A stretch of 64,000 bases of DNA from a virus: UHGV virus genome UHGV-1370141; one strand, written 5' to 3'. This document shows positions 1-64,000 of this stretch, piece by piece. Position 1 is the first letter of the stretch. Every line of letters begins with the position of its first letter. Under the pieces are notes generated by a model that did not search any database, was not told where the DNA came from, and saw only the letters and a list, made by a program, of their open reading frames with translations. The translations under genes were made by a program, and so were the position numbers.

Positions 1-2
1 AA

Positions 3-419
3 CGTATTGGTGATAAACGCTGGTATGAGGATATAATTGCGTTACATAATCACATCTACCATTACGGTTTTCGCGAGATGTCGCTAGTTTTGGACAAAAA
101 CATGCCAAAACCGTTATCTCCCGATCACGTTATGAACTTTATTTACGGGTATTTTAGAATTCAGGAAAATATAGAAAGACTGAACTCGTCCAATCGAAGC
201 GAGTGCGCGTTTACGCTAAACGCGTTATTTGATGAACCCTGTAATACATGTAGTCGTTGTTTTCGTATCGAGTCTGACGGTGCCCAGAACCAAGTAAAAA
301 ATGTTGAAATCGTAACGCAGCATGGCTGTAGTGACTTGGCCAGAAAGGTTGGCTTAGAAGCTTACGATTATATACGACGAGTGGTAGGGGCTAAGAATAG
401 GATTCCAGCAAAATTGTGA
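3..419 (+). CDS. radical SAM enzyme paralog, C-terminal part (5' end lies before window start)
   Basis: Open frame from window start; translation RIGDKRWYEDIIALHNHIYHYGF...MPKPLSPDHVMNFIYGYFRIQENIERLN parallels C-terminus of the 2011..2949 radical SAM protein; Cys cluster CNTCSRC...C near end. Confidence 0.6.
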   Translation, partial: RIGDKRWYEDIIALHNHIYHYGFREMSLVLDKNMPKPLSPDHVMNFIYGYFRIQENIERLNSSNRSECAFTLNALFDEPCNTCSRCFRIESDGAQNQVKNVEIVTQHGCSDLARKVGLEAYDYIRRVVGAKNRIPAKL

Positions 420-480
420 TATTTTTACAGAGAATGAATTATAATGTGCCTTAGCTGGCACTGAACCAGTAGGTGTTAAA

Positions 481-879
481 ATGGCGATTGGTTTATCTTC
501 TTTAAAAGCGCGTTTGGATAATATAGATTCTTCCGCGCTAAAAAACACTGGAGCAGTACAGAACTATATTCGTGGAAAGGCTACGAATAATGTCGATCTA
601 TTTGGCGGCCAACCTAAAAACCATTACGACTGTGGCGGTAGCTGTAGCTGGACGTGCTCTAGTTGTTCTGGTGGTTGTACCGGTAATGCTTCAGGAGGTT
701 GTGGTTCCTCATGTTCAGCAAACTGTGTTTCTGGTTGTAGTTCTGGATGTTCAGGTTGCTCTAGTTCATGTTCTGGAGGCTGCACGGGGACATGTATAGG
801 CCAATGTACGACTACATGTACAGGTACATGTAGTCGTACCTGTCATGGTGGCTGTTCACAATCGTGTACGGGAAGATAA
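481..879 (+). CDS. Cys/Ser/Gly-rich small protein, putative RiPP precursor peptide A (132 aa)
   Basis: About 50-aa leader-like N-terminus then core with ~25 Cys in repeated C-S-x-x-C units; shares leader and HY(D/N)C(G/N)GGCSW(T/S)CS motif with the next ORF; sits beside radical SAM/SPASM genes. Confidence 0.55.
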   Translation: MAIGLSSLKARLDNIDSSALKNTGAVQNYIRGKATNNVDLFGGQPKNHYDCGGSCSWTCSSCSGGCTGNASGGCGSSCSANCVSGCSSGCSGCSSSCSGGCTGTCIGQCTTTCTGTCSRTCHGGCSQSCTGR

Positions 880-882
880 GAA

Positions 883-1092
883 ATGATAAGTCTTAAAAAC
901 ATACGCGACAGATTAGTAACGGCAGAAGGGTACATTACCACAGCAGGAGCAAACAACTATATTGCAAACCAAGGTACAGTGTCATCTACTAATAACCTTT
1001 CTGGTTTACCGTTGAGTCACTATAACTGTAACGGTGGGTGTAGCTGGTCCTGTAGCGGTAGTTGTAGCCGTGGTGCTGGCGGTAGTAAGTAG
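883..1092 (+). CDS. Cys-rich small protein, putative RiPP precursor peptide B (69 aa)
   Basis: Paralog of 481..879 (LSHYNCNGGCSWSCSGSCSRG); starts 4 nt after the previous stop. Confidence 0.5.
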   Translation: MISLKNIRDRLVTAEGYITTAGANNYIANQGTVSSTNNLSGLPLSHYNCNGGCSWSCSGSCSRGAGGSK

Positions 1093-1115
1093 TAGAAACG
1101 TGTCAGAGGTATTCA

Positions 1116-2003
1116 ATGAAAAACGATTTACATTTAGCATATAACACTACATTTAACCATCCTTTGCAAATCTCTTCTCCAGATTCTGTACGTTATCATT
1201 TAAGTGATGACGTTCGTTTAATTACCATGCTACCTGGCGAATGGCCGAAATTACGGGGCCGTGATATCGTCAACCGTGATAATATCTCCGTAGAAAATAC
1301 TTTTACAATTCGTGATCTGCCGGTCGAACGTGTGATTGTTTTTACAGGAGATGATGAACTTTATGGAATGATTGTTGATGGTAAATACTTCTTCAGTGAC
1401 GGGGTTTTAAATGCTGGTAGCGATTTAGAACTTTTTTTTACACCGTTTGCTGAGCTTGACGCTAAGCCTATGGTTCGCAGATGGTGGAGTCCAGATTACA
1501 TGGGGGCTTTTCCGTATTACTATACTCTTGTTGGTAAGGATGTTGAAGAGTATTCCGATAGTGAACCATACACCAACATTGAAGGTTATCAGGACCTCGG
1601 AATTGCACATTTAGCTGATTTAATGGCTTATAGCTATAAGTTCGAATGGATTCGTGAACGTTCTGTTTGGAAAGCCATTACTGACGACCATGTTATTACG
1701 AAACGTATTCGTAAACCATGGATGCAACATCTTGTTCAAATACGATTTGGCCAAAGTCCAGTAACCGAGGCTGATATTTCTAAACTTGTTAGTTTTTTAT
1801 TGTCTAAGGTTGAATTGACTGATGAAGAAGCCGAAGCTGTTAAGCCGATGCTTGATCGTATTGTGACCTTAGAAGACCTCAAAAGAATGAATAGTCGTTA
1901 TAACGATCTTAATCGGTTGCTAGAGGCGTATAATTCGACAAAGGTTTTAAAACCTGGAGTCAATTTCGACGAAGATCCGTTGTTCGCTATCGACTATAAT
2001 TAA
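1116..2003 (+). CDS. hypothetical protein (295 aa) within the radical SAM cluster
   Basis: Long ORF between precursor-like genes and radical SAM genes, same strand, tight spacing. Confidence 0.55.
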   Translation: MKNDLHLAYNTTFNHPLQISSPDSVRYHLSDDVRLITMLPGEWPKLRGRDIVNRDNISVENTFTIRDLPVERVIVFTGDDELYGMIVDGKYFFSDGVLNAGSDLELFFTPFAELDAKPMVRRWWSPDYMGAFPYYYTLVGKDVEEYSDSEPYTNIEGYQDLGIAHLADLMAYSYKFEWIRERSVWKAITDDHVITKRIRKPWMQHLVQIRFGQSPVTEADISKLVSFLLSKVELTDEEAEAVKPMLDRIVTLEDLKRMNSRYNDLNRLLEAYNSTKVLKPGVNFDEDPLFAIDYN

Positions 2004-2010
2004 ATAATTA

Positions 2011-2949
2011 ATGGAGTCACCTGCAATGGCGACCAATGCGGAACCAAAATTATCAGATCAGTTATTTGACAATCCAACAATATTAGCCGTTATTACTACA
2101 TCCAAATGTAATCTGGACTGTAGTTTCTGCGGCGGAGCCTATTACATGAATCGTGAAGATTCTTCTCGAGAGTTTCAACGTGACCGAATTATGGAGGCGT
2201 TAGAAGCTAACCCAACAATCACCGAGATTCAATGGACGGGTGGTGAGCCTTTGTTAGCCACTCGTAAAATTGAGGCGTTTGTTGACGAGTTAAAAGTAAT
2301 TCGTCCAGAGCTCAAACATCAGTTATATACCAACGGTTTAAAGATGCGTAAAACGCATCTCCCGTTGTTAAAACAATTTGATAATGTGTATGTTAGCATC
2401 GACGGGTTTGAGTTGTCTGAACGCCCTTTTAAGCGTTTTATTAACGATGGTTGCTACGAAGCTTTAGAAGTAATGCATGAGCTTGAAAATGTTCATACAT
2501 GGGCCGTTTTAACTCGAGAACAGTTGGGTAACAAACGGTGGCATGAAGACATTATTGAGCTTCATAATGCGATCTATCACTACGGTTATCGTACCATGAC
2601 GTTGCTGTTAGACGCGAATATGCCAAAACCGTTATCTCCCGATCACGTTATGAACTTTATTTACGGGTATTTTAGAATTCAGGAAAATATAGAAAGACTG
2701 AATGTTTCCAACTCGAAAAGGTGTGACTATGTCGTAAGCAAAGTTTTTGATGGTGGGTGTAACGTATGCAGCAATAGTTTATGGTTAAGAGCAGATGGAA
2801 CCGAATATCAGTTGCAAAATGCCCCGAGATTATTAGAATCGGGATGTAACCAATTAGCTTGTTCCATCGGGTTAGAAGCCTACGAGTATATTCGACGAGT
2901 GGTTATGGCCAACCGTAATAGTGGAGTATTAAATGAACCAAGAAAATAA
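2011..2949 (+). CDS. radical SAM enzyme (312 aa) with C-terminal auxiliary Cys cluster
   Basis: CxxxCxxC motif (TTSKCNLDCSFCGG) near N-terminus; C-terminal cysteines CDYVVSKVFDGGCNVCS...GCNQLAC. Confidence 0.8.
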   Translation: MESPAMATNAEPKLSDQLFDNPTILAVITTSKCNLDCSFCGGAYYMNREDSSREFQRDRIMEALEANPTITEIQWTGGEPLLATRKIEAFVDELKVIRPELKHQLYTNGLKMRKTHLPLLKQFDNVYVSIDGFELSERPFKRFINDGCYEALEVMHELENVHTWAVLTREQLGNKRWHEDIIELHNAIYHYGYRTMTLLLDANMPKPLSPDHVMNFIYGYFRIQENIERLNVSNSKRCDYVVSKVFDGGCNVCSNSLWLRADGTEYQLQNAPRLLESGCNQLACSIGLEAYEYIRRVVMANRNSGVLNEPRK

Positions 2950-4255
2950 TTACCCGAAACAGTTGACTTACCAGATTGTTACAAACTTGTCGTGTAATTT
3001 GGACTGTGAGTATTGTTACGAGCGTAAATATCCCCGCAATAACAAAGCAGCAGATATTGTAGATTTTCTTCATGCCTGTTTCGAGCGTGATAAAGATTTA
3101 CCAAACGTAGAAGTCGTCATTGACATTATCGGCGGCGAGCCGTTTATGCAGCCTAAGCTTCTAATGGCCGCTTTCGAAACAGCCGAGCAGTTGTGTGAAG
3201 AACATAAACGCCCGTTTATGTTTAGTATCTCTACTAATGGGACATTATTAGATAGGCCGTTGAACAGGGAAATTATTGAACGTTGGAAGGACAGACTTTC
3301 TATCGGGGTGTCTATTGATGGGTTACCTGAGTCGCACGATAAGTACCGTATTTTTACAACGAGTCGCGAAGGTTCTTACGAGGCCGCTGTACGTGGTTAC
3401 AATTATCTAAAAGAAGTAGGTATCGCGGAGCTTGGGGTTAAAGCGACATTTACTTTGGAAACGCTCCCACATTATGCGGCGGGTATGAAATCCCTAATCG
3501 ATTTGGCTGGAGGTGGAACCATTTCTGGTAACGTAACCTTCGAAGACATTATGCCACGGAGTATGGCTACGTCGATAGCGCTACAAATGATGGATGTAGT
3601 CGATTATTGGGTTGAAAAGGGTTTACACACCAACCCACGTAATACCCTATCACATATCATCCCGGAAGGGTTAGATTTCGACACTATCTGGGAACCGAAC
3701 TGGCGGGATCAGCTACTTTACAACGATACTGTACGTTTAAACCCGGAACGCTTGCGTCCGTTCTGCGGGACATTAACTCACATGACTTGTTTAGGGTTTG
3801 ACAGGAAGATTTTCGGTTGTAACCGTTTCATGTCGACTGTAACGTCACGTTCTGCGGTATTTGAGTTAGTCGGTCGTGAGTTTGTTAGCTTAGACGGTGG
3901 GAAACTGCTGGAAGAGATTCAGACGCAATACACCAACTATCCTGAGACGTGCTTAGGTTGTCCGATGAAACACGCTTGTGGTAGCTGTGCAGCAGCTTCC
4001 TACGAGAATGGGGAAGGGACGTTAGAAGACCGTAAAGCGTATCACGCTGAACGTCGTCAATGTGGTTGGACAACTGCAAAATTAATGGTCGCGGAATACT
4101 GGAAACAGAAGATGGGTACAACATCTGTGAAGGATTTCCACGATAATAGCATGTGTTACTGCCCTCGCTGTGTACGTGAACGTGCCCAAAAAGAAAAACA
4201 ATTGAGAGAAGCCAAAGATGAAGCCAATTCTGATCCACAATATTACGAAGCGTAA
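2933..4255 (+). CDS. radical SAM / SPASM-domain enzyme (440 aa), anSME-like maturase
   Basis: CNLDCEYC radical SAM motif; GGEP motif; C-terminal CLGCPMKHACGSC SPASM-type cluster; overlaps previous gene by 17 nt. Confidence 0.85.
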   Translation: MNQENNYPKQLTYQIVTNLSCNLDCEYCYERKYPRNNKAADIVDFLHACFERDKDLPNVEVVIDIIGGEPFMQPKLLMAAFETAEQLCEEHKRPFMFSISTNGTLLDRPLNREIIERWKDRLSIGVSIDGLPESHDKYRIFTTSREGSYEAAVRGYNYLKEVGIAELGVKATFTLETLPHYAAGMKSLIDLAGGGTISGNVTFEDIMPRSMATSIALQMMDVVDYWVEKGLHTNPRNTLSHIIPEGLDFDTIWEPNWRDQLLYNDTVRLNPERLRPFCGTLTHMTCLGFDRKIFGCNRFMSTVTSRSAVFELVGREFVSLDGGKLLEEIQTQYTNYPETCLGCPMKHACGSCAAASYENGEGTLEDRKAYHAERRQCGWTTAKLMVAEYWKQKMGTTSVKDFHDNSMCYCPRCVRERAQKEKQLREAKDEANSDPQYYEA

Positions 4256-4790
4256 ATTCCGTTTTCTGGAAAAGTTTTTAGAAACTACGAAACTGTTTGG
4301 CTGTTATGTGCAGATTAACGGCGAAGATTTCAATGACGATGTTAAGCGTTTATTAATTCGTCACGGAATCACCGTTGTTATCCCGATGTATTGTACAGAA
4401 CTTACCGAACTTTCTGTGGCCGAAATCGAGAAACAAAATCCAGGCTTTGAACAGCGCGTGCTGGAATTTCCTAAACATAAAATCGTTCTTTTACGCCGCG
4501 CTTTGCAAGAGCCGAGCGTTGAATCTGTTGCTGCTCTAGGTTTATCGTTTCCTGGTGTGACAATTTATGTCACACGAAACCCAGAGTCCACCATCGATGG
4601 TTTTTACGATGAAAGGGAAACTTTTCATAGTTTAGTTTATCCCGAGCTTACAGAAGACGAACGTCAAGGACTACATATTGACTGGGACTCAAATTTTGAT
4701 AGTAAGTTTCGTAAAATCGATTTTGATCTTCTGATCGAGCTGGGTTTAATTAAAGGAGAAGACGAATGCCTGCTCTTGACAAAAGCTTAA
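4218..4790 (+). CDS. hypothetical protein (190 aa)
   Basis: ORF overlapping upstream gene end, consistent with operon; start codon uncertain. Confidence 0.5.
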   Translation: MKPILIHNITKRKFRFLEKFLETTKLFGCYVQINGEDFNDDVKRLLIRHGITVVIPMYCTELTELSVAEIEKQNPGFEQRVLEFPKHKIVLLRRALQEPSVESVAALGLSFPGVTIYVTRNPESTIDGFYDERETFHSLVYPELTEDERQGLHIDWDSNFDSKFRKIDFDLLIELGLIKGEDECLLLTKA

Positions 4791-5440
4791 TAAACGAAGA
4801 TATTCGCGCCAGATTTTTTAGCCGACTTTCCCCAATTGATCGCCACGGAAACTTTTTGGGTCATATAGGTACTGAAGATCGCGGCAGAACGGGTTTTTGT
4901 ACAATGCTTCATTACAAACTACTCGATGGCATGTCCGATGAAGACGCGTTAGATCAAATGCGTAGTTACAATATGTCAGATATTGAAGCAAATTTCACCC
5001 TGAAAAAAGCAAAAGAGTTCATTTCAGATGTATTGGAGATAGATCTGGATGAAATTCGAAGTAACGTTCGTTCAACAGCACGATATATTTATTTAGATGT
5101 TCAAAAGATCATGAAGGCGTTGGAGTCGCGTTACGAAGCAGAACGTTACGAACCAATTCAGCTGAATGATCGTCATTTTCAGGCTGATGCAATCTCCCGA
5201 CAAATGTTAGGGCAATATATCCAATCTGAAACTGCGCCAGAATATTGGTTGGATACCGCCAATACGCGTTTAGAACCCTTTACATTAGAAGAATGTAAGG
5301 AACTATTGTCCGAGATCGTAAAACGTGATCAGAAACTGCATGGACAAATGACCGCGCAGAAAAAAGAGCTTCGCCTCTTAGCTGAACAGCGTGACTACGA
5401 CACTATCCGTGCACTTGCACTGGAAATGGGATTAGAATAA
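4766..5440 (+). CDS. hypothetical protein (224 aa)
   Basis: ORF overlapping previous gene, followed by strong terminator. Confidence 0.55.
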   Translation: MPALDKSLINEDIRARFFSRLSPIDRHGNFLGHIGTEDRGRTGFCTMLHYKLLDGMSDEDALDQMRSYNMSDIEANFTLKKAKEFISDVLEIDLDEIRSNVRSTARYIYLDVQKIMKALESRYEAERYEPIQLNDRHFQADAISRQMLGQYIQSETAPEYWLDTANTRLEPFTLEECKELLSEIVKRDQKLHGQMTAQKKELRLLAEQRDYDTIRALALEMGLE

Positions 5441-5444
5441 AAAA

Positions 5445-5487
5445 TACCTACCTCCGTAAAGGAGGTAGGTAAACTTATTATTTTTTT
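5445..5487. terminator. bidirectional rho-independent terminator between convergent gene blocks
   Basis: Perfect 11-bp inverted repeat tacctacctcc / ggaggtaggta with 5-nt loop, T-run downstream and A-run upstream. Confidence 0.75.
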
Positions 5488-5509
5488 GTTATAGTAGTTG
5501 ACTTAGCGG

Positions 5510-6040
5510 TTAAGCAGTAAAACCGTCCAATTCACCGTTGGTGGTGGCCAGGTCAATACGATTATCGACAACCTTCGGTGTAATTACGAAAGTTGCCATT
5601 ACACCCGGTTTATAACGGAGGTTCTGTTCAGTAACGGTGCACGTCACGGTACGCAGAGTGACGTTTTCATGTTCGTCTTTCTGGTCTTCGGTGCTGTACA
5701 CAACGTCACCTGGCGCGATAGCGTCGTCAGGTTTTACTTTGTTGATGTAATATTGTAACCAAGCGCGGAGTTCGTTTTCTTGAACCCAGCGAGACAGATC
5801 ATCAGTTAGTTCAATCCGTCCTACAACACCTGGCTCCAGACGATCGTAATGCAGTTCGATTGCACCTTTGAAATTCTCAGAACCTGGTAGTGCAGTCATG
5901 GTAACTTTGGTATTCTTACTTTCGCCTTCCAGCGCAGTAGGGAGACCAAAGGACACTTCTTTATCAGTAATCTGATGTGGTAGCTCAGTGTTAGCAGCAT
6001 TATAAAGCGCGACCAACATCATCTGGTTAGTAGCGGCCAT
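5510..6040 (-). CDS. hypothetical protein (176 aa), paralog of 6112..6684
   Basis: ORF; C-terminus ...GELDGFTA shared with neighbour. Confidence 0.6.
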   Translation of the reverse strand: MAATNQMMLVALYNAANTELPHQITDKEVSFGLPTALEGESKNTKVTMTALPGSENFKGAIELHYDRLEPGVVGRIELTDDLSRWVQENELRAWLQYYINKVKPDDAIAPGDVVYSTEDQKDEHENVTLRTVTCTVTEQNLRYKPGVMATFVITPKVVDNRIDLATTNGELDGFTA

Positions 6041-6111
6041 TATCTTAGGTCCTTAATAGAACAAGTTAGAGAAATATCGGGGGAGGTCACCCCCCCCCCG
6101 ATTTAACTTAC

Positions 6112-6684
6112 TTAGCCACCGACACCCGGCGCAGTGAAGCCATCAAGTTCACCTTCCAGACCGCCCAGTGCTACCTTCTCAGGAGCTGGGTTGGAATAAG
6201 TGAAAGTAGCAATAGTACCCGCCAGGAATTTAATGTGGCCATCGTTTACTTTGACAGTGTAAACTTTAGCACCGCTGTCGCCTTCGGATTTAACGATAGT
6301 GAGTTCGCTCTCTGCAAACGCGTCATCGACATAACCTTTAGTAACCATTTCTTTGTTCAGTTTGGTTACAATGGCAGAGTTTTCCAGATCGAGACTACCA
6401 GCTTGTTCGTAAGCTTTAGCACCGATCAGGTCTTGGGATGCCAGACGGATATAATGGAATTCTTTCTCGCCTTTGAAGTTCTGGCTTTCTGCCTTGGCGG
6501 TCAGTGTAATTTTGGTGTTACGACCAGCGTCTCCGCTGTGCGCTTCGACAGCACCAAAATCGACATCACCAACCGTCAGATTAGAAGCGGTTGCAGAGTT
6601 TTTAGCAATTACAGCTTCGATGAGCTGTTGTTTGAAGGCTTTAGCCATCTTTTTTACCTCGTAAGTGGTAGGGGTGGATTGCAT
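6112..6684 (-). CDS. hypothetical protein (190 aa), paralog of 5510..6040
   Basis: ORF; similar length and C-terminal GELDGFTA motif. Confidence 0.6.
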   Translation of the reverse strand: MQSTPTTYEVKKMAKAFKQQLIEAVIAKNSATASNLTVGDVDFGAVEAHSGDAGRNTKITLTAKAESQNFKGEKEFHYIRLASQDLIGAKAYEQAGSLDLENSAIVTKLNKEMVTKGYVDDAFAESELTIVKSEGDSGAKVYTVKVNDGHIKFLAGTIATFTYSNPAPEKVALGGLEGELDGFTAPGVGG

Positions 6685-6786
6685 AAGAAAGTTATTTTAG
6701 ACATTTCCTAAAATATAGATATGACGGTTGGCAGTAGGCGCTAACCTGAAAAAATAATTTTTCTTAATTTTAATAAGGGTGAGTTT

Positions 6787-7266
6787 ATGCTAAAACGCAT
6801 TCTCGTGGTCGTTGCTTTTGTAATGACGTTGGCAGGTTGTGCTATTCAGCCGAACGCAGAAGGTCAGTTCTCCACCGTACCTGTTGACCAACATGATATG
6901 GTCATTTACACCTGTACAGGTGCTTCTCAAGAATTCGTCGATTTTAAACCGGTACCGTCTAGCCTAAAACTGATGCCCCTTTCGGTGTTAGTCATGGATA
7001 CAGGGGCGAATTGGGTCGCTACATGGGACGAAGGTAAAATCGAATCTCCGCAACTTTATAAAGACCTGTTAGGTAAGGTGGACGGTAACTTAAACGTTGT
7101 TACCGGTGAGCGCTATTACCGTGTAAACGGGTTACTGTCAAAAACTCCAACGTTTGCGTATTCTACCATCAACTACAAAACAGGTGAAGGTAAAGGTGTA
7201 ACGTTCTTCAGATGTCACGAAGGTAGCATTCCGGATACCGGCACTATGCTGCACCCGGTAGAATAA
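6787..7266 (+). CDS. putative lipoprotein (159 aa)
   Basis: N-terminal signal peptide ending in lipobox LAGC; lone plus-strand gene in minus-strand block; own terminator. Confidence 0.6.
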   Translation: MLKRILVVVAFVMTLAGCAIQPNAEGQFSTVPVDQHDMVIYTCTGASQEFVDFKPVPSSLKLMPLSVLVMDTGANWVATWDEGKIESPQLYKDLLGKVDGNLNVVTGERYYRVNGLLSKTPTFAYSTINYKTGEGKGVTFFRCHEGSIPDTGTMLHPVE

Positions 7267-7270
7267 TAAA

Positions 7271-7306
7271 TACCCTCCTGCTTAGCAGGAGGGTAGGTTT
7301 ATTTTG
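7271..7306 (+). terminator. rho-independent terminator
   Basis: Inverted repeat accctcctgc / gcaggagggt followed by tttatttt. Confidence 0.7.
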
Positions 7307-7386
7307 TCCGTAGAACGCGCTAGAACGCGTTCTAAGACGGTTTATACAAAATAAGGTACAATCATCCTAAGTTTCGGTTTACGCGC

Positions 7387-7902
7387 TTAGATTTTAACTA
7401 AGGCGCTCCAATCGATAGGGCTTTGTTTCACGACTTTCGCAGTACCGCGATTCGGTGACCAGAACGTGATATTCGGTTGGTTACGAACGTCGATATGCAA
7501 CCAACTGATGTCGCATTCGATAAAGTGAATAAACGGAAACTCATCAGGATTAGCGGCAATATAATCGTGGACTTGTTTTACCGTTGAATCTAACAGTGTC
7601 GCGTCGAACGCATTACCGAACTTGTGCTGACTCCCTGAATCGGAATAGAGTTGTAACGCACGTTGTTTATAGTTACCGCCCTTAGGCTTTTCTTGATTGA
7701 TGAAAAAGTCTAAGGTTCTTAGGCCACGCTGTTGCGCAGCAGACGAGTTAATCACCATTCTGCCGAAACGGTTACGAATCTGTTGCAGCGAAATCATTAA
7801 CAACGGGTTCATAAACCGAATTGCAGAATCACCGTATTTGGCGATGTACGATTGCGGTACTAACTCTTTGAGTTTAAAGTTACTCGGATTTGGATGAAAC
7901 AT
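7387..7902 (-). CDS. peptidase M15-like cell wall hydrolase (171 aa)
   Basis: SQHKFGNAFD (SxHxxGxAxD) zinc-binding motif and later WLHID histidine, typical of M15/VanY-type peptidases. Confidence 0.5.
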   Translation of the reverse strand: MFHPNPSNFKLKELVPQSYIAKYGDSAIRFMNPLLMISLQQIRNRFGRMVINSSAAQQRGLRTLDFFINQEKPKGGNYKQRALQLYSDSGSQHKFGNAFDATLLDSTVKQVHDYIAANPDEFPFIHFIECDISWLHIDVRNQPNITFWSPNRGTAKVVKQSPIDWSALVKI

Positions 7903-8554
7903 CTTCCCTCCCAGACAGAAAAGCCCGTTTGATGTTCAGGTATTTGACATTAACGGGACAACCTGTGGTGATATCAACACGTTCGTGGTCAGGAATAGCA
8001 GGCTCCTTAAACTCACGAACGAACAAATAGTTTCGATTGTAATCTAACGTACGGTAATCGTTAGTGGTATAAGACGGCTTCGCGTTAGGGTCTACGTAAG
8101 CATCCCAACCGAACCCCGCCACGGCTTTATAAAACGTTTGGCAGATATACGGTGAGATTTCCAACGACTGCATAATACGCAGGAATGTTAAGTCAGAGAA
8201 CTCTTTATCGATAATACGCGAAACGTTACCACCCGGTGTCATGGGATAGCTACGCTCCGTGTTACATTTTTGATAGAGTAAGTCGTGAATGCAGGCCGCA
8301 GGTGCCCACGGTCCGTCAGGATGGAAAATTCCCTGGAGGTGTTCAGGAATTGACGCTAAATCGGTAACGAACCCTTTCGGTGCTGTTAACCACAGTTGCG
8401 TGTCAGGCAATACACCCGTTAAATAAACCGCACGGTCTAAGTGTACGTGGTCGTGATAAATCTCACGTAACGTAAACGGATAATGGTAATCCTCCGTTAA
8501 TACAAACCACTTATTGTCTAAACGTTTATATTGAAGCTTCTCCATTACCCACAC
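7880..8554 (-). CDS. hypothetical protein (224 aa)
   Basis: ORF. Confidence 0.5.
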   Translation of the reverse strand: MWVMEKLQYKRLDNKWFVLTEDYHYPFTLREIYHDHVHLDRAVYLTGVLPDTQLWLTAPKGFVTDLASIPEHLQGIFHPDGPWAPAACIHDLLYQKCNTERSYPMTPGGNVSRIIDKEFSDLTFLRIMQSLEISPYICQTFYKAVAGFGWDAYVDPNAKPSYTTNDYRTLDYNRNYLFVREFKEPAIPDHERVDITTGCPVNVKYLNIKRAFLSGREDVSSKSE

Positions 8555-8661
8555 CTTTCCTTACAAAAACCAGAAGAACTCTTGCCCACGCTTTTCGTCT
8601 TTACGTTTTCGACCAGACGTTAACGCTTTCCACAATAACGCTAAGAGTTTAGCAAACCAGT

Positions 8662-9252
8662 TCATTTTACTAACCCCGCTTTTACCGCATAATCTGCCAT
8701 TTCTCTGAAGACGCGGCCGTACCAACCGTAGGTGTATTTCTCGTTTCTCTTACGTTTTTCGGAGATTTCCGTGTAGTAAGTTACTTGGTGCGAGATTAAC
8801 GCAAAGATTAAAATGCTCAACCCTTCATCTTTACGATATTTCAGGTAGGCGTTCAACGCACCCAGTGTCTTAGGACCCATACCGCCGTCGGTGTCAATAT
8901 CTGCGTAAAGTTTCCCTTCGTTATTTAAAACGTTGAGAATACGTTGTAACGATTTCACACAGTTAGCACGCCCTGCGTTAATACCAAAATCAAACATCCG
9001 GTCTGCGAGTAACGGTGAGATAGCGAAAATCTCATCAAGTTTGAGCTTCTTCCACCAACCGCGATCGTAAATATCAAACGCTTGTGCACGGGTGAGGTCT
9101 TTCATTTTCCCTGTGTAGCCGTATTCGCGTGCAGTAGTTAAAGTTACACCGTGACAGGTTTCTCCACCTTTGTCGTCAGGGTCGTTGACGTACCCGCCTT
9201 CTAAATCCGTTTTGGATTCAATAATACCTTCTTTAGTCCAACGTTCAGCCAT
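8662..9252 (-). CDS. GH108-family muramidase with peptidoglycan-binding domain (endolysin-like, 196 aa)
   Basis: EGGYVNDPDDKGGETCHGVT motif typical of glycoside hydrolase family 108. Confidence 0.7.
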   Translation of the reverse strand: MAERWTKEGIIESKTDLEGGYVNDPDDKGGETCHGVTLTTAREYGYTGKMKDLTRAQAFDIYDRGWWKKLKLDEIFAISPLLADRMFDFGINAGRANCVKSLQRILNVLNNEGKLYADIDTDGGMGPKTLGALNAYLKYRKDEGLSILIFALISHQVTYYTEISEKRKRNEKYTYGWYGRVFREMADYAVKAGLVK

Positions 9253-9315
9253 TTTCGTTCAACTCCTCTTTTACACAAAAAAGAAAAGAGGGTGGGGATT
9301 ACCCCCACCCTGTAA

Positions 9316-9795
9316 TTATTTTTTCTTCTTAGCGCGTGATGGCTTAGCTGGCGGTGTTTCAACAGCCGGTTTACGTGCAACACGCACTGTAAAACCACCA
9401 ACCCAGGTCAGACACTCAGGACGGAAGAAAATACCGTGTTCGATTGCGCTACCGTCCAACGGTAACTCACCAACCTGTTCTACCCATACATCGTCTTCTG
9501 TAAGGGTTAGGCTATACTGTTCGTTAATTACGGGCAGTAGGTCAGCGGTAGTCGTTGCAGACTCCACTAACAGTTTCGGTAATACGTTCAGGAAATACAA
9601 ACCTGCGTCAATGCGGTTATACTGGAACGTTTGTTCGTTAGTGTAACCGAGATTCTTAATTGACGCAACTGTGATTTCGGTATTGTACGTACCGGTGGTT
9701 ACGACCGGGTCACCCAGCGTGACTTTGGTGGTGTCGAACTCAGCGTCTGGGTTAGCCTTTTTAATAAGGTCGAAGATAGTTTCTTGATTGGTCAT
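9316..9795 (-). CDS. hypothetical protein with lysine-rich C-terminus (159 aa)
   Basis: ORF. Confidence 0.5.
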   Translation of the reverse strand: MTNQETIFDLIKKANPDAEFDTTKVTLGDPVVTTGTYNTEITVASIKNLGYTNEQTFQYNRIDAGLYFLNVLPKLLVESATTTADLLPVINEQYSLTLTEDDVWVEQVGELPLDGSAIEHGIFFRPECLTWVGGFTVRVARKPAVETPPAKPSRAKKKK

Positions 9796-9808
9796 TACTG
9801 TAATCCTC

Positions 9809-10657
9809 TTAATCTAAGAATCCCGGTAAGACCGGATTAGTCTGCGCTAATTCAATCTTCGACTTCGGACGATCGGTGCCGTTAAAGTGGATTAACAGAT
9901 TACCGGTCAGGTTAGAACACAGCGGGCTGAGCGTCAGCACCAACACACGCGTGAACTTCGTATTTGCGCCTTCGTAACCTGCGGTTGGACCATCGTAAAT
10001 AATCTTCGCACCATACAGGTTGTTAGCCGCGTTCTTAGGTACACTTACCCATTTCTCATCAACGACGTTAGCCAGTTTAGTGGCTAACTCAGCCAGGTCG
10101 ACGGTGTCGTTGATAGTAATCGGGTCAAGGTAATCTTTTTCTGCGGTGAAATCAATCGGGTGAGAATAAACCGCAGCGTTACCTTTCTTAGTAGACGGAT
10201 ACTCTACCAGATTCTCTAATTGAGTAACTGGTAACAGTTCAGTCAGGTCAATAGGATCACGCAGCGTAAGTGTTACTACACCGCACCACTCGTAAGATTT
10301 CTCGTTAGCGGTAAGCTGATGGGTTTCACCTTCAACTTTTGCGTCAACGATATCCGAGGGTAAAATATTTAGGTTGTATTTTGCGTTAATCGCATTAAGC
10401 AAATCCGATGCGGTTACCACACTGTCGTTACCGAACACCAACTCACCGGTTAGGTAGTCAGGTAAATTACGACGGTGGTAAGTCACGGTTAAAGTAGTAG
10501 ACTCATCGCCTTTGAGTTTAGAGGTCAGAACCACCTGGGTATCAACCCCAGTACCGGTAGGTTCTCCGATATCAACATCACTGAAAGTCAACGGTGGACT
10601 AATATTGTTTTCAGTGTTGATGAGTTTTAGCAGTTTCTGTTTTGACGTAAGAGACAT
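9809..10657 (-). CDS. hypothetical protein (282 aa)
   Basis: ORF. Confidence 0.5.
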   Translation of the reverse strand: MSLTSKQKLLKLINTENNISPPLTFSDVDIGEPTGTGVDTQVVLTSKLKGDESTTLTVTYHRRNLPDYLTGELVFGNDSVVTASDLLNAINAKYNLNILPSDIVDAKVEGETHQLTANEKSYEWCGVVTLTLRDPIDLTELLPVTQLENLVEYPSTKKGNAAVYSHPIDFTAEKDYLDPITINDTVDLAELATKLANVVDEKWVSVPKNAANNLYGAKIIYDGPTAGYEGANTKFTRVLVLTLSPLCSNLTGNLLIHFNGTDRPKSKIELAQTNPVLPGFLD

Positions 10658-10823
10658 CGCGTTAACTCACAGTAAGTAAAAAGGTTTAAGAGGTCGTTTT
10701 ACATCCCTCAGCCAGCATAGGAATAGTCGGGTAGGGTGTAAGTAAAGCGGTGTCAAAATAACAAAAAAGAAAAGGGAAAGAAAATTAATTCCGCTATAGA
10801 CCGAAGCCTATAGCGGAGAGTGG

Positions 10824-11255
10824 TTAGCGAACGTTGTGTGCTAAGTACATTAGCGTACGGGTGTCGATATCACGAGAAGTTTGTGACATTTGGTTCAGTA
10901 GAGTGCTGGCAGTAGGGTCGTTGTAAACACGACTTAACCACTCGTCAACCATTTCTGGTACAGTGTCGACTAAAAGCGGATAGTTAAGATTTTCCAGTGT
11001 GTATTCAACGAATTCGTGCATCAGATTCTGGTCACGATGCATAGTGTCACCTAACTCACCTACAGGGTACTCTTCACGAGGACGTTTACCCCAGCTACAG
11101 ATGTGCATGTAGTTAGTATTCACAATTTCTTGATATTCTTCTAACTTAACTAAATCGAAGTCAGTATTTGGACGACAGAAACCTGCTAAAACGCCTAAAG
11201 CAATCGGATTGTTACGAATGTAGTTACGGATATCATCTTTTAATAGGAAAAACAT
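10824..11255 (-). CDS. hypothetical protein (143 aa), paralog of 12521..12964
   Basis: ORF; similar N-terminal pattern and Y-P-x-G-x-x-G motif to 12521..12964. Confidence 0.5.
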   Translation of the reverse strand: MFFLLKDDIRNYIRNNPIALGVLAGFCRPNTDFDLVKLEEYQEIVNTNYMHICSWGKRPREEYPVGELGDTMHRDQNLMHEFVEYTLENLNYPLLVDTVPEMVDEWLSRVYNDPTASTLLNQMSQTSRDIDTRTLMYLAHNVR

Positions 11256-11331
11256 TTTAATGCTCCTTTAGGTAAATACAATAATAGAGGGGTGGATTAC
11301 CACCCCTTGGTTGAATTTAGAACGTCGTTAA

Positions 11332-12498
11332 TTAACGACGTTTTTGACAATTAGGGCAGTTGCAACCTACGCCAGAAGATATTTCTCTAAAGTACGCGTC
11401 GAGTAAGTGCTCGTTATTATTAAGAAAACGAACTGACCACAAGTCACGCAGATGAGTTTTTAACTTTCCAATAATACCGGGTTCATAGTTGAGTAGAATG
11501 GTAAGTGCGTTGTCTGTGTAAGTCCACTGACGGACTTTCTCAGGAAACCAACGAGTGATATCACGCATAAACGTATCGGCATCTTCTTTCCCAATAGCAG
11601 TGATTGTCAGAAGACGTAGACGGTTGTTAACAAACTCATCAATGAGACTATGAATTTCTTCTTCAAAAGCAATGTTCCACCATTTCCATTTAAAGGTGAG
11701 TTTTTCGCCCTCGAGTTTGGTCTCTACCTTGGTAGAATAGAATGCTGTCAAAGTGTCATTAATCGCTTCGGCATCTGGACCAGTGTATGTAAAGGCTTTC
11801 AACACATCGGACTCTTCACGCGGTTGCTCCCCTTCTTCGAGTTGGTTAAGAAAAATTTTCTTTGTTAACTTACGCATACAGATGTTCAATTGATTAATAA
11901 CAACAGGGTCATTATCAACAATCACTGTTAAAGTATCGCCAACATAATTAGACTGGCGAATTTTCTCCTTGTGTTCGTGAACAACTATACGCATGAATTC
12001 GTCCGCTTCACCTTTTCCGATACCTTGAAACGAAATAAGACGAACGGTGTCGTTATCGATCATCTCAGCGACAGAACGTACTTCTTCCATGAGGTTACGA
12101 TCGTCTTTCTTCAATCGAACGACGAGTTTGCTGTTATCCCAGTAAATGCCTAAATCGTCGGGATAGAAGGTCTCTAACGCCTCTTTAATATCCTTAATCT
12201 TTTCGCCTTCGTACCAGAGGACGTGCGGTTCGTCTTTCTGCTGCTCTTCGACTTTCGGTTGTTCAGTCTCGGCCGTTTCTACCGGGTTGAGCAACTCACC
12301 GATTTCCACCGCGATAGTGTCGCAAAGATAATCGTTGCAGTGAGTCCAGTAGAACACGATGCTTTCATCATTGACCTGCTCTACGCGGAAATGTACACCT
12401 TTATCCAGGAATATACGATAAAGTTGATCGAGTAACTGTGCTTCAGGAACCGGACGGATTTCGGTTTTAACGAGCGGTGTAATCTCGATATTATACAT
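11332..12498 (-). CDS. hypothetical protein (388 aa) with internal duplication and C-terminal CxCxxC
   Basis: ORF; two similar ~70-aa segments; ends GVGCNCPNCQKRR. Confidence 0.55.
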   Translation of the reverse strand: MYNIEITPLVKTEIRPVPEAQLLDQLYRIFLDKGVHFRVEQVNDESIVFYWTHCNDYLCDTIAVEIGELLNPVETAETEQPKVEEQQKDEPHVLWYEGEKIKDIKEALETFYPDDLGIYWDNSKLVVRLKKDDRNLMEEVRSVAEMIDNDTVRLISFQGIGKGEADEFMRIVVHEHKEKIRQSNYVGDTLTVIVDNDPVVINQLNICMRKLTKKIFLNQLEEGEQPREESDVLKAFTYTGPDAEAINDTLTAFYSTKVETKLEGEKLTFKWKWWNIAFEEEIHSLIDEFVNNRLRLLTITAIGKEDADTFMRDITRWFPEKVRQWTYTDNALTILLNYEPGIIGKLKTHLRDLWSVRFLNNNEHLLDAYFREISSGVGCNCPNCQKRR

Positions 12499-12520
12499 GT
12501 CAATTTTCCTTTTTGGTAAA

Positions 12521-12964
12521 TTATTCGTAGTTGTGCTTAAGGAACTCTAAAGCACGTTGGTCATTGGTTAATGCTACTGCCGACATTTTCTTTAAGGCTT
12601 GACGACAGTAAGCGTCACTCACAATACGTTGTTGCCAAGCATTGACAATTTCCGTAACGGTTTCTCCTTCTACAGCCGTATTGAGTTTATCGATAAAGTG
12701 ACGTCCCATCAGATACGCAACTGCGTAGTCCGTGAACATCTCTGTACCGAAATCACCGTCTGGGTAGTCAGCACGTTTCCGCACTGACATATCGGTAACG
12801 ATTTGATACGACGACTTCACCACTTCGTGGAATTTTTCTACCGTTAAGGTGTTAAGGTCCATACCCGATAAAGAGAGTGAAGCCAGTACCGGAATACTGG
12901 CTGGGTATTTACGAATGTAATCACGCAACTCTAATTTCAGTTCTTTGCTCATTGAACTCACCAC
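12521..12964 (-). CDS. hypothetical protein (147 aa)
   Basis: ORF. Confidence 0.5.
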   Translation of the reverse strand: MVSSMSKELKLELRDYIRKYPASIPVLASLSLSGMDLNTLTVEKFHEVVKSSYQIVTDMSVRKRADYPDGDFGTEMFTDYAVAYLMGRHFIDKLNTAVEGETVTEIVNAWQQRIVSDAYCRQALKKMSAVALTNDQRALEFLKHNYE

Positions 12965-13431
12965 TTATATTCAAACAAATAGCTGGAGAAAACATCGGCG
13001 AAATTTTCTAAATCATCGGTGTCAATCAAATCCAATCCTTTATTCAGAGATCCTAGCCATGTACCGTCGTAGCAAACTGCCATTACAGAATGGCGAACTT
13101 TTAGTTTACCGTCATTAGTAAATGAACGTTCACCGTTCTCGCCCGCCTCGTAGCGTTCCCCATTGTCAGCCAAGATAACCAGTTTGTCTAACGGGATGAA
13201 AGCGTCCATTACAACAAAGTCATAACGTGCAGTGACATGATTGTCGGTTACAGTTAAACGTTCAATAATGTAAAGGTTTGAATCACGTTTCAGCTCTTTG
13301 CTTTTTCTCCATCCATTCTTAATCAGCGAAAAAGCATCGCTTCTGCCAGTAAACAGATCTTTAATTTTATAGGTTTTTTCTACTGAATGGAAAGCGGCAT
13401 GAACGTTGCTGTTGATTTCTAAGCTAAACAT
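12958..13431 (-). CDS. hypothetical protein (157 aa)
   Basis: ORF. Confidence 0.5.
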   Translation of the reverse strand: MFSLEINSNVHAAFHSVEKTYKIKDLFTGRSDAFSLIKNGWRKSKELKRDSNLYIIERLTVTDNHVTARYDFVVMDAFIPLDKLVILADNGERYEAGENGERSFTNDGKLKVRHSVMAVCYDGTWLGSLNKGLDLIDTDDLENFADVFSSYLFEYKW

Positions 13432-13479
13432 ATTCTATTCCTTATATACAAGTCGAAGAGTTAATGTGTTAATTTTCGT

Positions 13480-13974
13480 TTAGAGATGTTTTTCGATAAC
13501 TTCCGAAACTAATTCGTAAAGGTCATCGTCGCTGCACACTTCTACACTAATTCCGATATCGATACTACGACTACGGAACCCAACTTTGAGCGATTTACCG
13601 AACTCGGTTTGAAAGGCTTTATAGAGGATGTTCTTATCTTCTTCTGTGAGGCGAACAGGTAGTCTAACGGTGAACTTGTAATGTTCTTTCGAAACAAGTT
13701 CGTTGGAATAATTGAGTCGTTTGGCTCCACGCGTTCCGACAATCTGTGTTACCAGCTTAAACATTTCCTCGTCGGTATACGCTGTTGCGCTATAACCGAT
13801 ATCGATAGTGTTTCTGCGGAAACCTGCGCAGAACAAAGCACCGAACTGTTCACGGAATTCTTTGTACAGGACGTCTTTTTCTACGTCCAGTAATCCGTAA
13901 CCCAAGTCAACAGTAAATTTGTATTTTTCTTTGTCAACCAATTCATTAGTGTAATCAAGTCTAGTGAAGTTCAT
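13480..13974 (-). CDS. hypothetical protein (164 aa) built from two tandem ~80-aa repeats
   Basis: ORF; halves LDYTNELVDKEKYKFTVDL... and LNYSNELVSKEHYKFTVRL... are clearly homologous. Confidence 0.55.
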   Translation of the reverse strand: MNFTRLDYTNELVDKEKYKFTVDLGYGLLDVEKDVLYKEFREQFGALFCAGFRRNTIDIGYSATAYTDEEMFKLVTQIVGTRGAKRLNYSNELVSKEHYKFTVRLPVRLTEEDKNILYKAFQTEFGKSLKVGFRSRSIDIGISVEVCSDDDLYELVSEVIEKHL

Positions 13975-14025
13975 GGTATATGCTCCTAAAATGGTTTTAG
14001 TTAAGTGAGAGCTTTCGTACTCTCA

Positions 14026-14050
14026 CCTAAGTAATATATATCTGAAAATA
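14026..14050 (-). promoter_or_regulatory. conserved promoter-like motif (copy 1) with adjacent hairpin
   Basis: Minus-strand TCAGATATATATTACTTAGG, one of three near-identical copies; followed by hairpin 14005..14026; upstream of gene 13480..13974. Confidence 0.5.
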
Positions 14051-14056
14051 TTTTAA

Positions 14057-14395
14057 TTAAAACCCAGCAATAAAACTGCCTAATGAAAGACGCTGTAAGT
14101 ATTTTGGCTTACGTGCCAGGTAACAGTTCTTAGGATTACCTATCGCCATCTGTGCAACCGCACGTTCTAAACGCGGTGCTTCTAAGATAGCACGATAGTT
14201 CCCTTCGTAATGCATTAACCATGCACACTCTTCAACAAAACGTTTTGCTTCTCGGTATTCTAACGTACGAATACGTTTCTTACCACGATACAAAACCACA
14301 TCACCATTACTACGAAATACAACCGTTTCACGATTCATTGATTTTACCCCATAATTCTCGCCGTAAAACTTGTTTATACATATCGACCTGAGCAC
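14057..14395 (-). CDS. hypothetical protein (112 aa)
   Basis: ORF. Confidence 0.45.
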   Translation of the reverse strand: MLRSICINKFYGENYGVKSMNRETVVFRSNGDVVLYRGKKRIRTLEYREAKRFVEECAWLMHYEGNYRAILEAPRLERAVAQMAIGNPKNCYLARKPKYLQRLSLGSFIAGF

Positions 14396-14642
14396 GACAA
14401 TCTTTTGTGGCCTTCTCTAGTATTAAAAAACCAGCTTCTTTTGGCAATTTCTCCTCGCAAATGTACTCGGTAATAGCACAAAGCTTGTAATAAAGCTCTA
14501 GCTGTTCCCTGAGCGATTTTTCCTGCACTTTAATTAATTCATCTTGCTTAGCAATAACCTTTTCATTAACTTCGCAGACAGGACATTTCTTACGTTTAAA
14601 TAGCCGAATTAGTTTAAAAACCATTATCGCCACCGTTTGCAA
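14328..14642 (-). CDS. hypothetical protein (104 aa)
   Basis: ORF, overlaps neighbours; start uncertain. Confidence 0.4.
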   Translation of the reverse strand: MQTVAIMVFKLIRLFKRKKCPVCEVNEKVIAKQDELIKVQEKSLREQLELYYKLCAITEYICEEKLPKEAGFLILEKATKDCRAQVDMYKQVLRRELWGKINES

Positions 14643-14922
14643 TCCAGGTTGCTACACGAACGTGTGCACTGTGAAAGTTAGAGACTAAGAGTATTACACC
14701 ACCTAACGTACGTGGAACGCGTAAGGCTTCGAAACGACGACAGTAAGAACGTACACAATACTCAGAACCTAAGATAACGATTTCGCAGTATTCTGAACGA
14801 ATCGGCAGTAGTTGAGAAACGAGTTTATCACACGTTTCTTTGTTGTCTTCTAATAACCCGCCACTGAGAATATAGTTGACGATGTTCTCAGGTGCCGATG
14901 TGTTTGCGATTTTATTTTCCAT
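14614..14922 (-). CDS. hypothetical protein (102 aa)
   Basis: ORF. Confidence 0.4.
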   Translation of the reverse strand: MENKIANTSAPENIVNYILSGGLLEDNKETCDKLVSQLLPIRSEYCEIVILGSEYCVRSYCRRFEALRVPRTLGGVILLVSNFHSAHVRVATWIANGGDNGF

Positions 14923-14924
14923 CG

Positions 14925-15323
14925 TTAAACTCCTATAGTGATCTCCGTGATGTGCATTCTTCGCATCTCACGAGTCATTCTGTCTATTGCCCGTTGACAT
15001 TCGAATAAATTGTCGTAGTATTTCTGGGCAGTAACGTTGAATATAATCCGACCTTCTTTCAATTGTTTAGCAACGACTTTTGTAGTTTCCGATTCAAACA
15101 GCAGACCACCTTCCCTGCCAATCTTAACTAAAACGTCACGAATAGCAACGTTTATAAGCTCGCCATTTGGGGAAACCACGATTTCCGTATACCAGTCGCC
15201 CTCACTAACGATACGTTGTACCCTTTCACCGCATAGCCAGTTTTTGACTTTCCCATTGACGAATAATTGGGCCTTTAGTAACAAACGTCTTTTTAAGTAA
15301 GATAAACGCATCATGCAAATCAC
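14925..15323 (-). CDS. hypothetical protein (132 aa)
   Basis: ORF. Confidence 0.45.
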   Translation of the reverse strand: MICMMRLSYLKRRLLLKAQLFVNGKVKNWLCGERVQRIVSEGDWYTEIVVSPNGELINVAIRDVLVKIGREGGLLFESETTKVVAKQLKEGRIIFNVTAQKYYDNLFECQRAIDRMTREMRRMHITEITIGV

Positions 15324-15357
15324 CTTATCTCCCTCGGGAAAACCGAGGGAGTGCTAA

Positions 15358-15639
15358 TCACAGTTTCTCTTCTATTGTATCGATTCGAACTAACGCATCG
15401 TGACTGACTTTACGTGCGTGTCCAATCGTACTACCTAAAGCTTTTGTTGTTGGGTCTAAGGTATTCAGACGGTGATACTGATAATCGATATCTCGTATAC
15501 AACGCGCCTGTTGTTTTACCATCCGAATTAATTGTCGTTTGGTCTGACGATTGTTACTAAGTTCCTGTCGTAATCGCGTGTTTTCTTTATAAAGCTCCTG
15601 TTGACGTGTGTTAATTAAACCCAACAACCAATCTAACAT
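15358..15639 (-). CDS. hypothetical protein (93 aa)
   Basis: ORF. Confidence 0.45.
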   Translation of the reverse strand: MLDWLLGLINTRQQELYKENTRLRQELSNNRQTKRQLIRMVKQQARCIRDIDYQYHRLNTLDPTTKALGSTIGHARKVSHDALVRIDTIEEKL

Positions 15640-15641
15640 TT

Positions 15642-16157
15642 TTACCCCCTGTGCAAGAAAATGCGGTTAGTGTTTTCGAATTTCGGTTCTGTCCACTCTA
15701 GTTCCCAGTAAGCCTGGTTAATATCGCGAGACGTGAGTTTCAAATTCGAAACACCGGGGATATCGATCTGTTGCAGTAAATTAATAATCGTCACCAGCTC
15801 TTTACGAGGACGGTTCCAGATAACTTCAAGATACTCTTTCAGACGTTCTGGGTAAGCAACGGGGCGAATATAGACTAGCCCAGAAGGATACTCAATTGCT
15901 GAGGGTGTTCTTGGCACTAACCAAACCCAGTCTTTTAATAGCGGTCCTGGGTGATAATTCGAGAGTTGGGTAAGCGCGTTCGCGACGGAACAACAGCGAA
16001 AATACATGATGTCCCAGTCTTTTTCGAAACAATTACGTGCGACCAGGACCTTTAGCTTATCGATAGGTTTACCGTCAATCGTAGTAACACCTGGCTGATT
16101 AGCCAAGATTTGACGTTCACGTTTGGTATAAAGATTCATGTTGATTGTTACAGACAT
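15642..16157 (-). CDS. hypothetical protein (171 aa)
   Basis: ORF. Confidence 0.5.
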   Translation of the reverse strand: MSVTINMNLYTKRERQILANQPGVTTIDGKPIDKLKVLVARNCFEKDWDIMYFRCCSVANALTQLSNYHPGPLLKDWVWLVPRTPSAIEYPSGLVYIRPVAYPERLKEYLEVIWNRPRKELVTIINLLQQIDIPGVSNLKLTSRDINQAYWELEWTEPKFENTNRIFLHRG

Positions 16158-16199
16158 TTAATGCTCCTTTAGGTAAATAGTGGGGTAATTAAGCCTTCG

Positions 16200-17042
16200 T
16201 TATTTAAGATTCCGAACTTCTCTCATCTCGTTACAAAATCTATCAAACAGCTGGGCGTATTCGCCAACGTGAGCTTCTAGCTGTCCAAAAAAGTGGCGTG
16301 AAAGTCGTTCGCTGATTTCTTTTTCGTATTTCTTGAGAACGTGTTTAAAATATTCACCGTCTCTCTTAATTTTCTGCGCAAGGGGTTCCAGAACTTTAAG
16401 AACCCATGGTTTGTTTGGGATCAAGAGATTCAGGTTACCTTCAAGATATTTGCTTTGATAAATTATAAATAGATGGTGTTCGTGTTCATCTTTCACTGCG
16501 CGAATAAACTCGGCAGCATCGGCCTCGCTAATATCCTCAACTGTAAATAGCAGAATATTTTCTTTCTCTATGTCATTCAATAGGTTATTTAAAAAAGCGC
16601 GATAAGTAGCACCTTCATAGTTCACTTTAAGCACGTTGTTTTCAACCAGATAAGTGAATTTGTCGTTGTAAAAAAGGTATAATATCGAACCGATTTTACC
16701 TGCCTGTTTGGGGGTAAGTGGAATCTCGTCTGTGAAGTAAGCGACGTCTTTCGCAGTTGGCTTGTCTTTTAGCCTACAAGTCATTTGATCCGGAATTTCT
16801 GGATCTTTAGGCGTCTCAACAGCCCGTACTAAAATATCCATAACCGCACTAATGAGCTTGTTAGGGAAATCGACCTCGCCTTCTACCCAGAAAATGTTAA
16901 ACGCTTCTGATTTAACTTTATAGTAAAACGTGTATGTGTTTTGTAGCTCAGTGATTTCTTTAATTTGATCCTCAGTAGGGATAGGGGAAATTTTAAACTT
17001 GTTGATAACCTTTTCTTCTTCGGTGAGTTCGAACTGAAACAT
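16200..17042 (-). CDS. hypothetical protein (280 aa)
   Basis: ORF. Confidence 0.55.
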   Translation of the reverse strand: MFQFELTEEEKVINKFKISPIPTEDQIKEITELQNTYTFYYKVKSEAFNIFWVEGEVDFPNKLISAVMDILVRAVETPKDPEIPDQMTCRLKDKPTAKDVAYFTDEIPLTPKQAGKIGSILYLFYNDKFTYLVENNVLKVNYEGATYRAFLNNLLNDIEKENILLFTVEDISEADAAEFIRAVKDEHEHHLFIIYQSKYLEGNLNLLIPNKPWVLKVLEPLAQKIKRDGEYFKHVLKKYEKEISERLSRHFFGQLEAHVGEYAQLFDRFCNEMREVRNLK

Positions 17043-17053
17043 GCTACTCCTCC

Positions 17054-17497
17054 TTAAATCATTGCTGGGAATTCGAAATCAATCTTATTTACGATCCCGT
17101 AATCTTCTTTTAGTTGAATGTTTAATGTTCCCTGAAATAACTCAAGAGAACCGATGAAGAACGCTGTGTAGCAGTTTCCACGAACAGAAAAGGCAAGATC
17201 CAATCCCCTTAAACAGCGTTTTAAGGTATCGTGTTCTTCTTTACTACCGAACAACTGGAAATTGATAACGGTAATCTGTTTGTTAATGATTGCCATTAAC
17301 CAATTTTTAATTCTTTTCGTGGTTATACTCTCTTTAAAATCGTTAGCTTCTGGTAGCCAACTAACGTGAACAAACGGAGCGGCATAATCCACGCGAACCT
17401 TTTGCTGCCAACGTACTTGCATCAAACCACGAATACGATTTGCTAACGTTTCAGAATCACAAAGTAGCATAATGCCATTAGTAGTATTTGGTTTCAT
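17054..17497 (-). CDS. hypothetical protein (147 aa)
   Basis: ORF, preceded by promoter-like motif copy 2. Confidence 0.5.
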   Translation of the reverse strand: MKPNTTNGIMLLCDSETLANRIRGLMQVRWQQKVRVDYAAPFVHVSWLPEANDFKESITTKRIKNWLMAIINKQITVINFQLFGSKEEHDTLKRCLRGLDLAFSVRGNCYTAFFIGSLELFQGTLNIQLKEDYGIVNKIDFEFPAMI

Positions 17498-17568
17498 AAT
17501 TGTCCTTCCTTCTTAATGTACTCTTCAACTCAGCTATAACTAGTGGAGTGAACGTAATTTTCACTCTC

Positions 17569-17597
17569 CCCTAGGTAATATATATCTGAGAAAAAAT
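17569..17597 (-). promoter_or_regulatory. conserved promoter-like motif (copy 2) with adjacent hairpin
   Basis: Minus-strand CTCAGATATATATTACCTAGG; hairpin gagtgaa/ttcactc at 17546..17566; upstream of 17054..17497. Confidence 0.5.
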
Positions 17598-17603
17598 AAA
17601 AAA

Positions 17604-17630
17604 GGTAGTAGGGGCTAAGCCCCTACTACC
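17604..17630 (-). terminator. stem-loop terminator
   Basis: Inverted repeat ggtagtagggg / cccctactacc with ctaa loop, downstream of gene 17637..18257. Confidence 0.6.
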
Positions 17631-17636
17631 TAAAAT

Positions 17637-18257
17637 TTATTTCATTCCGTTCTGAGAAAGTGTTGTCCCTGCAAGATGCTTAATAACGATCTTGACAGGC
17701 AAATTACTATTCTCGTACTGTACTTCGGTTTCAGACAAATCGGTGATATCGACAACTTTAGAAGGTACTTTCGCTAAGACAACCCGAATGGTGTGGGTTA
17801 TCGTACTGGCTGTGGTCTTTGTATTACTAATGTAGAAGTACGCATCAATAATACCGCCGTCTTCTGCCAGATAAACCAATTTATTTTCCAACAGACACTG
17901 GGTATAAATTGACACTCCAGATAATTGCGAAATCCCCAGTCTATTATTAACGTCAACTGTTGTTTTGCAGATTACCGCACCACCTGTCAACGTTTTTTCT
18001 ACCACCATATTTCCCGATAAGGTTTTTGCATCCATTTTTGGTACAATCGGATGAGTGCCGTCAACAAACAACCCATCGCTGTTAGACTTAAGGATGTTAT
18101 TCGCCGACGGACTCACTGTAACCTCGCCACCCCCTAATTTCTCAATCGGGAGTTGGTATTCAGTTTGTTCCTTAGACGCTAAGACTACTACACCCGTGAT
18201 GTCTTCTGAAAGTGTCTCCAGTTCATGAATGCGCACCTTTCCTACCAGTTCAGCCAT
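17637..18257 (-). CDS. short tail fibre protein with shared N-terminal anchor domain (206 aa)
   Basis: N-terminus MAELVGKVRIHELETL... homologous to N-termini of 20032..24513 and 27597..28058. Confidence 0.55.
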   Translation of the reverse strand: MAELVGKVRIHELETLSEDITGVVVLASKEQTEYQLPIEKLGGGEVTVSPSANNILKSNSDGLFVDGTHPIVPKMDAKTLSGNMVVEKTLTGGAVICKTTVDVNNRLGISQLSGVSIYTQCLLENKLVYLAEDGGIIDAYFYISNTKTTASTITHTIRVVLAKVPSKVVDITDLSETEVQYENSNLPVKIVIKHLAGTTLSQNGMK

Positions 18258-18772
18258 TAGTGGCCTCCGAATGTTAAGACACGGTTATCTGCGGTAACGA
18301 TTAAATCGTTGTCTTTTACTACAGCGGCTTCTTCATCGTTACCGAAAACCAGAACGGAGAATTGGCCTTTATAACCTAACGAGTTGGGTGAAACCTGTAA
18401 CGTTACAGCGTCTTTCCCTACGGTAAATGATTCGTCGGTAAGATCGTCGGGTTGTAAATTACAACCACAAGCCGCGTTAATTCCGTCGATTAGATCGTGT
18501 GCGGTAAAGCCATTACCGGAAACCTTTACCAGAATAGGTTGCTGGTTTAACCACCGCTCTGCGGTTAAACGGTTGTAATAAATCTGTAACGTTCTGTTGT
18601 CCGGACGTTTTATCTTTACAACAGCAGTGGTGTCACGATCCATTTCGTTACTGGTCTTTACGTCGCTGACTTCAACCTCGTTCTCTTGCAGGTCGAGCTG
18701 GAGGTCATGGTTAACCAGTGAAATAACCATGTTAAGTGAAGTTAACGACAAATCTGGCGTGAATTGTTCCAC
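18257..18772 (-). CDS. hypothetical fibre-associated protein (171 aa), paralog of 28024..28587
   Basis: N-terminus MEQFTPDLSLTSLNMVISLVNHD... matches 28024..28587; start codon is GTG at 18772 with AGGAGGT RBS. Confidence 0.55.
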   Translation of the reverse strand: MEQFTPDLSLTSLNMVISLVNHDLQLDLQENEVEVSDVKTSNEMDRDTTAVVKIKRPDNRTLQIYYNRLTAERWLNQQPILVKVSGNGFTAHDLIDGINAACGCNLQPDDLTDESFTVGKDAVTLQVSPNSLGYKGQFSVLVFGNDEEAAVVKDNDLIVTADNRVLTFGGH

Positions 18773-18870
18773 GTATGGTTACCTCCTATGATTGGGGAGA
18801 CGTAAAATGTTGGCTAAAAACATTTCACCCCCCCCCGATTACGTTTTCAAGCACACTCGCTTGAAAATTA

Positions 18871-19377
18871 TTAACTGATTTTGAAATCTCTTAACGTACC
18901 AGTTGATCTCATCACGTTTTGAAAAGCAGTGCTGATGTTATTAGTCCAGTAGTAATGCTGTCCGTTAATAACCTGCTGATAGGTCAGTGCGCAAGTGTTA
19001 CCGCCTAGATTTACAGTGATGTTAGAGGCCCTGCCGCCTTGTAAGTAAACCGCTAAACTAGGCCTTGCGTTGCCAACTACCGTCGTTAACTGTAATTCGA
19101 TACCTACTAAAGTTCCCACCCCGCAGTTACCCGCGTTTTGAATGGTCCCCTGATTTTTCTGGTTTAACGGCCAATTTGGTCCTACTGCGCCCCATTTCTT
19201 ACCTAAAGAATCTCTATATGCGGCAGTTGCAATTTTACAGCCCATAGATCTTCCCACCATTTGACTCATCATAAAAGGTCTACTCAATCCTAATTTACTA
19301 CCCGCAGCGCTCATCCACTGTTCGCCCGTTTCATTCCTAGCTGAAGATCCGACCCATCCTGACGCTACCCCCCCCAT
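18871..19377 (-). CDS. glycine-rich adhesin-like protein (168 aa)
   Basis: N-terminus GWVGSSARNETGEQWMS... paralogous to 19394..20032; located just downstream of long tail fibre gene. Confidence 0.5.
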   Translation of the reverse strand: MGGVASGWVGSSARNETGEQWMSAAGSKLGLSRPFMMSQMVGRSMGCKIATAAYRDSLGKKWGAVGPNWPLNQKNQGTIQNAGNCGVGTLVGIELQLTTVVGNARPSLAVYLQGGRASNITVNLGGNTCALTYQQVINGQHYYWTNNISTAFQNVMRSTGTLRDFKIS

Positions 19378-19393
19378 CTACCCTCCTTTTTAA

Positions 19394-20032
19394 TTAAACA
19401 CGTGAACCGTATATTGCACCTACTGCGTCCCATCTTGGCGCATTACCAGTAACAGCTTTACCAGCTGCTCCGCCGTTATATTCTGTACCGTTACCATGAG
19501 TATTACATCTTCCTCCAGCAGCACCGACATTACCACCCGAACCGCCTGTATATGCACTAAGAGACCCCTCACCAACAGATCCTCTACCAGGAGCGGAAAT
19601 AGTACCAGCAGCTGCACCGGAACTCATATGAGAGGAAGACCCACCAGCACCGCCTGGCGAGTTAGAACCACCGTTGCCTCCTCTGCCGTATACTGTAACC
19701 CCAGGATTGATGATGAGTGTAATATACGAATTTGGAAGATTGCTAGGGAATTCTAAACAAGGAACCCCGCTACTATAAGACACTAAATCCCCTGTAATGG
19801 TCACAACGACAGCAGTAGAGCCTAAAGAACGTAAATAGTTAATAAGAGTATCCTTATTATAGCTATGGTTAGCACCAATAGAATAATGGACCTCTTTTGA
19901 TTTTCCCGCCAATTGCGACATCCAGCCTGGAACCGGCACACCAAGTGTGCGCATCGCGCCAGACATCCATTCGTTACCAGCTTCAGCTTTTGCTGAAGAA
20001 CCAATCCAACCACCTACGCCGACAACTGCCAC
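19394..20032 (-). CDS. glycine-rich adhesin-like protein (212 aa)
   Basis: Gly-rich segments (GGNGGSNSPGGAGGSS...) separating other sequence, reminiscent of T2-type gp38 adhesins. Confidence 0.5.
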   Translation of the reverse strand: MAVVGVGGWIGSSAKAEAGNEWMSGAMRTLGVPVPGWMSQLAGKSKEVHYSIGANHSYNKDTLINYLRSLGSTAVVVTITGDLVSYSSGVPCLEFPSNLPNSYITLIINPGVTVYGRGGNGGSNSPGGAGGSSSHMSSGAAAGTISAPGRGSVGEGSLSAYTGGSGGNVGAAGGRCNTHGNGTEYNGGAAGKAVTGNAPRWDAVGAIYGSRV

Positions 20033-23000
20033 TAGGATCTCCCTTTGATTTCGTTAACCTCTTGACGCAACGCTTTCATACCCTCTACTAACAGCGCAAT
20101 AACGCCATTGTAGTTTAGACGTAAACGTTTTTCGCCTGAAATGGCATCATCATCCTCAGACACAAGTTCAGGTAACGCTTCTAATGCGTCTTGAGCAATT
20201 AGACCTACAGAAGTTTGCCAACCGTCATCCGGATGCTGAATTTCGTACAAATAACCAGTTAGTAACTCTAACCGATCCAAAGCCTTATCCAGCTTCACCA
20301 GATTACGTTTGTTACGACGGTCAGAACGAATCTGTACGTCGTTAAACGAACCGTTACCGCTGCCAGTAACGTTATGACCAAAGGTTACTTGGCCATTAGC
20401 GTTATTAAAATACAACGGACGTAGTCCGTTCCAGGAACCCGTTGCAGCTTGTCCGGCGTCGGTTACTAAGAAATAGGTATTGGCACCATCGTTACGTAAC
20501 ATAAAGCCGTAGTTGCCGTAAGCGATTCGAAAATCAGGGTACTTAGTGACCAATTTACCGTTAACGGTTAAATCGCCACCTATAGTACCGCCCCCTGACG
20601 GTAACGCACCGATGTCACCAGCGTTAGGTTTGTTGTGTGTGCTGTAAATCAGATAGACGGTACCGTCTGTTAGTCCTGCGGGTTTATTAGCCGTATAGCT
20701 TGGCGATGTGTGAATCGTTACGTTGGCATTACTAGTGTAGTCCCACTGAATATTAACACCGGTGGCGTAATTACCTATTTCAACATAAATATCGTAAGTG
20801 TCACCAGATGTATTCACCCATGCAAAATTAGTGAAGCCGACTGAGGTCAGTCGCCATAACGCACCAGTAATACCTTTTGGATTCCCATTTCCTGCACGCA
20901 GAACCAGCTCAGAGATACCTGCTTGATGCGGGGAACCAACGTTAAACCCTGCACCACCAATCAGGCTTATGTAAACCACGGAACTGGCTTGTGGCATCGT
21001 TACAGTTGCTAGTTTGAACCATCCGGCACCACCATTAAAAGACACAGTTGTTGTGTTCGCGGCACCAACATTTCGTAAGAATTTTCTCTTATCTGGAATA
21101 TCGGCACCGTTCTGTTTCTTCTGCAATGACCCACCGGCCAATTCTACAGTTTGGCCAAGATTTAAACTTTCAGCCGTTATTTCGATGTTTTTAGTGCCGT
21201 CAAACGCAATACCGTTGATGGTTCTTGCAGTTTGCAACTTTGTTGCAGTGGCCGCGTTTCCGGTGGTCGACTGATTACCCGTTTGGTTTACTCCAGGAAG
21301 ATTAACGTCTTTCGTCCCATCGAAAACCACACCACCGATCCTACGTCCTGTTTGTAACTTGGTAGCGGTTGCTGCATTACCTGTCGTATTCTGGTTGCCT
21401 TGCTGGTTAACCCCCGGTAAATTGATATCCCCAGTACCGTCAAAGGTAACGCCGCCGATTCTGCGAGCGGTTTTCAGTTTCGTCGCGGTAGCGGCGTTGC
21501 CGGTAGTATCTTGATTACCTGTGGTATTTACGCCAGGAATACTGTCACGGGCAGTATAAACTTGTGCCCAATCTGACCACGGCGCATCTGCCGTATCACG
21601 TCGACTACGAATATAAACTGGCGCGTGCGCACCACTCGTGCCCGACCAACCAATTAACAACTCGCCTTCGCCTAGCGCAGCAGAACCACCCAAATGCAGT
21701 AAGTTACCATAAGCGGTCGGATAACCGTTATTGTAAACTTCGTACATCTGAATACCAGGCGTACCTTTGTTTGAACCAGTCAGTGCAGTAACACGTCCAC
21801 GTCCTACCAACGTGTTGATATTGATGTCTCTAGACCCATCAAATTTCACACCGTTGATGTTTCGAGCCGTTTGTAATTTGGTTGCGGTTCCCGCGTTCCC
21901 AGAGGTGTTTTGATTACCTTGTTGGTTAACACCTGGGAGGTTAACGTCGCCGCTACCGTCGAAGGCGACCCCACCAATTCTACGTGCCGTCTTTAATTTA
22001 GTGGCGGTTGAAGCATTGCCTGTTAACTCACCTGCTAACCCTTTTGCAAAGGTCTGTTTTTCTGCCCAGGTGTGCGCTGCGTTCAATACAGGCATCTGGC
22101 GTGGCGTAATTGTTCGACTACCTTTCTCACCAGCGATACGAACAGCAAAGAAGCGATAGTTGGCAGTAGACACCGTACTACGCCAAACCAACATGCTCCG
22201 ACCGGTGCCGGTGTCATCAGACGGCCCTACAAGGATGTTAACTAAGTTACCGTCAATCACACCCCAATCCATTCCCGCAGGAATATTTTTCATGGTGTTC
22301 AACGGTGACGTTAACATCTGACCGGGAACGAAGTCGTAGGTTTGCCAGTCTAACGGGTCAACCTTAGCAGCTACACCACCAATGCCTAAAACTAACGGAA
22401 GTGAATACGAGGTGAAAACCTCTCGCCACCCACTCCAAATGTTACCCGTACGGATACGTTGGAATTTACGACCTTTAGTTTCTCTACCCGTGCCGTATGT
22501 GGTATAATTCTGTTCGACCCCTGTACCGTCTAAGCGTAAGGTAACTTCACAAACGCCTACCACGGTTTCGCTAGAAGAACCGATAAGTGGACCGTTAGTT
22601 GCCTCACCAGTGACACTGAAACGACCCGGTTTAACGAGATCGTTAAAATTGGCTTTAAAGAAAGCACCGTCAGTCTGATAACCAACCTGAATCCAATCTT
22701 CCCATTGTGGGTTTGATGAATCCCACGTTGCAGTCAAACCACGGACATACATTGTGCCACGACGCGTAGTGTATCGCTGCAACCGTCCGAAAAGACCACC
22801 TTCCATTACTTCTAGTACGCCTTGCGCGTTACCGCCTTCTTCAGGGTAATGCCGGTCGAACACCGCTAACGAACTGGACGAGTTCCGCCAGTTACCCATA
22901 TGCTCAGCGCCACCCAGAGAGTTCAAGTCTATAGAGGTAGACAGTGGGCGAACACCAGTGGTTACCATTCTCCACGGTGACCAGGGTCCATTAGTTCCGT

Positions 23001-24513
23001 TCCACACACCTGACAACATACGGTTGTACACGTTACCATTACGACAGGTAAAACGTTGCGCGCCACTGTAGTTGCCCGCTTTATACACTTCCAGATAACC
23101 GACTGCACCGTCTTCTGGGAAGTGTTTTGCCATCGACGCATTGGTTGATGTCGACTTAGACCACGTTCCTGTGTAATTAGCATCTGGAGCAAATGTGTTA
23201 ATATCAGCATCTACAGGCATTTCGCCACGGAAACGCAGGTAGGTATCAGGAGATAGGCCGATGTTGCGAGCAAAAGTTTCTTTATCTGGGATATCAGCGC
23301 CGTTAGAGTTTTTCTGTAACGCACCATTCGCTTTATCGACGGTAGTTTTCAAACCCAGGAAGTTAATGATATCCGCCGTCGACCCTTTCGCTAACAAATC
23401 GCGCGCAGTCGAGGTGAAATCCGCTAATCCCACCCGATTACTACCGGTAAAGTAAGGGAGTTTGTTTGCAGCGGTGGTGACTGCGGCAATCGCTGTCAGT
23501 AACGGACTTAACGGCTGTTTACCCGCGAGTTGGTTCGTTATCGTTGTCGCAAAGTTAGGATCGTTTCCTAACGCGGCTGCAATTTCTGATAACGTATCTA
23601 ACGTCTCGGGTGAAGAGTCCACTAATTCAGCAATCGCTTGCCGTACCCATGCCGTCGTTGAGACTGTCGTGTCGTTAGAATCCGCAGCAGGAGTCGGAGC
23701 TTTTACTACGCCAGTAAACGTCGGCGAGTGACGGTTTGCTTTTAACTGCAAATCATCATTTAACTGCTTAACCGTTGACGGTGTAGCCGCTTCCGTAACC
23801 GAGTCACTGGTTAAGGTATTATTAAGTTTAACGATACCTTTACTGGACGTTGTTGCATCAACGTTACCTTTTGCAGCGATTTCCTCTGCACGCTTAGCGG
23901 CTGCCTCAGAACGCGTTGCCGCATTCTCTGCGGTTTCTTTGTCTGAGGTAACTTGCGTTGCTGTAGCCTCTACAGAGGCTTTTGACGACTCTACTGACGC
24001 GACAGCTTCGTTAACTGCCGTAAGCGACTGTTCTACTTGACCGGCTTGTGTGGCAACAGTTTCTGCTTTCTTCGTAACGGTAGTCACCGCTTGTGTGACG
24101 TTGGCCTCGCTTGCCGCTACCGCTTGTGCTTTCTCATTAACGGACACAACCTGGGTATCTACCGCCGTTTTCGCGGCTAACACTTCAGTGTGTTTTGTAC
24201 CGACCTCAGTTGCTTTTTCGGTTACAGTTTGCGCTTGTTGAGCAACCGTAGCCGCAACGGTGTCAGTTTGTTGTTTTGCTGTTTCTGCTAAATTCTTTGC
24301 TTGTGTAGCCTGAGTTGCAGCTTCTTGTGATTGTGTTGCTGCTGCTTGTGCATCAGACACCGCATTACGCACGGTGTCAATATCTGCAACGATCTCACGG
24401 ACTGGTAACTTATAATCTTTCTCATCTTTGGAGAAAAGTAAAACACCTTCACCGATATCCCCGGTGTATGGACGTAAGTCGTGTAAACGAATTTTCTTTA
24501 CCGCTTTAGCCAT
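20032..24513 (-). CDS. long tail fibre protein (1493 aa) with C-terminal S74-type intramolecular chaperone domain
   Basis: N-terminal anchor domain; multiple repeats ...GNAATATKLQTARRIGGVxFDGTxDxNLPGVNQ...; C-terminus ...SDRRNKRNLVKLDKALDRLELLTGYLYEIQ... typical of self-cleaving chaperone. Confidence 0.85.
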   Translation of the reverse strand: MAKAVKKIRLHDLRPYTGDIGEGVLLFSKDEKDYKLPVREIVADIDTVRNAVSDAQAAATQSQEAATQATQAKNLAETAKQQTDTVAATVAQQAQTVTEKATEVGTKHTEVLAAKTAVDTQVVSVNEKAQAVAASEANVTQAVTTVTKKAETVATQAGQVEQSLTAVNEAVASVESSKASVEATATQVTSDKETAENAATRSEAAAKRAEEIAAKGNVDATTSSKGIVKLNNTLTSDSVTEAATPSTVKQLNDDLQLKANRHSPTFTGVVKAPTPAADSNDTTVSTTAWVRQAIAELVDSSPETLDTLSEIAAALGNDPNFATTITNQLAGKQPLSPLLTAIAAVTTAANKLPYFTGSNRVGLADFTSTARDLLAKGSTADIINFLGLKTTVDKANGALQKNSNGADIPDKETFARNIGLSPDTYLRFRGEMPVDADINTFAPDANYTGTWSKSTSTNASMAKHFPEDGAVGYLEVYKAGNYSGAQRFTCRNGNVYNRMLSGVWNGTNGPWSPWRMVTTGVRPLSTSIDLNSLGGAEHMGNWRNSSSSLAVFDRHYPEEGGNAQGVLEVMEGGLFGRLQRYTTRRGTMYVRGLTATWDSSNPQWEDWIQVGYQTDGAFFKANFNDLVKPGRFSVTGEATNGPLIGSSSETVVGVCEVTLRLDGTGVEQNYTTYGTGRETKGRKFQRIRTGNIWSGWREVFTSYSLPLVLGIGGVAAKVDPLDWQTYDFVPGQMLTSPLNTMKNIPAGMDWGVIDGNLVNILVGPSDDTGTGRSMLVWRSTVSTANYRFFAVRIAGEKGSRTITPRQMPVLNAAHTWAEKQTFAKGLAGELTGNASTATKLKTARRIGGVAFDGSGDVNLPGVNQQGNQNTSGNAGTATKLQTARNINGVKFDGSRDININTLVGRGRVTALTGSNKGTPGIQMYEVYNNGYPTAYGNLLHLGGSAALGEGELLIGWSGTSGAHAPVYIRSRRDTADAPWSDWAQVYTARDSIPGVNTTGNQDTTGNAATATKLKTARRIGGVTFDGTGDINLPGVNQQGNQNTTGNAATATKLQTGRRIGGVVFDGTKDVNLPGVNQTGNQSTTGNAATATKLQTARTINGIAFDGTKNIEITAESLNLGQTVELAGGSLQKKQNGADIPDKRKFLRNVGAANTTTVSFNGGAGWFKLATVTMPQASSVVYISLIGGAGFNVGSPHQAGISELVLRAGNGNPKGITGALWRLTSVGFTNFAWVNTSGDTYDIYVEIGNYATGVNIQWDYTSNANVTIHTSPSYTANKPAGLTDGTVYLIYSTHNKPNAGDIGALPSGGGTIGGDLTVNGKLVTKYPDFRIAYGNYGFMLRNDGANTYFLVTDAGQAATGSWNGLRPLYFNNANGQVTFGHNVTGSGNGSFNDVQIRSDRRNKRNLVKLDKALDRLELLTGYLYEIQHPDDGWQTSVGLIAQDALEALPELVSEDDDAISGEKRLRLNYNGVIALLVEGMKALRQEVNEIKGRS

Positions 24514-24547
24514 GATATTTAATTCTCTATCGGGAGCTAAAAGATCT

Positions 24548-24569
24548 GGGGGAGGTAAGCACCTCCCCC
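24548..24569. terminator. stem-loop between spike and fibre genes
   Basis: Perfect inverted repeat gggggaggt / acctccccc with aagc loop. Confidence 0.55.
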
Positions 24570-24590
24570 AACATTTTTATAAGCGGGTTA

Positions 24591-27500
24591 TTATTGCTCC
24601 GGTTTTAATGGAACATCTTCTACCGTTAACGTAACGTCTAAGGCCGCTTGACTGTGGTCAGTAATCGCTAAGTCACGATAAATATTAGCATTGGCTCCGT
24701 AGGTTTTATAAGTAACGTAGAGACCTAACGCACGTAGCACTTCCCCAGTGTAGAACCCATAAGCCATTCCGTTATCAGAAGACTCTCGAGCGGCTGGAGA
24801 CCACGCTCCATTAATCGGCTTATTCGGAATTGAGGTAATCGTAAACCCTTCACCTAACTCCTTAATTGCCGCATTAACCACTTTATCGTAGTTCGGATTC
24901 GTTGCACCGGCGAGTAATGCCCAGCAACACCCTGCTAACCACAACCCACACATATGTGCGGTGAAGTCGTTTTCCACCCAAACAGCTTTATCCGGTGCTG
25001 TAGGGAACTCGTTAGGAGTGTGGCCATTAAACCGATCCACAAACCCACCTAGCCAATTCACCCAGTTGTCAATATAGCTTGTTAACGCCTCGGGAACGTC
25101 TTTACCTCGCAGTTTCAGTTCGTACCAACAGCGACATGCGGCATGAAACGCACGAGGCTGATACCCTGCCCAAGGATGGTCATCACCCCAATGGAACGTC
25201 GTCCAGGTATCCGCTTCTCCGTAGCTGTAGTTGTCCCAACGGTTCCAGATATAAGCTGCACAACCAGGTCCTAATTCCCCAATTTGCTGTTGGTAAGCCA
25301 ACTGCGAATCGTACAGGAATTGAATCTGGTTATCTAACCACAGCTTATACCGGTCGTCTTTGTGGATACTGTACATAAACGGATACTGATAACCCGGATA
25401 AGGCATCCCGTGCCAAGCACCTAACTGTTCCGAACCTTCTAAGTAGCTGTTCGTGAACGGTATCGTACCCGGACAGTACGCTAACGAATCCAATCGGTAA
25501 TCTACAATCGTACAATCACCCACTTTTGCATCAAACTCTGCACCACCGCGTAAGGCAATACGGAAGGTTAAAATATAACCATCGTCTTTATTAAAGACCG
25601 GTGGAACATCGTTAACACAATAGTAAGCAAAGTGCGCATGGTCAACCGTAGAGTCAGGAAGAATCGTGACCTGATCCACCTTATCGAAATTCGGTGCTGA
25701 AGGTTTAGGGTCAGCGTCTGTGTGGTCTGGCTGATAACCGGAAAGTGTGGCTTCATCTGGATTCAACGTTACCTGACGCCATTCGTTGTTTGTGTTGGGT
25801 AACATCCACCACCAACGCCAGTTATCACTGTCGACTAAACGCAAGTTAAAATCTGCGTCTGCACGGTAAACAATAGAAACGGGTTTTACCTTCTCTTCAG
25901 CGGTTAACCAAAACCCGATAATAAACCCGGCACTGTCATCAGGAAATTCAGCTTCTACCACGGTACCCGCGCGACCATCGTAAATGCTATCCTCAAAACG
26001 TTCTTCCCATGTACAACCACCATAGTCCGAACACGCACGGGCTTCAGCTATCAGGTAGTCTCCCCCTTCTGGGGTGGTAATACGGGAAAGTTGGCCTAAG
26101 TCAATATCGTACTGTTTAACGGTATTTACCGTAGACCGAGGTAAGGTTAAACCGTACCAGTTTACTTCCTCGGTATCAGCTTTCGCAGGGTTAATGTTCA
26201 CCATCGCTTTACAGTAGACAGGATCGCCATTCTTACAAACTCCACCGTACGTGACACGAAGTTTGGAGTCTTTGTTAATCCTGAATCGAACCGCTTGCTG
26301 CTCCATAAAGTGTTGTACCGCTTCAGGCGCATGGATGGTAATGTCTCCATTCTCATCACGGCCGTAGGTAACACTTACGGTGTCCGGGTAATTGAAGTCG
26401 TACGAAATGCCATCCGTAAACGGTGTTTCCGCAGCGGTAGAACGACGGAAGAATTTATCTACCGCATCAATATACGTGTACTCGTGTGCTGTGTAGAAAG
26501 CACAGTCTAACGCTTGTTTGTATTTCTCTTCACCTGTTATACGCCACAGCAAATAACAGGCGTCGATAAACCACAGTTCAGCATCAGCGGCGTTACCGTA
26601 TTGGTTTTTCGACCCTAAGAACGGTGTGTGGACCGGACGGTTGTGCCACGGCTCATTACGTTTAAATTCGTAACCGCCGTGTTCGACGGGAAGTTTTACC
26701 GCGTAGTTAATTAAATAGACACCGTTTAACTGTGTGTCTTTTAACTGTACGGTACCTTTATCAGCGTCTGCTAATCCCGTCTCAATAATTTCACTATCCT
26801 GGATTTTGTTACCCGTCCAGGCAATTATCCAGTCAACGTCGTATTTAGGAGCTTTTGTTGCAGACCCGCCCCAAAGCGGGGTGTAACCTGTAGCATTATT
26901 TAGCAGTGTTGGCCAATCGACCCAAGCGATGCTTTCGTAAGGCTTATCAGGATTAGTAATAACGTGAGTTAAAACGTCTTCCCAATTAATCGACCCTTCT
27001 TTGTCTTCCTTGATAATCTGTACATCTGCGTTAATCGCGGCCCAGGCAGGGTGGCCACGATGTGCAAACGTACAGATATCCAAATACTCTCCCCAGAAAG
27101 GTGCACCGTGCGGTATCTTACATTGGCCATTTGTAAACCTTACAGGAACACATTTATACCCGCCGTTGGTAGGTTCCGTAGGGTGAATAGGATAGTGTGC
27201 TAATACCGGTTCTTTCCCGTTTACTAACCAGTTACAAATCCGACGCTGGGGTGTTGTCGGAATAGGCTGTCCGGCGTAGAAGTACGTGTTGTACGCATCC
27301 CAGGCGTGTTTCGCAGCATCTAACCATCTTTCGTCTTTTGTTGCGATATACATGTGGCAATAACCGATAATGTGTAACGACTGACCCTCGGTCGTTGCGT
27401 CACCATTCGGTTGGTATTCCGCCATGGTATCAGCGATGAAATGACGGTTATTCGACAGAACACCTTCTTCGTTTTGAATATAGTGTTCGTTGTGCGCGTC

Positions 27501-27596
27501 GTGAGTCGTTCCCGTATTCCGGGTAACGAAGGATTGGTGTCCGTAAGCTAACGATAACGCGTAGCTAATCGCGTGACGCTGAAAATGTTTTCTCAT
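24591..27596 (-). CDS. tail spike-like protein, possible polysaccharide-degrading receptor-binding protein (1001 aa)
   Basis: Very long ORF in fibre module; Trp/Tyr-rich C-terminal region; directly preceded in-frame by anchor-domain ORF. Confidence 0.55.
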   Translation of the reverse strand: MRKHFQRHAISYALSLAYGHQSFVTRNTGTTHDAHNEHYIQNEEGVLSNNRHFIADTMAEYQPNGDATTEGQSLHIIGYCHMYIATKDERWLDAAKHAWDAYNTYFYAGQPIPTTPQRRICNWLVNGKEPVLAHYPIHPTEPTNGGYKCVPVRFTNGQCKIPHGAPFWGEYLDICTFAHRGHPAWAAINADVQIIKEDKEGSINWEDVLTHVITNPDKPYESIAWVDWPTLLNNATGYTPLWGGSATKAPKYDVDWIIAWTGNKIQDSEIIETGLADADKGTVQLKDTQLNGVYLINYAVKLPVEHGGYEFKRNEPWHNRPVHTPFLGSKNQYGNAADAELWFIDACYLLWRITGEEKYKQALDCAFYTAHEYTYIDAVDKFFRRSTAAETPFTDGISYDFNYPDTVSVTYGRDENGDITIHAPEAVQHFMEQQAVRFRINKDSKLRVTYGGVCKNGDPVYCKAMVNINPAKADTEEVNWYGLTLPRSTVNTVKQYDIDLGQLSRITTPEGGDYLIAEARACSDYGGCTWEERFEDSIYDGRAGTVVEAEFPDDSAGFIIGFWLTAEEKVKPVSIVYRADADFNLRLVDSDNWRWWWMLPNTNNEWRQVTLNPDEATLSGYQPDHTDADPKPSAPNFDKVDQVTILPDSTVDHAHFAYYCVNDVPPVFNKDDGYILTFRIALRGGAEFDAKVGDCTIVDYRLDSLAYCPGTIPFTNSYLEGSEQLGAWHGMPYPGYQYPFMYSIHKDDRYKLWLDNQIQFLYDSQLAYQQQIGELGPGCAAYIWNRWDNYSYGEADTWTTFHWGDDHPWAGYQPRAFHAACRCWYELKLRGKDVPEALTSYIDNWVNWLGGFVDRFNGHTPNEFPTAPDKAVWVENDFTAHMCGLWLAGCCWALLAGATNPNYDKVVNAAIKELGEGFTITSIPNKPINGAWSPAARESSDNGMAYGFYTGEVLRALGLYVTYKTYGANANIYRDLAITDHSQAALDVTLTVEDVPLKPEQ

Positions 27597-28058
27597 TTAG
27601 TAACCCGCTGCAAGAAGAGAACCTTTCCAGGTGGCACCCCCATCAAGGGTATAAAGCGACAGAGTGTCTTCCGCATTTGCCGCGTAGGATAAAACCGGTT
27701 GTGCACCGTGAGGCCATTTAACGTTTTCAGGCCAGGTTACTTTATTCGCCCCTGTTCCTTGCTTAATCGTTAGCATTACTTCGAAACGGGTATTTTCTGC
27801 AACGTTGGTAAGGGCTGCGAACGTCACTGTAGTGTTAGGATCGTTTAACACCAGAATAATGTCAGTGCTGGTATTGAAATCCAACGTGGCGGCATTATTC
27901 GAACCGTTAACCGTGGTGACTGTCGCAACCGGGGCTAACTTATCAACATCAATTTTATATTCTTTATTGTCTTTGCTATACAGCAGTACCCCGCCTTGGG
28001 GTGTGCCTGCGTAGCTTTCGAGCTCATGGAGTCTCGTCTTCTTCAGTGCTGTCGCCAT
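27597..28058 (-). CDS. tail fibre N-terminal anchor-domain protein (154 aa from MATALKK start)
   Basis: MATALKKTRLHELESYAG... homologous to N-termini of 20032..24513 and 17637..18257; stop TAA is immediately followed in frame by ATG of 24591..27596. Confidence 0.55.
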   Translation of the reverse strand: MATALKKTRLHELESYAGTPQGGVLLYSKDNKEYKIDVDKLAPVATVTTVNGSNNAATLDFNTSTDIILVLNDPNTTVTFAALTNVAENTRFEVMLTIKQGTGANKVTWPENVKWPHGAQPVLSYAANAEDTLSLYTLDGGATWKGSLLAAGY

Positions 28059-28587
28059 CTGGAACCTCAAATGTAAGAACGGCATCGTCACCAATACAGA
28101 AGATTGCATCTTCTTCGTTTGCTAATGCCCGTTCGGTTGTATCAAACAACGTCACCATAAACGCGTTCATCCACGCAGGAGAATCGTCGGCAACGTTAAC
28201 GGAAATGGGATCGTTACCTAAAGTGATATCTGAAGCACGTAAATCCTCGGGTTGTAAGTTCGTTCCGCAGAATTCATTTACAACACTAAGAATGTCACGA
28301 ACGTTGTCTTCAGTACCGTCTAACGAAATCAGAATGGGTTCATACGTTAATACTTCATCTGCGTCGAGTCTGTCGTAGTAAACCACAACAGACGCGCCAT
28401 CCGGTTTTCTGATTTTACTGATTTCGGTAATGGTGTTACGACGCGAAGTTGTTGGGGATGGGTTTGTTACAGTTCCGCTAATACGGATTTCGTTTAGTGT
28501 AAGCTGTAACCCGTTATCATGATTGATTAAAGCGACCACTAGCTCTGCTGAGGTCAGACTCAAATCAGGTACGTATGGTGTGGCCAC
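28024..28587 (-). CDS. hypothetical fibre-associated protein (187 aa), paralog of 18257..18772
   Basis: MATPYVPDLSLTSAELVVALINHD... ; overlaps start of 27597..28058. Confidence 0.5.
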   Translation of the reverse strand: MATPYVPDLSLTSAELVVALINHDNGLQLTLNEIRISGTVTNPSPTTSRRNTITEISKIRKPDGASVVVYYDRLDADEVLTYEPILISLDGTEDNVRDILSVVNEFCGTNLQPEDLRASDITLGNDPISVNVADDSPAWMNAFMVTLFDTTERALANEEDAIFCIGDDAVLTFEVPDGDSTEEDETP

Positions 28588-28713
28588 TTAACCCTCCGAG
28601 ATCAAAAAAAATAAAACACCTACCGCCCATAGAATCGGGCGGTAGGAGACTATTCTGTAGTTAAAAATCAAGAACGATTAGTGATTTTTTTCGGAAGATT
28701 TCGATAGAATTTT

Positions 28714-29088
28714 TTATTCGGTTAATTCTCCACACAACACAACGTCGATACCAAACATCATTCCCACTTCTTGAAGTTTGTTCGCCAGTAAGTGACGATG
28801 ACAAAACTTACCTGCGGGACAATAACACATCAAAACCAAATCATCGTGTCTGAGTAATGACACTAAAACTTCGGCGTTGGTATCTAACAGTCGTTCGAGC
28901 TTATATAAATACTTTATCGTGTACTCACGTTCAGCGACAGTGTCCTTGGCAGAGTTTTTATACGCCATTAAGAAATCCCAGTCTGGGGCGAGTTCCTTTC
29001 TCCCCGATTTGACTGTAATATCCACTGCGTGAAATCCTTTCTGCTTAGCTAACCGCCACTTAGCGAGTTGTAACGTCCAGATACGCAT
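28714..29088 (-). CDS. hypothetical protein (124 aa), possibly DUF488-like
   Basis: ORF; CYCPAGKFCHRH motif. Confidence 0.4.
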   Translation of the reverse strand: MRIWTLQLAKWRLAKQKGFHAVDITVKSGRKELAPDWDFLMAYKNSAKDTVAEREYTIKYLYKLERLLDTNAEVLVSLLRHDDLVLMCYCPAGKFCHRHLLANKLQEVGMMFGIDVVLCGELTE

Positions 29089-29285
29089 TAGGAACGGGTC
29101 TGCGATTCAGCCATCAGCGCACAACTTTTCACAGCCTGTGCATGAAGTTCTGTACCCGGTGTGTAATCCTTTATACAATCCTGATACAATTCGCTTTTCT
29201 TTTCTAAAACACGATTGTCACACTCGGCACTTGCTAGTGCCCCTGCGATAAGGATAAAAACTAGAATCGGCAACCAAATTTTCAT
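29088..29285 (-). CDS. small secreted/membrane protein (65 aa)
   Basis: N-terminal hydrophobic segment; paralog of next small ORF (shared Y-x-x-C ... V-x-x-C pattern). Confidence 0.4.
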   Translation of the reverse strand: MKIWLPILVFILIAGALASAECDNRVLEKKSELYQDCIKDYTPGTELHAQAVKSCALMAESQTRS

Positions 29286-29494
29286 TGCCCACCTCCCATT
29301 CGTTTAGCGTATTCCGTACATGCCATTACTAATTCAGCATAACGTGGGTTATCGACAGTGGTACCTGACATACATTCACGATAAAGGGACTCTTTACGCG
29401 ATTCGTCAGACGTCTTAACGTAGAACATCAGCATCGTTACAATCAGCGCAGTTGAAACAATTGCTGAGATGATATATCCGTCATTTATTTTCAT
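29282..29494 (-). CDS. small membrane protein (70 aa)
   Basis: N-terminal transmembrane segment; paralog of 29088..29285. Confidence 0.4.
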   Translation of the reverse strand: MKINDGYIISAIVSTALIVTMLMFYVKTSDESRKESLYRECMSGTTVDNPRYAELVMACTEYAKRMGGGQ

Positions 29495-30011
29495 CTATAA
29501 AGCACCAAGGTTCTGGATAAAACTCTGTAAGTAAATCAACGTAAAAGCAGTTTAGGTGGGTTAATTTTATAACACAACCCAACAGATCGTGTTCCCTCCA
29601 ATGGTAGATTACCACGGACGTTTCTGATAATCGCTTAACGTTCGTATATCCCGCATCTTTAATCGTACGATAAAATTGACCGAAATCGATTTGACCAGTA
29701 ACGTCCTTGTCGTCTGCGGTGAGATAACGTATTCGTGGAGCCTCGTTATTTACTAACGAAAGAAATTTCTCCACACTTTCAGCATGGATTCGTTCCATAA
29801 GGGATAAATGTGGGAACACTTCTTTACGTAATGCACCACTTGAAATCTTAGCAAAAACCTGACGTTCCGTTAAGCGCATTAACTCGCCTAATCTTTTCAA
29901 GTCTTTGTTATATCCCAAAAAAAGAGCCACTTTCTCGTCATGCGTAATAGGCGGCCATTCGACCGCCTTTGCCCGACGTTGCTTAAACCAACTCGCAAGT
30001 CGCGCTATCAC
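29481..30011 (-). CDS. hypothetical protein (176 aa)
   Basis: ORF. Confidence 0.5.
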   Translation of the reverse strand: MIARLASWFKQRRAKAVEWPPITHDEKVALFLGYNKDLKRLGELMRLTERQVFAKISSGALRKEVFPHLSLMERIHAESVEKFLSLVNNEAPRIRYLTADDKDVTGQIDFGQFYRTIKDAGYTNVKRLSETSVVIYHWREHDLLGCVIKLTHLNCFYVDLLTEFYPEPWCFIDENK

Positions 30012-30013
30012 GT

Positions 30014-30706
30014 TTAGTAATCCTCTTCCTGATTGACTACCGATTGGATACGGGTTGCGACTTCGCTGGTGTCCAGGTCAGTTTCGTCTACCTTATCCAC
30101 GAGTTTCTGTACTTTACGTACATGAGATTCGGTAATATCAAAACGACCACGATCGGCTAACAACAACGTTACCATATCCTTACGCGTAACCATCAGTTCT
30201 TCTTCAGGTAAGTGTAAGGATTTGTCTAACAGACCCGAATGCATGAAGTTTTCCAGTAAGCGTTCTTCTCCCTGGTCGAAATCATAACGTTCGTTAGGTG
30301 CAGCAACGAAAGCGTAACCGAAGTAGTTTTCTTCCGTCTCACGTAGCGACTTGATGATTTTATCACCATGCTGACAGAAATCACTTAACGTGTAGTCGTC
30401 AAGCGTTGCAACGATGGTTTCTGCTTGTACACCATTATCTGTTTCGTACAGATGTGCAACCCAAAGTTTCCAGTTACGCGGTTCGTCAAACAAACCACCG
30501 ATTAACATGTCGGTGGCTGCCATGCGCATACGCGGTGACGTTGTAAACTGGAAACCACGACCTGCATACGGACCGATAGGACGAATAGAGCTACCGACGA
30601 AAGTAATGCGGTTTAGCGCATTTTCAGCAATGGTGTGTGCAGTACGGTTAGCAGCCGCTTTCGGGTTATACTTTTTGTTACGAGGTTTCTTTTGTTTGGT
30701 AGCCAT
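30014..30706 (-). CDS. hypothetical protein (230 aa)
   Basis: ORF. Confidence 0.55.
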   Translation of the reverse strand: MATKQKKPRNKKYNPKAAANRTAHTIAENALNRITFVGSSIRPIGPYAGRGFQFTTSPRMRMAATDMLIGGLFDEPRNWKLWVAHLYETDNGVQAETIVATLDDYTLSDFCQHGDKIIKSLRETEENYFGYAFVAAPNERYDFDQGEERLLENFMHSGLLDKSLHLPEEELMVTRKDMVTLLLADRGRFDITESHVRKVQKLVDKVDETDLDTSEVATRIQSVVNQEEDY

Positions 30707-31188
30707 TATTTATTCTCAACTAATACTGTGTGAAATGCTTTATAAAGAGCTTGACGTGTCTCAATTAACACAGGGCGATTAATCAAGCACATATATCCGA
30801 TTTTCCAAGACCAGTAAGACGTGTCGTCGGTATTTAACCCGTAATCGGGTTCAAGATATACCAAATCCGTGTATGAATCTGGTATATAAAGACGACACAA
30901 ACTAAGATTCCAAAAATTAGGTAAATCCGATTTTGCAAGTTCGGACATAACCTGCATTGGAAGCCAGCTTCCAATGGCATCTGTTGCAAAAACAATGTGC
31001 AGATTTCCAGGCGACTTAGAATACATACCGTGACCTTCACAGCTCCACATTGTCGCCAAGTGCGGATGGTCGTTGATTAGTTTACAAGTATCACGAACAC
31101 CTTTCTCAATGTAACCGTTTTTGATTGCAGACTGAGCACGCTCTTTAAACGACGCCAATCTTTCTGCGTCAACAGAAAATTGAATCAT
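30706..31188 (-). CDS. hypothetical protein (160 aa)
   Basis: ORF. Confidence 0.5.
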   Translation of the reverse strand: MIQFSVDAERLASFKERAQSAIKNGYIEKGVRDTCKLINDHPHLATMWSCEGHGMYSKSPGNLHIVFATDAIGSWLPMQVMSELAKSDLPNFWNLSLCRLYIPDSYTDLVYLEPDYGLNTDDTSYWSWKIGYMCLINRPVLIETRQALYKAFHTVLVENK

Positions 31189-31691
31189 GACGGATTCTTC
31201 CCTAAAATTATCTCGCGCATTTCCAGGTAGGTGTCAAACGGCACCACGGTGTCTTTGTAACGCAACGTTACGTAGGTTACGAAATGCTGGGGTGCCAGGA
31301 AAGCACGTTTTGGCGACCCGTCGTGGTTGTAATACTGTTTCGGACGATAGTTGTTGAAAATGTCTTCACGCGGGAACAACGATTTCTGAATAACCACTTC
31401 CCAGCGATGCGGCGTTTCCAAAAGCGCGATACGGTTCAGTATGTCATCTACCCAACGTTCCTTATTTTCAGTTAACACGAAACTCACGTGATGGTGTTGG
31501 ACTTCTGCTAATGCGATTTCGGGTTCTTTATCCAGTTTCAACAATACCGCAAACAGAGGACGATAATCAGAATCGTACAGGTCACGGAAAGCGGTTTTCT
31601 CACGCTGTTTAAACAACTCAACAATTTCTTTAGATTCGAAGCAATTCATTTTGAAATCCCCAATTCGTAAGTAACCAAATCGAACAAACAC
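31185..31691 (-). CDS. hypothetical protein (168 aa)
   Basis: ORF. Confidence 0.5.
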   Translation of the reverse strand: MFVRFGYLRIGDFKMNCFESKEIVELFKQREKTAFRDLYDSDYRPLFAVLLKLDKEPEIALAEVQHHHVSFVLTENKERWVDDILNRIALLETPHRWEVVIQKSLFPREDIFNNYRPKQYYNHDGSPKRAFLAPQHFVTYVTLRYKDTVVPFDTYLEMREIILGKNPS

Positions 31692-32041
31692 ATTTCCAGC
31701 ATCGCTTGATACAACGTGTGTTCCCCATTACCCACAAAACCGTTGGTCAACATTTTATACGTATCTGCCCCAAACATCGTCTTTATGTCTATAGGACGTT
31801 TTTCGATAATACGTAATAGCGATATTTCCATTACAATCCAATAAGCAGGCTCAACCCTAATTCTAAATAACGGATTGATTTTACTTATTGTTTTATCCCA
31901 AATCCTAAACCAGCGAACCCATTCTGTGCTATTCTGGGGTTTACGCAATCTAAGACGCGTATACGGTGAGTTGTTATATTGGTCAATAAATGTCTCAATG
32001 ACATCAGCTTTTCTTGACATTATACCTAATATTGCGGTCAT
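31646..32041 (-). CDS. hypothetical protein (131 aa)
   Basis: ORF. Confidence 0.45.
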   Translation of the reverse strand: MTAILGIMSRKADVIETFIDQYNNSPYTRLRLRKPQNSTEWVRWFRIWDKTISKINPLFRIRVEPAYWIVMEISLLRIIEKRPIDIKTMFGADTYKMLTNGFVGNGEHTLYQAMLEMCLFDLVTYELGISK

Positions 32042-32087
32042 CTCTATATTCTCCTAATCATTAAAATAGCCGCAGTTGTAAAAAAGA

Positions 32088-32609
32088 CTACGGGTTAAAA
32101 GGTAGCGGTTTGCAATCCCGCTTTTTCAACTCTTCTACTAACTCAGGTAATGTACACCAACGTTTAAATTTGTTGTTGGCTTTAAAGTGACTAAGAATTT
32201 CCTCTACGCGTTCAATAGACCACTTCCCTTTACCCACGTTATCTAAATCTTTACGTACCGAGAGCGTCTCAATGGTAAACGCTAATTCTGAAGTGTCCGA
32301 GTGGTCGTACAGCAGTCTTACTGGTGTAGATTGGTGTAGCGTAACACGCCACCCTGACTCTTTAGCCCAGTAGACGTCTTTAATTCGACCACTGACATCA
32401 ATTACGGAACTGATATAGCACCACTCCTTTTCTAGTTTGTTCTCTTCAGCAGTTAATGCTTCTTCTAATCTTAAAGAATTAGGGGACGGAATCCACCAAC
32501 CGTACTTACCGTAATAATCGTCTATTACAGTAATACCTTCGTAATACAGATATTGAGTTTTTGTATTAACGAATATTTCATCGCCAATTAAGACAGCGTT
32601 TATCTTCAT
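32088..32609 (-). CDS. hypothetical protein (173 aa)
   Basis: ORF. Confidence 0.5.
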   Translation of the reverse strand: MKINAVLIGDEIFVNTKTQYLYYEGITVIDDYYGKYGWWIPSPNSLRLEEALTAEENKLEKEWCYISSVIDVSGRIKDVYWAKESGWRVTLHQSTPVRLLYDHSDTSELAFTIETLSVRKDLDNVGKGKWSIERVEEILSHFKANNKFKRWCTLPELVEELKKRDCKPLPFNP

Positions 32610-33094
32610 CGTAAGTGCTTCCTGTAAAATAAGTCATACGCCTCCGATGTGGCGGTATCAATAGATCCTACTAAGGGAATAATATTCTTTTCGCTTATAC
32701 CTGATGCCCAGGCCGCACGAGCAAAACCTTGACCCGAACCCGTTGCCCAAACCGTGTTTTTATTCAGTACACGGGATTCAAATTTACCCTCTAGCAGCCC
32801 GAGCCAGTGTGTTTCCTCAGCTGTGTAAATGATAATCTGATCGTAAAACTGTTCTTTTTCAATAAGATCTTTAAATAACCCTTCGATCTTGGCTCGCTTT
32901 TCTTCAATCAAATATTTTTCTGCTGCGACCATTATCGTCTTTTTCCAGAGATCCGAGTCCAATACGCGTTCCCCAGTATAAACAACGAATTTGTTTTTGT
33001 ACTTGTGTAATTTAGGTGCCGCTTTAACTGTACCGCCGTAGTCAACCAACCGATCGGCTAAAATGTAATCGTTTGTTACTAAAACTGTTGTCAT
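32606..33094 (-). CDS. HslV/proteasome beta-like Ntn-hydrolase candidate (162 aa from MTT start)
   Basis: Starts MTTVLVTNDY (HslV begins MTTIVSV); later ATGSGQGFARAAWASG resembles HslV GSGGPYAQAAARAL; longer ORF start at 33208 rejected because it runs through a terminator hairpin. Confidence 0.4.
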   Translation of the reverse strand: MTTVLVTNDYILADRLVDYGGTVKAAPKLHKYKNKFVVYTGERVLDSDLWKKTIMVAAEKYLIEEKRAKIEGLFKDLIEKEQFYDQIIIYTAEETHWLGLLEGKFESRVLNKNTVWATGSGQGFARAAWASGISEKNIIPLVGSIDTATSEAYDLFYRKHLR

Positions 33095-33121
33095 CACACA
33101 CCTCGAAGAAAAATAAAAGTA

Positions 33122-33145
33122 CCCTCTCTCCAAACGGAGAGAGGG
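33122..33145 (-). terminator. stem-loop terminator (identical copy at 33909..33932)
   Basis: ccctctctcc aaac ggagagaggg perfect inverted repeat. Confidence 0.6.
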
Positions 33146-33152
33146 GCACTGC

Positions 33153-33422
33153 TTAAATCTTACGACTGCTACCGTAGCAGCCACGACCTGCTGTCGTTTT
33201 CGCAGCACTGACAGGTGCTAACGCAGCCATCGTACCATCGGCCTTAACAATGTGTAAATTACCTGCGCGAACCAGACCTTTAAAGGTAATCTTCACACCT
33301 TTGCGTAAACTCTTCACTTCATACCCGTCGAGTTTGAGTGTTTTAACTTTTTCAGGTTTACCTTCTTCGTAATAGGAAAGAACATTACCCGCACGTTTCT
33401 CAACAATGTAAATCTTAGCCAT
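33153..33422 (-). CDS. hypothetical protein (89 aa)
   Basis: ORF ending just before hairpin. Confidence 0.4.
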   Translation of the reverse strand: MAKIYIVEKRAGNVLSYYEEGKPEKVKTLKLDGYEVKSLRKGVKITFKGLVRAGNLHIVKADGTMAALAPVSAAKTTAGRGCYGSSRKI

Positions 33423-33523
33423 TTTAGATTACTCCATTTAGTTAAGTGAGAATTCTCACATAGATGAAATATATCTTAAATTTTTTAGACCGTTAACAAC
33501 ACAATGCTGAAGCCATATCGAAA

Positions 33524-33856
33524 TTAGTGTGGCTCGGGTTCGACATAAATTTCCCCAAACACGTATGCGGTTCCGGCTTCATTTGTCGGTTTAGCAACAC
33601 ACCACATCCATTCTTTAGTTTCTTGGTTTTGCCAGGACAACAAAAGAACACCGTCACAAATTTCAGAAGTATCCACTTCTGGATGATACAACATAAATTC
33701 GTTGTCATTATCATCCATTACAACAAACTGCCCTTCTTCGATTCTTTCGAATTTCGCGACGCCTACCGCAATCGCGGGCTCCTCAACAGTAAACGACACG
33801 TCACGTTTTGGCAAATCACGGTGAATAGCACTTAACCACATCAGATTGTTCCTCAA
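33524..33856 (-). CDS. hypothetical protein (110 aa)
   Basis: ORF. Confidence 0.45.
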   Translation of the reverse strand: MRNNLMWLSAIHRDLPKRDVSFTVEEPAIAVGVAKFERIEEGQFVVMDDNDNEFMLYHPEVDTSEICDGVLLLSWQNQETKEWMWCVAKPTNEAGTAYVFGEIYVEPEPH

Positions 33857-33908
33857 TTAATTTTGTTTACTTGTGCATAACTACGGCTATACGCGTAAAA
33901 TAAATACA

Positions 33909-33932
33909 CCCTCTCTCCAAACGGAGAGAGGG
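33909..33932 (-). terminator. stem-loop terminator (second copy)
   Basis: 28 nt identical to 33121..33148. Confidence 0.6.
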
Positions 33933-33937
33933 GCAGC

Positions 33938-34444
33938 TTACAGCAGATTCTCTTCGCGATCATCTACCAAGATAGACGTAATAACATAACGCGCTAAGCG
34001 ACTACGCGCTTCTTCAGTTTCTTCGTCGGACGGTAATTGCTCACCTGCTGGCGCACACAGCGTCAGTCCTGATTCACGAAGCTGTTCCGTGTATTCTTCT
34101 ACGGCAGTTTCAAACGTACCACGAATACCTGCGACAGTGTCCATAATCTCATCAGTTGGGATAATGGATTCTTTCAACACAGCATGGGCATCAGTAGGTT
34201 CGACGGAGTCTAAGTTCAGTTCGACCAGCAACGCTTTCTTCGCCAGACAGTCAGTGATAAAACACGACAGAACTTTTTCAAACTCATCTAAACTGAATTC
34301 GGTGTCGTCAGAGGCACCGGTGATGAGCTGACCGTAACGGTTAAACAGCTCTTTACAACGTGTTTCATAATCAGCATCGATATCACGAACACCGAGGTCG
34401 AAATCGTGTTGTTCGAGCTGATTAAAATCCAGAGTCTCACTCAT
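33938..34444 (-). CDS. acidic hypothetical protein (168 aa)
   Basis: ORF. Confidence 0.5.
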   Translation of the reverse strand: MSETLDFNQLEQHDFDLGVRDIDADYETRCKELFNRYGQLITGASDDTEFSLDEFEKVLSCFITDCLAKKALLVELNLDSVEPTDAHAVLKESIIPTDEIMDTVAGIRGTFETAVEEYTEQLRESGLTLCAPAGEQLPSDEETEEARSRLARYVITSILVDDREENLL

Positions 34445-34483
34445 TATTAAAGTCTCCAGTTAAGAGGTCATATTACCTGCTGA

Positions 34484-34711
34484 CTAGAGGGCCAGCGTTA
34501 ACCCCGTGTGGGTTTGTACTGAACCAACACCGTCACGCGCTTTCGCTTTTGCGATAAGTTTGTCAATCACACGTTGGTGACTGCGCGTAATAACTTTACC
34601 CGGATAACCGATAATGAGCGCATTTTCGCTGTTGATTACCGCCGAGAATTCGTTATCACCTGCGACGTAAACAATCTGTTTGTTTTTGGTTACAATACGT
34701 TTAATTTCCAT
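34484..34711 (-). CDS. hypothetical protein (75 aa)
   Basis: ORF. Confidence 0.4.
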   Translation of the reverse strand: MEIKRIVTKNKQIVYVAGDNEFSAVINSENALIIGYPGKVITRSHQRVIDKLIAKAKARDGVGSVQTHTGLTLAL

Positions 34712-34720
34712 TCATCATCC

Positions 34721-35494
34721 TTAAAAGATAAAGTGGCCTGTTAATGGTTCTACCTCAACTCCGCCCATAGACGGTGGAGCTGTGTATGGAAACGTGAGGC
34801 GTACAGTTGCGCCTTTCAGATAAGCAATACGGAAATACGTGGTTAGTAGTGCGTTTCCGTAAGTACAGTCGTTATAGAAAAAACCTTCGGTGGCAAACGT
34901 CTTTTCGTTGATTTTCGAATAGACTAAGATACCTTCAACCTTACCATCTTTACGACAACACAACCCTTCTGCTGCACCTACGGCTAACAACCCTAAACAG
35001 TGCGTGTCCAGGTTGACATTAACAACCTTAGGAATCGTAAACGTCTCTTCCAACGTTAGGGATTCAACGTCGAACACGTCAGGTAAGTCAGTGCGTACTT
35101 CCGGCTTTTCAGTAATCGTAAGGTCATAATCGATAGACGTTGGTTGCATACCTAAAAACGACATTAACTGATCACGACGTTTTAGGTCGTTAGCAGGGTA
35201 CGTGACATCGAACATCTTCACGTTTAACAGACGTTTGAGTTGGGCGAAGTTGATGTTCTTCTTCGCAAACACAACGATTGCGGACATATAGAAAATCTTA
35301 CCGTCTGCACGCCCTGAAAAGATGCCCTGTAACTGGTTAGTATTCGAAAGGATGATAAAGGTAGGGTCTTCAGATTCCCGAATGATTTCTTTTTCCATTA
35401 ACCCTTTGCGTACACGGGTTAACGAAACCATTTTACCTTCTACACCAATCGCTAAATGATCATTACGATAATCGTGGATATCCACTATACGCAT
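34721..35494 (-). CDS. hypothetical protein (257 aa)
   Basis: ORF. Confidence 0.5.
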   Translation of the reverse strand: MRIVDIHDYRNDHLAIGVEGKMVSLTRVRKGLMEKEIIRESEDPTFIILSNTNQLQGIFSGRADGKIFYMSAIVVFAKKNINFAQLKRLLNVKMFDVTYPANDLKRRDQLMSFLGMQPTSIDYDLTITEKPEVRTDLPDVFDVESLTLEETFTIPKVVNVNLDTHCLGLLAVGAAEGLCCRKDGKVEGILVYSKINEKTFATEGFFYNDCTYGNALLTTYFRIAYLKGATVRLTFPYTAPPSMGGVEVEPLTGHFIF

Positions 35495-36309
35495 TAGAGC
35501 ACTCCTAACAATTCCGTTACCGTTTTACGAGCAGCACCTGACGCACCCATGTAACGCCCTACTTCTACAGAACGCCATTCGAACCCGTAATAAATCTCAC
35601 GCGTTAGTAACGTATCTGCATTGGACAACACAACGCTATTCCCCTTCTCAACCTGCTTAAACAGCGCTCTGGCGAGTTCCCGATGGTCAGCCTGGGAAAA
35701 CTCTTTCCGATGGTATTGCGCGTGTTTAGCGGTCTCTGAAAGCGGTATATAAGGTGGGTCCGCGTAAATCACGCTGTCTTCCGGTGTACGCTCTAAAACT
35801 GTTCGGAAATCTTCACAAACAATTTCTAAGTATTCCGGCTCTTGACAACGTTTAGCCCAACCACGAATTTCGTCTAACGGGTAATACACACCGTTAGGAT
35901 AGCGGCCGAATGGAACGTTAAAGCCACCACTGCCATTGTAACGACACATCCCGTTAAAACCGTGACGCATTAAATACAAGAACATCGCTGCCCGGTCTAA
36001 CGGAGCCATATCCGTTTCACGATTAAACAGTTCTCGTCTCTCCATATACTTAATACAATCGTTACCGTCTTCGAATAGCGGTTTCGACTTTAAGATAAGT
36101 TCTTCAGGTTGGTCTTTCGCCACGTTCAGCAACTGTATTAAATCGGGGTTAGAGTCAGCAAGAATGTAACGTTTATAACGTGTGTTCAAAAACACCGACC
36201 CTGCACCAACAAACGGTTCAACGAAAGTGGTACGTTCAGGTAAGACTTGTAGTAAGGTGTCGATAATCCGCGATTTGCCACCCATCCACTTTATAATTGG
36301 TTTATGCAT
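35494..36309 (-). CDS. dam: DNA adenine methyltransferase, Dam family (271 aa)
   Basis: N-terminal KWMGGK motif and catalytic DPPY motif. Confidence 0.8.
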   Translation of the reverse strand: MHKPIIKWMGGKSRIIDTLLQVLPERTTFVEPFVGAGSVFLNTRYKRYILADSNPDLIQLLNVAKDQPEELILKSKPLFEDGNDCIKYMERRELFNRETDMAPLDRAAMFLYLMRHGFNGMCRYNGSGGFNVPFGRYPNGVYYPLDEIRGWAKRCQEPEYLEIVCEDFRTVLERTPEDSVIYADPPYIPLSETAKHAQYHRKEFSQADHRELARALFKQVEKGNSVVLSNADTLLTREIYYGFEWRSVEVGRYMGASGAARKTVTELLGVL

Positions 36310-37288
36310 TAATTCCGCCTTGTAACGATGACATTTCGTCGCCTAACACTAACTCGACGCGGTTTTTCCGACGCTCCCAACTGACGACATCGTCGTCGCG
36401 CACTAAAACAAATTCGTACTCGTAGGGACGGAATTTAAACAAATCTACAGCCAGATGTCTAAATGCTGGGTTGTTATTGTAACACCCTATTTCTAATGGT
36501 GCCGCTGTTGTCGATGCAATCTGTAAAGCACGATACAGCAACGCACGCCCAATCCCACGGCCCCGGTGTGATTCACTTACCGCAATGGCTTTTAGTTCGC
36601 ATTCGCTAAGATTACGTGATTTAACTTGCACCACACCCACAACGTCATTACCTTCCATCCAAACGTAAGTGTAGTGATTGATGTGTCGCACTAACTCCAC
36701 CAATGTTTCAACTTGCGGCATTATTTGTCGAGAACGCGTTACAGGGTCAGCATTGATGTTTTCAACGATGCTAGTGCCAAACAACATCATGAGCTGTTCA
36801 CGTTGTGCTCCGGTTAAGTCTTTATAGAAGTCGCCGGAGACGTTCTTCACGTTCGTCGGTAAAGTGACATCCGATAGCGTACGTGTACCTAAACGATATG
36901 CTGTGTGGGTGTGTCTAAACCCTAAATCGTTAAGCTCAGCAATTTCTTCCACACCTCTGGCAATTCGGTTAAGGTACGTAAAACCCGTATAGTCAAGTAC
37001 CAATAGAAGACTCAGTTTGTTCAAACACCCTGGTACAATTTCGTGCATATACAAGCAGTGTAACGTTGGATCACCGTAAATGTGTTTTGTGATGATAAAC
37101 CCTTGGATTGTTTTTCCTTTTTGTAAAGAGAACGTATTCAGCTCGGTATTACACAGTGCCTCACGAATCACCGCACCGTTAGGGCCCGTTAAACATGCCT
37201 GAAGTTGAGGATTACGAATATCTCTACGGGCTAAGCGTCCTACTGTCAAATCAGAAGAGGTTCTTTCTATCGTTTTACGATATACCAT
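36302..37288 (-). CDS. GNAT-family acetyltransferase domain protein (328 aa)
   Basis: HRGRGIGRALL acetyl-CoA binding motif in C-terminal part. Confidence 0.55.
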   Translation of the reverse strand: MVYRKTIERTSSDLTVGRLARRDIRNPQLQACLTGPNGAVIREALCNTELNTFSLQKGKTIQGFIITKHIYGDPTLHCLYMHEIVPGCLNKLSLLLVLDYTGFTYLNRIARGVEEIAELNDLGFRHTHTAYRLGTRTLSDVTLPTNVKNVSGDFYKDLTGAQREQLMMLFGTSIVENINADPVTRSRQIMPQVETLVELVRHINHYTYVWMEGNDVVGVVQVKSRNLSECELKAIAVSESHRGRGIGRALLYRALQIASTTAAPLEIGCYNNNPAFRHLAVDLFKFRPYEYEFVLVRDDDVVSWERRKNRVELVLGDEMSSLQGGINA

Positions 37289-37374
37289 TTTAATACTCCT
37301 TATCGGCTTTCCTCACAACAAAAGAAAAAGTTGTAAAAAGAAAAAGGGAGCCGAAGCTCCCTGTTTGTTACAAA

Positions 37375-38058
37375 CTACCAAAGCTTAGAACTAGTGAATG
37401 CTGCACTAGAATCTGGAACCTTGCCTCTTAATTTATCGCGCAGAAGTTCAAAGAACATGCGATGATAAGCGTAATATTTTTCCAACCGTTGGTATTCGAT
37501 CAGGTTTTCTAACGCCGGATGAAAGCGAAGATGTTTGTTAGGACTGGTAAGGGAAAACGGAACGACTTCTTCATTAAGCAAGATAGGATACTTAACACTA
37601 TCGCCCATTTCAGCATACAACATTTTGGTGTCGAAAACGAAATAAGCCGTTGGGTGAAAGCCTAACCACGTTGAAGCCTCAACAAAGAAGTCAGTCAATT
37701 TACTAGCAATCTGGCTGATCATCTTATCGTCTGATTTAAACATCAAGCGCAGGAAAATCTCGCTAATGACTGAACCCGTAAGCAGTTTTTCTTTGTGGAT
37801 ACCTGGAACGACTGCCAGTATCTCGTCGTCGAGTCGACAGACAAGCGTGTACAGATCGAATACCGGGTAATGGTAAATATCGATCGTTAAACTCGCGCGT
37901 GGAGTGTAACTTAAGATTTTATCCCCGTGTATTTCTGTGGCAGGCGGCATAAGCGCAAGCTTCTTGCTAGGCTCAGTCTGCTTAACTTCTGCTTCCTTAG
38001 TTTCAATCGGTTTTTCTACAGTTTCTTTAACTTCGGTTTTCTTAGTTCTCGGTGCCAT
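37375..38058 (-). CDS. hypothetical protein (227 aa)
   Basis: ORF, terminator hairpin 37353..37370 downstream. Confidence 0.5.
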   Translation of the reverse strand: MAPRTKKTEVKETVEKPIETKEAEVKQTEPSKKLALMPPATEIHGDKILSYTPRASLTIDIYHYPVFDLYTLVCRLDDEILAVVPGIHKEKLLTGSVISEIFLRLMFKSDDKMISQIASKLTDFFVEASTWLGFHPTAYFVFDTKMLYAEMGDSVKYPILLNEEVVPFSLTSPNKHLRFHPALENLIEYQRLEKYYAYHRMFFELLRDKLRGKVPDSSAAFTSSKLW

Positions 38059-38079
38059 GATAATACTCCTTTAGGTTGA

Positions 38080-38439
38080 TTAGTGTGTTGCGGTGTTAGT
38101 AACAAAACGAATATTCTTCGCGGTACGTTTAAGGGACGTATTTGCAACGTAGTCCAACGCAGACTCTACGTGAACCGTTACTGAGCAACGCCCTTTAACG
38201 GAGTTAAACGTAATCTGATATTTCAGGCGAATTGCATCAGCAACCTTCATCATTATCGGTAGACTCAGGCGTTCGCTACGATCGTTCTTAATAGATGAAA
38301 TAACCGGTTGTGAAACTTTCGCAAGCTGGGCAAGTTCACGCTGTGTAATGTCTTTCGCTGTCAAATGACGAATCACGTAAGAAAGATGAAGACCGAATTT
38401 ACGTTTTGCTAAAACAATAGAGTTGTGATTATAAGCCAT
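38080..38439 (-). CDS. helix-turn-helix transcriptional regulator (119 aa from MAYNHN start)
   Basis: ITQRELAQLAKVSQPVISSIKN HTH-like segment; longer ORF start at 38577 rejected since it crosses promoter motif and hairpin. Confidence 0.5.
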   Translation of the reverse strand: MAYNHNSIVLAKRKFGLHLSYVIRHLTAKDITQRELAQLAKVSQPVISSIKNDRSERLSLPIMMKVADAIRLKYQITFNSVKGRCSVTVHVESALDYVANTSLKRTAKNIRFVTNTATH

Positions 38440-38493
38440 GGTAATTAATCCTAATCTGTAGAACAAGTCGTAAAAGAGATTACGATGTAATCT

Positions 38494-38523
38494 CACTAAG
38501 GTAATATATATCTGAGAAAAAAT
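38494..38523 (-). promoter_or_regulatory. conserved promoter-like motif (copy 3) with adjacent hairpin
   Basis: Minus-strand CTCAGATATATATTACCTTAGTG; hairpin gagattac/gtaatctc 38476..38494; upstream of HTH gene. Confidence 0.5.
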
Positions 38524-38530
38524 TAAATAA

Positions 38531-38550
38531 CCCCTACCCGAAGGTAGGGG
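38531..38550 (-). terminator. stem-loop terminator
   Basis: cccctacc cgaa ggtagggg downstream of kinase gene. Confidence 0.6.
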
Positions 38551-38558
38551 GTATGTGA

Positions 38559-39182
38559 TTAATTCTCTAAAATACAAGCAACGATTTCAGCCGCTTTTAA
38601 ACGGTAATCGTCGTCTTGCTTCACGGGTAATAAATGGTGTAGACAACCGCCTTCAGTGAGAATGTGGTGGGCGAAACGGTAGTGGTCACGTAACGCTTCC
38701 CAGCTTTGGTTGTCTTTTAAATACTTAACGGTAAGAACCTCATCGTCCCAATTCTTACCTTGTTCTTCTACCCGTTTCTTAAAGCGTGCTACTGCGCCGT
38801 CGTAATCCACATCTGTCCAAACGTACAAATCTGGTGCGTTGAAATGACGCGTTAGCTTACGTCGGAAAACTTCGTCTTTACCATCGACGCCCTGGTAAAC
38901 GACTGTAGAGGGACAGAACCTGTCGAAAATAACAACATCGTAATCGTCAACAACGTGGTCTAACGTGTGAAGGAAATCGTCGCACATCGCTTCGGCAATT
39001 TTTGCTTTTGCTGCGGACTGAATGACTAAACTGCGTGCGCGGATACCCGCTTCGGTCTCCGTCGTAGGGTGATTACGGATGCAGACCTTTAACCCCGCAG
39101 ATTCCAGCATACCTTTTACTATTTTGCACAACGTCGATTTCCCAGAAAAGTCAGGGCCATCAATAGACACTGTCTTAAGCAT
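38559..39182 (-). CDS. tmk: thymidylate (dNMP) kinase (207 aa from MLKTV start)
   Basis: P-loop IDGPDFSGKST and DRFCPSTVVYQG motif typical of Tmk. Confidence 0.7.
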   Translation of the reverse strand: MLKTVSIDGPDFSGKSTLCKIVKGMLESAGLKVCIRNHPTTETEAGIRARSLVIQSAAKAKIAEAMCDDFLHTLDHVVDDYDVVIFDRFCPSTVVYQGVDGKDEVFRRKLTRHFNAPDLYVWTDVDYDGAVARFKKRVEEQGKNWDDEVLTVKYLKDNQSWEALRDHYRFAHHILTEGGCLHHLLPVKQDDDYRLKAAEIVACILEN

Positions 39183-39243
39183 TATTGTTTTACCTTTACG
39201 CACTTTTAGATAAAAGGGGCGTAAAAACACCCCTTAATTTTAC

Positions 39244-39858
39244 TTACAATTCAAAATATGTGGAAATTAAACTCTCAAGGTTACGTTCTTCGTACACTTC
39301 CTTACTCGTAGGGTAGCCAACGGTATGGTATTTCGCTGTAAAAGAAATGGCCTTGTTTGCAATAACGTACCGGTCACCGACATTCACCTTTTCAGGATAT
39401 TTGAGGTTGAGCGTGACGGTGCGTATATGGGTCACCTCAAAATCTTTGATGATAACGCGATCTCTATGTCGTGAGATAACAATATTGCATCTGCCCGCTT
39501 CAAACTCTTCATAACCCCCTACCAGTTTAAGAGCTGCTAAACATGCGGTATAAGCAGGGTATTTATCAGCCAATAGTTGCTCTTTTGTTACAAAGAGTTT
39601 ATAGTCTTCCTCATCGCGAAGGTATCTCAACAATAACTGGGAACGGAATTTTGACAACAGTCTTTCGTACTGCGATTCCCAGAGTTTTCCATTTTCAGTG
39701 AAGAGATGACCGACAGTATACTTTAGTTTCTCACCTTCATAAATCAAAAGCGAATTTTTCGAGACAAAGCCCGCATCCTTTCTATTTTCGCTAATTTCAT
39801 TTTCAGCAACTTCAACTAAAGTGTAGTTGTTAGGAAGTTCAAAGCGTTTAATTTCCAT
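39244..39858 (-). CDS. hypothetical protein (204 aa)
   Basis: ORF. Confidence 0.5.
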   Translation of the reverse strand: MEIKRFELPNNYTLVEVAENEISENRKDAGFVSKNSLLIYEGEKLKYTVGHLFTENGKLWESQYERLLSKFRSQLLLRYLRDEEDYKLFVTKEQLLADKYPAYTACLAALKLVGGYEEFEAGRCNIVISRHRDRVIIKDFEVTHIRTVTLNLKYPEKVNVGDRYVIANKAISFTAKYHTVGYPTSKEVYEERNLESLISTYFEL

Positions 39859-39987
39859 AATTTATCTCTCTTTTCTAAATTGGTGAGTTACCGACTCACT
39901 ACGGTTGTCACATTGATAATATCAGTCTGTAATAAATTTTAGGATAAAAAAAGAAACCCGCCCCTACCGTTAGGTAGGGGTAAGGTT

Positions 39988-40596
39988 TTATTGATGGTCA
40001 ACAATCGGACCACTCCACACTTCTGACGTTTCCGGTGCGGTGAGATTAGCAGCCTGTGCAGACGGTACACACAGTATAACTAACCCTTGCTTAGCAAGAT
40101 AGTGCTGCATTCTTGCGGCCTGTACTGCGGTGTCCACAATAACGAGCTCAGCGCCTCGTAGAAGCGCTAAAGCCGCTTGGCCTTCTTGCGGTGTGGTAAA
40201 CGCGTCTGAGTCGTCCAGAATGCGTTTGAGGCGGTTATACGCAAGTCCTGTAACGTTACAGTGTTCGGTACGTAAATCAACAACCATTTCGTTATAGACC
40301 CCCACAACCTGTTGCGTAGAGTTTGGATAAAAGCGAAACGAGGCACGACGACGCGCACGACGGACTTCAGAAATCGCACGTTGGAGTACCACTAATACGT
40401 ATTTCGGTGCTGCGTCTGACGTCGGTCTACGCATCTTCGCTAACCGCGCTGCCAAATCGAGAACTTTCGTTAACGGGTAGCGGTGCTTAAACCCCTCCCG
40501 TTCAATCGTCACCCCACGCTTTGGTAGCTTACCGGTTTTGTTGATATACGCCACCGTAATCAGCAGTAATGAGTCGAGAATCATCTCTGACATCAC
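39988..40596 (-). CDS. hypothetical protein (202 aa)
   Basis: ORF. Confidence 0.5.
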   Translation of the reverse strand: MMSEMILDSLLLITVAYINKTGKLPKRGVTIEREGFKHRYPLTKVLDLAARLAKMRRPTSDAAPKYVLVVLQRAISEVRRARRRASFRFYPNSTQQVVGVYNEMVVDLRTEHCNVTGLAYNRLKRILDDSDAFTTPQEGQAALALLRGAELVIVDTAVQAARMQHYLAKQGLVILCVPSAQAANLTAPETSEVWSGPIVDHQ

Positions 40597-40606
40597 AATA
40601 CCCTCT

Positions 40607-40978
40607 TTAGAACCCCTCGAGAACAGCTTTCACAAATTCATAAACCGTGCGTCGGTGTTCTTCAAGTGGATAAACAAACTTAGAATAATCGTTGTTCCAG
40701 ACAACCGGATAGAGGTCACCGTCACAACTTAAATAGCTCTTACGAACCATGTAATAATCTAAACCTACACGGAAGTTTAACGACAGACTGCCGTGTTTAC
40801 TACAAACGTGTAGCTGGAGCGATTTCACACCGTCGCGGGTTGGCGTTTCAATCGTTTCCGCATACAATACATCCGAACACTGTTCTATAACGCTAACGAC
40901 ATCTCTGAGGTTGTTGTGAGCATCGATGGTCGCTTTTCGGAGAGCGTCGGTGTATTGCTGAAGTTCTCGATAGAACAT
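40607..40978 (-). CDS. hypothetical protein (123 aa)
   Basis: ORF. Confidence 0.45.
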   Translation of the reverse strand: MFYRELQQYTDALRKATIDAHNNLRDVVSVIEQCSDVLYAETIETPTRDGVKSLQLHVCSKHGSLSLNFRVGLDYYMVRKSYLSCDGDLYPVVWNNDYSKFVYPLEEHRRTVYEFVKAVLEGF

Positions 40979-41517
40979 CCTGCTAATCTCCTGTCTCTAC
41001 CGTAAGGCAGAGGAAATGCTTTGTGTTCGTATTCTGCAACGACGTAGGCAGGATAGAACAAAAGGTATTTATAGAACGTGGCTAATGTAACGTCTTTCGG
41101 GGTAGCCAGAAAATAATTAAGGTCAGGGTTATCCGGGAACGCAAAATGTAACCCAGTGTACACCTGACCGTGATATTCACCGTTAAAGGGCGTGACGGCA
41201 CAACGGGGATGTGTTGGCTCAACGTGTAACCAACGACTCCCTACGTGATAAACACCACGTACCGTCGCGTTTCGTGTTTTACCCAAATAACGGCAACGAA
41301 TATTCTTTTCCCACGCAGCACGTTGCGTGGGAGAACCCAGAGAAACAAACCGCGTTAAAGCTTCAGGTGTAAAGTAATCAAAAATGCCGGTCGGTAAACA
41401 CCAACACGCTTTATCGATTCGTACCACTCTCCAACCAGGACGAAAACCCACAGCGTAACGCTCTACACCAAAAGTATATCTAGACCCGTCGTGAAACGGT
41501 ACGAATCTTGCAGCCAT
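40885..41517 (-). CDS. hypothetical protein (210 aa)
   Basis: ORF; 94-nt overlap with next gene suggests a start uncertainty. Confidence 0.45.
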   Translation of the reverse strand: MAARFVPFHDGSRYTFGVERYAVGFRPGWRVVRIDKACWCLPTGIFDYFTPEALTRFVSLGSPTQRAAWEKNIRCRYLGKTRNATVRGVYHVGSRWLHVEPTHPRCAVTPFNGEYHGQVYTGLHFAFPDNPDLNYFLATPKDVTLATFYKYLLFYPAYVVAEYEHKAFPLPYGRDRRLAGCSIENFSNTPTLSEKRPSMLTTTSEMSLAL

Positions 41518-41518
41518 T

Positions 41519-41986
41519 TTAGATTTCCTTTATCATTTCCCTGCATTCGGTACGGAATCCCATTTTCTCATACAAGGAGATAGCTTTAACGTTGTTGTCT
41601 AACACATCCAGACTCATCCAACCACAACCTTTGGACTTTCCGTATTCACGGACTTTGTCCATAAGCGCACGCCCTACCCCTTGAGAACGTGCTTCAGGAA
41701 TCACATAGTAATTCCCGATGTAAACAAACGTGTCTTTTGAGCAAGAACCCAATGAGAACGTCATAAATCCCAGAAGCTGTTCGTTGTCACCCACCGCACA
41801 CGCACAGAGATAGTCTTGAGGCCAAATCTCTTCTAAACGCTCGATGGGGTTGAACGTGTCACGTCCAGTTAACTGACTAATACGCACTTTCTCTTCTGCG
41901 AACAACATGTTGTGCAGTTTGAGTACCTGGTCGCCGTATAACTTTCCGTATTTACTGTCGGGTTTGAGAATAATAGTGATACGCAT
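41519..41986 (-). CDS. GNAT-family N-acetyltransferase (155 aa)
   Basis: EARSQGVGRALMDKV...ISLYEKMGFR motifs. Confidence 0.7.
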   Translation of the reverse strand: MRITIILKPDSKYGKLYGDQVLKLHNMLFAEEKVRISQLTGRDTFNPIERLEEIWPQDYLCACAVGDNEQLLGFMTFSLGSCSKDTFVYIGNYYVIPEARSQGVGRALMDKVREYGKSKGCGWMSLDVLDNNVKAISLYEKMGFRTECREMIKEI

Positions 41987-43119
41987 TATTTAACCTCAAT
42001 CAGCGACAACCTGCACCATTCCAGTAAGCCTTCCGCAACACGCACTAACGAGGTAGTAAACGCATCTTCTAAACGCAGTGCGTTCTTATACCGAACGGTA
42101 GCGTCACGTAACTCACGACCGTCTAACGATTTCAGCTCTTTTTTCATTCGCTGAATTTCATCGTAAATACCGGTATAACCAACGCTACGTCGCTTCGTAC
42201 CACGCTGACGTAAAGCTCGGATAATTTTTTCAACGGCTTCGAGAGCTGAACCGATTTCGTGTAAGTTCAGAGATTTGATTGTGTGGCCAAAATCACCATC
42301 ACGGGCAATCGCCCACTCAATCTTACCGCTGTCGTGTTCAACGACCACCACGTTACCTGGCCACGGATACGCTTTCACCGTTTTAAACGGATCGATAATA
42401 CCGAACAGCCCTGCACTACGTTTAATCGCCCAGTTCGTTGAGCGGCCTACTTTCTCCAAGCCACTCTCAGTAACTTTCTTGCTCTTACCAATAATGGTGC
42501 GCGTTTTAACGGTATACTCGTTGACCATCGCATCCAATGCGTTCAGGTTCTTACTGAACTCAATACACGCTTTTACATTAGGTTTGTCTTCTAAACAAAC
42601 TTTGGTCGTCCAGCTTCCCGTGTCGCAGTCAACCGGTTTTAAGGTGTCTTTGTCACCGATTAAACTTAGACGGGCATTTAACTTTTGCAGTTTGCGCTCT
42701 AAGGTCGTCGCTTTAGACGTCGCTTCTTTTAATTCCTTAATGACTTCTTTACCCGCAGCTTCGGCAAAATCCACAAAACGTAAAGCAAGTTGTTTGGAAT
42801 GTTTACCTGCAAAGTTCGCTGACGCTTTTGCACCTGCACTGGCAGCACGTCCTGCTACCCGACTTACGCCACGAACCGCACGTCCGGTGAGTCGCGCCGC
42901 CGCTTTGCCTATCCCTTTATCAGGTTCCGTGTCTGACAAAAACTGTGCACGGTGCATCATGGCCGCAGACTCTGACGCAACAACCACATCATCCAAAAGC
43001 CAACGTTTACGGATAGCAACGATAGCCGGATAATTGTCTTTTACTCCAATGGATTCTAACGCTACGAGTCGGTCGTAATCGTCACAAAGCACTTCTAAGT
43101 CGCTATCTAACGTTGACAT
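41986..43119 (-). CDS. hypothetical protein (377 aa), paralog of 43126..44010
   Basis: C-terminal half aligns with neighbour (YTGIYDEIQRMKKEL... vs YSGIYQEAEKIKDKM...). Confidence 0.55.
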   Translation of the reverse strand: MSTLDSDLEVLCDDYDRLVALESIGVKDNYPAIVAIRKRWLLDDVVVASESAAMMHRAQFLSDTEPDKGIGKAAARLTGRAVRGVSRVAGRAASAGAKASANFAGKHSKQLALRFVDFAEAAGKEVIKELKEATSKATTLERKLQKLNARLSLIGDKDTLKPVDCDTGSWTTKVCLEDKPNVKACIEFSKNLNALDAMVNEYTVKTRTIIGKSKKVTESGLEKVGRSTNWAIKRSAGLFGIIDPFKTVKAYPWPGNVVVVEHDSGKIEWAIARDGDFGHTIKSLNLHEIGSALEAVEKIIRALRQRGTKRRSVGYTGIYDEIQRMKKELKSLDGRELRDATVRYKNALRLEDAFTTSLVRVAEGLLEWCRLSLIEVK

Positions 43120-43125
43120 GATAAT

Positions 43126-44010
43126 TTACTCGTTTGCTTTGATCGTCGCTTTCACCCAGGCTAACAACCCATCCGCTACTCGGTCGAGTGCAGTGGTCAC
43201 CGCGTCTTCCAACTTAATAACGTTTTTGTAAGCGCGTTTAACCTCGGAGATTTCATCCCGATCGACTTTGTACATTTTATCTTTAATCTTTTCAGCTTCT
43301 TGGTAAATACCGCTGTAGCCAAAAAGTCCGTTTTTCGCGTTGCGAGATTCCATGATGTCTGCAATCTTACGCACCGCTTTTAATGCCTGGTGACATTCAC
43401 GCTCGGTGAGTGCGGCAATAGTGTCTTTATACATCCCGCCGTTACCGATACCGAACGTAGTCTTACTTTTACCCAGTTCACCCTGCGTAACGACGTAGAC
43501 GTTTCCTGCTAACGGATACGCAGTAACTTCCGTGCCCATCAAATTAGGGATATACCCCATCGCACGATGAATCGCTGAACTACTGGAGTAGCTCAATTCT
43601 TTTAACATCCCGTCTTCAACTTTACGGTGAACTTCTTTAGGACCGATAGCCATCGGGTTAGTCACAACCAGGAATTTCTTCGCAGCCGCCTCGAACCCGT
43701 TTACGGAATCGACTAACTTAAGACATTCTTTTAAATCAGGAACGTCTTCGTAACACACGCGCGCACACCAGGTGCCCGCAGGAACCACTTTGGCAGAAAA
43801 CGTTTTGACGTCTTTCAACCGATCTTCTAATCGGTCAGCGTCTTCTTTCATCGTTTTCATTTTGCCGGTGACGACACGCTTAGCATCGTGTAATCGGTTG
43901 TTCACTAAACCGATAATTTCCAAATAGACCTGGTGGCCATACGAGGCAGAAGAGTCGGTGCGATCGCGAGACTCCTGTCCCACCTGTTGGCCAATCCAAC
44001 TACGACGCAT
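43126..44010 (-). CDS. hypothetical protein (294 aa), paralog of 41986..43119
   Basis: ORF; tandem paralogy. Confidence 0.55.
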   Translation of the reverse strand: MRRSWIGQQVGQESRDRTDSSASYGHQVYLEIIGLVNNRLHDAKRVVTGKMKTMKEDADRLEDRLKDVKTFSAKVVPAGTWCARVCYEDVPDLKECLKLVDSVNGFEAAAKKFLVVTNPMAIGPKEVHRKVEDGMLKELSYSSSSAIHRAMGYIPNLMGTEVTAYPLAGNVYVVTQGELGKSKTTFGIGNGGMYKDTIAALTERECHQALKAVRKIADIMESRNAKNGLFGYSGIYQEAEKIKDKMYKVDRDEISEVKRAYKNVIKLEDAVTTALDRVADGLLAWVKATIKANE

Positions 44011-44046
44011 ATCGAGATTTCCTTTGTAAAACGGTTAAAGTCAAGT

Positions 44047-44613
44047 TCATAATAAACGAAGACTTTCCAACCACTTATCTCGATCGGCGGTATGGTAGTA
44101 ACAAGGAACGTCGATTGACTTCGCATATTTTACACCCATCGCAGTACCACCTTTTGCGTTTCCGTGTTTGTCGTGGTCGCTGAAATAATAGACTGCGTCT
44201 ACCGGTTCGTCTAAGCGGTCACCTGCGATGATGTTCAGATTACGGCCGTGTAACGCCCAGGCAATCGGTGAGAGCTTATCTGGGTTTGGGTGGAGTGAAG
44301 CAACAACTGCTCGGTACTGAACGTCTTGTGGGATATAACGAAACTCTACCTTAGGGTGTATTTTCCCTAACCACATTTTCTTTTCATCCGGCAGATAACA
44401 AACGCTCTTAACGTCCTCGGTACGTGCTATCATAAACTGAAGTTGGTCTGGGCCTTTATAACATCCTCCAGAACGGGTGGTAATCGTGTAGCCTTTCTTT
44501 CGTAAGATTCGAAACCCTTCCCGTAACGTGTCTAACATTTCCTCCATAACGTCTTCCGGTGTTTCTCGAGACCCGATAATCGCGATTTTATATTCTTTCA
44601 TGGTCACCTCCAT
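44047..44613 (-). CDS. Rossmann-like SLOG/DprA-like protein candidate (188 aa)
   Basis: KIAIIGSRE motif near N-terminus. Confidence 0.35.
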   Translation of the reverse strand: MEVTMKEYKIAIIGSRETPEDVMEEMLDTLREGFRILRKKGYTITTRSGGCYKGPDQLQFMIARTEDVKSVCYLPDEKKMWLGKIHPKVEFRYIPQDVQYRAVVASLHPNPDKLSPIAWALHGRNLNIIAGDRLDEPVDAVYYFSDHDKHGNAKGGTAMGVKYAKSIDVPCYYHTADRDKWLESLRLL

Positions 44614-44682
44614 AAAGACCGTCGATAATGAAAAAAAGAAAAGTAGAGAGAGCCCGAAAGCTCTCTCTACCCACCGTTACTA

Positions 44683-45345
44683 TTACATTTCCAGGCCGCT
44701 TAAGACGACTGTCTCAACCAACGCCTGGCCCATCCACACTTCTAACTCACCGTCCAAATCCGCCAATGGTTTCTTGTTCAGTTCGTTATTGTAATTAAGA
44801 CCGTCTAATGTCGTGTCGTTAATCACCTGCCCTAAGTGTAGAGGTAAGATGAATCGGTTTCTCGCACTATAAATAAAAGAGTCGCACTCGTAAACAACCA
44901 CATAGCGTTCGATAGACTCGTCAAACTCAATGTGACACTGTGAACCGGTGTCCCAAGCGCGCGATATCACCATACCTCGGTCTTGGCACATTTTCTCTAC
45001 AGCGACTTTAGCGGAAGCTGCCCACGTATCGTAGTTCTTAGGTTGACCGTTTTCGAAATCAAACCAATCCAGATACTTGGCAGGAATCTCAAGGAAGTCG
45101 TTCAGTTGAAGCTTTGTGTAGGTAATCAGTACCGCATCGTTTATGTCGTTACGGTTCGTTAACTTTACCTTATAGCGTCCTTCCGGTGTTGGGGCACCGA
45201 CGAGCGTAACGTCTACCTTTTCAGCCGAAAGCTTTTTCCGTACACTGTCGCTGTTACAATAACTAACGAGATTAAGTAAGTTCTGTCTGTGGCCAACGTC
45301 GAAATCAATTACAAAAGACATACGAACTCCGTGGGGGCTAATCAC
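44683..45345 (-). CDS. hypothetical protein (220 aa)
   Basis: ORF. Confidence 0.5.
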   Translation of the reverse strand: MISPHGVRMSFVIDFDVGHRQNLLNLVSYCNSDSVRKKLSAEKVDVTLVGAPTPEGRYKVKLTNRNDINDAVLITYTKLQLNDFLEIPAKYLDWFDFENGQPKNYDTWAASAKVAVEKMCQDRGMVISRAWDTGSQCHIEFDESIERYVVVYECDSFIYSARNRFILPLHLGQVINDTTLDGLNYNNELNKKPLADLDGELEVWMGQALVETVVLSGLEM

Positions 45346-45734
45346 TAATACCCGTATAACGGATAACGTGCTGTGATTTCATCACCCGCATAAAAGGTTA
45401 AACGTTGTATATTAATGTTTTTATTCGTGTAAGGTACGGTTTCTAACGTCACCTTAACCATTGCAGAGCAGCTACCCGGATCAACAAACTGATAAGTTCG
45501 ACGTTTGATGTTCACCAGATAAAATCCACCCGCAGGGCATAAGTCCGTTTTGCCGTAATTCACCACTGCAAACTCATCGTTTTGAACCGCAGTGACGGGT
45601 TGGTCATCTGCTTTAAACACAACCGGTTTATCGCCAGGGACAGCGGGTTCGTAACGACTGATATCGTACGGTTTAAAATCCGCTAATACAGAAAACGAAA
45701 GTAACATTAGAAATGGAGTAATAAAACGTTTCAT
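45345..45734 (-). CDS. secreted hypothetical protein (129 aa)
   Basis: N-terminal signal peptide MKRFITPFLMLLSFSVLA. Confidence 0.5.
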   Translation of the reverse strand: MKRFITPFLMLLSFSVLADFKPYDISRYEPAVPGDKPVVFKADDQPVTAVQNDEFAVVNYGKTDLCPAGGFYLVNIKRRTYQFVDPGSCSAMVKVTLETVPYTNKNINIQRLTFYAGDEITARYPLYGY

Positions 45735-46210
45735 CAGTTTACCTCATCGAGATAAACACGAAGCCAAGGCATTGACTCTAAACGCGGCATCATATTCCGG
45801 GTGTTCGGAGACCAACGCAATGACTCGTGGTATTTCTTTTTGAAACGTTCCCAGTGATACGAGAACGGTTTGGGTTGAAAACCACGCTCTTTAAGCACTT
45901 CTTCCCAAACCAGGTCTTTAATGAAATCGTCGACTAACATTAAAACCAACACCTTCCATTTACTCCGGCGATAGTGTCGTTGAAAACACTTACGGAGTTC
46001 TGAAAAGTCTTCTCGTTTACTGGAACGTACTACTGGGACAGCTTTCTCTTTATATTGCGAACAATGGCTGTGTTGTACGATCTTAACCGGAACGCCCCGA
46101 ACCTTACCAGCTTGAATATCCAGTTCGTGTTCGGGGACGATTTCAACACAACGTAATGCTTTTGCTCGATTGTCTTCTAAGCACCGCGTCTCATATTCGA
46201 CACGTATCAT
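45734..46210 (-). CDS. hypothetical protein (158 aa)
   Basis: ORF. Confidence 0.5.
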   Translation of the reverse strand: MIRVEYETRCLEDNRAKALRCVEIVPEHELDIQAGKVRGVPVKIVQHSHCSQYKEKAVPVVRSSKREDFSELRKCFQRHYRRSKWKVLVLMLVDDFIKDLVWEEVLKERGFQPKPFSYHWERFKKKYHESLRWSPNTRNMMPRLESMPWLRVYLDEVN

Positions 46211-46226
46211 TTTAGACTCTCAACGG

Positions 46227-46703
46227 TTAATAAATTTTATCCGCAACAGAGAGAAAGATGGGCGTGTTTTCGATAAAATCCACCAAATATCCTTCTTCCG
46301 GCGGGGCGTATGACGAAACAACGTTACCGTTCGTCATACGAAAATACCGACGAGAGTCGCTGGCGATATACCAACGGTCAATCTGGTAGCCTTTTTTCGA
46401 AAAGAAACACAGGCCGTCAATGTTCGAAGGGTGGACACGACACGTCACCATTTGGCGATCGGAATTCAGTTGAACGTACTGCAATAAGAACGAACCCACA
46501 CCGAAACGTCGAGAGCCTTCCGCTACCACCAGATAGATAAGATTACCCGGTTCCCAAATCGCGATACCGTGCGTAATGTCGTCTTCTATCGCTAACGTAA
46601 TACGAACAGGTGTTTCGCGTATCGAGTTTAAGTCCTTGATATATTCGCGTAATTGTGGAAATTTAGCGGAGATTTTGTCTTCAGTAATATCTAACTGCTG
46701 CAT
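46227..46703 (-). CDS. GNAT-like acetyltransferase candidate (158 aa)
   Basis: RRFGVGSFLL and FFSKKGYQ resemble GNAT motifs A/B. Confidence 0.4.
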   Translation of the reverse strand: MQQLDITEDKISAKFPQLREYIKDLNSIRETPVRITLAIEDDITHGIAIWEPGNLIYLVVAEGSRRFGVGSFLLQYVQLNSDRQMVTCRVHPSNIDGLCFFSKKGYQIDRWYIASDSRRYFRMTNGNVVSSYAPPEEGYLVDFIENTPIFLSVADKIY

Positions 46704-47356
46704 TATTGTTCCCCAATTGACATAACGTTATTAACGAATTCAGCCCACGTAGTGTTCTCGCCGGAAGTAAATAAACTGCTAAGCGGAACGTTTCGGTGTT
46801 TTGGAATAATCGTATCGAGTTTATTTACTGGAACTTCGCTCCATAGCGCCCAGCCGTACAACCCCTCCACCGTTTTTCTCTCACCGTGCAATACCGGCAC
46901 CCACCACGCAAACTGTACGAATCTTTTACCGCGACAAGTTTTGAGAGTTGTGGTAAAACCGTGGTCTAACATGCGTACGTCATCAACCTTACAGTTAATT
47001 GAGAAAAGACCGTAGCGGGTGAGTAATTTTCTTATCTGAAACGTCAGTTCGATCTGATAACTCTTCAGTTTATCGGTGTCCAAATAAACCCGACCTTTCC
47101 CAACCCCGATTCCTTTCTGTTCTAAATACTCTGCGATTAACGCAGACGTACTCCCTTCTACGCCAGGGCAATCTAATCCGCCCGACAAAGGTACTGCATT
47201 ATAATAATGATGCAGCGTCTCCTGGAAAGCCGTCAACACAAATTCTTCGTCTTTAATGAAATCAATGACCTCCCCATTAGAGGCAGGCAATGGGGCAAGC
47301 TTCAATTCCCAGATAGGAATCAGTAGCGTTCTGGTCATTAAACGTAGTGGTTCCAT
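46703..47356 (-). CDS. hypothetical protein (217 aa)
   Basis: ORF. Confidence 0.5.
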   Translation of the reverse strand: MEPLRLMTRTLLIPIWELKLAPLPASNGEVIDFIKDEEFVLTAFQETLHHYYNAVPLSGGLDCPGVEGSTSALIAEYLEQKGIGVGKGRVYLDTDKLKSYQIELTFQIRKLLTRYGLFSINCKVDDVRMLDHGFTTTLKTCRGKRFVQFAWWVPVLHGERKTVEGLYGWALWSEVPVNKLDTIIPKHRNVPLSSLFTSGENTTWAEFVNNVMSIGEQ

Positions 47357-47444
47357 GATAAGTCTCCTTGTTCAAGTCTCACAGTATGATCAAAAATTGT
47401 AAAATAAAAAGAAGAAAACCTCTACCCGAAGGTAGAGGTTGGTT

Positions 47445-48023
47445 TTATTTCGTTGTCTTTGTTTCCGTCTTCGCGACGACCTGACCTGATTTCTCAAGTT
47501 TCTTCTCGACAACTTTGGTAGCAATCTCCAACGACTTGTAAGCCAATGTTTTAATCGGCCACGTTGCAAATACTACCAGTCCGAACAGCGGAAGTAAGGA
47601 TACAAACAACACTTCCATGCTGTCTTTTGGAAAGTTCTGATGCGTGTCGTACGCTAAGAAGCCTGTCACGACCACAGTGGCGAGAGCAAGCAGAACAATA
47701 ATGAACTTCTGTGCACCGGCAAGTTTCGGCCACAGCGTCAACATCGTTTCTTTGCTTACTTCGTCACCTAAACTCTCTACAGCGTTTGTGGCTTGCTGCT
47801 GAAAGTTTTCCGCCATCTTTCCAATGTTCTCAAGAAGCGTTGGGCGTAACTCCGACAGAATCTTTGTACCCGACCGCGTTACGTCTACAGAGACTTCGTC
47901 ACCGAAGTTGTCTTTGAGAATCTTAGACAGTTCTTCGGACTGCTCTTTACTTAACTTTCTGTTTCCTGCTTGGATAAGAATGTCAAGAATTGCGGCTGAC
48001 ACGTCTTGTGTTGGTTGCGACAT
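47445..48023 (-). CDS. membrane protein (192 aa)
   Basis: Two hydrophobic helices in C-terminal third. Confidence 0.5.
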   Translation of the reverse strand: MSQPTQDVSAAILDILIQAGNRKLSKEQSEELSKILKDNFGDEVSVDVTRSGTKILSELRPTLLENIGKMAENFQQQATNAVESLGDEVSKETMLTLWPKLAGAQKFIIVLLALATVVVTGFLAYDTHQNFPKDSMEVLFVSLLPLFGLVVFATWPIKTLAYKSLEIATKVVEKKLEKSGQVVAKTETKTTK

Positions 48024-48025
48024 CG

Positions 48026-48670
48026 CTATTTCCTCCGACGTCTTCTCCGCCGTTTTGCCGTCTTAGCAGACTTTTGTTTTGGCGGTAGGAGACTATTCAA
48101 GTTTAACAGGTTTACCCTGACAAAGATATTCCCCACCGCCACGGCATCGATACTGTGCTCATCCAACGTTGTAATATCAAACAACGCGTGGTCGCGATAC
48201 AACTTCGTTACGGCACGAAACATATCTGTTTTGTCCGTTCCTTTCGCTTCCACACCGACGAATGATTTTACAATAATCGGATTGAACCCGTGTAGCACCT
48301 TCTCTGGAAACACGTCCCATAACGCACGTCTTAACATCAGCTGTAACTCTACGCCAGATTCGTACGCGGAGAGTTTTGCCCGCCGCATAAACGGCGTTTC
48401 TGTTGCAACAAACGTCGGACGCGCAATCCGAAGAAACTCACGGTAGCACGCTTCGAGTTTTACTAAGCGATCGTCGCGTTTACCGACACACTCTGCAAAC
48501 GCACTTGGATGTGTTGGGTCTAATACGTGCATGGTATCAGCCCACACCACTTCGGCTTGGTCGCTGCCATATTCCCAATCCAGCACCGCCATCCCGAGAT
48601 GGCTCGTACCGGGGTCTATCGCCGCGATCCTGACCATTTTATCGGGAAGTCTCGGCTCAGGAATCAACAT
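48026..48670 (-). CDS. RuvC-like Holliday junction resolvase (214 aa)
   Basis: RIAAIDPGTSHLGMAVLD N-terminal motif like RuvC GIDPG; polybasic C-terminus. Confidence 0.6.
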   Translation of the reverse strand: MLIPEPRLPDKMVRIAAIDPGTSHLGMAVLDWEYGSDQAEVVWADTMHVLDPTHPSAFAECVGKRDDRLVKLEACYREFLRIARPTFVATETPFMRRAKLSAYESGVELQLMLRRALWDVFPEKVLHGFNPIIVKSFVGVEAKGTDKTDMFRAVTKLYRDHALFDITTLDEHSIDAVAVGNIFVRVNLLNLNSLLPPKQKSAKTAKRRRRRRRK

Positions 48671-49557
48671 TAATTCGCTGTCCCTAAGAAGAACGGTGCA
48701 GGTTGACCGATACGGATCGTCAGTGACAGTTTATCGTTCGTCTGCGCCAGGTTAGTAAACATCGAAATGTAATACAGGGCTTGTACACCGATAGCTTCAG
48801 TGTAGCTGAACTTCGAACCTGTGGCAGAGTCACCAGACGTTACCTGGTCTAAACCGGAGCACAGTGCCAGTTCAGAGATAATCGAACTACGAGGGCTACC
48901 GCGCATAATGCTGGTTACGTTCATGTACTCCTGAACGTCGAAGTCCGTCCATGGGATAACCAGGTCTGCACCTGACTCCACATAACGGCCGTCAGGAATT
49001 GCAACGGTACCGTCGTCGTCGTAATCGTAATCCGGCAACACTTTCGGTACCGGGTTCAGTTCAGTATCTGTATAAACAAAGTCTTCTACAGTTTCAACAC
49101 CGTTCTCACGCTTAATGTCGTAGTCGGTGGTTTTTACTGCACGCATGTCAATGCGTTTTAAGTAGTACGCCCAATATTCACGTTTGTTGATGGTTTCCAG
49201 AGTACGGAAAGCGTAGTTCTTACGCTGTTCATCAGACAAATCGTTGTCTTTAGTACGCAGGACAAACGGAACGCGTGAAAACATCCCGGACGCGATAGGT
49301 TCTTTAGCTACAGGAACAACATCAGCAACAACATCTGATGTGTCGACCATGTGGCCACGGTTACCAATCGCCATGTACTGCAAATGGGGACGTGCTTTAC
49401 CGTCCGGCACTGGGGTTTGCATGAGCTTATAAAACTCATTCAGTGTGGACTTCTGTGGGTATTGCACATCGGCACCGGTAATTAATGCGGTAGCCAGACG
49501 CATCGCATTAAGTGTTACCGTCGAGAGTTTACCGTCGTAAACTTTGACATTAGACAT
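48670..49557 (-). CDS. hypothetical virion-region protein (295 aa)
   Basis: ORF. Confidence 0.55.
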   Translation of the reverse strand: MSNVKVYDGKLSTVTLNAMRLATALITGADVQYPQKSTLNEFYKLMQTPVPDGKARPHLQYMAIGNRGHMVDTSDVVADVVPVAKEPIASGMFSRVPFVLRTKDNDLSDEQRKNYAFRTLETINKREYWAYYLKRIDMRAVKTTDYDIKRENGVETVEDFVYTDTELNPVPKVLPDYDYDDDGTVAIPDGRYVESGADLVIPWTDFDVQEYMNVTSIMRGSPRSSIISELALCSGLDQVTSGDSATGSKFSYTEAIGVQALYYISMFTNLAQTNDKLSLTIRIGQPAPFFLGTAN

Positions 49558-50104
49558 TGATTAATTCTCCAGGGCGGAACCCGTCCAGCGCAAGTTTCGT
49601 CACGAGAGACGCCAACGTACGTGGTGTGGGGTCAGTAAATACGACCGGAATCGTTCCTTTAAAAGATAAGTGATTCGGGACTAAGCGAACATCATAAGAA
49701 TCGAGTTCCTCACTGATAGGCTCGATCATAATGTCGTCTTCAGTCAAATCAATACCGGTCTGGGCAACGATATAGTCTGCTAGTTCTTGGCTGCTGGTTA
49801 CTTCGCCTTTCGGTACTGTAACCGGTTCGTCAGCTAAGAACGTTGCCAGGTCAACACGGGTTAAGATGAATTCCTGGTTCCCTGTAACACCGTTTTTAAA
49901 GTCGGCCGCCACTTTCGATTCCAGTCCGTAACGACGGGCTTCGTCTTTCGTCAGCGGTTGCACACCTTTATCGTTAAAATCGATGTTATCAGTGGTATAG
50001 GATACCCCGAAAACGTAGTTAATACGATCTACCAGAATTTGTTTCGGAGTTTTCGTTAAGTCGACGCGATATGCCATGGTTTTCTCACTTAGGTAGCTGG
50101 TCAA
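49550..50104 (-). CDS. hypothetical protein (184 aa)
   Basis: ORF. Confidence 0.5.
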   Translation of the reverse strand: MTSYLSEKTMAYRVDLTKTPKQILVDRINYVFGVSYTTDNIDFNDKGVQPLTKDEARRYGLESKVAADFKNGVTGNQEFILTRVDLATFLADEPVTVPKGEVTSSQELADYIVAQTGIDLTEDDIMIEPISEELDSYDVRLVPNHLSFKGTIPVVFTDPTPRTLASLVTKLALDGFRPGELINV

Positions 50105-52268
50105 GCGTGAAGCCGTCCAGATCGTTAATTTTCACCTGTTCGTTTAACGTCCAATCGTCAAGCGAAGATTTCACTTTAACAACCCCGGTAGTCGGCTCGT
50201 TAATATCCACCACAACCTGCTGTGTTACTTTCACTCGGATGCCCATGTAAATGTTCATCCTGAGTTTGATGTGCTGCGGCATCGACAGTTCTTTAATAAC
50301 AGGCGCTGCCGGTAACACAGTGTCGGTAGACATATACTGGTGACGCGTAACTTGCTGTACGCCTAAGAGGGGTTCAATAATTGTAATTGTCCCCTCCCCA
50401 CTCATAGGGATATCCCCTAAGATGGGACAGAGCGGGTCCATAACGTCGTAAGAATCTGACCCCATTCGCGCAGCAAAATGTACGGTGTAGGATGACAACT
50501 TCGTCATCAGTCGTACCATCGCACGCTGAATCTCAGACTGTGAAATCGTTGCACGGGTTTCCAGGTTAGTCGCGGTGTTAAACGCATCAATAGCAATGTC
50601 TTGCCACGTCTCCGCCGAAACCAACGTATAATCTAACCCGAACGTTTTAAAGAACTCATCGTAGTTACGGTAGTTCAGTTTTAAATCGCAGCGATAATCA
50701 CGATAATGGTAGTTAAACAGCATCAAGCCCGCAGCGCGGTCAGGAATCTTCCGACGGTTTTGGCTATAACGCCAACGACGACGTTTCTGGGTAATGATTT
50801 CATTAACCGTGTCGTAAAGCTCATCAGCACTAAGAATCGTTCCGACGACTTCTGTGTGCGTATCGGTATAATAGTTAATCAACGCATTGAAACGGTTTTC
50901 CCAGCTCGGGATTAAATGTTGTTCCATTTCGTCGAACGAAACCCAACGTTTGATTAACACCCCGAACACGTTGAACACAGGAATCTCTTCTAACGCAACG
51001 TCAGAATATCCTTTATACGCCGCATACAAGAACAGCGCCAATAACTCTTTTGAGCTAAGCTTTAAGGTATCCCCGTTTGTTGGGTTAAGAATCTCGTGGT
51101 AGATATTGTACTTCCCTTTCGCGACGAGATGTACCCATTCGTTAAAGAGGTTATGCAGATACTCAAAGCGCTCAATCGCTTCTGGGTCGACTGCTGTCAC
51201 TTCAATGAGTTTGGTTTTCAGGTTAGGGTATTGCGTTAAACTTAAACGGGTATCTAAGTCTTCCTGATACTCCGGTTCGTACGCCGGGTTATTGTACGCT
51301 AACGCGACTTCCTTCTGGATAATGTCCGTCGTCGTTACAATGTCAAGGTCTCGACCAGAATCCTTTTCTGTGTAATTAAGCGATTGCTGGTAACCGATCG
51401 GTAACGGAGTTAACGTGGAATCGTCATCATCCTTCGGCTCGTGTATTTGCTGCGCAACATTATACCCAACCGCAGGCATCCCCCAACCTGTCAGTAGCGC
51501 ATCAATCTGCCAGTCGAAAATCTCCTCTTTCCCTGAGTTACGTTCCCAGTAACGAATATTCCGATAAAGAATGAATTTCTGTTTCTGGGTCAGATACGGC
51601 ATAAACTCGTGAAGTTCTTGGTGTGATGCTAAGAACTCTGTCACGTAAAACGAGTGTGTTTCCGTGGTATGCTGTAAAGAAGAACGGATGTAACCAATAA
51701 TGCCGGGTAGCTGCGGATACAGAATACAGTAGAACGCTAACACGAACGCATCGTTGTGAACTTTCCACCCTTCTGACATATAGCGAACGTGAGCTGCCCT
51801 TATTCTGTCTTCCAATCTCGACATCAGCGACGTCTCTTGCGACTCCACTAATGAACTGTCGTAATAGAGAATAGAACAATCAGCCACACGGATGGCGTAG
51901 TTTATATCCACCGGATTAAACACACCTCGGATATAAATCGCGTAGTCAGGATACGTTCTGATCAGCTCCTCAACGTACTCGCCGTTCGAACGAAATACGT
52001 TTGAGGTCTTTTTATGACGGGACAGGTTGGCTGTCGTTAATTCTATCTGCTCTTGCGTGTCGAGCGACGTTATGTAAATAGGCTTATCCCATTCGTGACG
52101 TTGTCCTGCTAAATGCAGGTAGTATCGCCACGTACTTCGGTTATCGGAAACGAAACCGCCGTTCTCGGTTATTGCCAGATTCATCTGTTGTGCGATTGAT
52201 TCTGATTTAATAATCAGTGATTTCGCCAACGCGATGTTCTGTTCACGAAATATGTTAAATCTCTGCAT
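50085..52268 (-). CDS. large hypothetical virion-region protein (about 727 aa from ATG at 52268)
   Basis: Long ORF; track start at 52280 is TTG, first ATG at 52268. Confidence 0.6.
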   Translation of the reverse strand: MQRFNIFREQNIALAKSLIIKSESIAQQMNLAITENGGFVSDNRSTWRYYLHLAGQRHEWDKPIYITSLDTQEQIELTTANLSRHKKTSNVFRSNGEYVEELIRTYPDYAIYIRGVFNPVDINYAIRVADCSILYYDSSLVESQETSLMSRLEDRIRAAHVRYMSEGWKVHNDAFVLAFYCILYPQLPGIIGYIRSSLQHTTETHSFYVTEFLASHQELHEFMPYLTQKQKFILYRNIRYWERNSGKEEIFDWQIDALLTGWGMPAVGYNVAQQIHEPKDDDDSTLTPLPIGYQQSLNYTEKDSGRDLDIVTTTDIIQKEVALAYNNPAYEPEYQEDLDTRLSLTQYPNLKTKLIEVTAVDPEAIERFEYLHNLFNEWVHLVAKGKYNIYHEILNPTNGDTLKLSSKELLALFLYAAYKGYSDVALEEIPVFNVFGVLIKRWVSFDEMEQHLIPSWENRFNALINYYTDTHTEVVGTILSADELYDTVNEIITQKRRRWRYSQNRRKIPDRAAGLMLFNYHYRDYRCDLKLNYRNYDEFFKTFGLDYTLVSAETWQDIAIDAFNTATNLETRATISQSEIQRAMVRLMTKLSSYTVHFAARMGSDSYDVMDPLCPILGDIPMSGEGTITIIEPLLGVQQVTRHQYMSTDTVLPAAPVIKELSMPQHIKLRMNIYMGIRVKVTQQVVVDINEPTTGVVKVKSSLDDWTLNEQVKINDLDGFTLDQLPK

Positions 52269-52279
52269 CGGAGACCCCA

Positions 52280-54997
52280 ATGGACGATATTAGTAAATTA
52301 ACGGGCGACCCCGCCGTAGCTGCAATTCTTCGTAAAACTACGGGCCCAGCACCTCAGCAACAACGCGGTACGCGTAGCGAGGGTGGTTCTACGCCAACAC
52401 GTCAAGAACTCACGGCAATTGCGAGTTCACGTATTCGTACTATCAAAAATGCGGAACGTATCTTTGATGCGTTACCTGAACTCGAAACAATCGTTACTAT
52501 TGCAACTTCGAGCCTGCTATCAACAAAAGACTTAATCAACACGACGTTGATTTACGACAACGTCGCGGACATCCCCATTGATCTGCGTAACGCACTACTG
52601 ACACCGACCCGTGATTATCACGATAACATTCGTCAGCTACCTAAGAAATTATATCAGTGGATTTACGATGCGTTAAAAACCAAAGGCGCAAGTCCAGTGA
52701 TGATAATCTCGGATACCGGCTTCGACCAATTATTCGGTCTGAATACAAAGGTCGCTACTGAATCTGTTCGTCGTTCCCAAACGGCGTTCTTCGAACAGCA
52801 GCTTGGTATTCTCGGGCCTATTAATGCGCCGAAAGAAGGGCAGCGTGTTGGTGTGGAATCAATTCTCAACCGTTTACACGGAGCCGTTACTGGTCCACAG
52901 ACGTTGAAAATCGATTTCGGTAAGCACGATTCGATGTTCTCGGATAAATTCCAGATGGAAATCACGATTACCGATAACCCGCGCATTACCATGCTGCCAG
53001 ATTTGTATCGTCGTATTGCGCATGAGAACGCACGTACGGGATTGTACGGGCAATTAGAGCAAGCCGCATATGAAAAGCCGTCTACACCAAACGGTGGCAG
53101 TCCGTTCGACCCTAACCAATCTTTCGATGACCGTCAGCGTGACGCTGCTGAAAAAGGGTTCATTAACTTGGGTGATTTAAACGAAGCGTATAAGTCAACA
53201 CCGAAAACACAAACGTACGGTGATATTCCTATTATCTCAATGGATGAGAATAACAAAATCGAATACATCGAACGTTTACTGCCCGCAGAGTCAACGCTGC
53301 CACTGGTAATTGGCGATGACGTTCGTAACCCTATCGGTTATCTGACTATCGTAGATGACATGGGTAACTTCATCAATGCTCGCTCCTCGCTGTACGGCGA
53401 TGCGAACTTTATGAACTACCTGAATAACGACGGGATGACGGACAGCATCATTAACCGTTCTAATCTGGGCCTAGGGAACACTTCTCGTATTACCCCGGAA
53501 ATCGCCAACCGTTTAAGTGCACGTTGCGGTGAAATCGCTGAAAACGAATTTGCACGCGCATTAAGTCAGGCACTAGGTGGCGCAGAAATCAGCATGAATA
53601 TTACCGAAACATTCGGTCGTATTCTGTTAGCGCGTCATCTCGCAAAACGTCATACTCAGGTGGTTTACATTCCGGTTAATAACCTATGCTATTTTGCAAC
53701 GGACTTTAACGAAGACGGTATCGGGGTTTCTATTACTGAACGCTCCTTTATTATCTCTACTGTCAGGATGGCGCTGCTGTTCGCAACGATGAACTCATCT
53801 GTACTGAACTCGGCTCGTCACATGCAGTACGACATTGAGCTGTCACCAGATGATGCAAACGGTCAAAAAACCGTTGACCAAGTTAAATCAGATATCCTTA
53901 ATTCCTACAATCGTCGCCTGCCGATGTGGGGCGATATCAACGACGCCTGGTCAATGGGGGCTAACGCGGGGATTGCCTTTAACGTAACGGGTAACGATTA
54001 CTACGCCAGTCACAAAGTGTCTGTGTCTGATACCACGCCGGAGTATAAAGTTCCTGATCAACAAATTGACGAGAACCTGTTACGCCGTACATGTCACATC
54101 GCGTGTGTTGATCCTGACCTTGTACTTACCCCGGAGAACCTGGAGTTTGCTTCTCAGATTTATTCTAAATCGCTGTTGGTCACTCAACAGATTGTGAAGA
54201 AACAGGAAATCCTCTCAACCCCGCTTACGCGCTACGTTACAAACAGTCTGCAAGCTTCACCGAAACTGCAAGCAGAACTCATCCGTATTATCGTTGAGTA
54301 TATCCGTGAGCAGAATCCGGATGTATCTAGCGAAGAGATGACAAAACAAACGTCAGAGTATATGGCGAAGTTTATCAACGGTATGAAGGTCACCTTGCCA
54401 CCGCCTGATACTTCTGCAACAGCATCTCAAGCTGATCTCTTCGATAAACGCTATGAATTTATCGAGAAACTTGCAGATCTGGTGGTCACGGATGACATTG
54501 CTAATATGCTTCAGAACGAAGGTATTGAAATGTCACCTGATGACCTCAAGACGATGGTTAAGACCTTCTACGCGCGCAACTGGCTACGTAATCAGGGCAT
54601 TGAGAACGATATGTTCGACCTGATTTACGATGAAGAGAAACGCGGTGAAAATGTGAAGATGATCTCTGACGAAATTGCTTCTGCGTCTAAGACATTGATT
54701 CAGTTAGCAAAACGTGTAACAGGGAAAGTCGAAACATTAGCAAAAGCAGCCGATCTGAATCCTGAAGACGCCAATAACTTCGGCGGTGGTAGCGACTTTG
54801 GTGGCGGCACTGAAGATGACGGTGGCTTAGGAGGCGATGAGGACTTAGGGGGTGACGATCTGGGCGGTGATGAAGACTTGGACATGACCGATGATGAAAC
54901 GACGGAAACCGATACGACAACGGAAGAAGACGTTTCAACTGAAGGCACGGACGAGACGGATACCGGTACAGACGACAACACCGATGAAACTCTCTAA
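52280..54997 (+). CDS. large hypothetical protein with acidic Gly/Asp/Thr-rich C-terminal tail (905 aa)
   Basis: Long ORF followed by strong terminator; C-terminus GGGSDFGGGTEDDGGLGGDEDLGGDDLGGDEDLD... Confidence 0.65.
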   Translation: MDDISKLTGDPAVAAILRKTTGPAPQQQRGTRSEGGSTPTRQELTAIASSRIRTIKNAERIFDALPELETIVTIATSSLLSTKDLINTTLIYDNVADIPIDLRNALLTPTRDYHDNIRQLPKKLYQWIYDALKTKGASPVMIISDTGFDQLFGLNTKVATESVRRSQTAFFEQQLGILGPINAPKEGQRVGVESILNRLHGAVTGPQTLKIDFGKHDSMFSDKFQMEITITDNPRITMLPDLYRRIAHENARTGLYGQLEQAAYEKPSTPNGGSPFDPNQSFDDRQRDAAEKGFINLGDLNEAYKSTPKTQTYGDIPIISMDENNKIEYIERLLPAESTLPLVIGDDVRNPIGYLTIVDDMGNFINARSSLYGDANFMNYLNNDGMTDSIINRSNLGLGNTSRITPEIANRLSARCGEIAENEFARALSQALGGAEISMNITETFGRILLARHLAKRHTQVVYIPVNNLCYFATDFNEDGIGVSITERSFIISTVRMALLFATMNSSVLNSARHMQYDIELSPDDANGQKTVDQVKSDILNSYNRRLPMWGDINDAWSMGANAGIAFNVTGNDYYASHKVSVSDTTPEYKVPDQQIDENLLRRTCHIACVDPDLVLTPENLEFASQIYSKSLLVTQQIVKKQEILSTPLTRYVTNSLQASPKLQAELIRIIVEYIREQNPDVSSEEMTKQTSEYMAKFINGMKVTLPPPDTSATASQADLFDKRYEFIEKLADLVVTDDIANMLQNEGIEMSPDDLKTMVKTFYARNWLRNQGIENDMFDLIYDEEKRGENVKMISDEIASASKTLIQLAKRVTGKVETLAKAADLNPEDANNFGGGSDFGGGTEDDGGLGGDEDLGGDDLGGDEDLDMTDDETTETDTTTEEDVSTEGTDETDTGTDDNTDETL

Positions 54998-55011
54998 ATA
55001 GCAAAAAAAAT

Positions 55012-55054
55012 AATTCGAGCTTACTCCGACCCTTCTGGGGTCGGAGTAGCTTTC
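55012..55054 (+). terminator. rho-independent terminator
   Basis: tactccgaccc ttct gggtcggagta followed by T-run of ~13. Confidence 0.8.
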
Positions 55055-55063
55055 TTTTTTTTT

Positions 55064-55363
55064 TCACCACGCTATTTCGTCTTTGTTGATAGCAAGGTCT
55101 AACATAATTCCTATTGCTAAAGGATCGTTATCAAACGCCATCAGTTTCGCTAACAGTTCTGACTGACCTGATTTCTTGACGGCTTTCAGTAACTCATTAC
55201 GGGCATTATAGTAGATAAGCCAGTATCTACCGTGATTGACTTTGGTGTTTGAATGTTCTAACAGGTAACGATTAAACTCCATGGTTGCATTGGTTTCAGG
55301 TAATTCGAAGCGAAAACGTGGACTACGTTCGTAGTTTACATTAATAACAACATATTTAATCAT
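55064..55363 (-). CDS. hypothetical protein (99 aa)
   Basis: ORF. Confidence 0.45.
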   Translation of the reverse strand: MIKYVVINVNYERSPRFRFELPETNATMEFNRYLLEHSNTKVNHGRYWLIYYNARNELLKAVKKSGQSELLAKLMAFDNDPLAIGIMLDLAINKDEIAW

Positions 55364-55451
55364 TTCCTCATTCCCTCACTATAGTGGGCAGCTATAATAA
55401 ATTGGGGAATAAAAATAAAGGAGGAGAGCCGAAGCTCTCCTTGTGTGGTGA

Positions 55452-55706
55452 TTAACCAATAGCAGCGATACGTTCTTCGAGTAACAGTTTCTCTGCGGCC
55501 ATAACTTCTAACTCCGCAGTGATAAGTTTTACCTGCTTCTCGTCGATAAATAATGGACGTTTCTCAATAAGTTGTTCACGCTCGTGAATACGGACGCGAA
55601 GTTGATATAACTCCAAAGAAAGTTGTTGCTTTAAACGCTCTACGGTATCAATTACGTTTAGCTCTATCTTGGCTTTACTGTAATCAACATAAGCGGCCAT
55701 ACGCAC
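55452..55706 (-). CDS. coiled-coil small protein (84 aa)
   Basis: ORF, heptad-like charged sequence. Confidence 0.4.
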   Translation of the reverse strand: MRMAAYVDYSKAKIELNVIDTVERLKQQLSLELYQLRVRIHEREQLIEKRPLFIDEKQVKLITAELEVMAAEKLLLEERIAAIG

Positions 55707-55744
55707 TCCTTAAAAATGGGGATGTTTCCACCCCCAATCCAAAC

Positions 55745-57355
55745 TTAATAACGAACTGGTGCAGTAACGTCACCTGTGCTCAGTAGCGAATAAACATGAG
55801 ACGGGGTCTTAAGTTTAATGAACGCTTCTGGTGCTTTCTGGTTAATGACTTCGTAGATTGAAACAATCGGTTCGAAGCTGTTACCAAACGATGAGATTTC
55901 CACGATATGGCGATCGTTAGCGGATTGATAATCTGCTTGCAGAGAAATCGTGTACGTTACCTGAGACAGTTCAATAGCTTTATTATCGCAGGTCAGACGA
56001 ATGTGCAGCTTACGCAGAGAACGCGCGATCAGCAGGAACATTTCACGGAAATAATCCGCAGACTTGCTCACACCATTTTCACCGATGGTACGACCATACA
56101 CTGTCTCTTTAAAGTAGGTCATGTCATCCAGGCAGCATTCCAACTGTACGAATTTCGTACCCGGAACGTCTTTACCGTAAGCAGATGCCACGGAGATGGC
56201 GTTGTGAACCAGCACAGTTAATGTTGCAATGAAACGACGAGTAAACATTGAACATTCGCTACGATACGTTTCATTCTCATCAGATTTGGTGAGGAAGTAC
56301 ATTAACAAACGTTGTGCAAGGTCACGCAGTCTGAAGACGTCATTAGAAACACGCTCCATCAGCTTTTCAATATCGTCAATATCACGTACGGTATCGAGAT
56401 CGTCGATAATCTGGCGAACCGAACTATAAAACTCCTGGAGATACACCGCAGAAGTTTCAGTCTGTGCCATCGGATACAGACGATATTCGCTTTCGACTTT
56501 CACCATGATACCCGCATCGTCATACGAGCAATATTGTTTGTCGTTATCTTCAACCAGTTCACTAACCTTATCACCCCAGTCACGATGTTCTGCATACACA
56601 GAATTCTTGACGCGTGTATTAGCTTCTTTCGGCGAAACAACGTTTTGCTGAATCTTTTCTTTCAGCTCGTGATCTAAATAGTCTTCCACAATTTCTACCC
56701 GCAAAATGTCATGGTGAGGACGGTTAGCACGTTGAATGATATCATCCATCGTTTCCTTATTCATATCCACAGGCTTGCTTTTGTTCATCACTTCCTGCGG
56801 AACAGTCGGCTGAATAATAGCAGGCTGCGTTTGCGGCTGAGGTTGAGGTTGCGGAGTACCGCCGAATACCGGAGCGGGTTGTACAGGTTGCACTGTTACA
56901 CCTGCCGGAGTATAGCTGGCCATCGGTACAGAAGAACCCTGAATCGGTGCAGTTGATTGCGCATTCTGTGAATTCTGAATACCGAAGTTAACCGGTTCAG
57001 TACGTACACCGAAACCACCCTGCCCGGCACGACGGGCTTCTTCTGCAAGTTGATTTGCCAGCACAAACGCTTTCTCTAACGCGCTATGAATTTCCGGCTG
57101 CAACGGCGTCAGACCTAAACCTAACAGACGGCTATACAGCGTTGCCTTAAAGGTTTCGATAACCGCAACGTTAGTCTGGTCGTTAGGACGACGGTTTTGC
57201 AGATACCAGTTACCCACAATGCACGCTGCATTAACAAACGGATCTTCTTTTATCCCCTTCGCGTTCATCGCGTCGACGAGATAGTTCAACAGCTGATCCT
57301 GTTTAGCCATAAAAACTTTCAAGATAAATTCACGAGTTTCGCTGTAGCTTGCCAT
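55745..57355 (-). CDS. hypothetical virion-region protein (536 aa) with Pro/Gln-rich linker
   Basis: Long ORF; internal PQPQPQTQP low-complexity segment. Confidence 0.6.
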   Translation of the reverse strand: MASYSETREFILKVFMAKQDQLLNYLVDAMNAKGIKEDPFVNAACIVGNWYLQNRRPNDQTNVAVIETFKATLYSRLLGLGLTPLQPEIHSALEKAFVLANQLAEEARRAGQGGFGVRTEPVNFGIQNSQNAQSTAPIQGSSVPMASYTPAGVTVQPVQPAPVFGGTPQPQPQPQTQPAIIQPTVPQEVMNKSKPVDMNKETMDDIIQRANRPHHDILRVEIVEDYLDHELKEKIQQNVVSPKEANTRVKNSVYAEHRDWGDKVSELVEDNDKQYCSYDDAGIMVKVESEYRLYPMAQTETSAVYLQEFYSSVRQIIDDLDTVRDIDDIEKLMERVSNDVFRLRDLAQRLLMYFLTKSDENETYRSECSMFTRRFIATLTVLVHNAISVASAYGKDVPGTKFVQLECCLDDMTYFKETVYGRTIGENGVSKSADYFREMFLLIARSLRKLHIRLTCDNKAIELSQVTYTISLQADYQSANDRHIVEISSFGNSFEPIVSIYEVINQKAPEAFIKLKTPSHVYSLLSTGDVTAPVRY

Positions 57356-57394
57356 TCTTAATTCTCCTAATAGGTCTTAATACGTCTTTCGTGG

Positions 57395-59170
57395 TTAACG
57401 GCCAATCTTCGCAATATCTTCTTCGGTTGCTTGGATTAACTCGTCAAGTTTTGGATTACGAACCATCACTAACTGACGGTTAGTTTTCATGTACGGGTTA
57501 AGGACACCCCATTTGAACGGGGACGATTTCGGAATGTAATAAACGTTACCGCACTCCAGATGCGATGCAGAAGCGTGTTTCGTACGGTCGTTAAGGTTAA
57601 CCGTTTTACCGCCTTTGCTGTTACGTTTAGATTCCGTTTCAGTTTGACTAATCGCGTGTGTGGATACTCCTAACACCATGGACTCTGTTGATGCGTTGAA
57701 ATAACTTACACCGCCGTTACCAGTGATATTACGCAACACCAGACTCGTGACAATTTCTTTATTGAGTGCGCTACGAATCATATTCGCGCAGGATTCTGGC
57801 GAACGATTCTCCGTTTGTCCCAGATGGAAACGAATAGCCGCTACCGTTGGTGTAAACCCACGGTCACCTAACAGTAAGTAGTCAGTCACGGTTAAACGTT
57901 TTCCGTACATCGACGGAATGTCACCCTGTTTAGTCAAACGGGTACGTACCATCAGTTTCGTTGCATACCAGAAGAAATCAAACATATCCATGTCGTCTGG
58001 AATGTCAGGATCGGTCATCTTCAGTTCTGCACGGAACGTTGAGTTAACGTAGCGATCGCATTCGGTATAATGTTTCGCCATACTGTGTGCTAACTCAATA
58101 TCGGAAGGTTTTAGTCCTACGATACTTCTTCCCAGAATCTCACGCCAAATCGGAGCAGAGTTCAGGTTAGCAATATCGTCTTCCATCGCTAACTCGTTAA
58201 TTGCAGTAAACAGCGGCGGGAGCGGCGTGACGTTACCGTTCTTAATGGATTGTTTACTGCAATAGTAGTGAGCGGCTTTGAAGAACGCAGCAATTGCGGC
58301 CAGCAACAAATGCTCGTTTTGATCCCAACCAACTTTATCCACGTTCGGCAATGCTTCTGCGGGTACGACAACCGCGTACATTATCGAACGGTTATATTTC
58401 GATTCACCGGAACTGATTACAACTTTCTCGTTGAGATCGAGTTCTGGGATCTTAAACGATGGATAAATTTCTACGTCAACACCAGTATAGCGTTTAATCG
58501 CTTCTTTAAATCCATAACGTCCGAACAACCAATACATTAACGGTTTCTCGTCGGTATCAGGATGTGTTGCGTTCTTCGCTTTGAACAGGTTTTTGGTTCC
58601 TGGTAAGAATAGCTCCTCTTTTTTACCGTTGACTAACACACGGACAGGTTGCTTACAGAATTTCAACGAGGCTTTACGTTTAAAGTCAAAGTTAACAAAT
58701 ACCCCACCGTGTTCGCGACAGATACCTGGCTGGTGAATAACCGGTGCAACATGATACGTCGTACCGTAATAGTTCATTAAACCACCACGACGGATAAAGG
58801 GTAAGTTAATCGGTCTTGAGATCGGTCGAGAATCTCCTGGAATACGGAATGTTGACATGACCATATACGCATCGGTATTCGCAATGGACATCACACCACG
58901 ACGTCTATCCATTCTGCTGCTCTCAGAACGAGACAGCTTATAGATGAACGTTTCAAACGGTGACATTAACCGTACACCTAATACAGCCAGCCCTTCAGGA
59001 ACACGCGGATTATCAACAGGATGATAATCCAGCTCACGTTTCAAGATAATCTGAACACGCTCGTGTATACCGTCTTTGGCCTGTGTATAACCGACACCTT
59101 CCGCAATCGCTCGGTTAAAGGGTACTATTTTGCCATCCTCTTTAAGCTTTCTGATTGCATCTTTAAACAC
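57395..59170 (-). CDS. hypothetical virion-region protein (591 aa)
   Basis: Long ORF. Confidence 0.6.
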   Translation of the reverse strand: MFKDAIRKLKEDGKIVPFNRAIAEGVGYTQAKDGIHERVQIILKRELDYHPVDNPRVPEGLAVLGVRLMSPFETFIYKLSRSESSRMDRRRGVMSIANTDAYMVMSTFRIPGDSRPISRPINLPFIRRGGLMNYYGTTYHVAPVIHQPGICREHGGVFVNFDFKRKASLKFCKQPVRVLVNGKKEELFLPGTKNLFKAKNATHPDTDEKPLMYWLFGRYGFKEAIKRYTGVDVEIYPSFKIPELDLNEKVVISSGESKYNRSIMYAVVVPAEALPNVDKVGWDQNEHLLLAAIAAFFKAAHYYCSKQSIKNGNVTPLPPLFTAINELAMEDDIANLNSAPIWREILGRSIVGLKPSDIELAHSMAKHYTECDRYVNSTFRAELKMTDPDIPDDMDMFDFFWYATKLMVRTRLTKQGDIPSMYGKRLTVTDYLLLGDRGFTPTVAAIRFHLGQTENRSPESCANMIRSALNKEIVTSLVLRNITGNGGVSYFNASTESMVLGVSTHAISQTETESKRNSKGGKTVNLNDRTKHASASHLECGNVYYIPKSSPFKWGVLNPYMKTNRQLVMVRNPKLDELIQATEEDIAKIGR

Positions 59171-59180
59171 GCCACGCTCC

Positions 59181-60191
59181 TTATTTTAGCATCCCTATAA
59201 ATGCGACACCCGCCGCCAGATACGCAGGGACTGATTTAAATAGGTCTGACCCATCTTTACGAATGTAAGAACGAGTCTCGTAGAATTCTTTTCGTGCCTC
59301 TGCCCGAGACTTTGCTTCTAGTTCTTGTTGTTTATACGCTAGAGTCAAACGCTCCTTTTCCAAAGCCAAATTCTGTAGTTGTTTTTTGTGTTCTATTTCC
59401 AGTTTGTCTTTTGCCGAATCCAAACTTTCTAATTTTTCTCTGTATTGACTTTCCAGCTTTTCCTTTATCTCGTGAATATCCGGTAACGTTTCTTGCCATC
59501 GAAACGCAGTGGCTGTTTCTTTATCTTTAAAAACACGGAACGGTGACAATAAGTCATCGAACTCGAAGTGAATCATCCTGCTCCCTTCTACTTTGTCTCC
59601 ACCTCCGATTACCATATACACACCCGGTTCGTAATACCGTGATAGTACCGGTTGTACTTCCATGCGCGTTCCGTAGAATCTAATCCAACGATATAGTTCG
59701 GGATCGTCGTAACGCTGCACAACAATAACACCTAATGTAAATTCAGTTCTCTCACCTCCTGGTCTTACGCTCGGTGGCGTACTTTCTAATCGAACTGGTG
59801 TAATTGAAAATGCGAATCCTAGCTGCTTCAATACAACCAAGTCCCCACGTAATAAAGCACCGATATCGTCAACCACGTATCGGAGTGTGACCTCTCCTTT
59901 CTCCTTTAAATCTGCACAAAATTTAGTGAATTGTTTTTCTGGTAAGACTTCTGCAAACCCGTTCAGGTTAGCCAGATTTCCGAACGATTGATACGTTACA
60001 TAAACAACAACCCCATGCTCATCAGCCGGGCTTTTGGACGGAGTTAAAATAAAGCTACCGCCACTGGTTTCAGTGACGTAAATTGGCACACCAGTATTAT
60101 TCTCAAAAGTGATGAGTTTTTGTAGTCCTGACTTTTGATACAACGAACGGTCAGTAATACTGGGTACCACATCAATATCAAGACGGTTCAT
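59181..60191 (-). CDS. hypothetical protein with coiled-coil C-terminal region and terminal hydrophobic segment (336 aa)
   Basis: ORF. Confidence 0.55.
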   Translation of the reverse strand: MNRLDIDVVPSITDRSLYQKSGLQKLITFENNTGVPIYVTETSGGSFILTPSKSPADEHGVVVYVTYQSFGNLANLNGFAEVLPEKQFTKFCADLKEKGEVTLRYVVDDIGALLRGDLVVLKQLGFAFSITPVRLESTPPSVRPGGERTEFTLGVIVVQRYDDPELYRWIRFYGTRMEVQPVLSRYYEPGVYMVIGGGDKVEGSRMIHFEFDDLLSPFRVFKDKETATAFRWQETLPDIHEIKEKLESQYREKLESLDSAKDKLEIEHKKQLQNLALEKERLTLAYKQQELEAKSRAEARKEFYETRSYIRKDGSDLFKSVPAYLAAGVAFIGMLK

Positions 60192-60332
60192 GTAGGGGCC
60201 AGATTAAGTTTTAATAATGGTACATATCTTTAGTCTTAAATGTATTTTTTCCATAAAGTCTCCTTTAAACCAACTGACAGTCTCCCTTTGATAATATCTA
60301 TCCAAAAAATAATAGAAAGAAAAAAATAAAAG

Positions 60333-60356
60333 GTCTAAGCCCCGAAGGGCTTAGAC
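60333..60356 (-). terminator. stem-loop terminator after the 761-aa gene
   Basis: gtctaagccc cgaa gggcttagac; A-rich plus-strand flank gives T-run on minus strand. Confidence 0.65.
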
Positions 60357-60371
60357 ACTTTTTATTCGGTA

Positions 60372-62657
60372 TTATTTACCAGCTTTGTCTTTACCGTCGC
60401 CAGCAACATTACCTGCTACACCACCTTCGGTTTGTTTCTGGCCGTTCTGTTCTACAGAAACGTTGTAAGCCAGTTTTTCTTCAACCAGTTTAGTGATGCC
60501 TTTAACCCAAATCAGACCAGTGATCGGGCAGTGGCAGATATGCGCGTTACGCGGCTGTACAGCCAGTTCTTTAGAAGTAGAACTGTTACGCTGGATGTTG
60601 ATGTTGGTAACCATGATCGGAGACCAGAAGTGGTTACCCCAGTTCAGTACGCAGTAGGAACCATCGTCCGCAGTCGGAACTTTCAGGAACCATTGCAGAC
60701 GACGAGTCCAGGAATCGTCAGCTGCGTTGTAGATACGCCAGCGGTCATCGTTGGTGGTAACGACTTCGTATTCATAACGGTCGCCCAGCAGACGTTGGTC
60801 GCCCTGAACCAGCAGCAGCATGGATGCAGTCGGTTCGTCAGTTGCGATAATAACTTTCGGCAGAATGTCCGGATCAGCGGTCAGCAGGCGCAGTGCAGGA
60901 ATGAAACGAGAATCCTGGATAGCCTGAGTTACCTGGCTACCGATACGCTGCAACAGACCCTGACGAGCGTTGATCAGCGCTTCTTTGGTATCCAGAGACT
61001 GAACAACTTCATCGACTTTGTAGTCAGACTCTTTGAACCACGGAGCAACCCAGTGACGGCCCAGACCACGGATAGCCGGTTTGTCCCACGGAGTGATCAT
61101 CGCAGCGGCTGCGTTACGTACTGCTTCGGTGTAAGACAGCGTCTGAGTAATAGCCAGCTGTTCGTTACGGATGTTCACCGCAGAGATCAGGTCGTCCAGA
61201 CGTTCAGTGTCGTCGTATTCAACACCAACCGGAGACTTGGTCAGAATCGGAGAACCGTATTGCAGTTTGTAGTTTTCCTGTTCCCAAATTGGGTCAAGCA
61301 GCAGACCCTGGGTACGACGGTTTTCGTTGGTACGAGTACCATCGAAGCGCCAGCCCATCAGCTCGAGCTTCAGGCCGTCCAGGATAACTTTACCGGTACC
61401 AGACTTGGTATCAACTTTGTTACCAGTTGCATCGTACAGACCTTCGATTTCCAGTTTGTGGCCGGAAATGTCTACTTTACCACCGAACTGGCCGCTGGTG
61501 AACAGGGACATGGTGATGGTGATAACGTAGCGCAGGGTGTAGGAGTTCTGGCCCAGTGCTTGCAGAGCCGGAATAGCTGCACCAGTCCAGTCGGTAGTTT
61601 TCGCATTCAGAGAGAACGCGGTACGACGGAATTGCAGAACCAGTTCACGGCCGTCACCTTCAGCAGGACGCTGGAAGGTTGCGAACTGCATGTCACGAAC
61701 GTGCAGTTTGATGAATTTACCCGCTTTCGCTTCTTCGGTCGGTTTACGTACAGAAATCAGCAGGCTGCCCAGAGCACAACCCGGTGCGATTTCATCAGTT
61801 TCATCGTAACCTTCCTGAACGATACCCGGATGCGCAGACAGCTGGAACAGGTTCAGCGTGTCGTTTGCAAAGCTCAGGTAGTTAGTCGGATACGGAGGTA
61901 CACGACCCAGGCGAACGGTTTCGTTCGGAACCAGTTCTTCGCTTACGAAGTATTCCTGGTTTTCACCGGTTTCCATTACGTAAGGAACGATGTTGATCGC
62001 TTCGTCCTGGAGAACGGTGTGGTCAGTCAGTGCGTTGTGCAGCGGACGACGATGGTCTTCAACCACGTCTTTGCTCAGCAGCGCGTTCATGATACCGCGA
62101 GAAACGGTAGTCACTTTAGTACGTACGGTAATACCAACATCGTTGGTGTCAACGGTAATGGTCGGGAACAGCGTTTCAGCAAACTTGGACTGAGTTTCCA
62201 GAGCACGTACGTTCAGGGTCCAGGTCAGGCCCAGGTTTTTGTCGTAGTCTTTGTTGCTGTAGTATTCCTGAGCAACAACCATGCGCTCACGACCCCAGTC
62301 ACCACCTTGCGCACCAGGGATACCAATATCCAGGTTATACTTGCTGTGGAATTCCGGCTTAGCGTATTCCTGGGCAACACGTTCTTGCAGGTCTTTACCG
62401 TGGTTAGCTGCGCCCAGAATCATTGCGGAGGCGACAGTCGCAGCATGAGACATTTTCTTGCCACCAAAAGCGTTGGCATAGTGCTGTGATGCTTCGTCAC
62501 GCAGAGCGCCAAACACTTTTGCGTTGCTACGTACGGACTCGCCTGCAACAATCGTGTTCCACATTTCGCTGGCGGTGTTGTTGCCGATGACGTTTTGGGC
62601 CAGACTAGTACCGGCTTCTACGAGTTTCTCTAAATTAGAGATTCGGGTATCTTTCAT
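60372..62657 (-). CDS. major virion structural protein (761 aa), candidate major capsid protein (or tail sheath)
   Basis: Strong bias to CTG/CGT/GGT/ACC/GAA/AAA codons unlike neighbours, indicating very high expression; own terminator; size fits phiKZ-like major capsid proteins. Confidence 0.65.
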   Translation of the reverse strand: MKDTRISNLEKLVEAGTSLAQNVIGNNTASEMWNTIVAGESVRSNAKVFGALRDEASQHYANAFGGKKMSHAATVASAMILGAANHGKDLQERVAQEYAKPEFHSKYNLDIGIPGAQGGDWGRERMVVAQEYYSNKDYDKNLGLTWTLNVRALETQSKFAETLFPTITVDTNDVGITVRTKVTTVSRGIMNALLSKDVVEDHRRPLHNALTDHTVLQDEAINIVPYVMETGENQEYFVSEELVPNETVRLGRVPPYPTNYLSFANDTLNLFQLSAHPGIVQEGYDETDEIAPGCALGSLLISVRKPTEEAKAGKFIKLHVRDMQFATFQRPAEGDGRELVLQFRRTAFSLNAKTTDWTGAAIPALQALGQNSYTLRYVITITMSLFTSGQFGGKVDISGHKLEIEGLYDATGNKVDTKSGTGKVILDGLKLELMGWRFDGTRTNENRRTQGLLLDPIWEQENYKLQYGSPILTKSPVGVEYDDTERLDDLISAVNIRNEQLAITQTLSYTEAVRNAAAAMITPWDKPAIRGLGRHWVAPWFKESDYKVDEVVQSLDTKEALINARQGLLQRIGSQVTQAIQDSRFIPALRLLTADPDILPKVIIATDEPTASMLLLVQGDQRLLGDRYEYEVVTTNDDRWRIYNAADDSWTRRLQWFLKVPTADDGSYCVLNWGNHFWSPIMVTNINIQRNSSTSKELAVQPRNAHICHCPITGLIWVKGITKLVEEKLAYNVSVEQNGQKQTEGGVAGNVAGDGKDKAGK

Positions 62658-62669
62658 TTGTTTAATACC

Positions 62670-63194
62670 TTAATGAGATAAATGACATGCGTATAATTGC
62701 GTCAGCACTTCGTTAGCGGCAAACTGCGTTGAGGTACTGAAGCAGTCATCCACGACGCGAGTCTTGGTACGCATATATTTAAAAAGTTCTGCGCAGAACA
62801 TCTTTTTCGCAGCGTGGTCTTCACCCGAAGAAAAACCCGAACCGGACTTCGCTTCTGCAAATGACGCCACAATCGTATCACCACGTTGGGTAAAGACCCA
62901 GCGTAAGCGACAAGGAATTGTTTCCCCATATAAATCGTCAAGGGAAACCTTTTCGCCTGATTCGACCAGACGTAACACCTGATCATAATATTTACCTGGA
63001 AGTACAGGCGGAGCCATTAACGCTTTATAAATAGCAGAACGACTTACTTCAGGTATAATGATAGAACTGAAACCATTCGGACAGTCATATAACCAGTTAA
63101 AGAACCCTGCCTGGAGCAATTCTACACTTTTAACGGCAGCGCCTTTATCTATGTTAGGCTGAACTTCCCACGGTGGACTAAAACGAATTTGCAT
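62670..63194 (-). CDS. hypothetical protein (174 aa)
   Basis: ORF; start uncertain. Confidence 0.45.
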   Translation of the reverse strand: MQIRFSPPWEVQPNIDKGAAVKSVELLQAGFFNWLYDCPNGFSSIIIPEVSRSAIYKALMAPPVLPGKYYDQVLRLVESGEKVSLDDLYGETIPCRLRWVFTQRGDTIVASFAEAKSGSGFSSGEDHAAKKMFCAELFKYMRTKTRVVDDCFSTSTQFAANEVLTQLYACHLSH

Positions 63195-63207
63195 TTAAGG
63201 ATGCTCC

Positions 63208-64000
63208 ATGAATAACAAAATGATGTTGATAACCGCATTAGCCACACTATACACTGAAAGTTTGCTGACCGACCCTGAGAAGGATCACGAGGTCATAAGA
63301 AAAGTGCTGTTAGAGGCTAAGCTTCCTGATTACGTAGAGGAAGGTGACGAACGTGCCGCCCTCGTCGAAATCAAGGATATCATCACATCCATCATAGACG
63401 GCGGTATGCCTTACGACCACACAAACGTCATGAAACGCTTGAAGTTGGCCACTACGCAAATACGTCCTCTATACGATACGATTACCAAATTCCTGGAAGA
63501 TGATATTCCAGAAGAACCAGAAGCACGCATCGAGCATCTTAACCGTCAAGTAGCACAATACTACTTCCAATTACGTCAAGCTATTCAAGGCGTACAACTG
63601 AAACAAAAATTAGGTCGTACGTTAGGCGCACTGAACGGAACCGAAACGCGCGTTGATTTACAAACGGCGCTCAACGACCTCAGAGATAGTCTCTCTACGT
63701 TCAGTGAACGCTCTCATAATAAGATTCCCTCACTAGTTGGTGAGCTTATTACGGATAACCGTGCACCATTCGTACATGTCTTCGACTCAATCAGTAAGAA
63801 AGCAGCGGGTAACGGTTTACGTACCGGATGGAAAGCCATTAACCAGATGCTGGGTTGTAACAAAGGGATTACCGAAGAACTTTGGCTAATGCCTGCACTG
63901 CCCTTTAACTGTAAATCGCTTTTTAGTCTGTTGTTGTCTATCAGTATTCCGGTATTCAATACACCTGAAAAAGTAATGGAAAACGTTAAAGGGGATTTGC
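63208..64000 (+). CDS. hypothetical protein, 5' part (3' end beyond window)
   Basis: ATG at 63208 with upstream AAGGA, then 264 codons without stop to window end; not in supplied ORF track because it lacks a stop. Confidence 0.5.
   Translation, partial: MNNKMMLITALATLYTESLLTDPEKDHEVIRKVLLEAKLPDYVEEGDERAALVEIKDIITSIIDGGMPYDHTNVMKRLKLATTQIRPLYDTITKFLEDDIPEEPEARIEHLNRQVAQYYFQLRQAIQGVQLKQKLGRTLGALNGTETRVDLQTALNDLRDSLSTFSERSHNKIPSLVGELITDNRAPFVHVFDSISKKAAGNGLRTGWKAINQMLGCNKGITEELWLMPALPFNCKSLFSLLLSISIPVFNTPEKVMENVKGDL

Follow-up and report, generated by a model that had tools for sequence, protein, structure and literature searches.

A 761-codon open reading frame with strongly adapted codon usage is predicted to encode the phiKZ-type major capsid protein precursor of an enterobacterial jumbo phage

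The viral sequence UHGV-1370141 contains a long open reading frame on its minus strand whose codon usage stands apart from that of most of its neighbours. The question raised by this locus is what the reading frame encodes and what kind of virus carries it. The window referred to below is the whole stretch of DNA that was analysed, 64,000 nt in length. An initial annotation had placed a 761 aa structural gene at this position and proposed it as a candidate major capsid protein (MCP) of a phiKZ-like jumbo phage with an enterobacterial host. The open reading frame starts with ATG at position 62657 and terminates with TAA at positions 60372–60374, i.e. it has 761 codons, and both the coordinates and the length first assigned to it are exact.

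60372..62657, minus strand: MCP gene; 761 aa precursor of 84.5 kDa, orthologue of SPN3US gp75 and phiKZ gp120

The translated sequence matches the Pfam family PF25620 (PhiKZ_MCP) in a profile search with a score of 689.2 bits against a cut-off of 27 (E = 5.7e-207). The match encompasses residues 72–726 and profile positions 2–634 of 635, and it is also found precomputed for the identical protein on public contigs. PHROG 3231, "major head protein", matches residues 1–751 (E = 9e-279). No family outside the MCP families was matched in the Pfam and PHROG searches of the 761 aa protein. A PDB sequence search shows matches to four sets of capsid chains (11bt, 36za, 8bfl and phiKZ gp120, 8y6v) at residues ~100–730. 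From homology to these solved chains, the 761 aa protein is expected to display an HK97 fold with an added insertion domain.

A tblastn search with the MCP sequence against 50,697 deposited phage genomes gave matches in 194 records, nearly all of them annotated as major capsid or head protein. The top records are the Erwinia phages phiEaH2, Stratton and Asesino, with 79.4%–79.8% identity over 97%–98% of the protein. Salmonella phage SPN3US and many of its relatives come next at ~78% identity, and none of the 50,697 genomes has a protein of more than 80% identity. The window and the Erwinia phages are also collinear between the virion structural genes and the helicase. Unlike the present lineage, however, their hosts are Erwiniaceae, and at the DNA level identity is 74%–77% over 26%–40% of a 24-kb query. 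These comparisons support assignment of the 761 aa protein to the phiKZ-type MCPs. It is an ordinary orthologue within a known family whose close relatives are well studied, which makes the result unexceptional.

The founding member of PF25620 is phiKZ gp120, for which the cryo-EM structure 8y6v is available. The gp120 sequence belongs to the same family and aligns to residues 99–727, and its solved chain of 747 aa is close in length to the 761 aa found here, a similarity in size that the initial annotation had noted. gp120 consists of the HK97 N-arm, P and A domains together with an insertion (I) domain; it builds a capsid of T=27 and loses its first 163 residues as a propeptide by cleavage at E163|N164 (PMC11297242). 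The two proteins are distant, however (phmmer E = 2.7e-33). The gp120 propeptide has 163 residues vs the 131 predicted here, and host and codon usage are different.

A much closer comparison is with gp75 of SPN3US (Seoulvirus, Chimalliviridae), the experimentally established MCP of that phage (PMC5694885). The overall identity of the two proteins is 77%, and the same genes flank them in the same order. In the window this order is a divergent DnaB-type helicase gene, a 174 aa open reading frame, the MCP gene, a 336 aa open reading frame and a 591 aa open reading frame, which is identical to the arrangement around SPN3US gp75. The order of the MCP region is also that of Asesino, and the neighbours of the MCP gene are conserved in E. 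coli and Enterobacter records considered below. The genes adjacent to the MCP gene are:

62670..63194, minus strand: 174 aa open reading frame, separated from the MCP gene by a 12-nt gap on its upstream side; phrog_8266 (E = 1e-95), orthologue of the SPN3US gene that precedes gp75
59181..60191, minus strand: 336 aa open reading frame downstream; phrog_7286 (E = 5e-121), its position beside the MCP gene conserved by synteny across SPN3US-like phages
57395..59170, minus strand: 591 aa open reading frame with a GTG start; phrog_2943 "polymerase" (E = 2e-170)

In Asesino and SPN3US, the orthologues of the 591 aa open reading frame carry the annotation "polymerase" or "putative RNA polymerase beta subunit", and the reading frame belongs to a hallmark gene class of phiKZ-like phages. 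The order of core genes next to the MCP gene, with a split multisubunit RNA polymerase gene among them, is that of SPN3US-like jumbo phages.

The gp75 protein loses 130 N-terminal residues, as determined by mass spectrometry (PMC5694885). The prohead protease gp245 cuts behind an A-X-E motif, which leaves a mature protein of 70.4 kDa (PMC5694885, PMC10052503). In the alignment, the gp75 site V-A-T-E130|YYTNKD shares its columns with V-A-Q-E131|YYSNKD of the present protein, which is thus divided into two predicted segments:

62265..62657, minus strand: predicted N-terminal propeptide, residues 1–131, aligned to the gp75 cleavage site
60375..62264, minus strand: predicted mature subunit, residues 132–761, 630 aa, 70.4 kDa, from the computed mass and the alignment to solved chains

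A-Q-E131 conforms to the (A/S/G)-X-E pattern of prohead protease sites in phiKZ-type MCPs. The predicted mass of the mature subunit equals that reported for mature gp75 (PMC5694885). The solved chains of phiKZ-type MCPs align to residues 124–730 in the region of the mature subunit. Identity to gp75 is 47.7% at residues 1–131 but 84.6% in the shell-forming core; the low identity of the propeptide, which is one residue longer than that of gp75, is as expected of a scaffold-like propeptide. A PDB search with residues 1–169 alone gave no meaningful match, as is to be expected given that propeptides are missing from mature capsid maps. A gp245 orthologue with 81% identity, annotated as an S80-family morphogenetic serine protease, is present in a sister genome that has a 99.4% identical MCP gene. 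Cleavage by the prohead protease after A-Q-E131 is therefore a well-supported prediction, given the shared columns of the site, the mature mass, the divergence of the propeptide and the presence of the gp245 orthologue in the sister genome. The two proteins also differ at the C-terminal end of the mature subunit. This tail (residues ~736–761) is variable, Gly/Lys-rich and 44% identical to gp75; it is shorter here and rich in Lys, whereas the Gly-rich tail of gp75 is Gly/Thr-rich.

Codon usage was the property that first set the open reading frame apart, and it had been described as almost exclusively CTG, CGT, GGT, ACC, GAA, AAA, TTC and TAC. Highly expressed enterobacterial genes favour CGT, GGT, AAA, GTT, GCT, TCT and ACT together with CTG, ACC and AAC. 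In the MCP gene CTG accounts for 64 of 70 Leu codons and CGT for 33 of 41 Arg codons; CGT and CGC together make up 40 of the 41, and AGA, AGG and CGG are absent. The preferred codons are likewise dominant for Glu (GAA, 43/48), Lys (AAA, 33/40), Phe (TTC, 16/20), Tyr (TAC, 20/24) and Asn (AAC, 39/42). ATA, CTA and ACA have zero uses among the 761 codons. The description thus stands for CTG, GAA, AAC, CGT, AAA, TTC and TAC, but it is overstated for GGT (67%) and ACC (54%). All 58 Gly codons are either GGT (39) or GGC (19), with GGA and GGG absent, and the 59 Thr codons include 32 ACC and 23 ACT. The alternatives used, GGC and ACT, are the second-best codons of highly expressed E. coli genes.

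For a quantitative comparison, codon adaptation index (CAI) weights were derived from 29 E. coli K-12 genes for ribosomal proteins, EF-Tu and EF-G (4,857 codons), a reference set that reproduces the codon preference of highly expressed genes. The set of reading frames scored consists of 78 crude ATG-ORF calls, which cover 91% of the window. The MCP gene has a CAI of 0.770 and an Nc of 33.2. The remaining 77 open reading frames have a median CAI of 0.373 (mean 0.376, sd 0.074, maximum 0.637), which places the MCP gene at z = 5.3, and the two genes that flank it have values of 0.275 and 0.400. The contrast with the neighbouring genes that had been seen by eye is therefore large. E. coli controls give 0.79 for fusA, 0.84 for tufA, 0.52 for rpoA and 0.28–0.38 for the cryptic gsp genes; the MCP gene is on a level with fusA, an elongation-factor gene. 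The fraction of optimal codons is 0.734 in the MCP gene vs 0.446 in the other open reading frames pooled (Fisher p = 7e-54). Along the gene, the CAI is 0.50 in codons 1–76 and 0.77–0.85 in the remainder.

SPN3US gp75, scored with identical weights, has a CAI of 0.770, which is equal to that of the MCP gene here. The adaptation is therefore conserved among capsid genes of this clade, and the equal values clearly illustrate how translational selection acts on the capsid gene of a phage. gp75 is by far the commonest protein of the SPN3US virion, with ~1,560–1,615 copies (PMC5694885, PMC10052503). Selection for very high expression, as first suggested from the codons, is plausible and fits the ~1,600 copies per SPN3US virion (PMC10052503), with expression itself deduced from these properties. 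There are no tRNA genes within the 64-kb window, and codon supply by the phage within the window is thus not an explanation. Codon usage cannot separate the enterobacterial genera Salmonella, E. coli, Shigella and Enterobacter.

The MCP gene is followed by a hairpin that starts 16 nt past its stop codon:

60333..60356, minus strand: intrinsic terminator hairpin with a 10-bp stem, six G-C pairs and a UUCG loop; T-run to ~60320

The terminator RNA folds with −22.5 kcal/mol (z = −5.8), and 0 of 200 shuffled sequences fold as well. On the upstream side, the 174 aa open reading frame is ~15 nt from the start of the divergent helicase gene. With gaps as tight as this and the 12 nt before the MCP gene, any promoter of the MCP gene must sit inside coding sequence. 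A scan for sigma-70-like promoters gave 6 matches vs 6.1 expected, i.e. chance level, and yielded no promoter that can be assigned to the MCP gene.

The assignment to a phiKZ-like phage had also been argued from promoter motifs of the TATATTAC type. The window has four copies of TATATTAC, a motif of phiKZ-type early promoters, vs 2.26 expected, and 18 of 100 shuffled sequences reach four, so the count proves nothing. Most genes of the window are encoded on the minus strand, and all four copies are found on that strand; three of the four are intergenic, with intergenic DNA at 9% of the window. The three intergenic copies are found inside an identical 15-mer, TCAGATATATATTAC, followed by ..GTGAGA. 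The TCAGATATATATTAC copies are located 57–78 nt upstream of start codons, two of them directly after terminator hairpins. TCAGATATATATTAC resembles the predicted promoters of phiKZ, TATATTAC, and of 201phi2-1, ..TTTRARR_BTATATTACDWHDGTG (PMC7058600). Because of the identical intergenic 15-mer and its likeness to published promoters, the motif is probably real and would be consistent with a phiKZ-like transcription system. It has no link to the capsid gene, however, as no TATATTAC-type block is found upstream of or near the MCP gene. The promoter argument thus holds only in part.

The exact 761 aa protein is already public, where it is always labelled "hypothetical protein", and some submitters have called a shorter version of 683/685 aa. 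The cluster at 90% identity has 378 members, which come from assemblies of Salmonella enterica, Shigella flexneri, E. coli and Enterobacter ludwigii. The contigs that carry the protein are ~222–228 kb in length, e.g. ENA NODE_11_length_225879 (225,879 bp). Two records are complete, circular and filed as "plasmid": NZ_CP173450.1, of 221,873 bp, from the urine isolate E. coli 98232, with an MCP gene of 99.2% nucleotide identity, and NZ_CP134650.1, of 222,441 bp, from the gull isolate Enterobacter ludwigii 51A:C, with 99.4%. The sizes of the contigs, all above 200 kb, and the hosts of the isolates therefore confirm both "jumbo" and "enterobacterial host", two proposals of the initial annotation. 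The left 25 kb of the window, with the radical SAM and tail-fibre genes, shows 88.6% identity to the Enterobacter record over 68% of its length, and the capsid region is thus far more conserved than the accessory region.

Relative to SPN3US, the genome is ~15 kb smaller (222–228 kb vs 240 kb), and nucleotide identity is ~78% and in patches, which places the lineage in a different genus. A set of 247 assembly-derived genomes of 220–249 kb from Salmonella, E. coli and Shigella has been described as the proposed genus "Bapsvirus" of the Chimalliviridae, whose genomes are syntenic with Seoulvirus yet distinct (PMC12768965). "Seoul-like" persistent phages have been described similarly (bioRxiv 10.1101/2024.12.31.630880), and chimallin is reported in both sets of assembly-derived genomes (bioRxiv 10.1101/2024.12.31.630880; PMC12768965). 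The present lineage probably belongs to "Bapsvirus". It is alike in genome size, in hosts, in synteny with and divergence from Seoulvirus, and in its absence from collections of phage isolates. The supplement files checked for PMC12768965 show no match to the accessions of the carrying records or to the genus name, and the capsid gene is not discussed in that paper.

Synonymous and nonsynonymous changes were compared with the copy on the E. coli "plasmid". In this one pairwise comparison, pS is 0.026 for the MCP gene and 0.009–0.093 for its neighbours; the MCP value is inside the range of the neighbours, and ongoing selection on synonymous sites is therefore not demonstrable from one pair. The pN/pS of the MCP gene is ~0.1, which indicates that the gene is under purifying selection.

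Taken together, the gene almost certainly encodes the MCP precursor of a ~225-kb phiKZ-like jumbo myovirus of Enterobacteriaceae that is related to SPN3US and belongs to the Chimalliviridae, and no evidence contradicting the MCP assignment was found in the analyses run. We infer the timing and level of expression, the cleavage event and the T number as follows. The MCP would be made late in infection in very large amounts, and the codon usage resembles that of the host's top-expressed genes, presumably because translation of the MCP would dominate late phage protein synthesis. Transcription would stop at the strong intrinsic terminator downstream of the gene. By analogy with the characterised relatives, the subunits, each with an HK97 fold and an extra insertion domain, would assemble as hexamers and pentamers into a T=27 prohead of ~1,600 copies; the genome length of 222–228 kb is near that of SPN3US and phiKZ, both T=27. 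The S80-type prohead protease would then trim each subunit after Glu131 (A-Q-E) to give the 70.4-kDa mature shell subunit.

Two other explanations have to be weighed. The gene could encode a different large structural protein, for instance of the tail sheath, the vertex or a minor head component, whose size and codon bias are like those of an MCP. By size alone, 761 aa fits a jumbo-phage tail sheath (the SPN3US sheath gene has ~680 aa). The sole Pfam and PHROG matches are to MCP families, however, and are near full-length, and the position of the gene is syntenic with gp75. The best matches are not to tail sheath proteins or to non-structural proteins of unrelated phages, the outcome that would have spoken against a capsid gene, and a tail-sheath identity is rejected by the strength of the PF25620 and PHROG 3231 matches (E = 5.7e-207 and 9e-279). 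The probability of this explanation is negligible.

The other explanation is that a domesticated, plasmid-like element that no longer builds virions carries the gene as a relic, with a codon bias that is inherited and not currently selected. All known records of the element are indeed bacterial isolate assemblies or "plasmid" entries and none is a phage isolate, and in the single pairwise comparison the synonymous sites are without special constraint. A relic is nevertheless very unlikely. The MCP reading frame is intact in hundreds of copies, i.e. the 378-member cluster, with the low pN/pS noted above; the cleavage motif is intact, as are the genes for the protease, tail, tail fibres and RNA polymerase. 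In addition, the CAI of the MCP gene is undiminished relative to that of the lytic phage SPN3US, and in published analyses such contigs are seen as virulent phages in a persistent or carrier-state infection (PMC12768965; bioRxiv 10.1101/2024.12.31.630880).

The lineage has been reported before, and its MCP gene, a straightforward orthologue of a structurally and genetically characterised protein, is of little importance in itself; the family already has a Pfam model, several cryo-EM structures and a 77%-identical orthologue that is characterised genetically and proteomically. Its identity does however define its surroundings. With the MCP identified, the whole window represents an SPN3US-related jumbo phage of Enterobacteriaceae, and other features of the window, the radical SAM cluster among them, are therefore to be read as jumbo-phage accessory genes. 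There is also a value for annotation, as RefSeq and GenBank label the capsid gene "hypothetical protein" on records that are filed as plasmids or bacterial contigs. The lineage appears never to have been isolated as a virus; hundreds of isolate assemblies contain it as ~225-kb contigs or "plasmids", its only known form. Given an intact MCP gene that evolves under purifying selection and has lost none of the codon adaptation seen in lytic SPN3US, it is rather likely that the lineage actively produces virions from a carrier state and is neither decaying nor domesticated. If this is true, the MCP gene, everywhere labelled "hypothetical protein", would be a natural marker for finding such elements.

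A 15-nt block, TCAGATATATATTAC, occurs in the window in three identical copies, all on the minus strand and each in an intergenic gap:

14031–14038 plus flanks, minus strand, copy of the 15-nt block
17575–17582 plus flanks, minus strand, copy of the 15-nt block
38501–38508 plus flanks, minus strand, copy of the 15-nt block

Each copy is located 57–78 nt upstream of a minus-strand start and is followed by (C/T)T..GTGAGA. A hairpin with a T-run precedes the block at two of the three positions. A degenerate copy is found near 33466, and there is possibly a second near 60300, between the terminator of the major capsid protein (MCP) gene and the 336-aa open reading frame. The block is probably an early (virion RNA polymerase) promoter of the UHGV-1370141 phage.

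Two neighboring open reading frames are paralogues, both assigned to phrog_4862:

5510–6040, minus strand, 176 aa, codon adaptation index (CAI) 0.509
6112–6684, minus strand, 190 aa, CAI 0.637

The latter CAI is the second-highest in the window. Both display weak matches to virion structural proteins and probably encode abundant components of the virion. Homopolymer runs, G10 and G9, occur within intergenic hairpin-like sequences at about 6041–6111 and 18731–18870 (CGGGGGGGGGGTGACCTCCCCCG; CGGGGGGGGGTGAAATG); these could be sites prone to slippage or to sequencing error.

The crude gene calling gave no ATG-initiated open reading frame of at least 75 aa at positions 28110–28713, 29089–29480 and 40594–40884, stretches of 290–600 nt each. 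They probably contain small genes, or genes that begin with GTG or TTG.

NZ_CP173450.1 (E. coli) and NZ_CP134650.1 (Enterobacter ludwigii) are complete jumbo-phage genomes filed as "circular plasmids". The capsid gene is named "hypothetical protein" in all public records (these two and the exact-protein cluster), and in some assemblies a later start call (M79) shortens it to 683/685 aa.

Conservation was contrasted between positions 1–25000 and 40000–64000. The MCP gene is 99.4% identical to its counterpart in NZ_CP134650.1, whereas the left part (1–25000), which carries radical SAM proteins and tail fibres, shows 88.6% identity over 68% of its length. This is the pattern of a conserved core next to a mosaic accessory and host-range region. 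The left part includes:

20032–24513, minus strand, tail-fibre open reading frame, 1493 aa

Segments of this tail-fibre gene (19407–21128) are 85%–88% identical to tail-fibre/receptor-recognising genes carried by E. coli records, filed as "plasmids", of roughly 48–112 kb, which suggests that receptor-binding modules have been swapped with unrelated coliphage-like elements.
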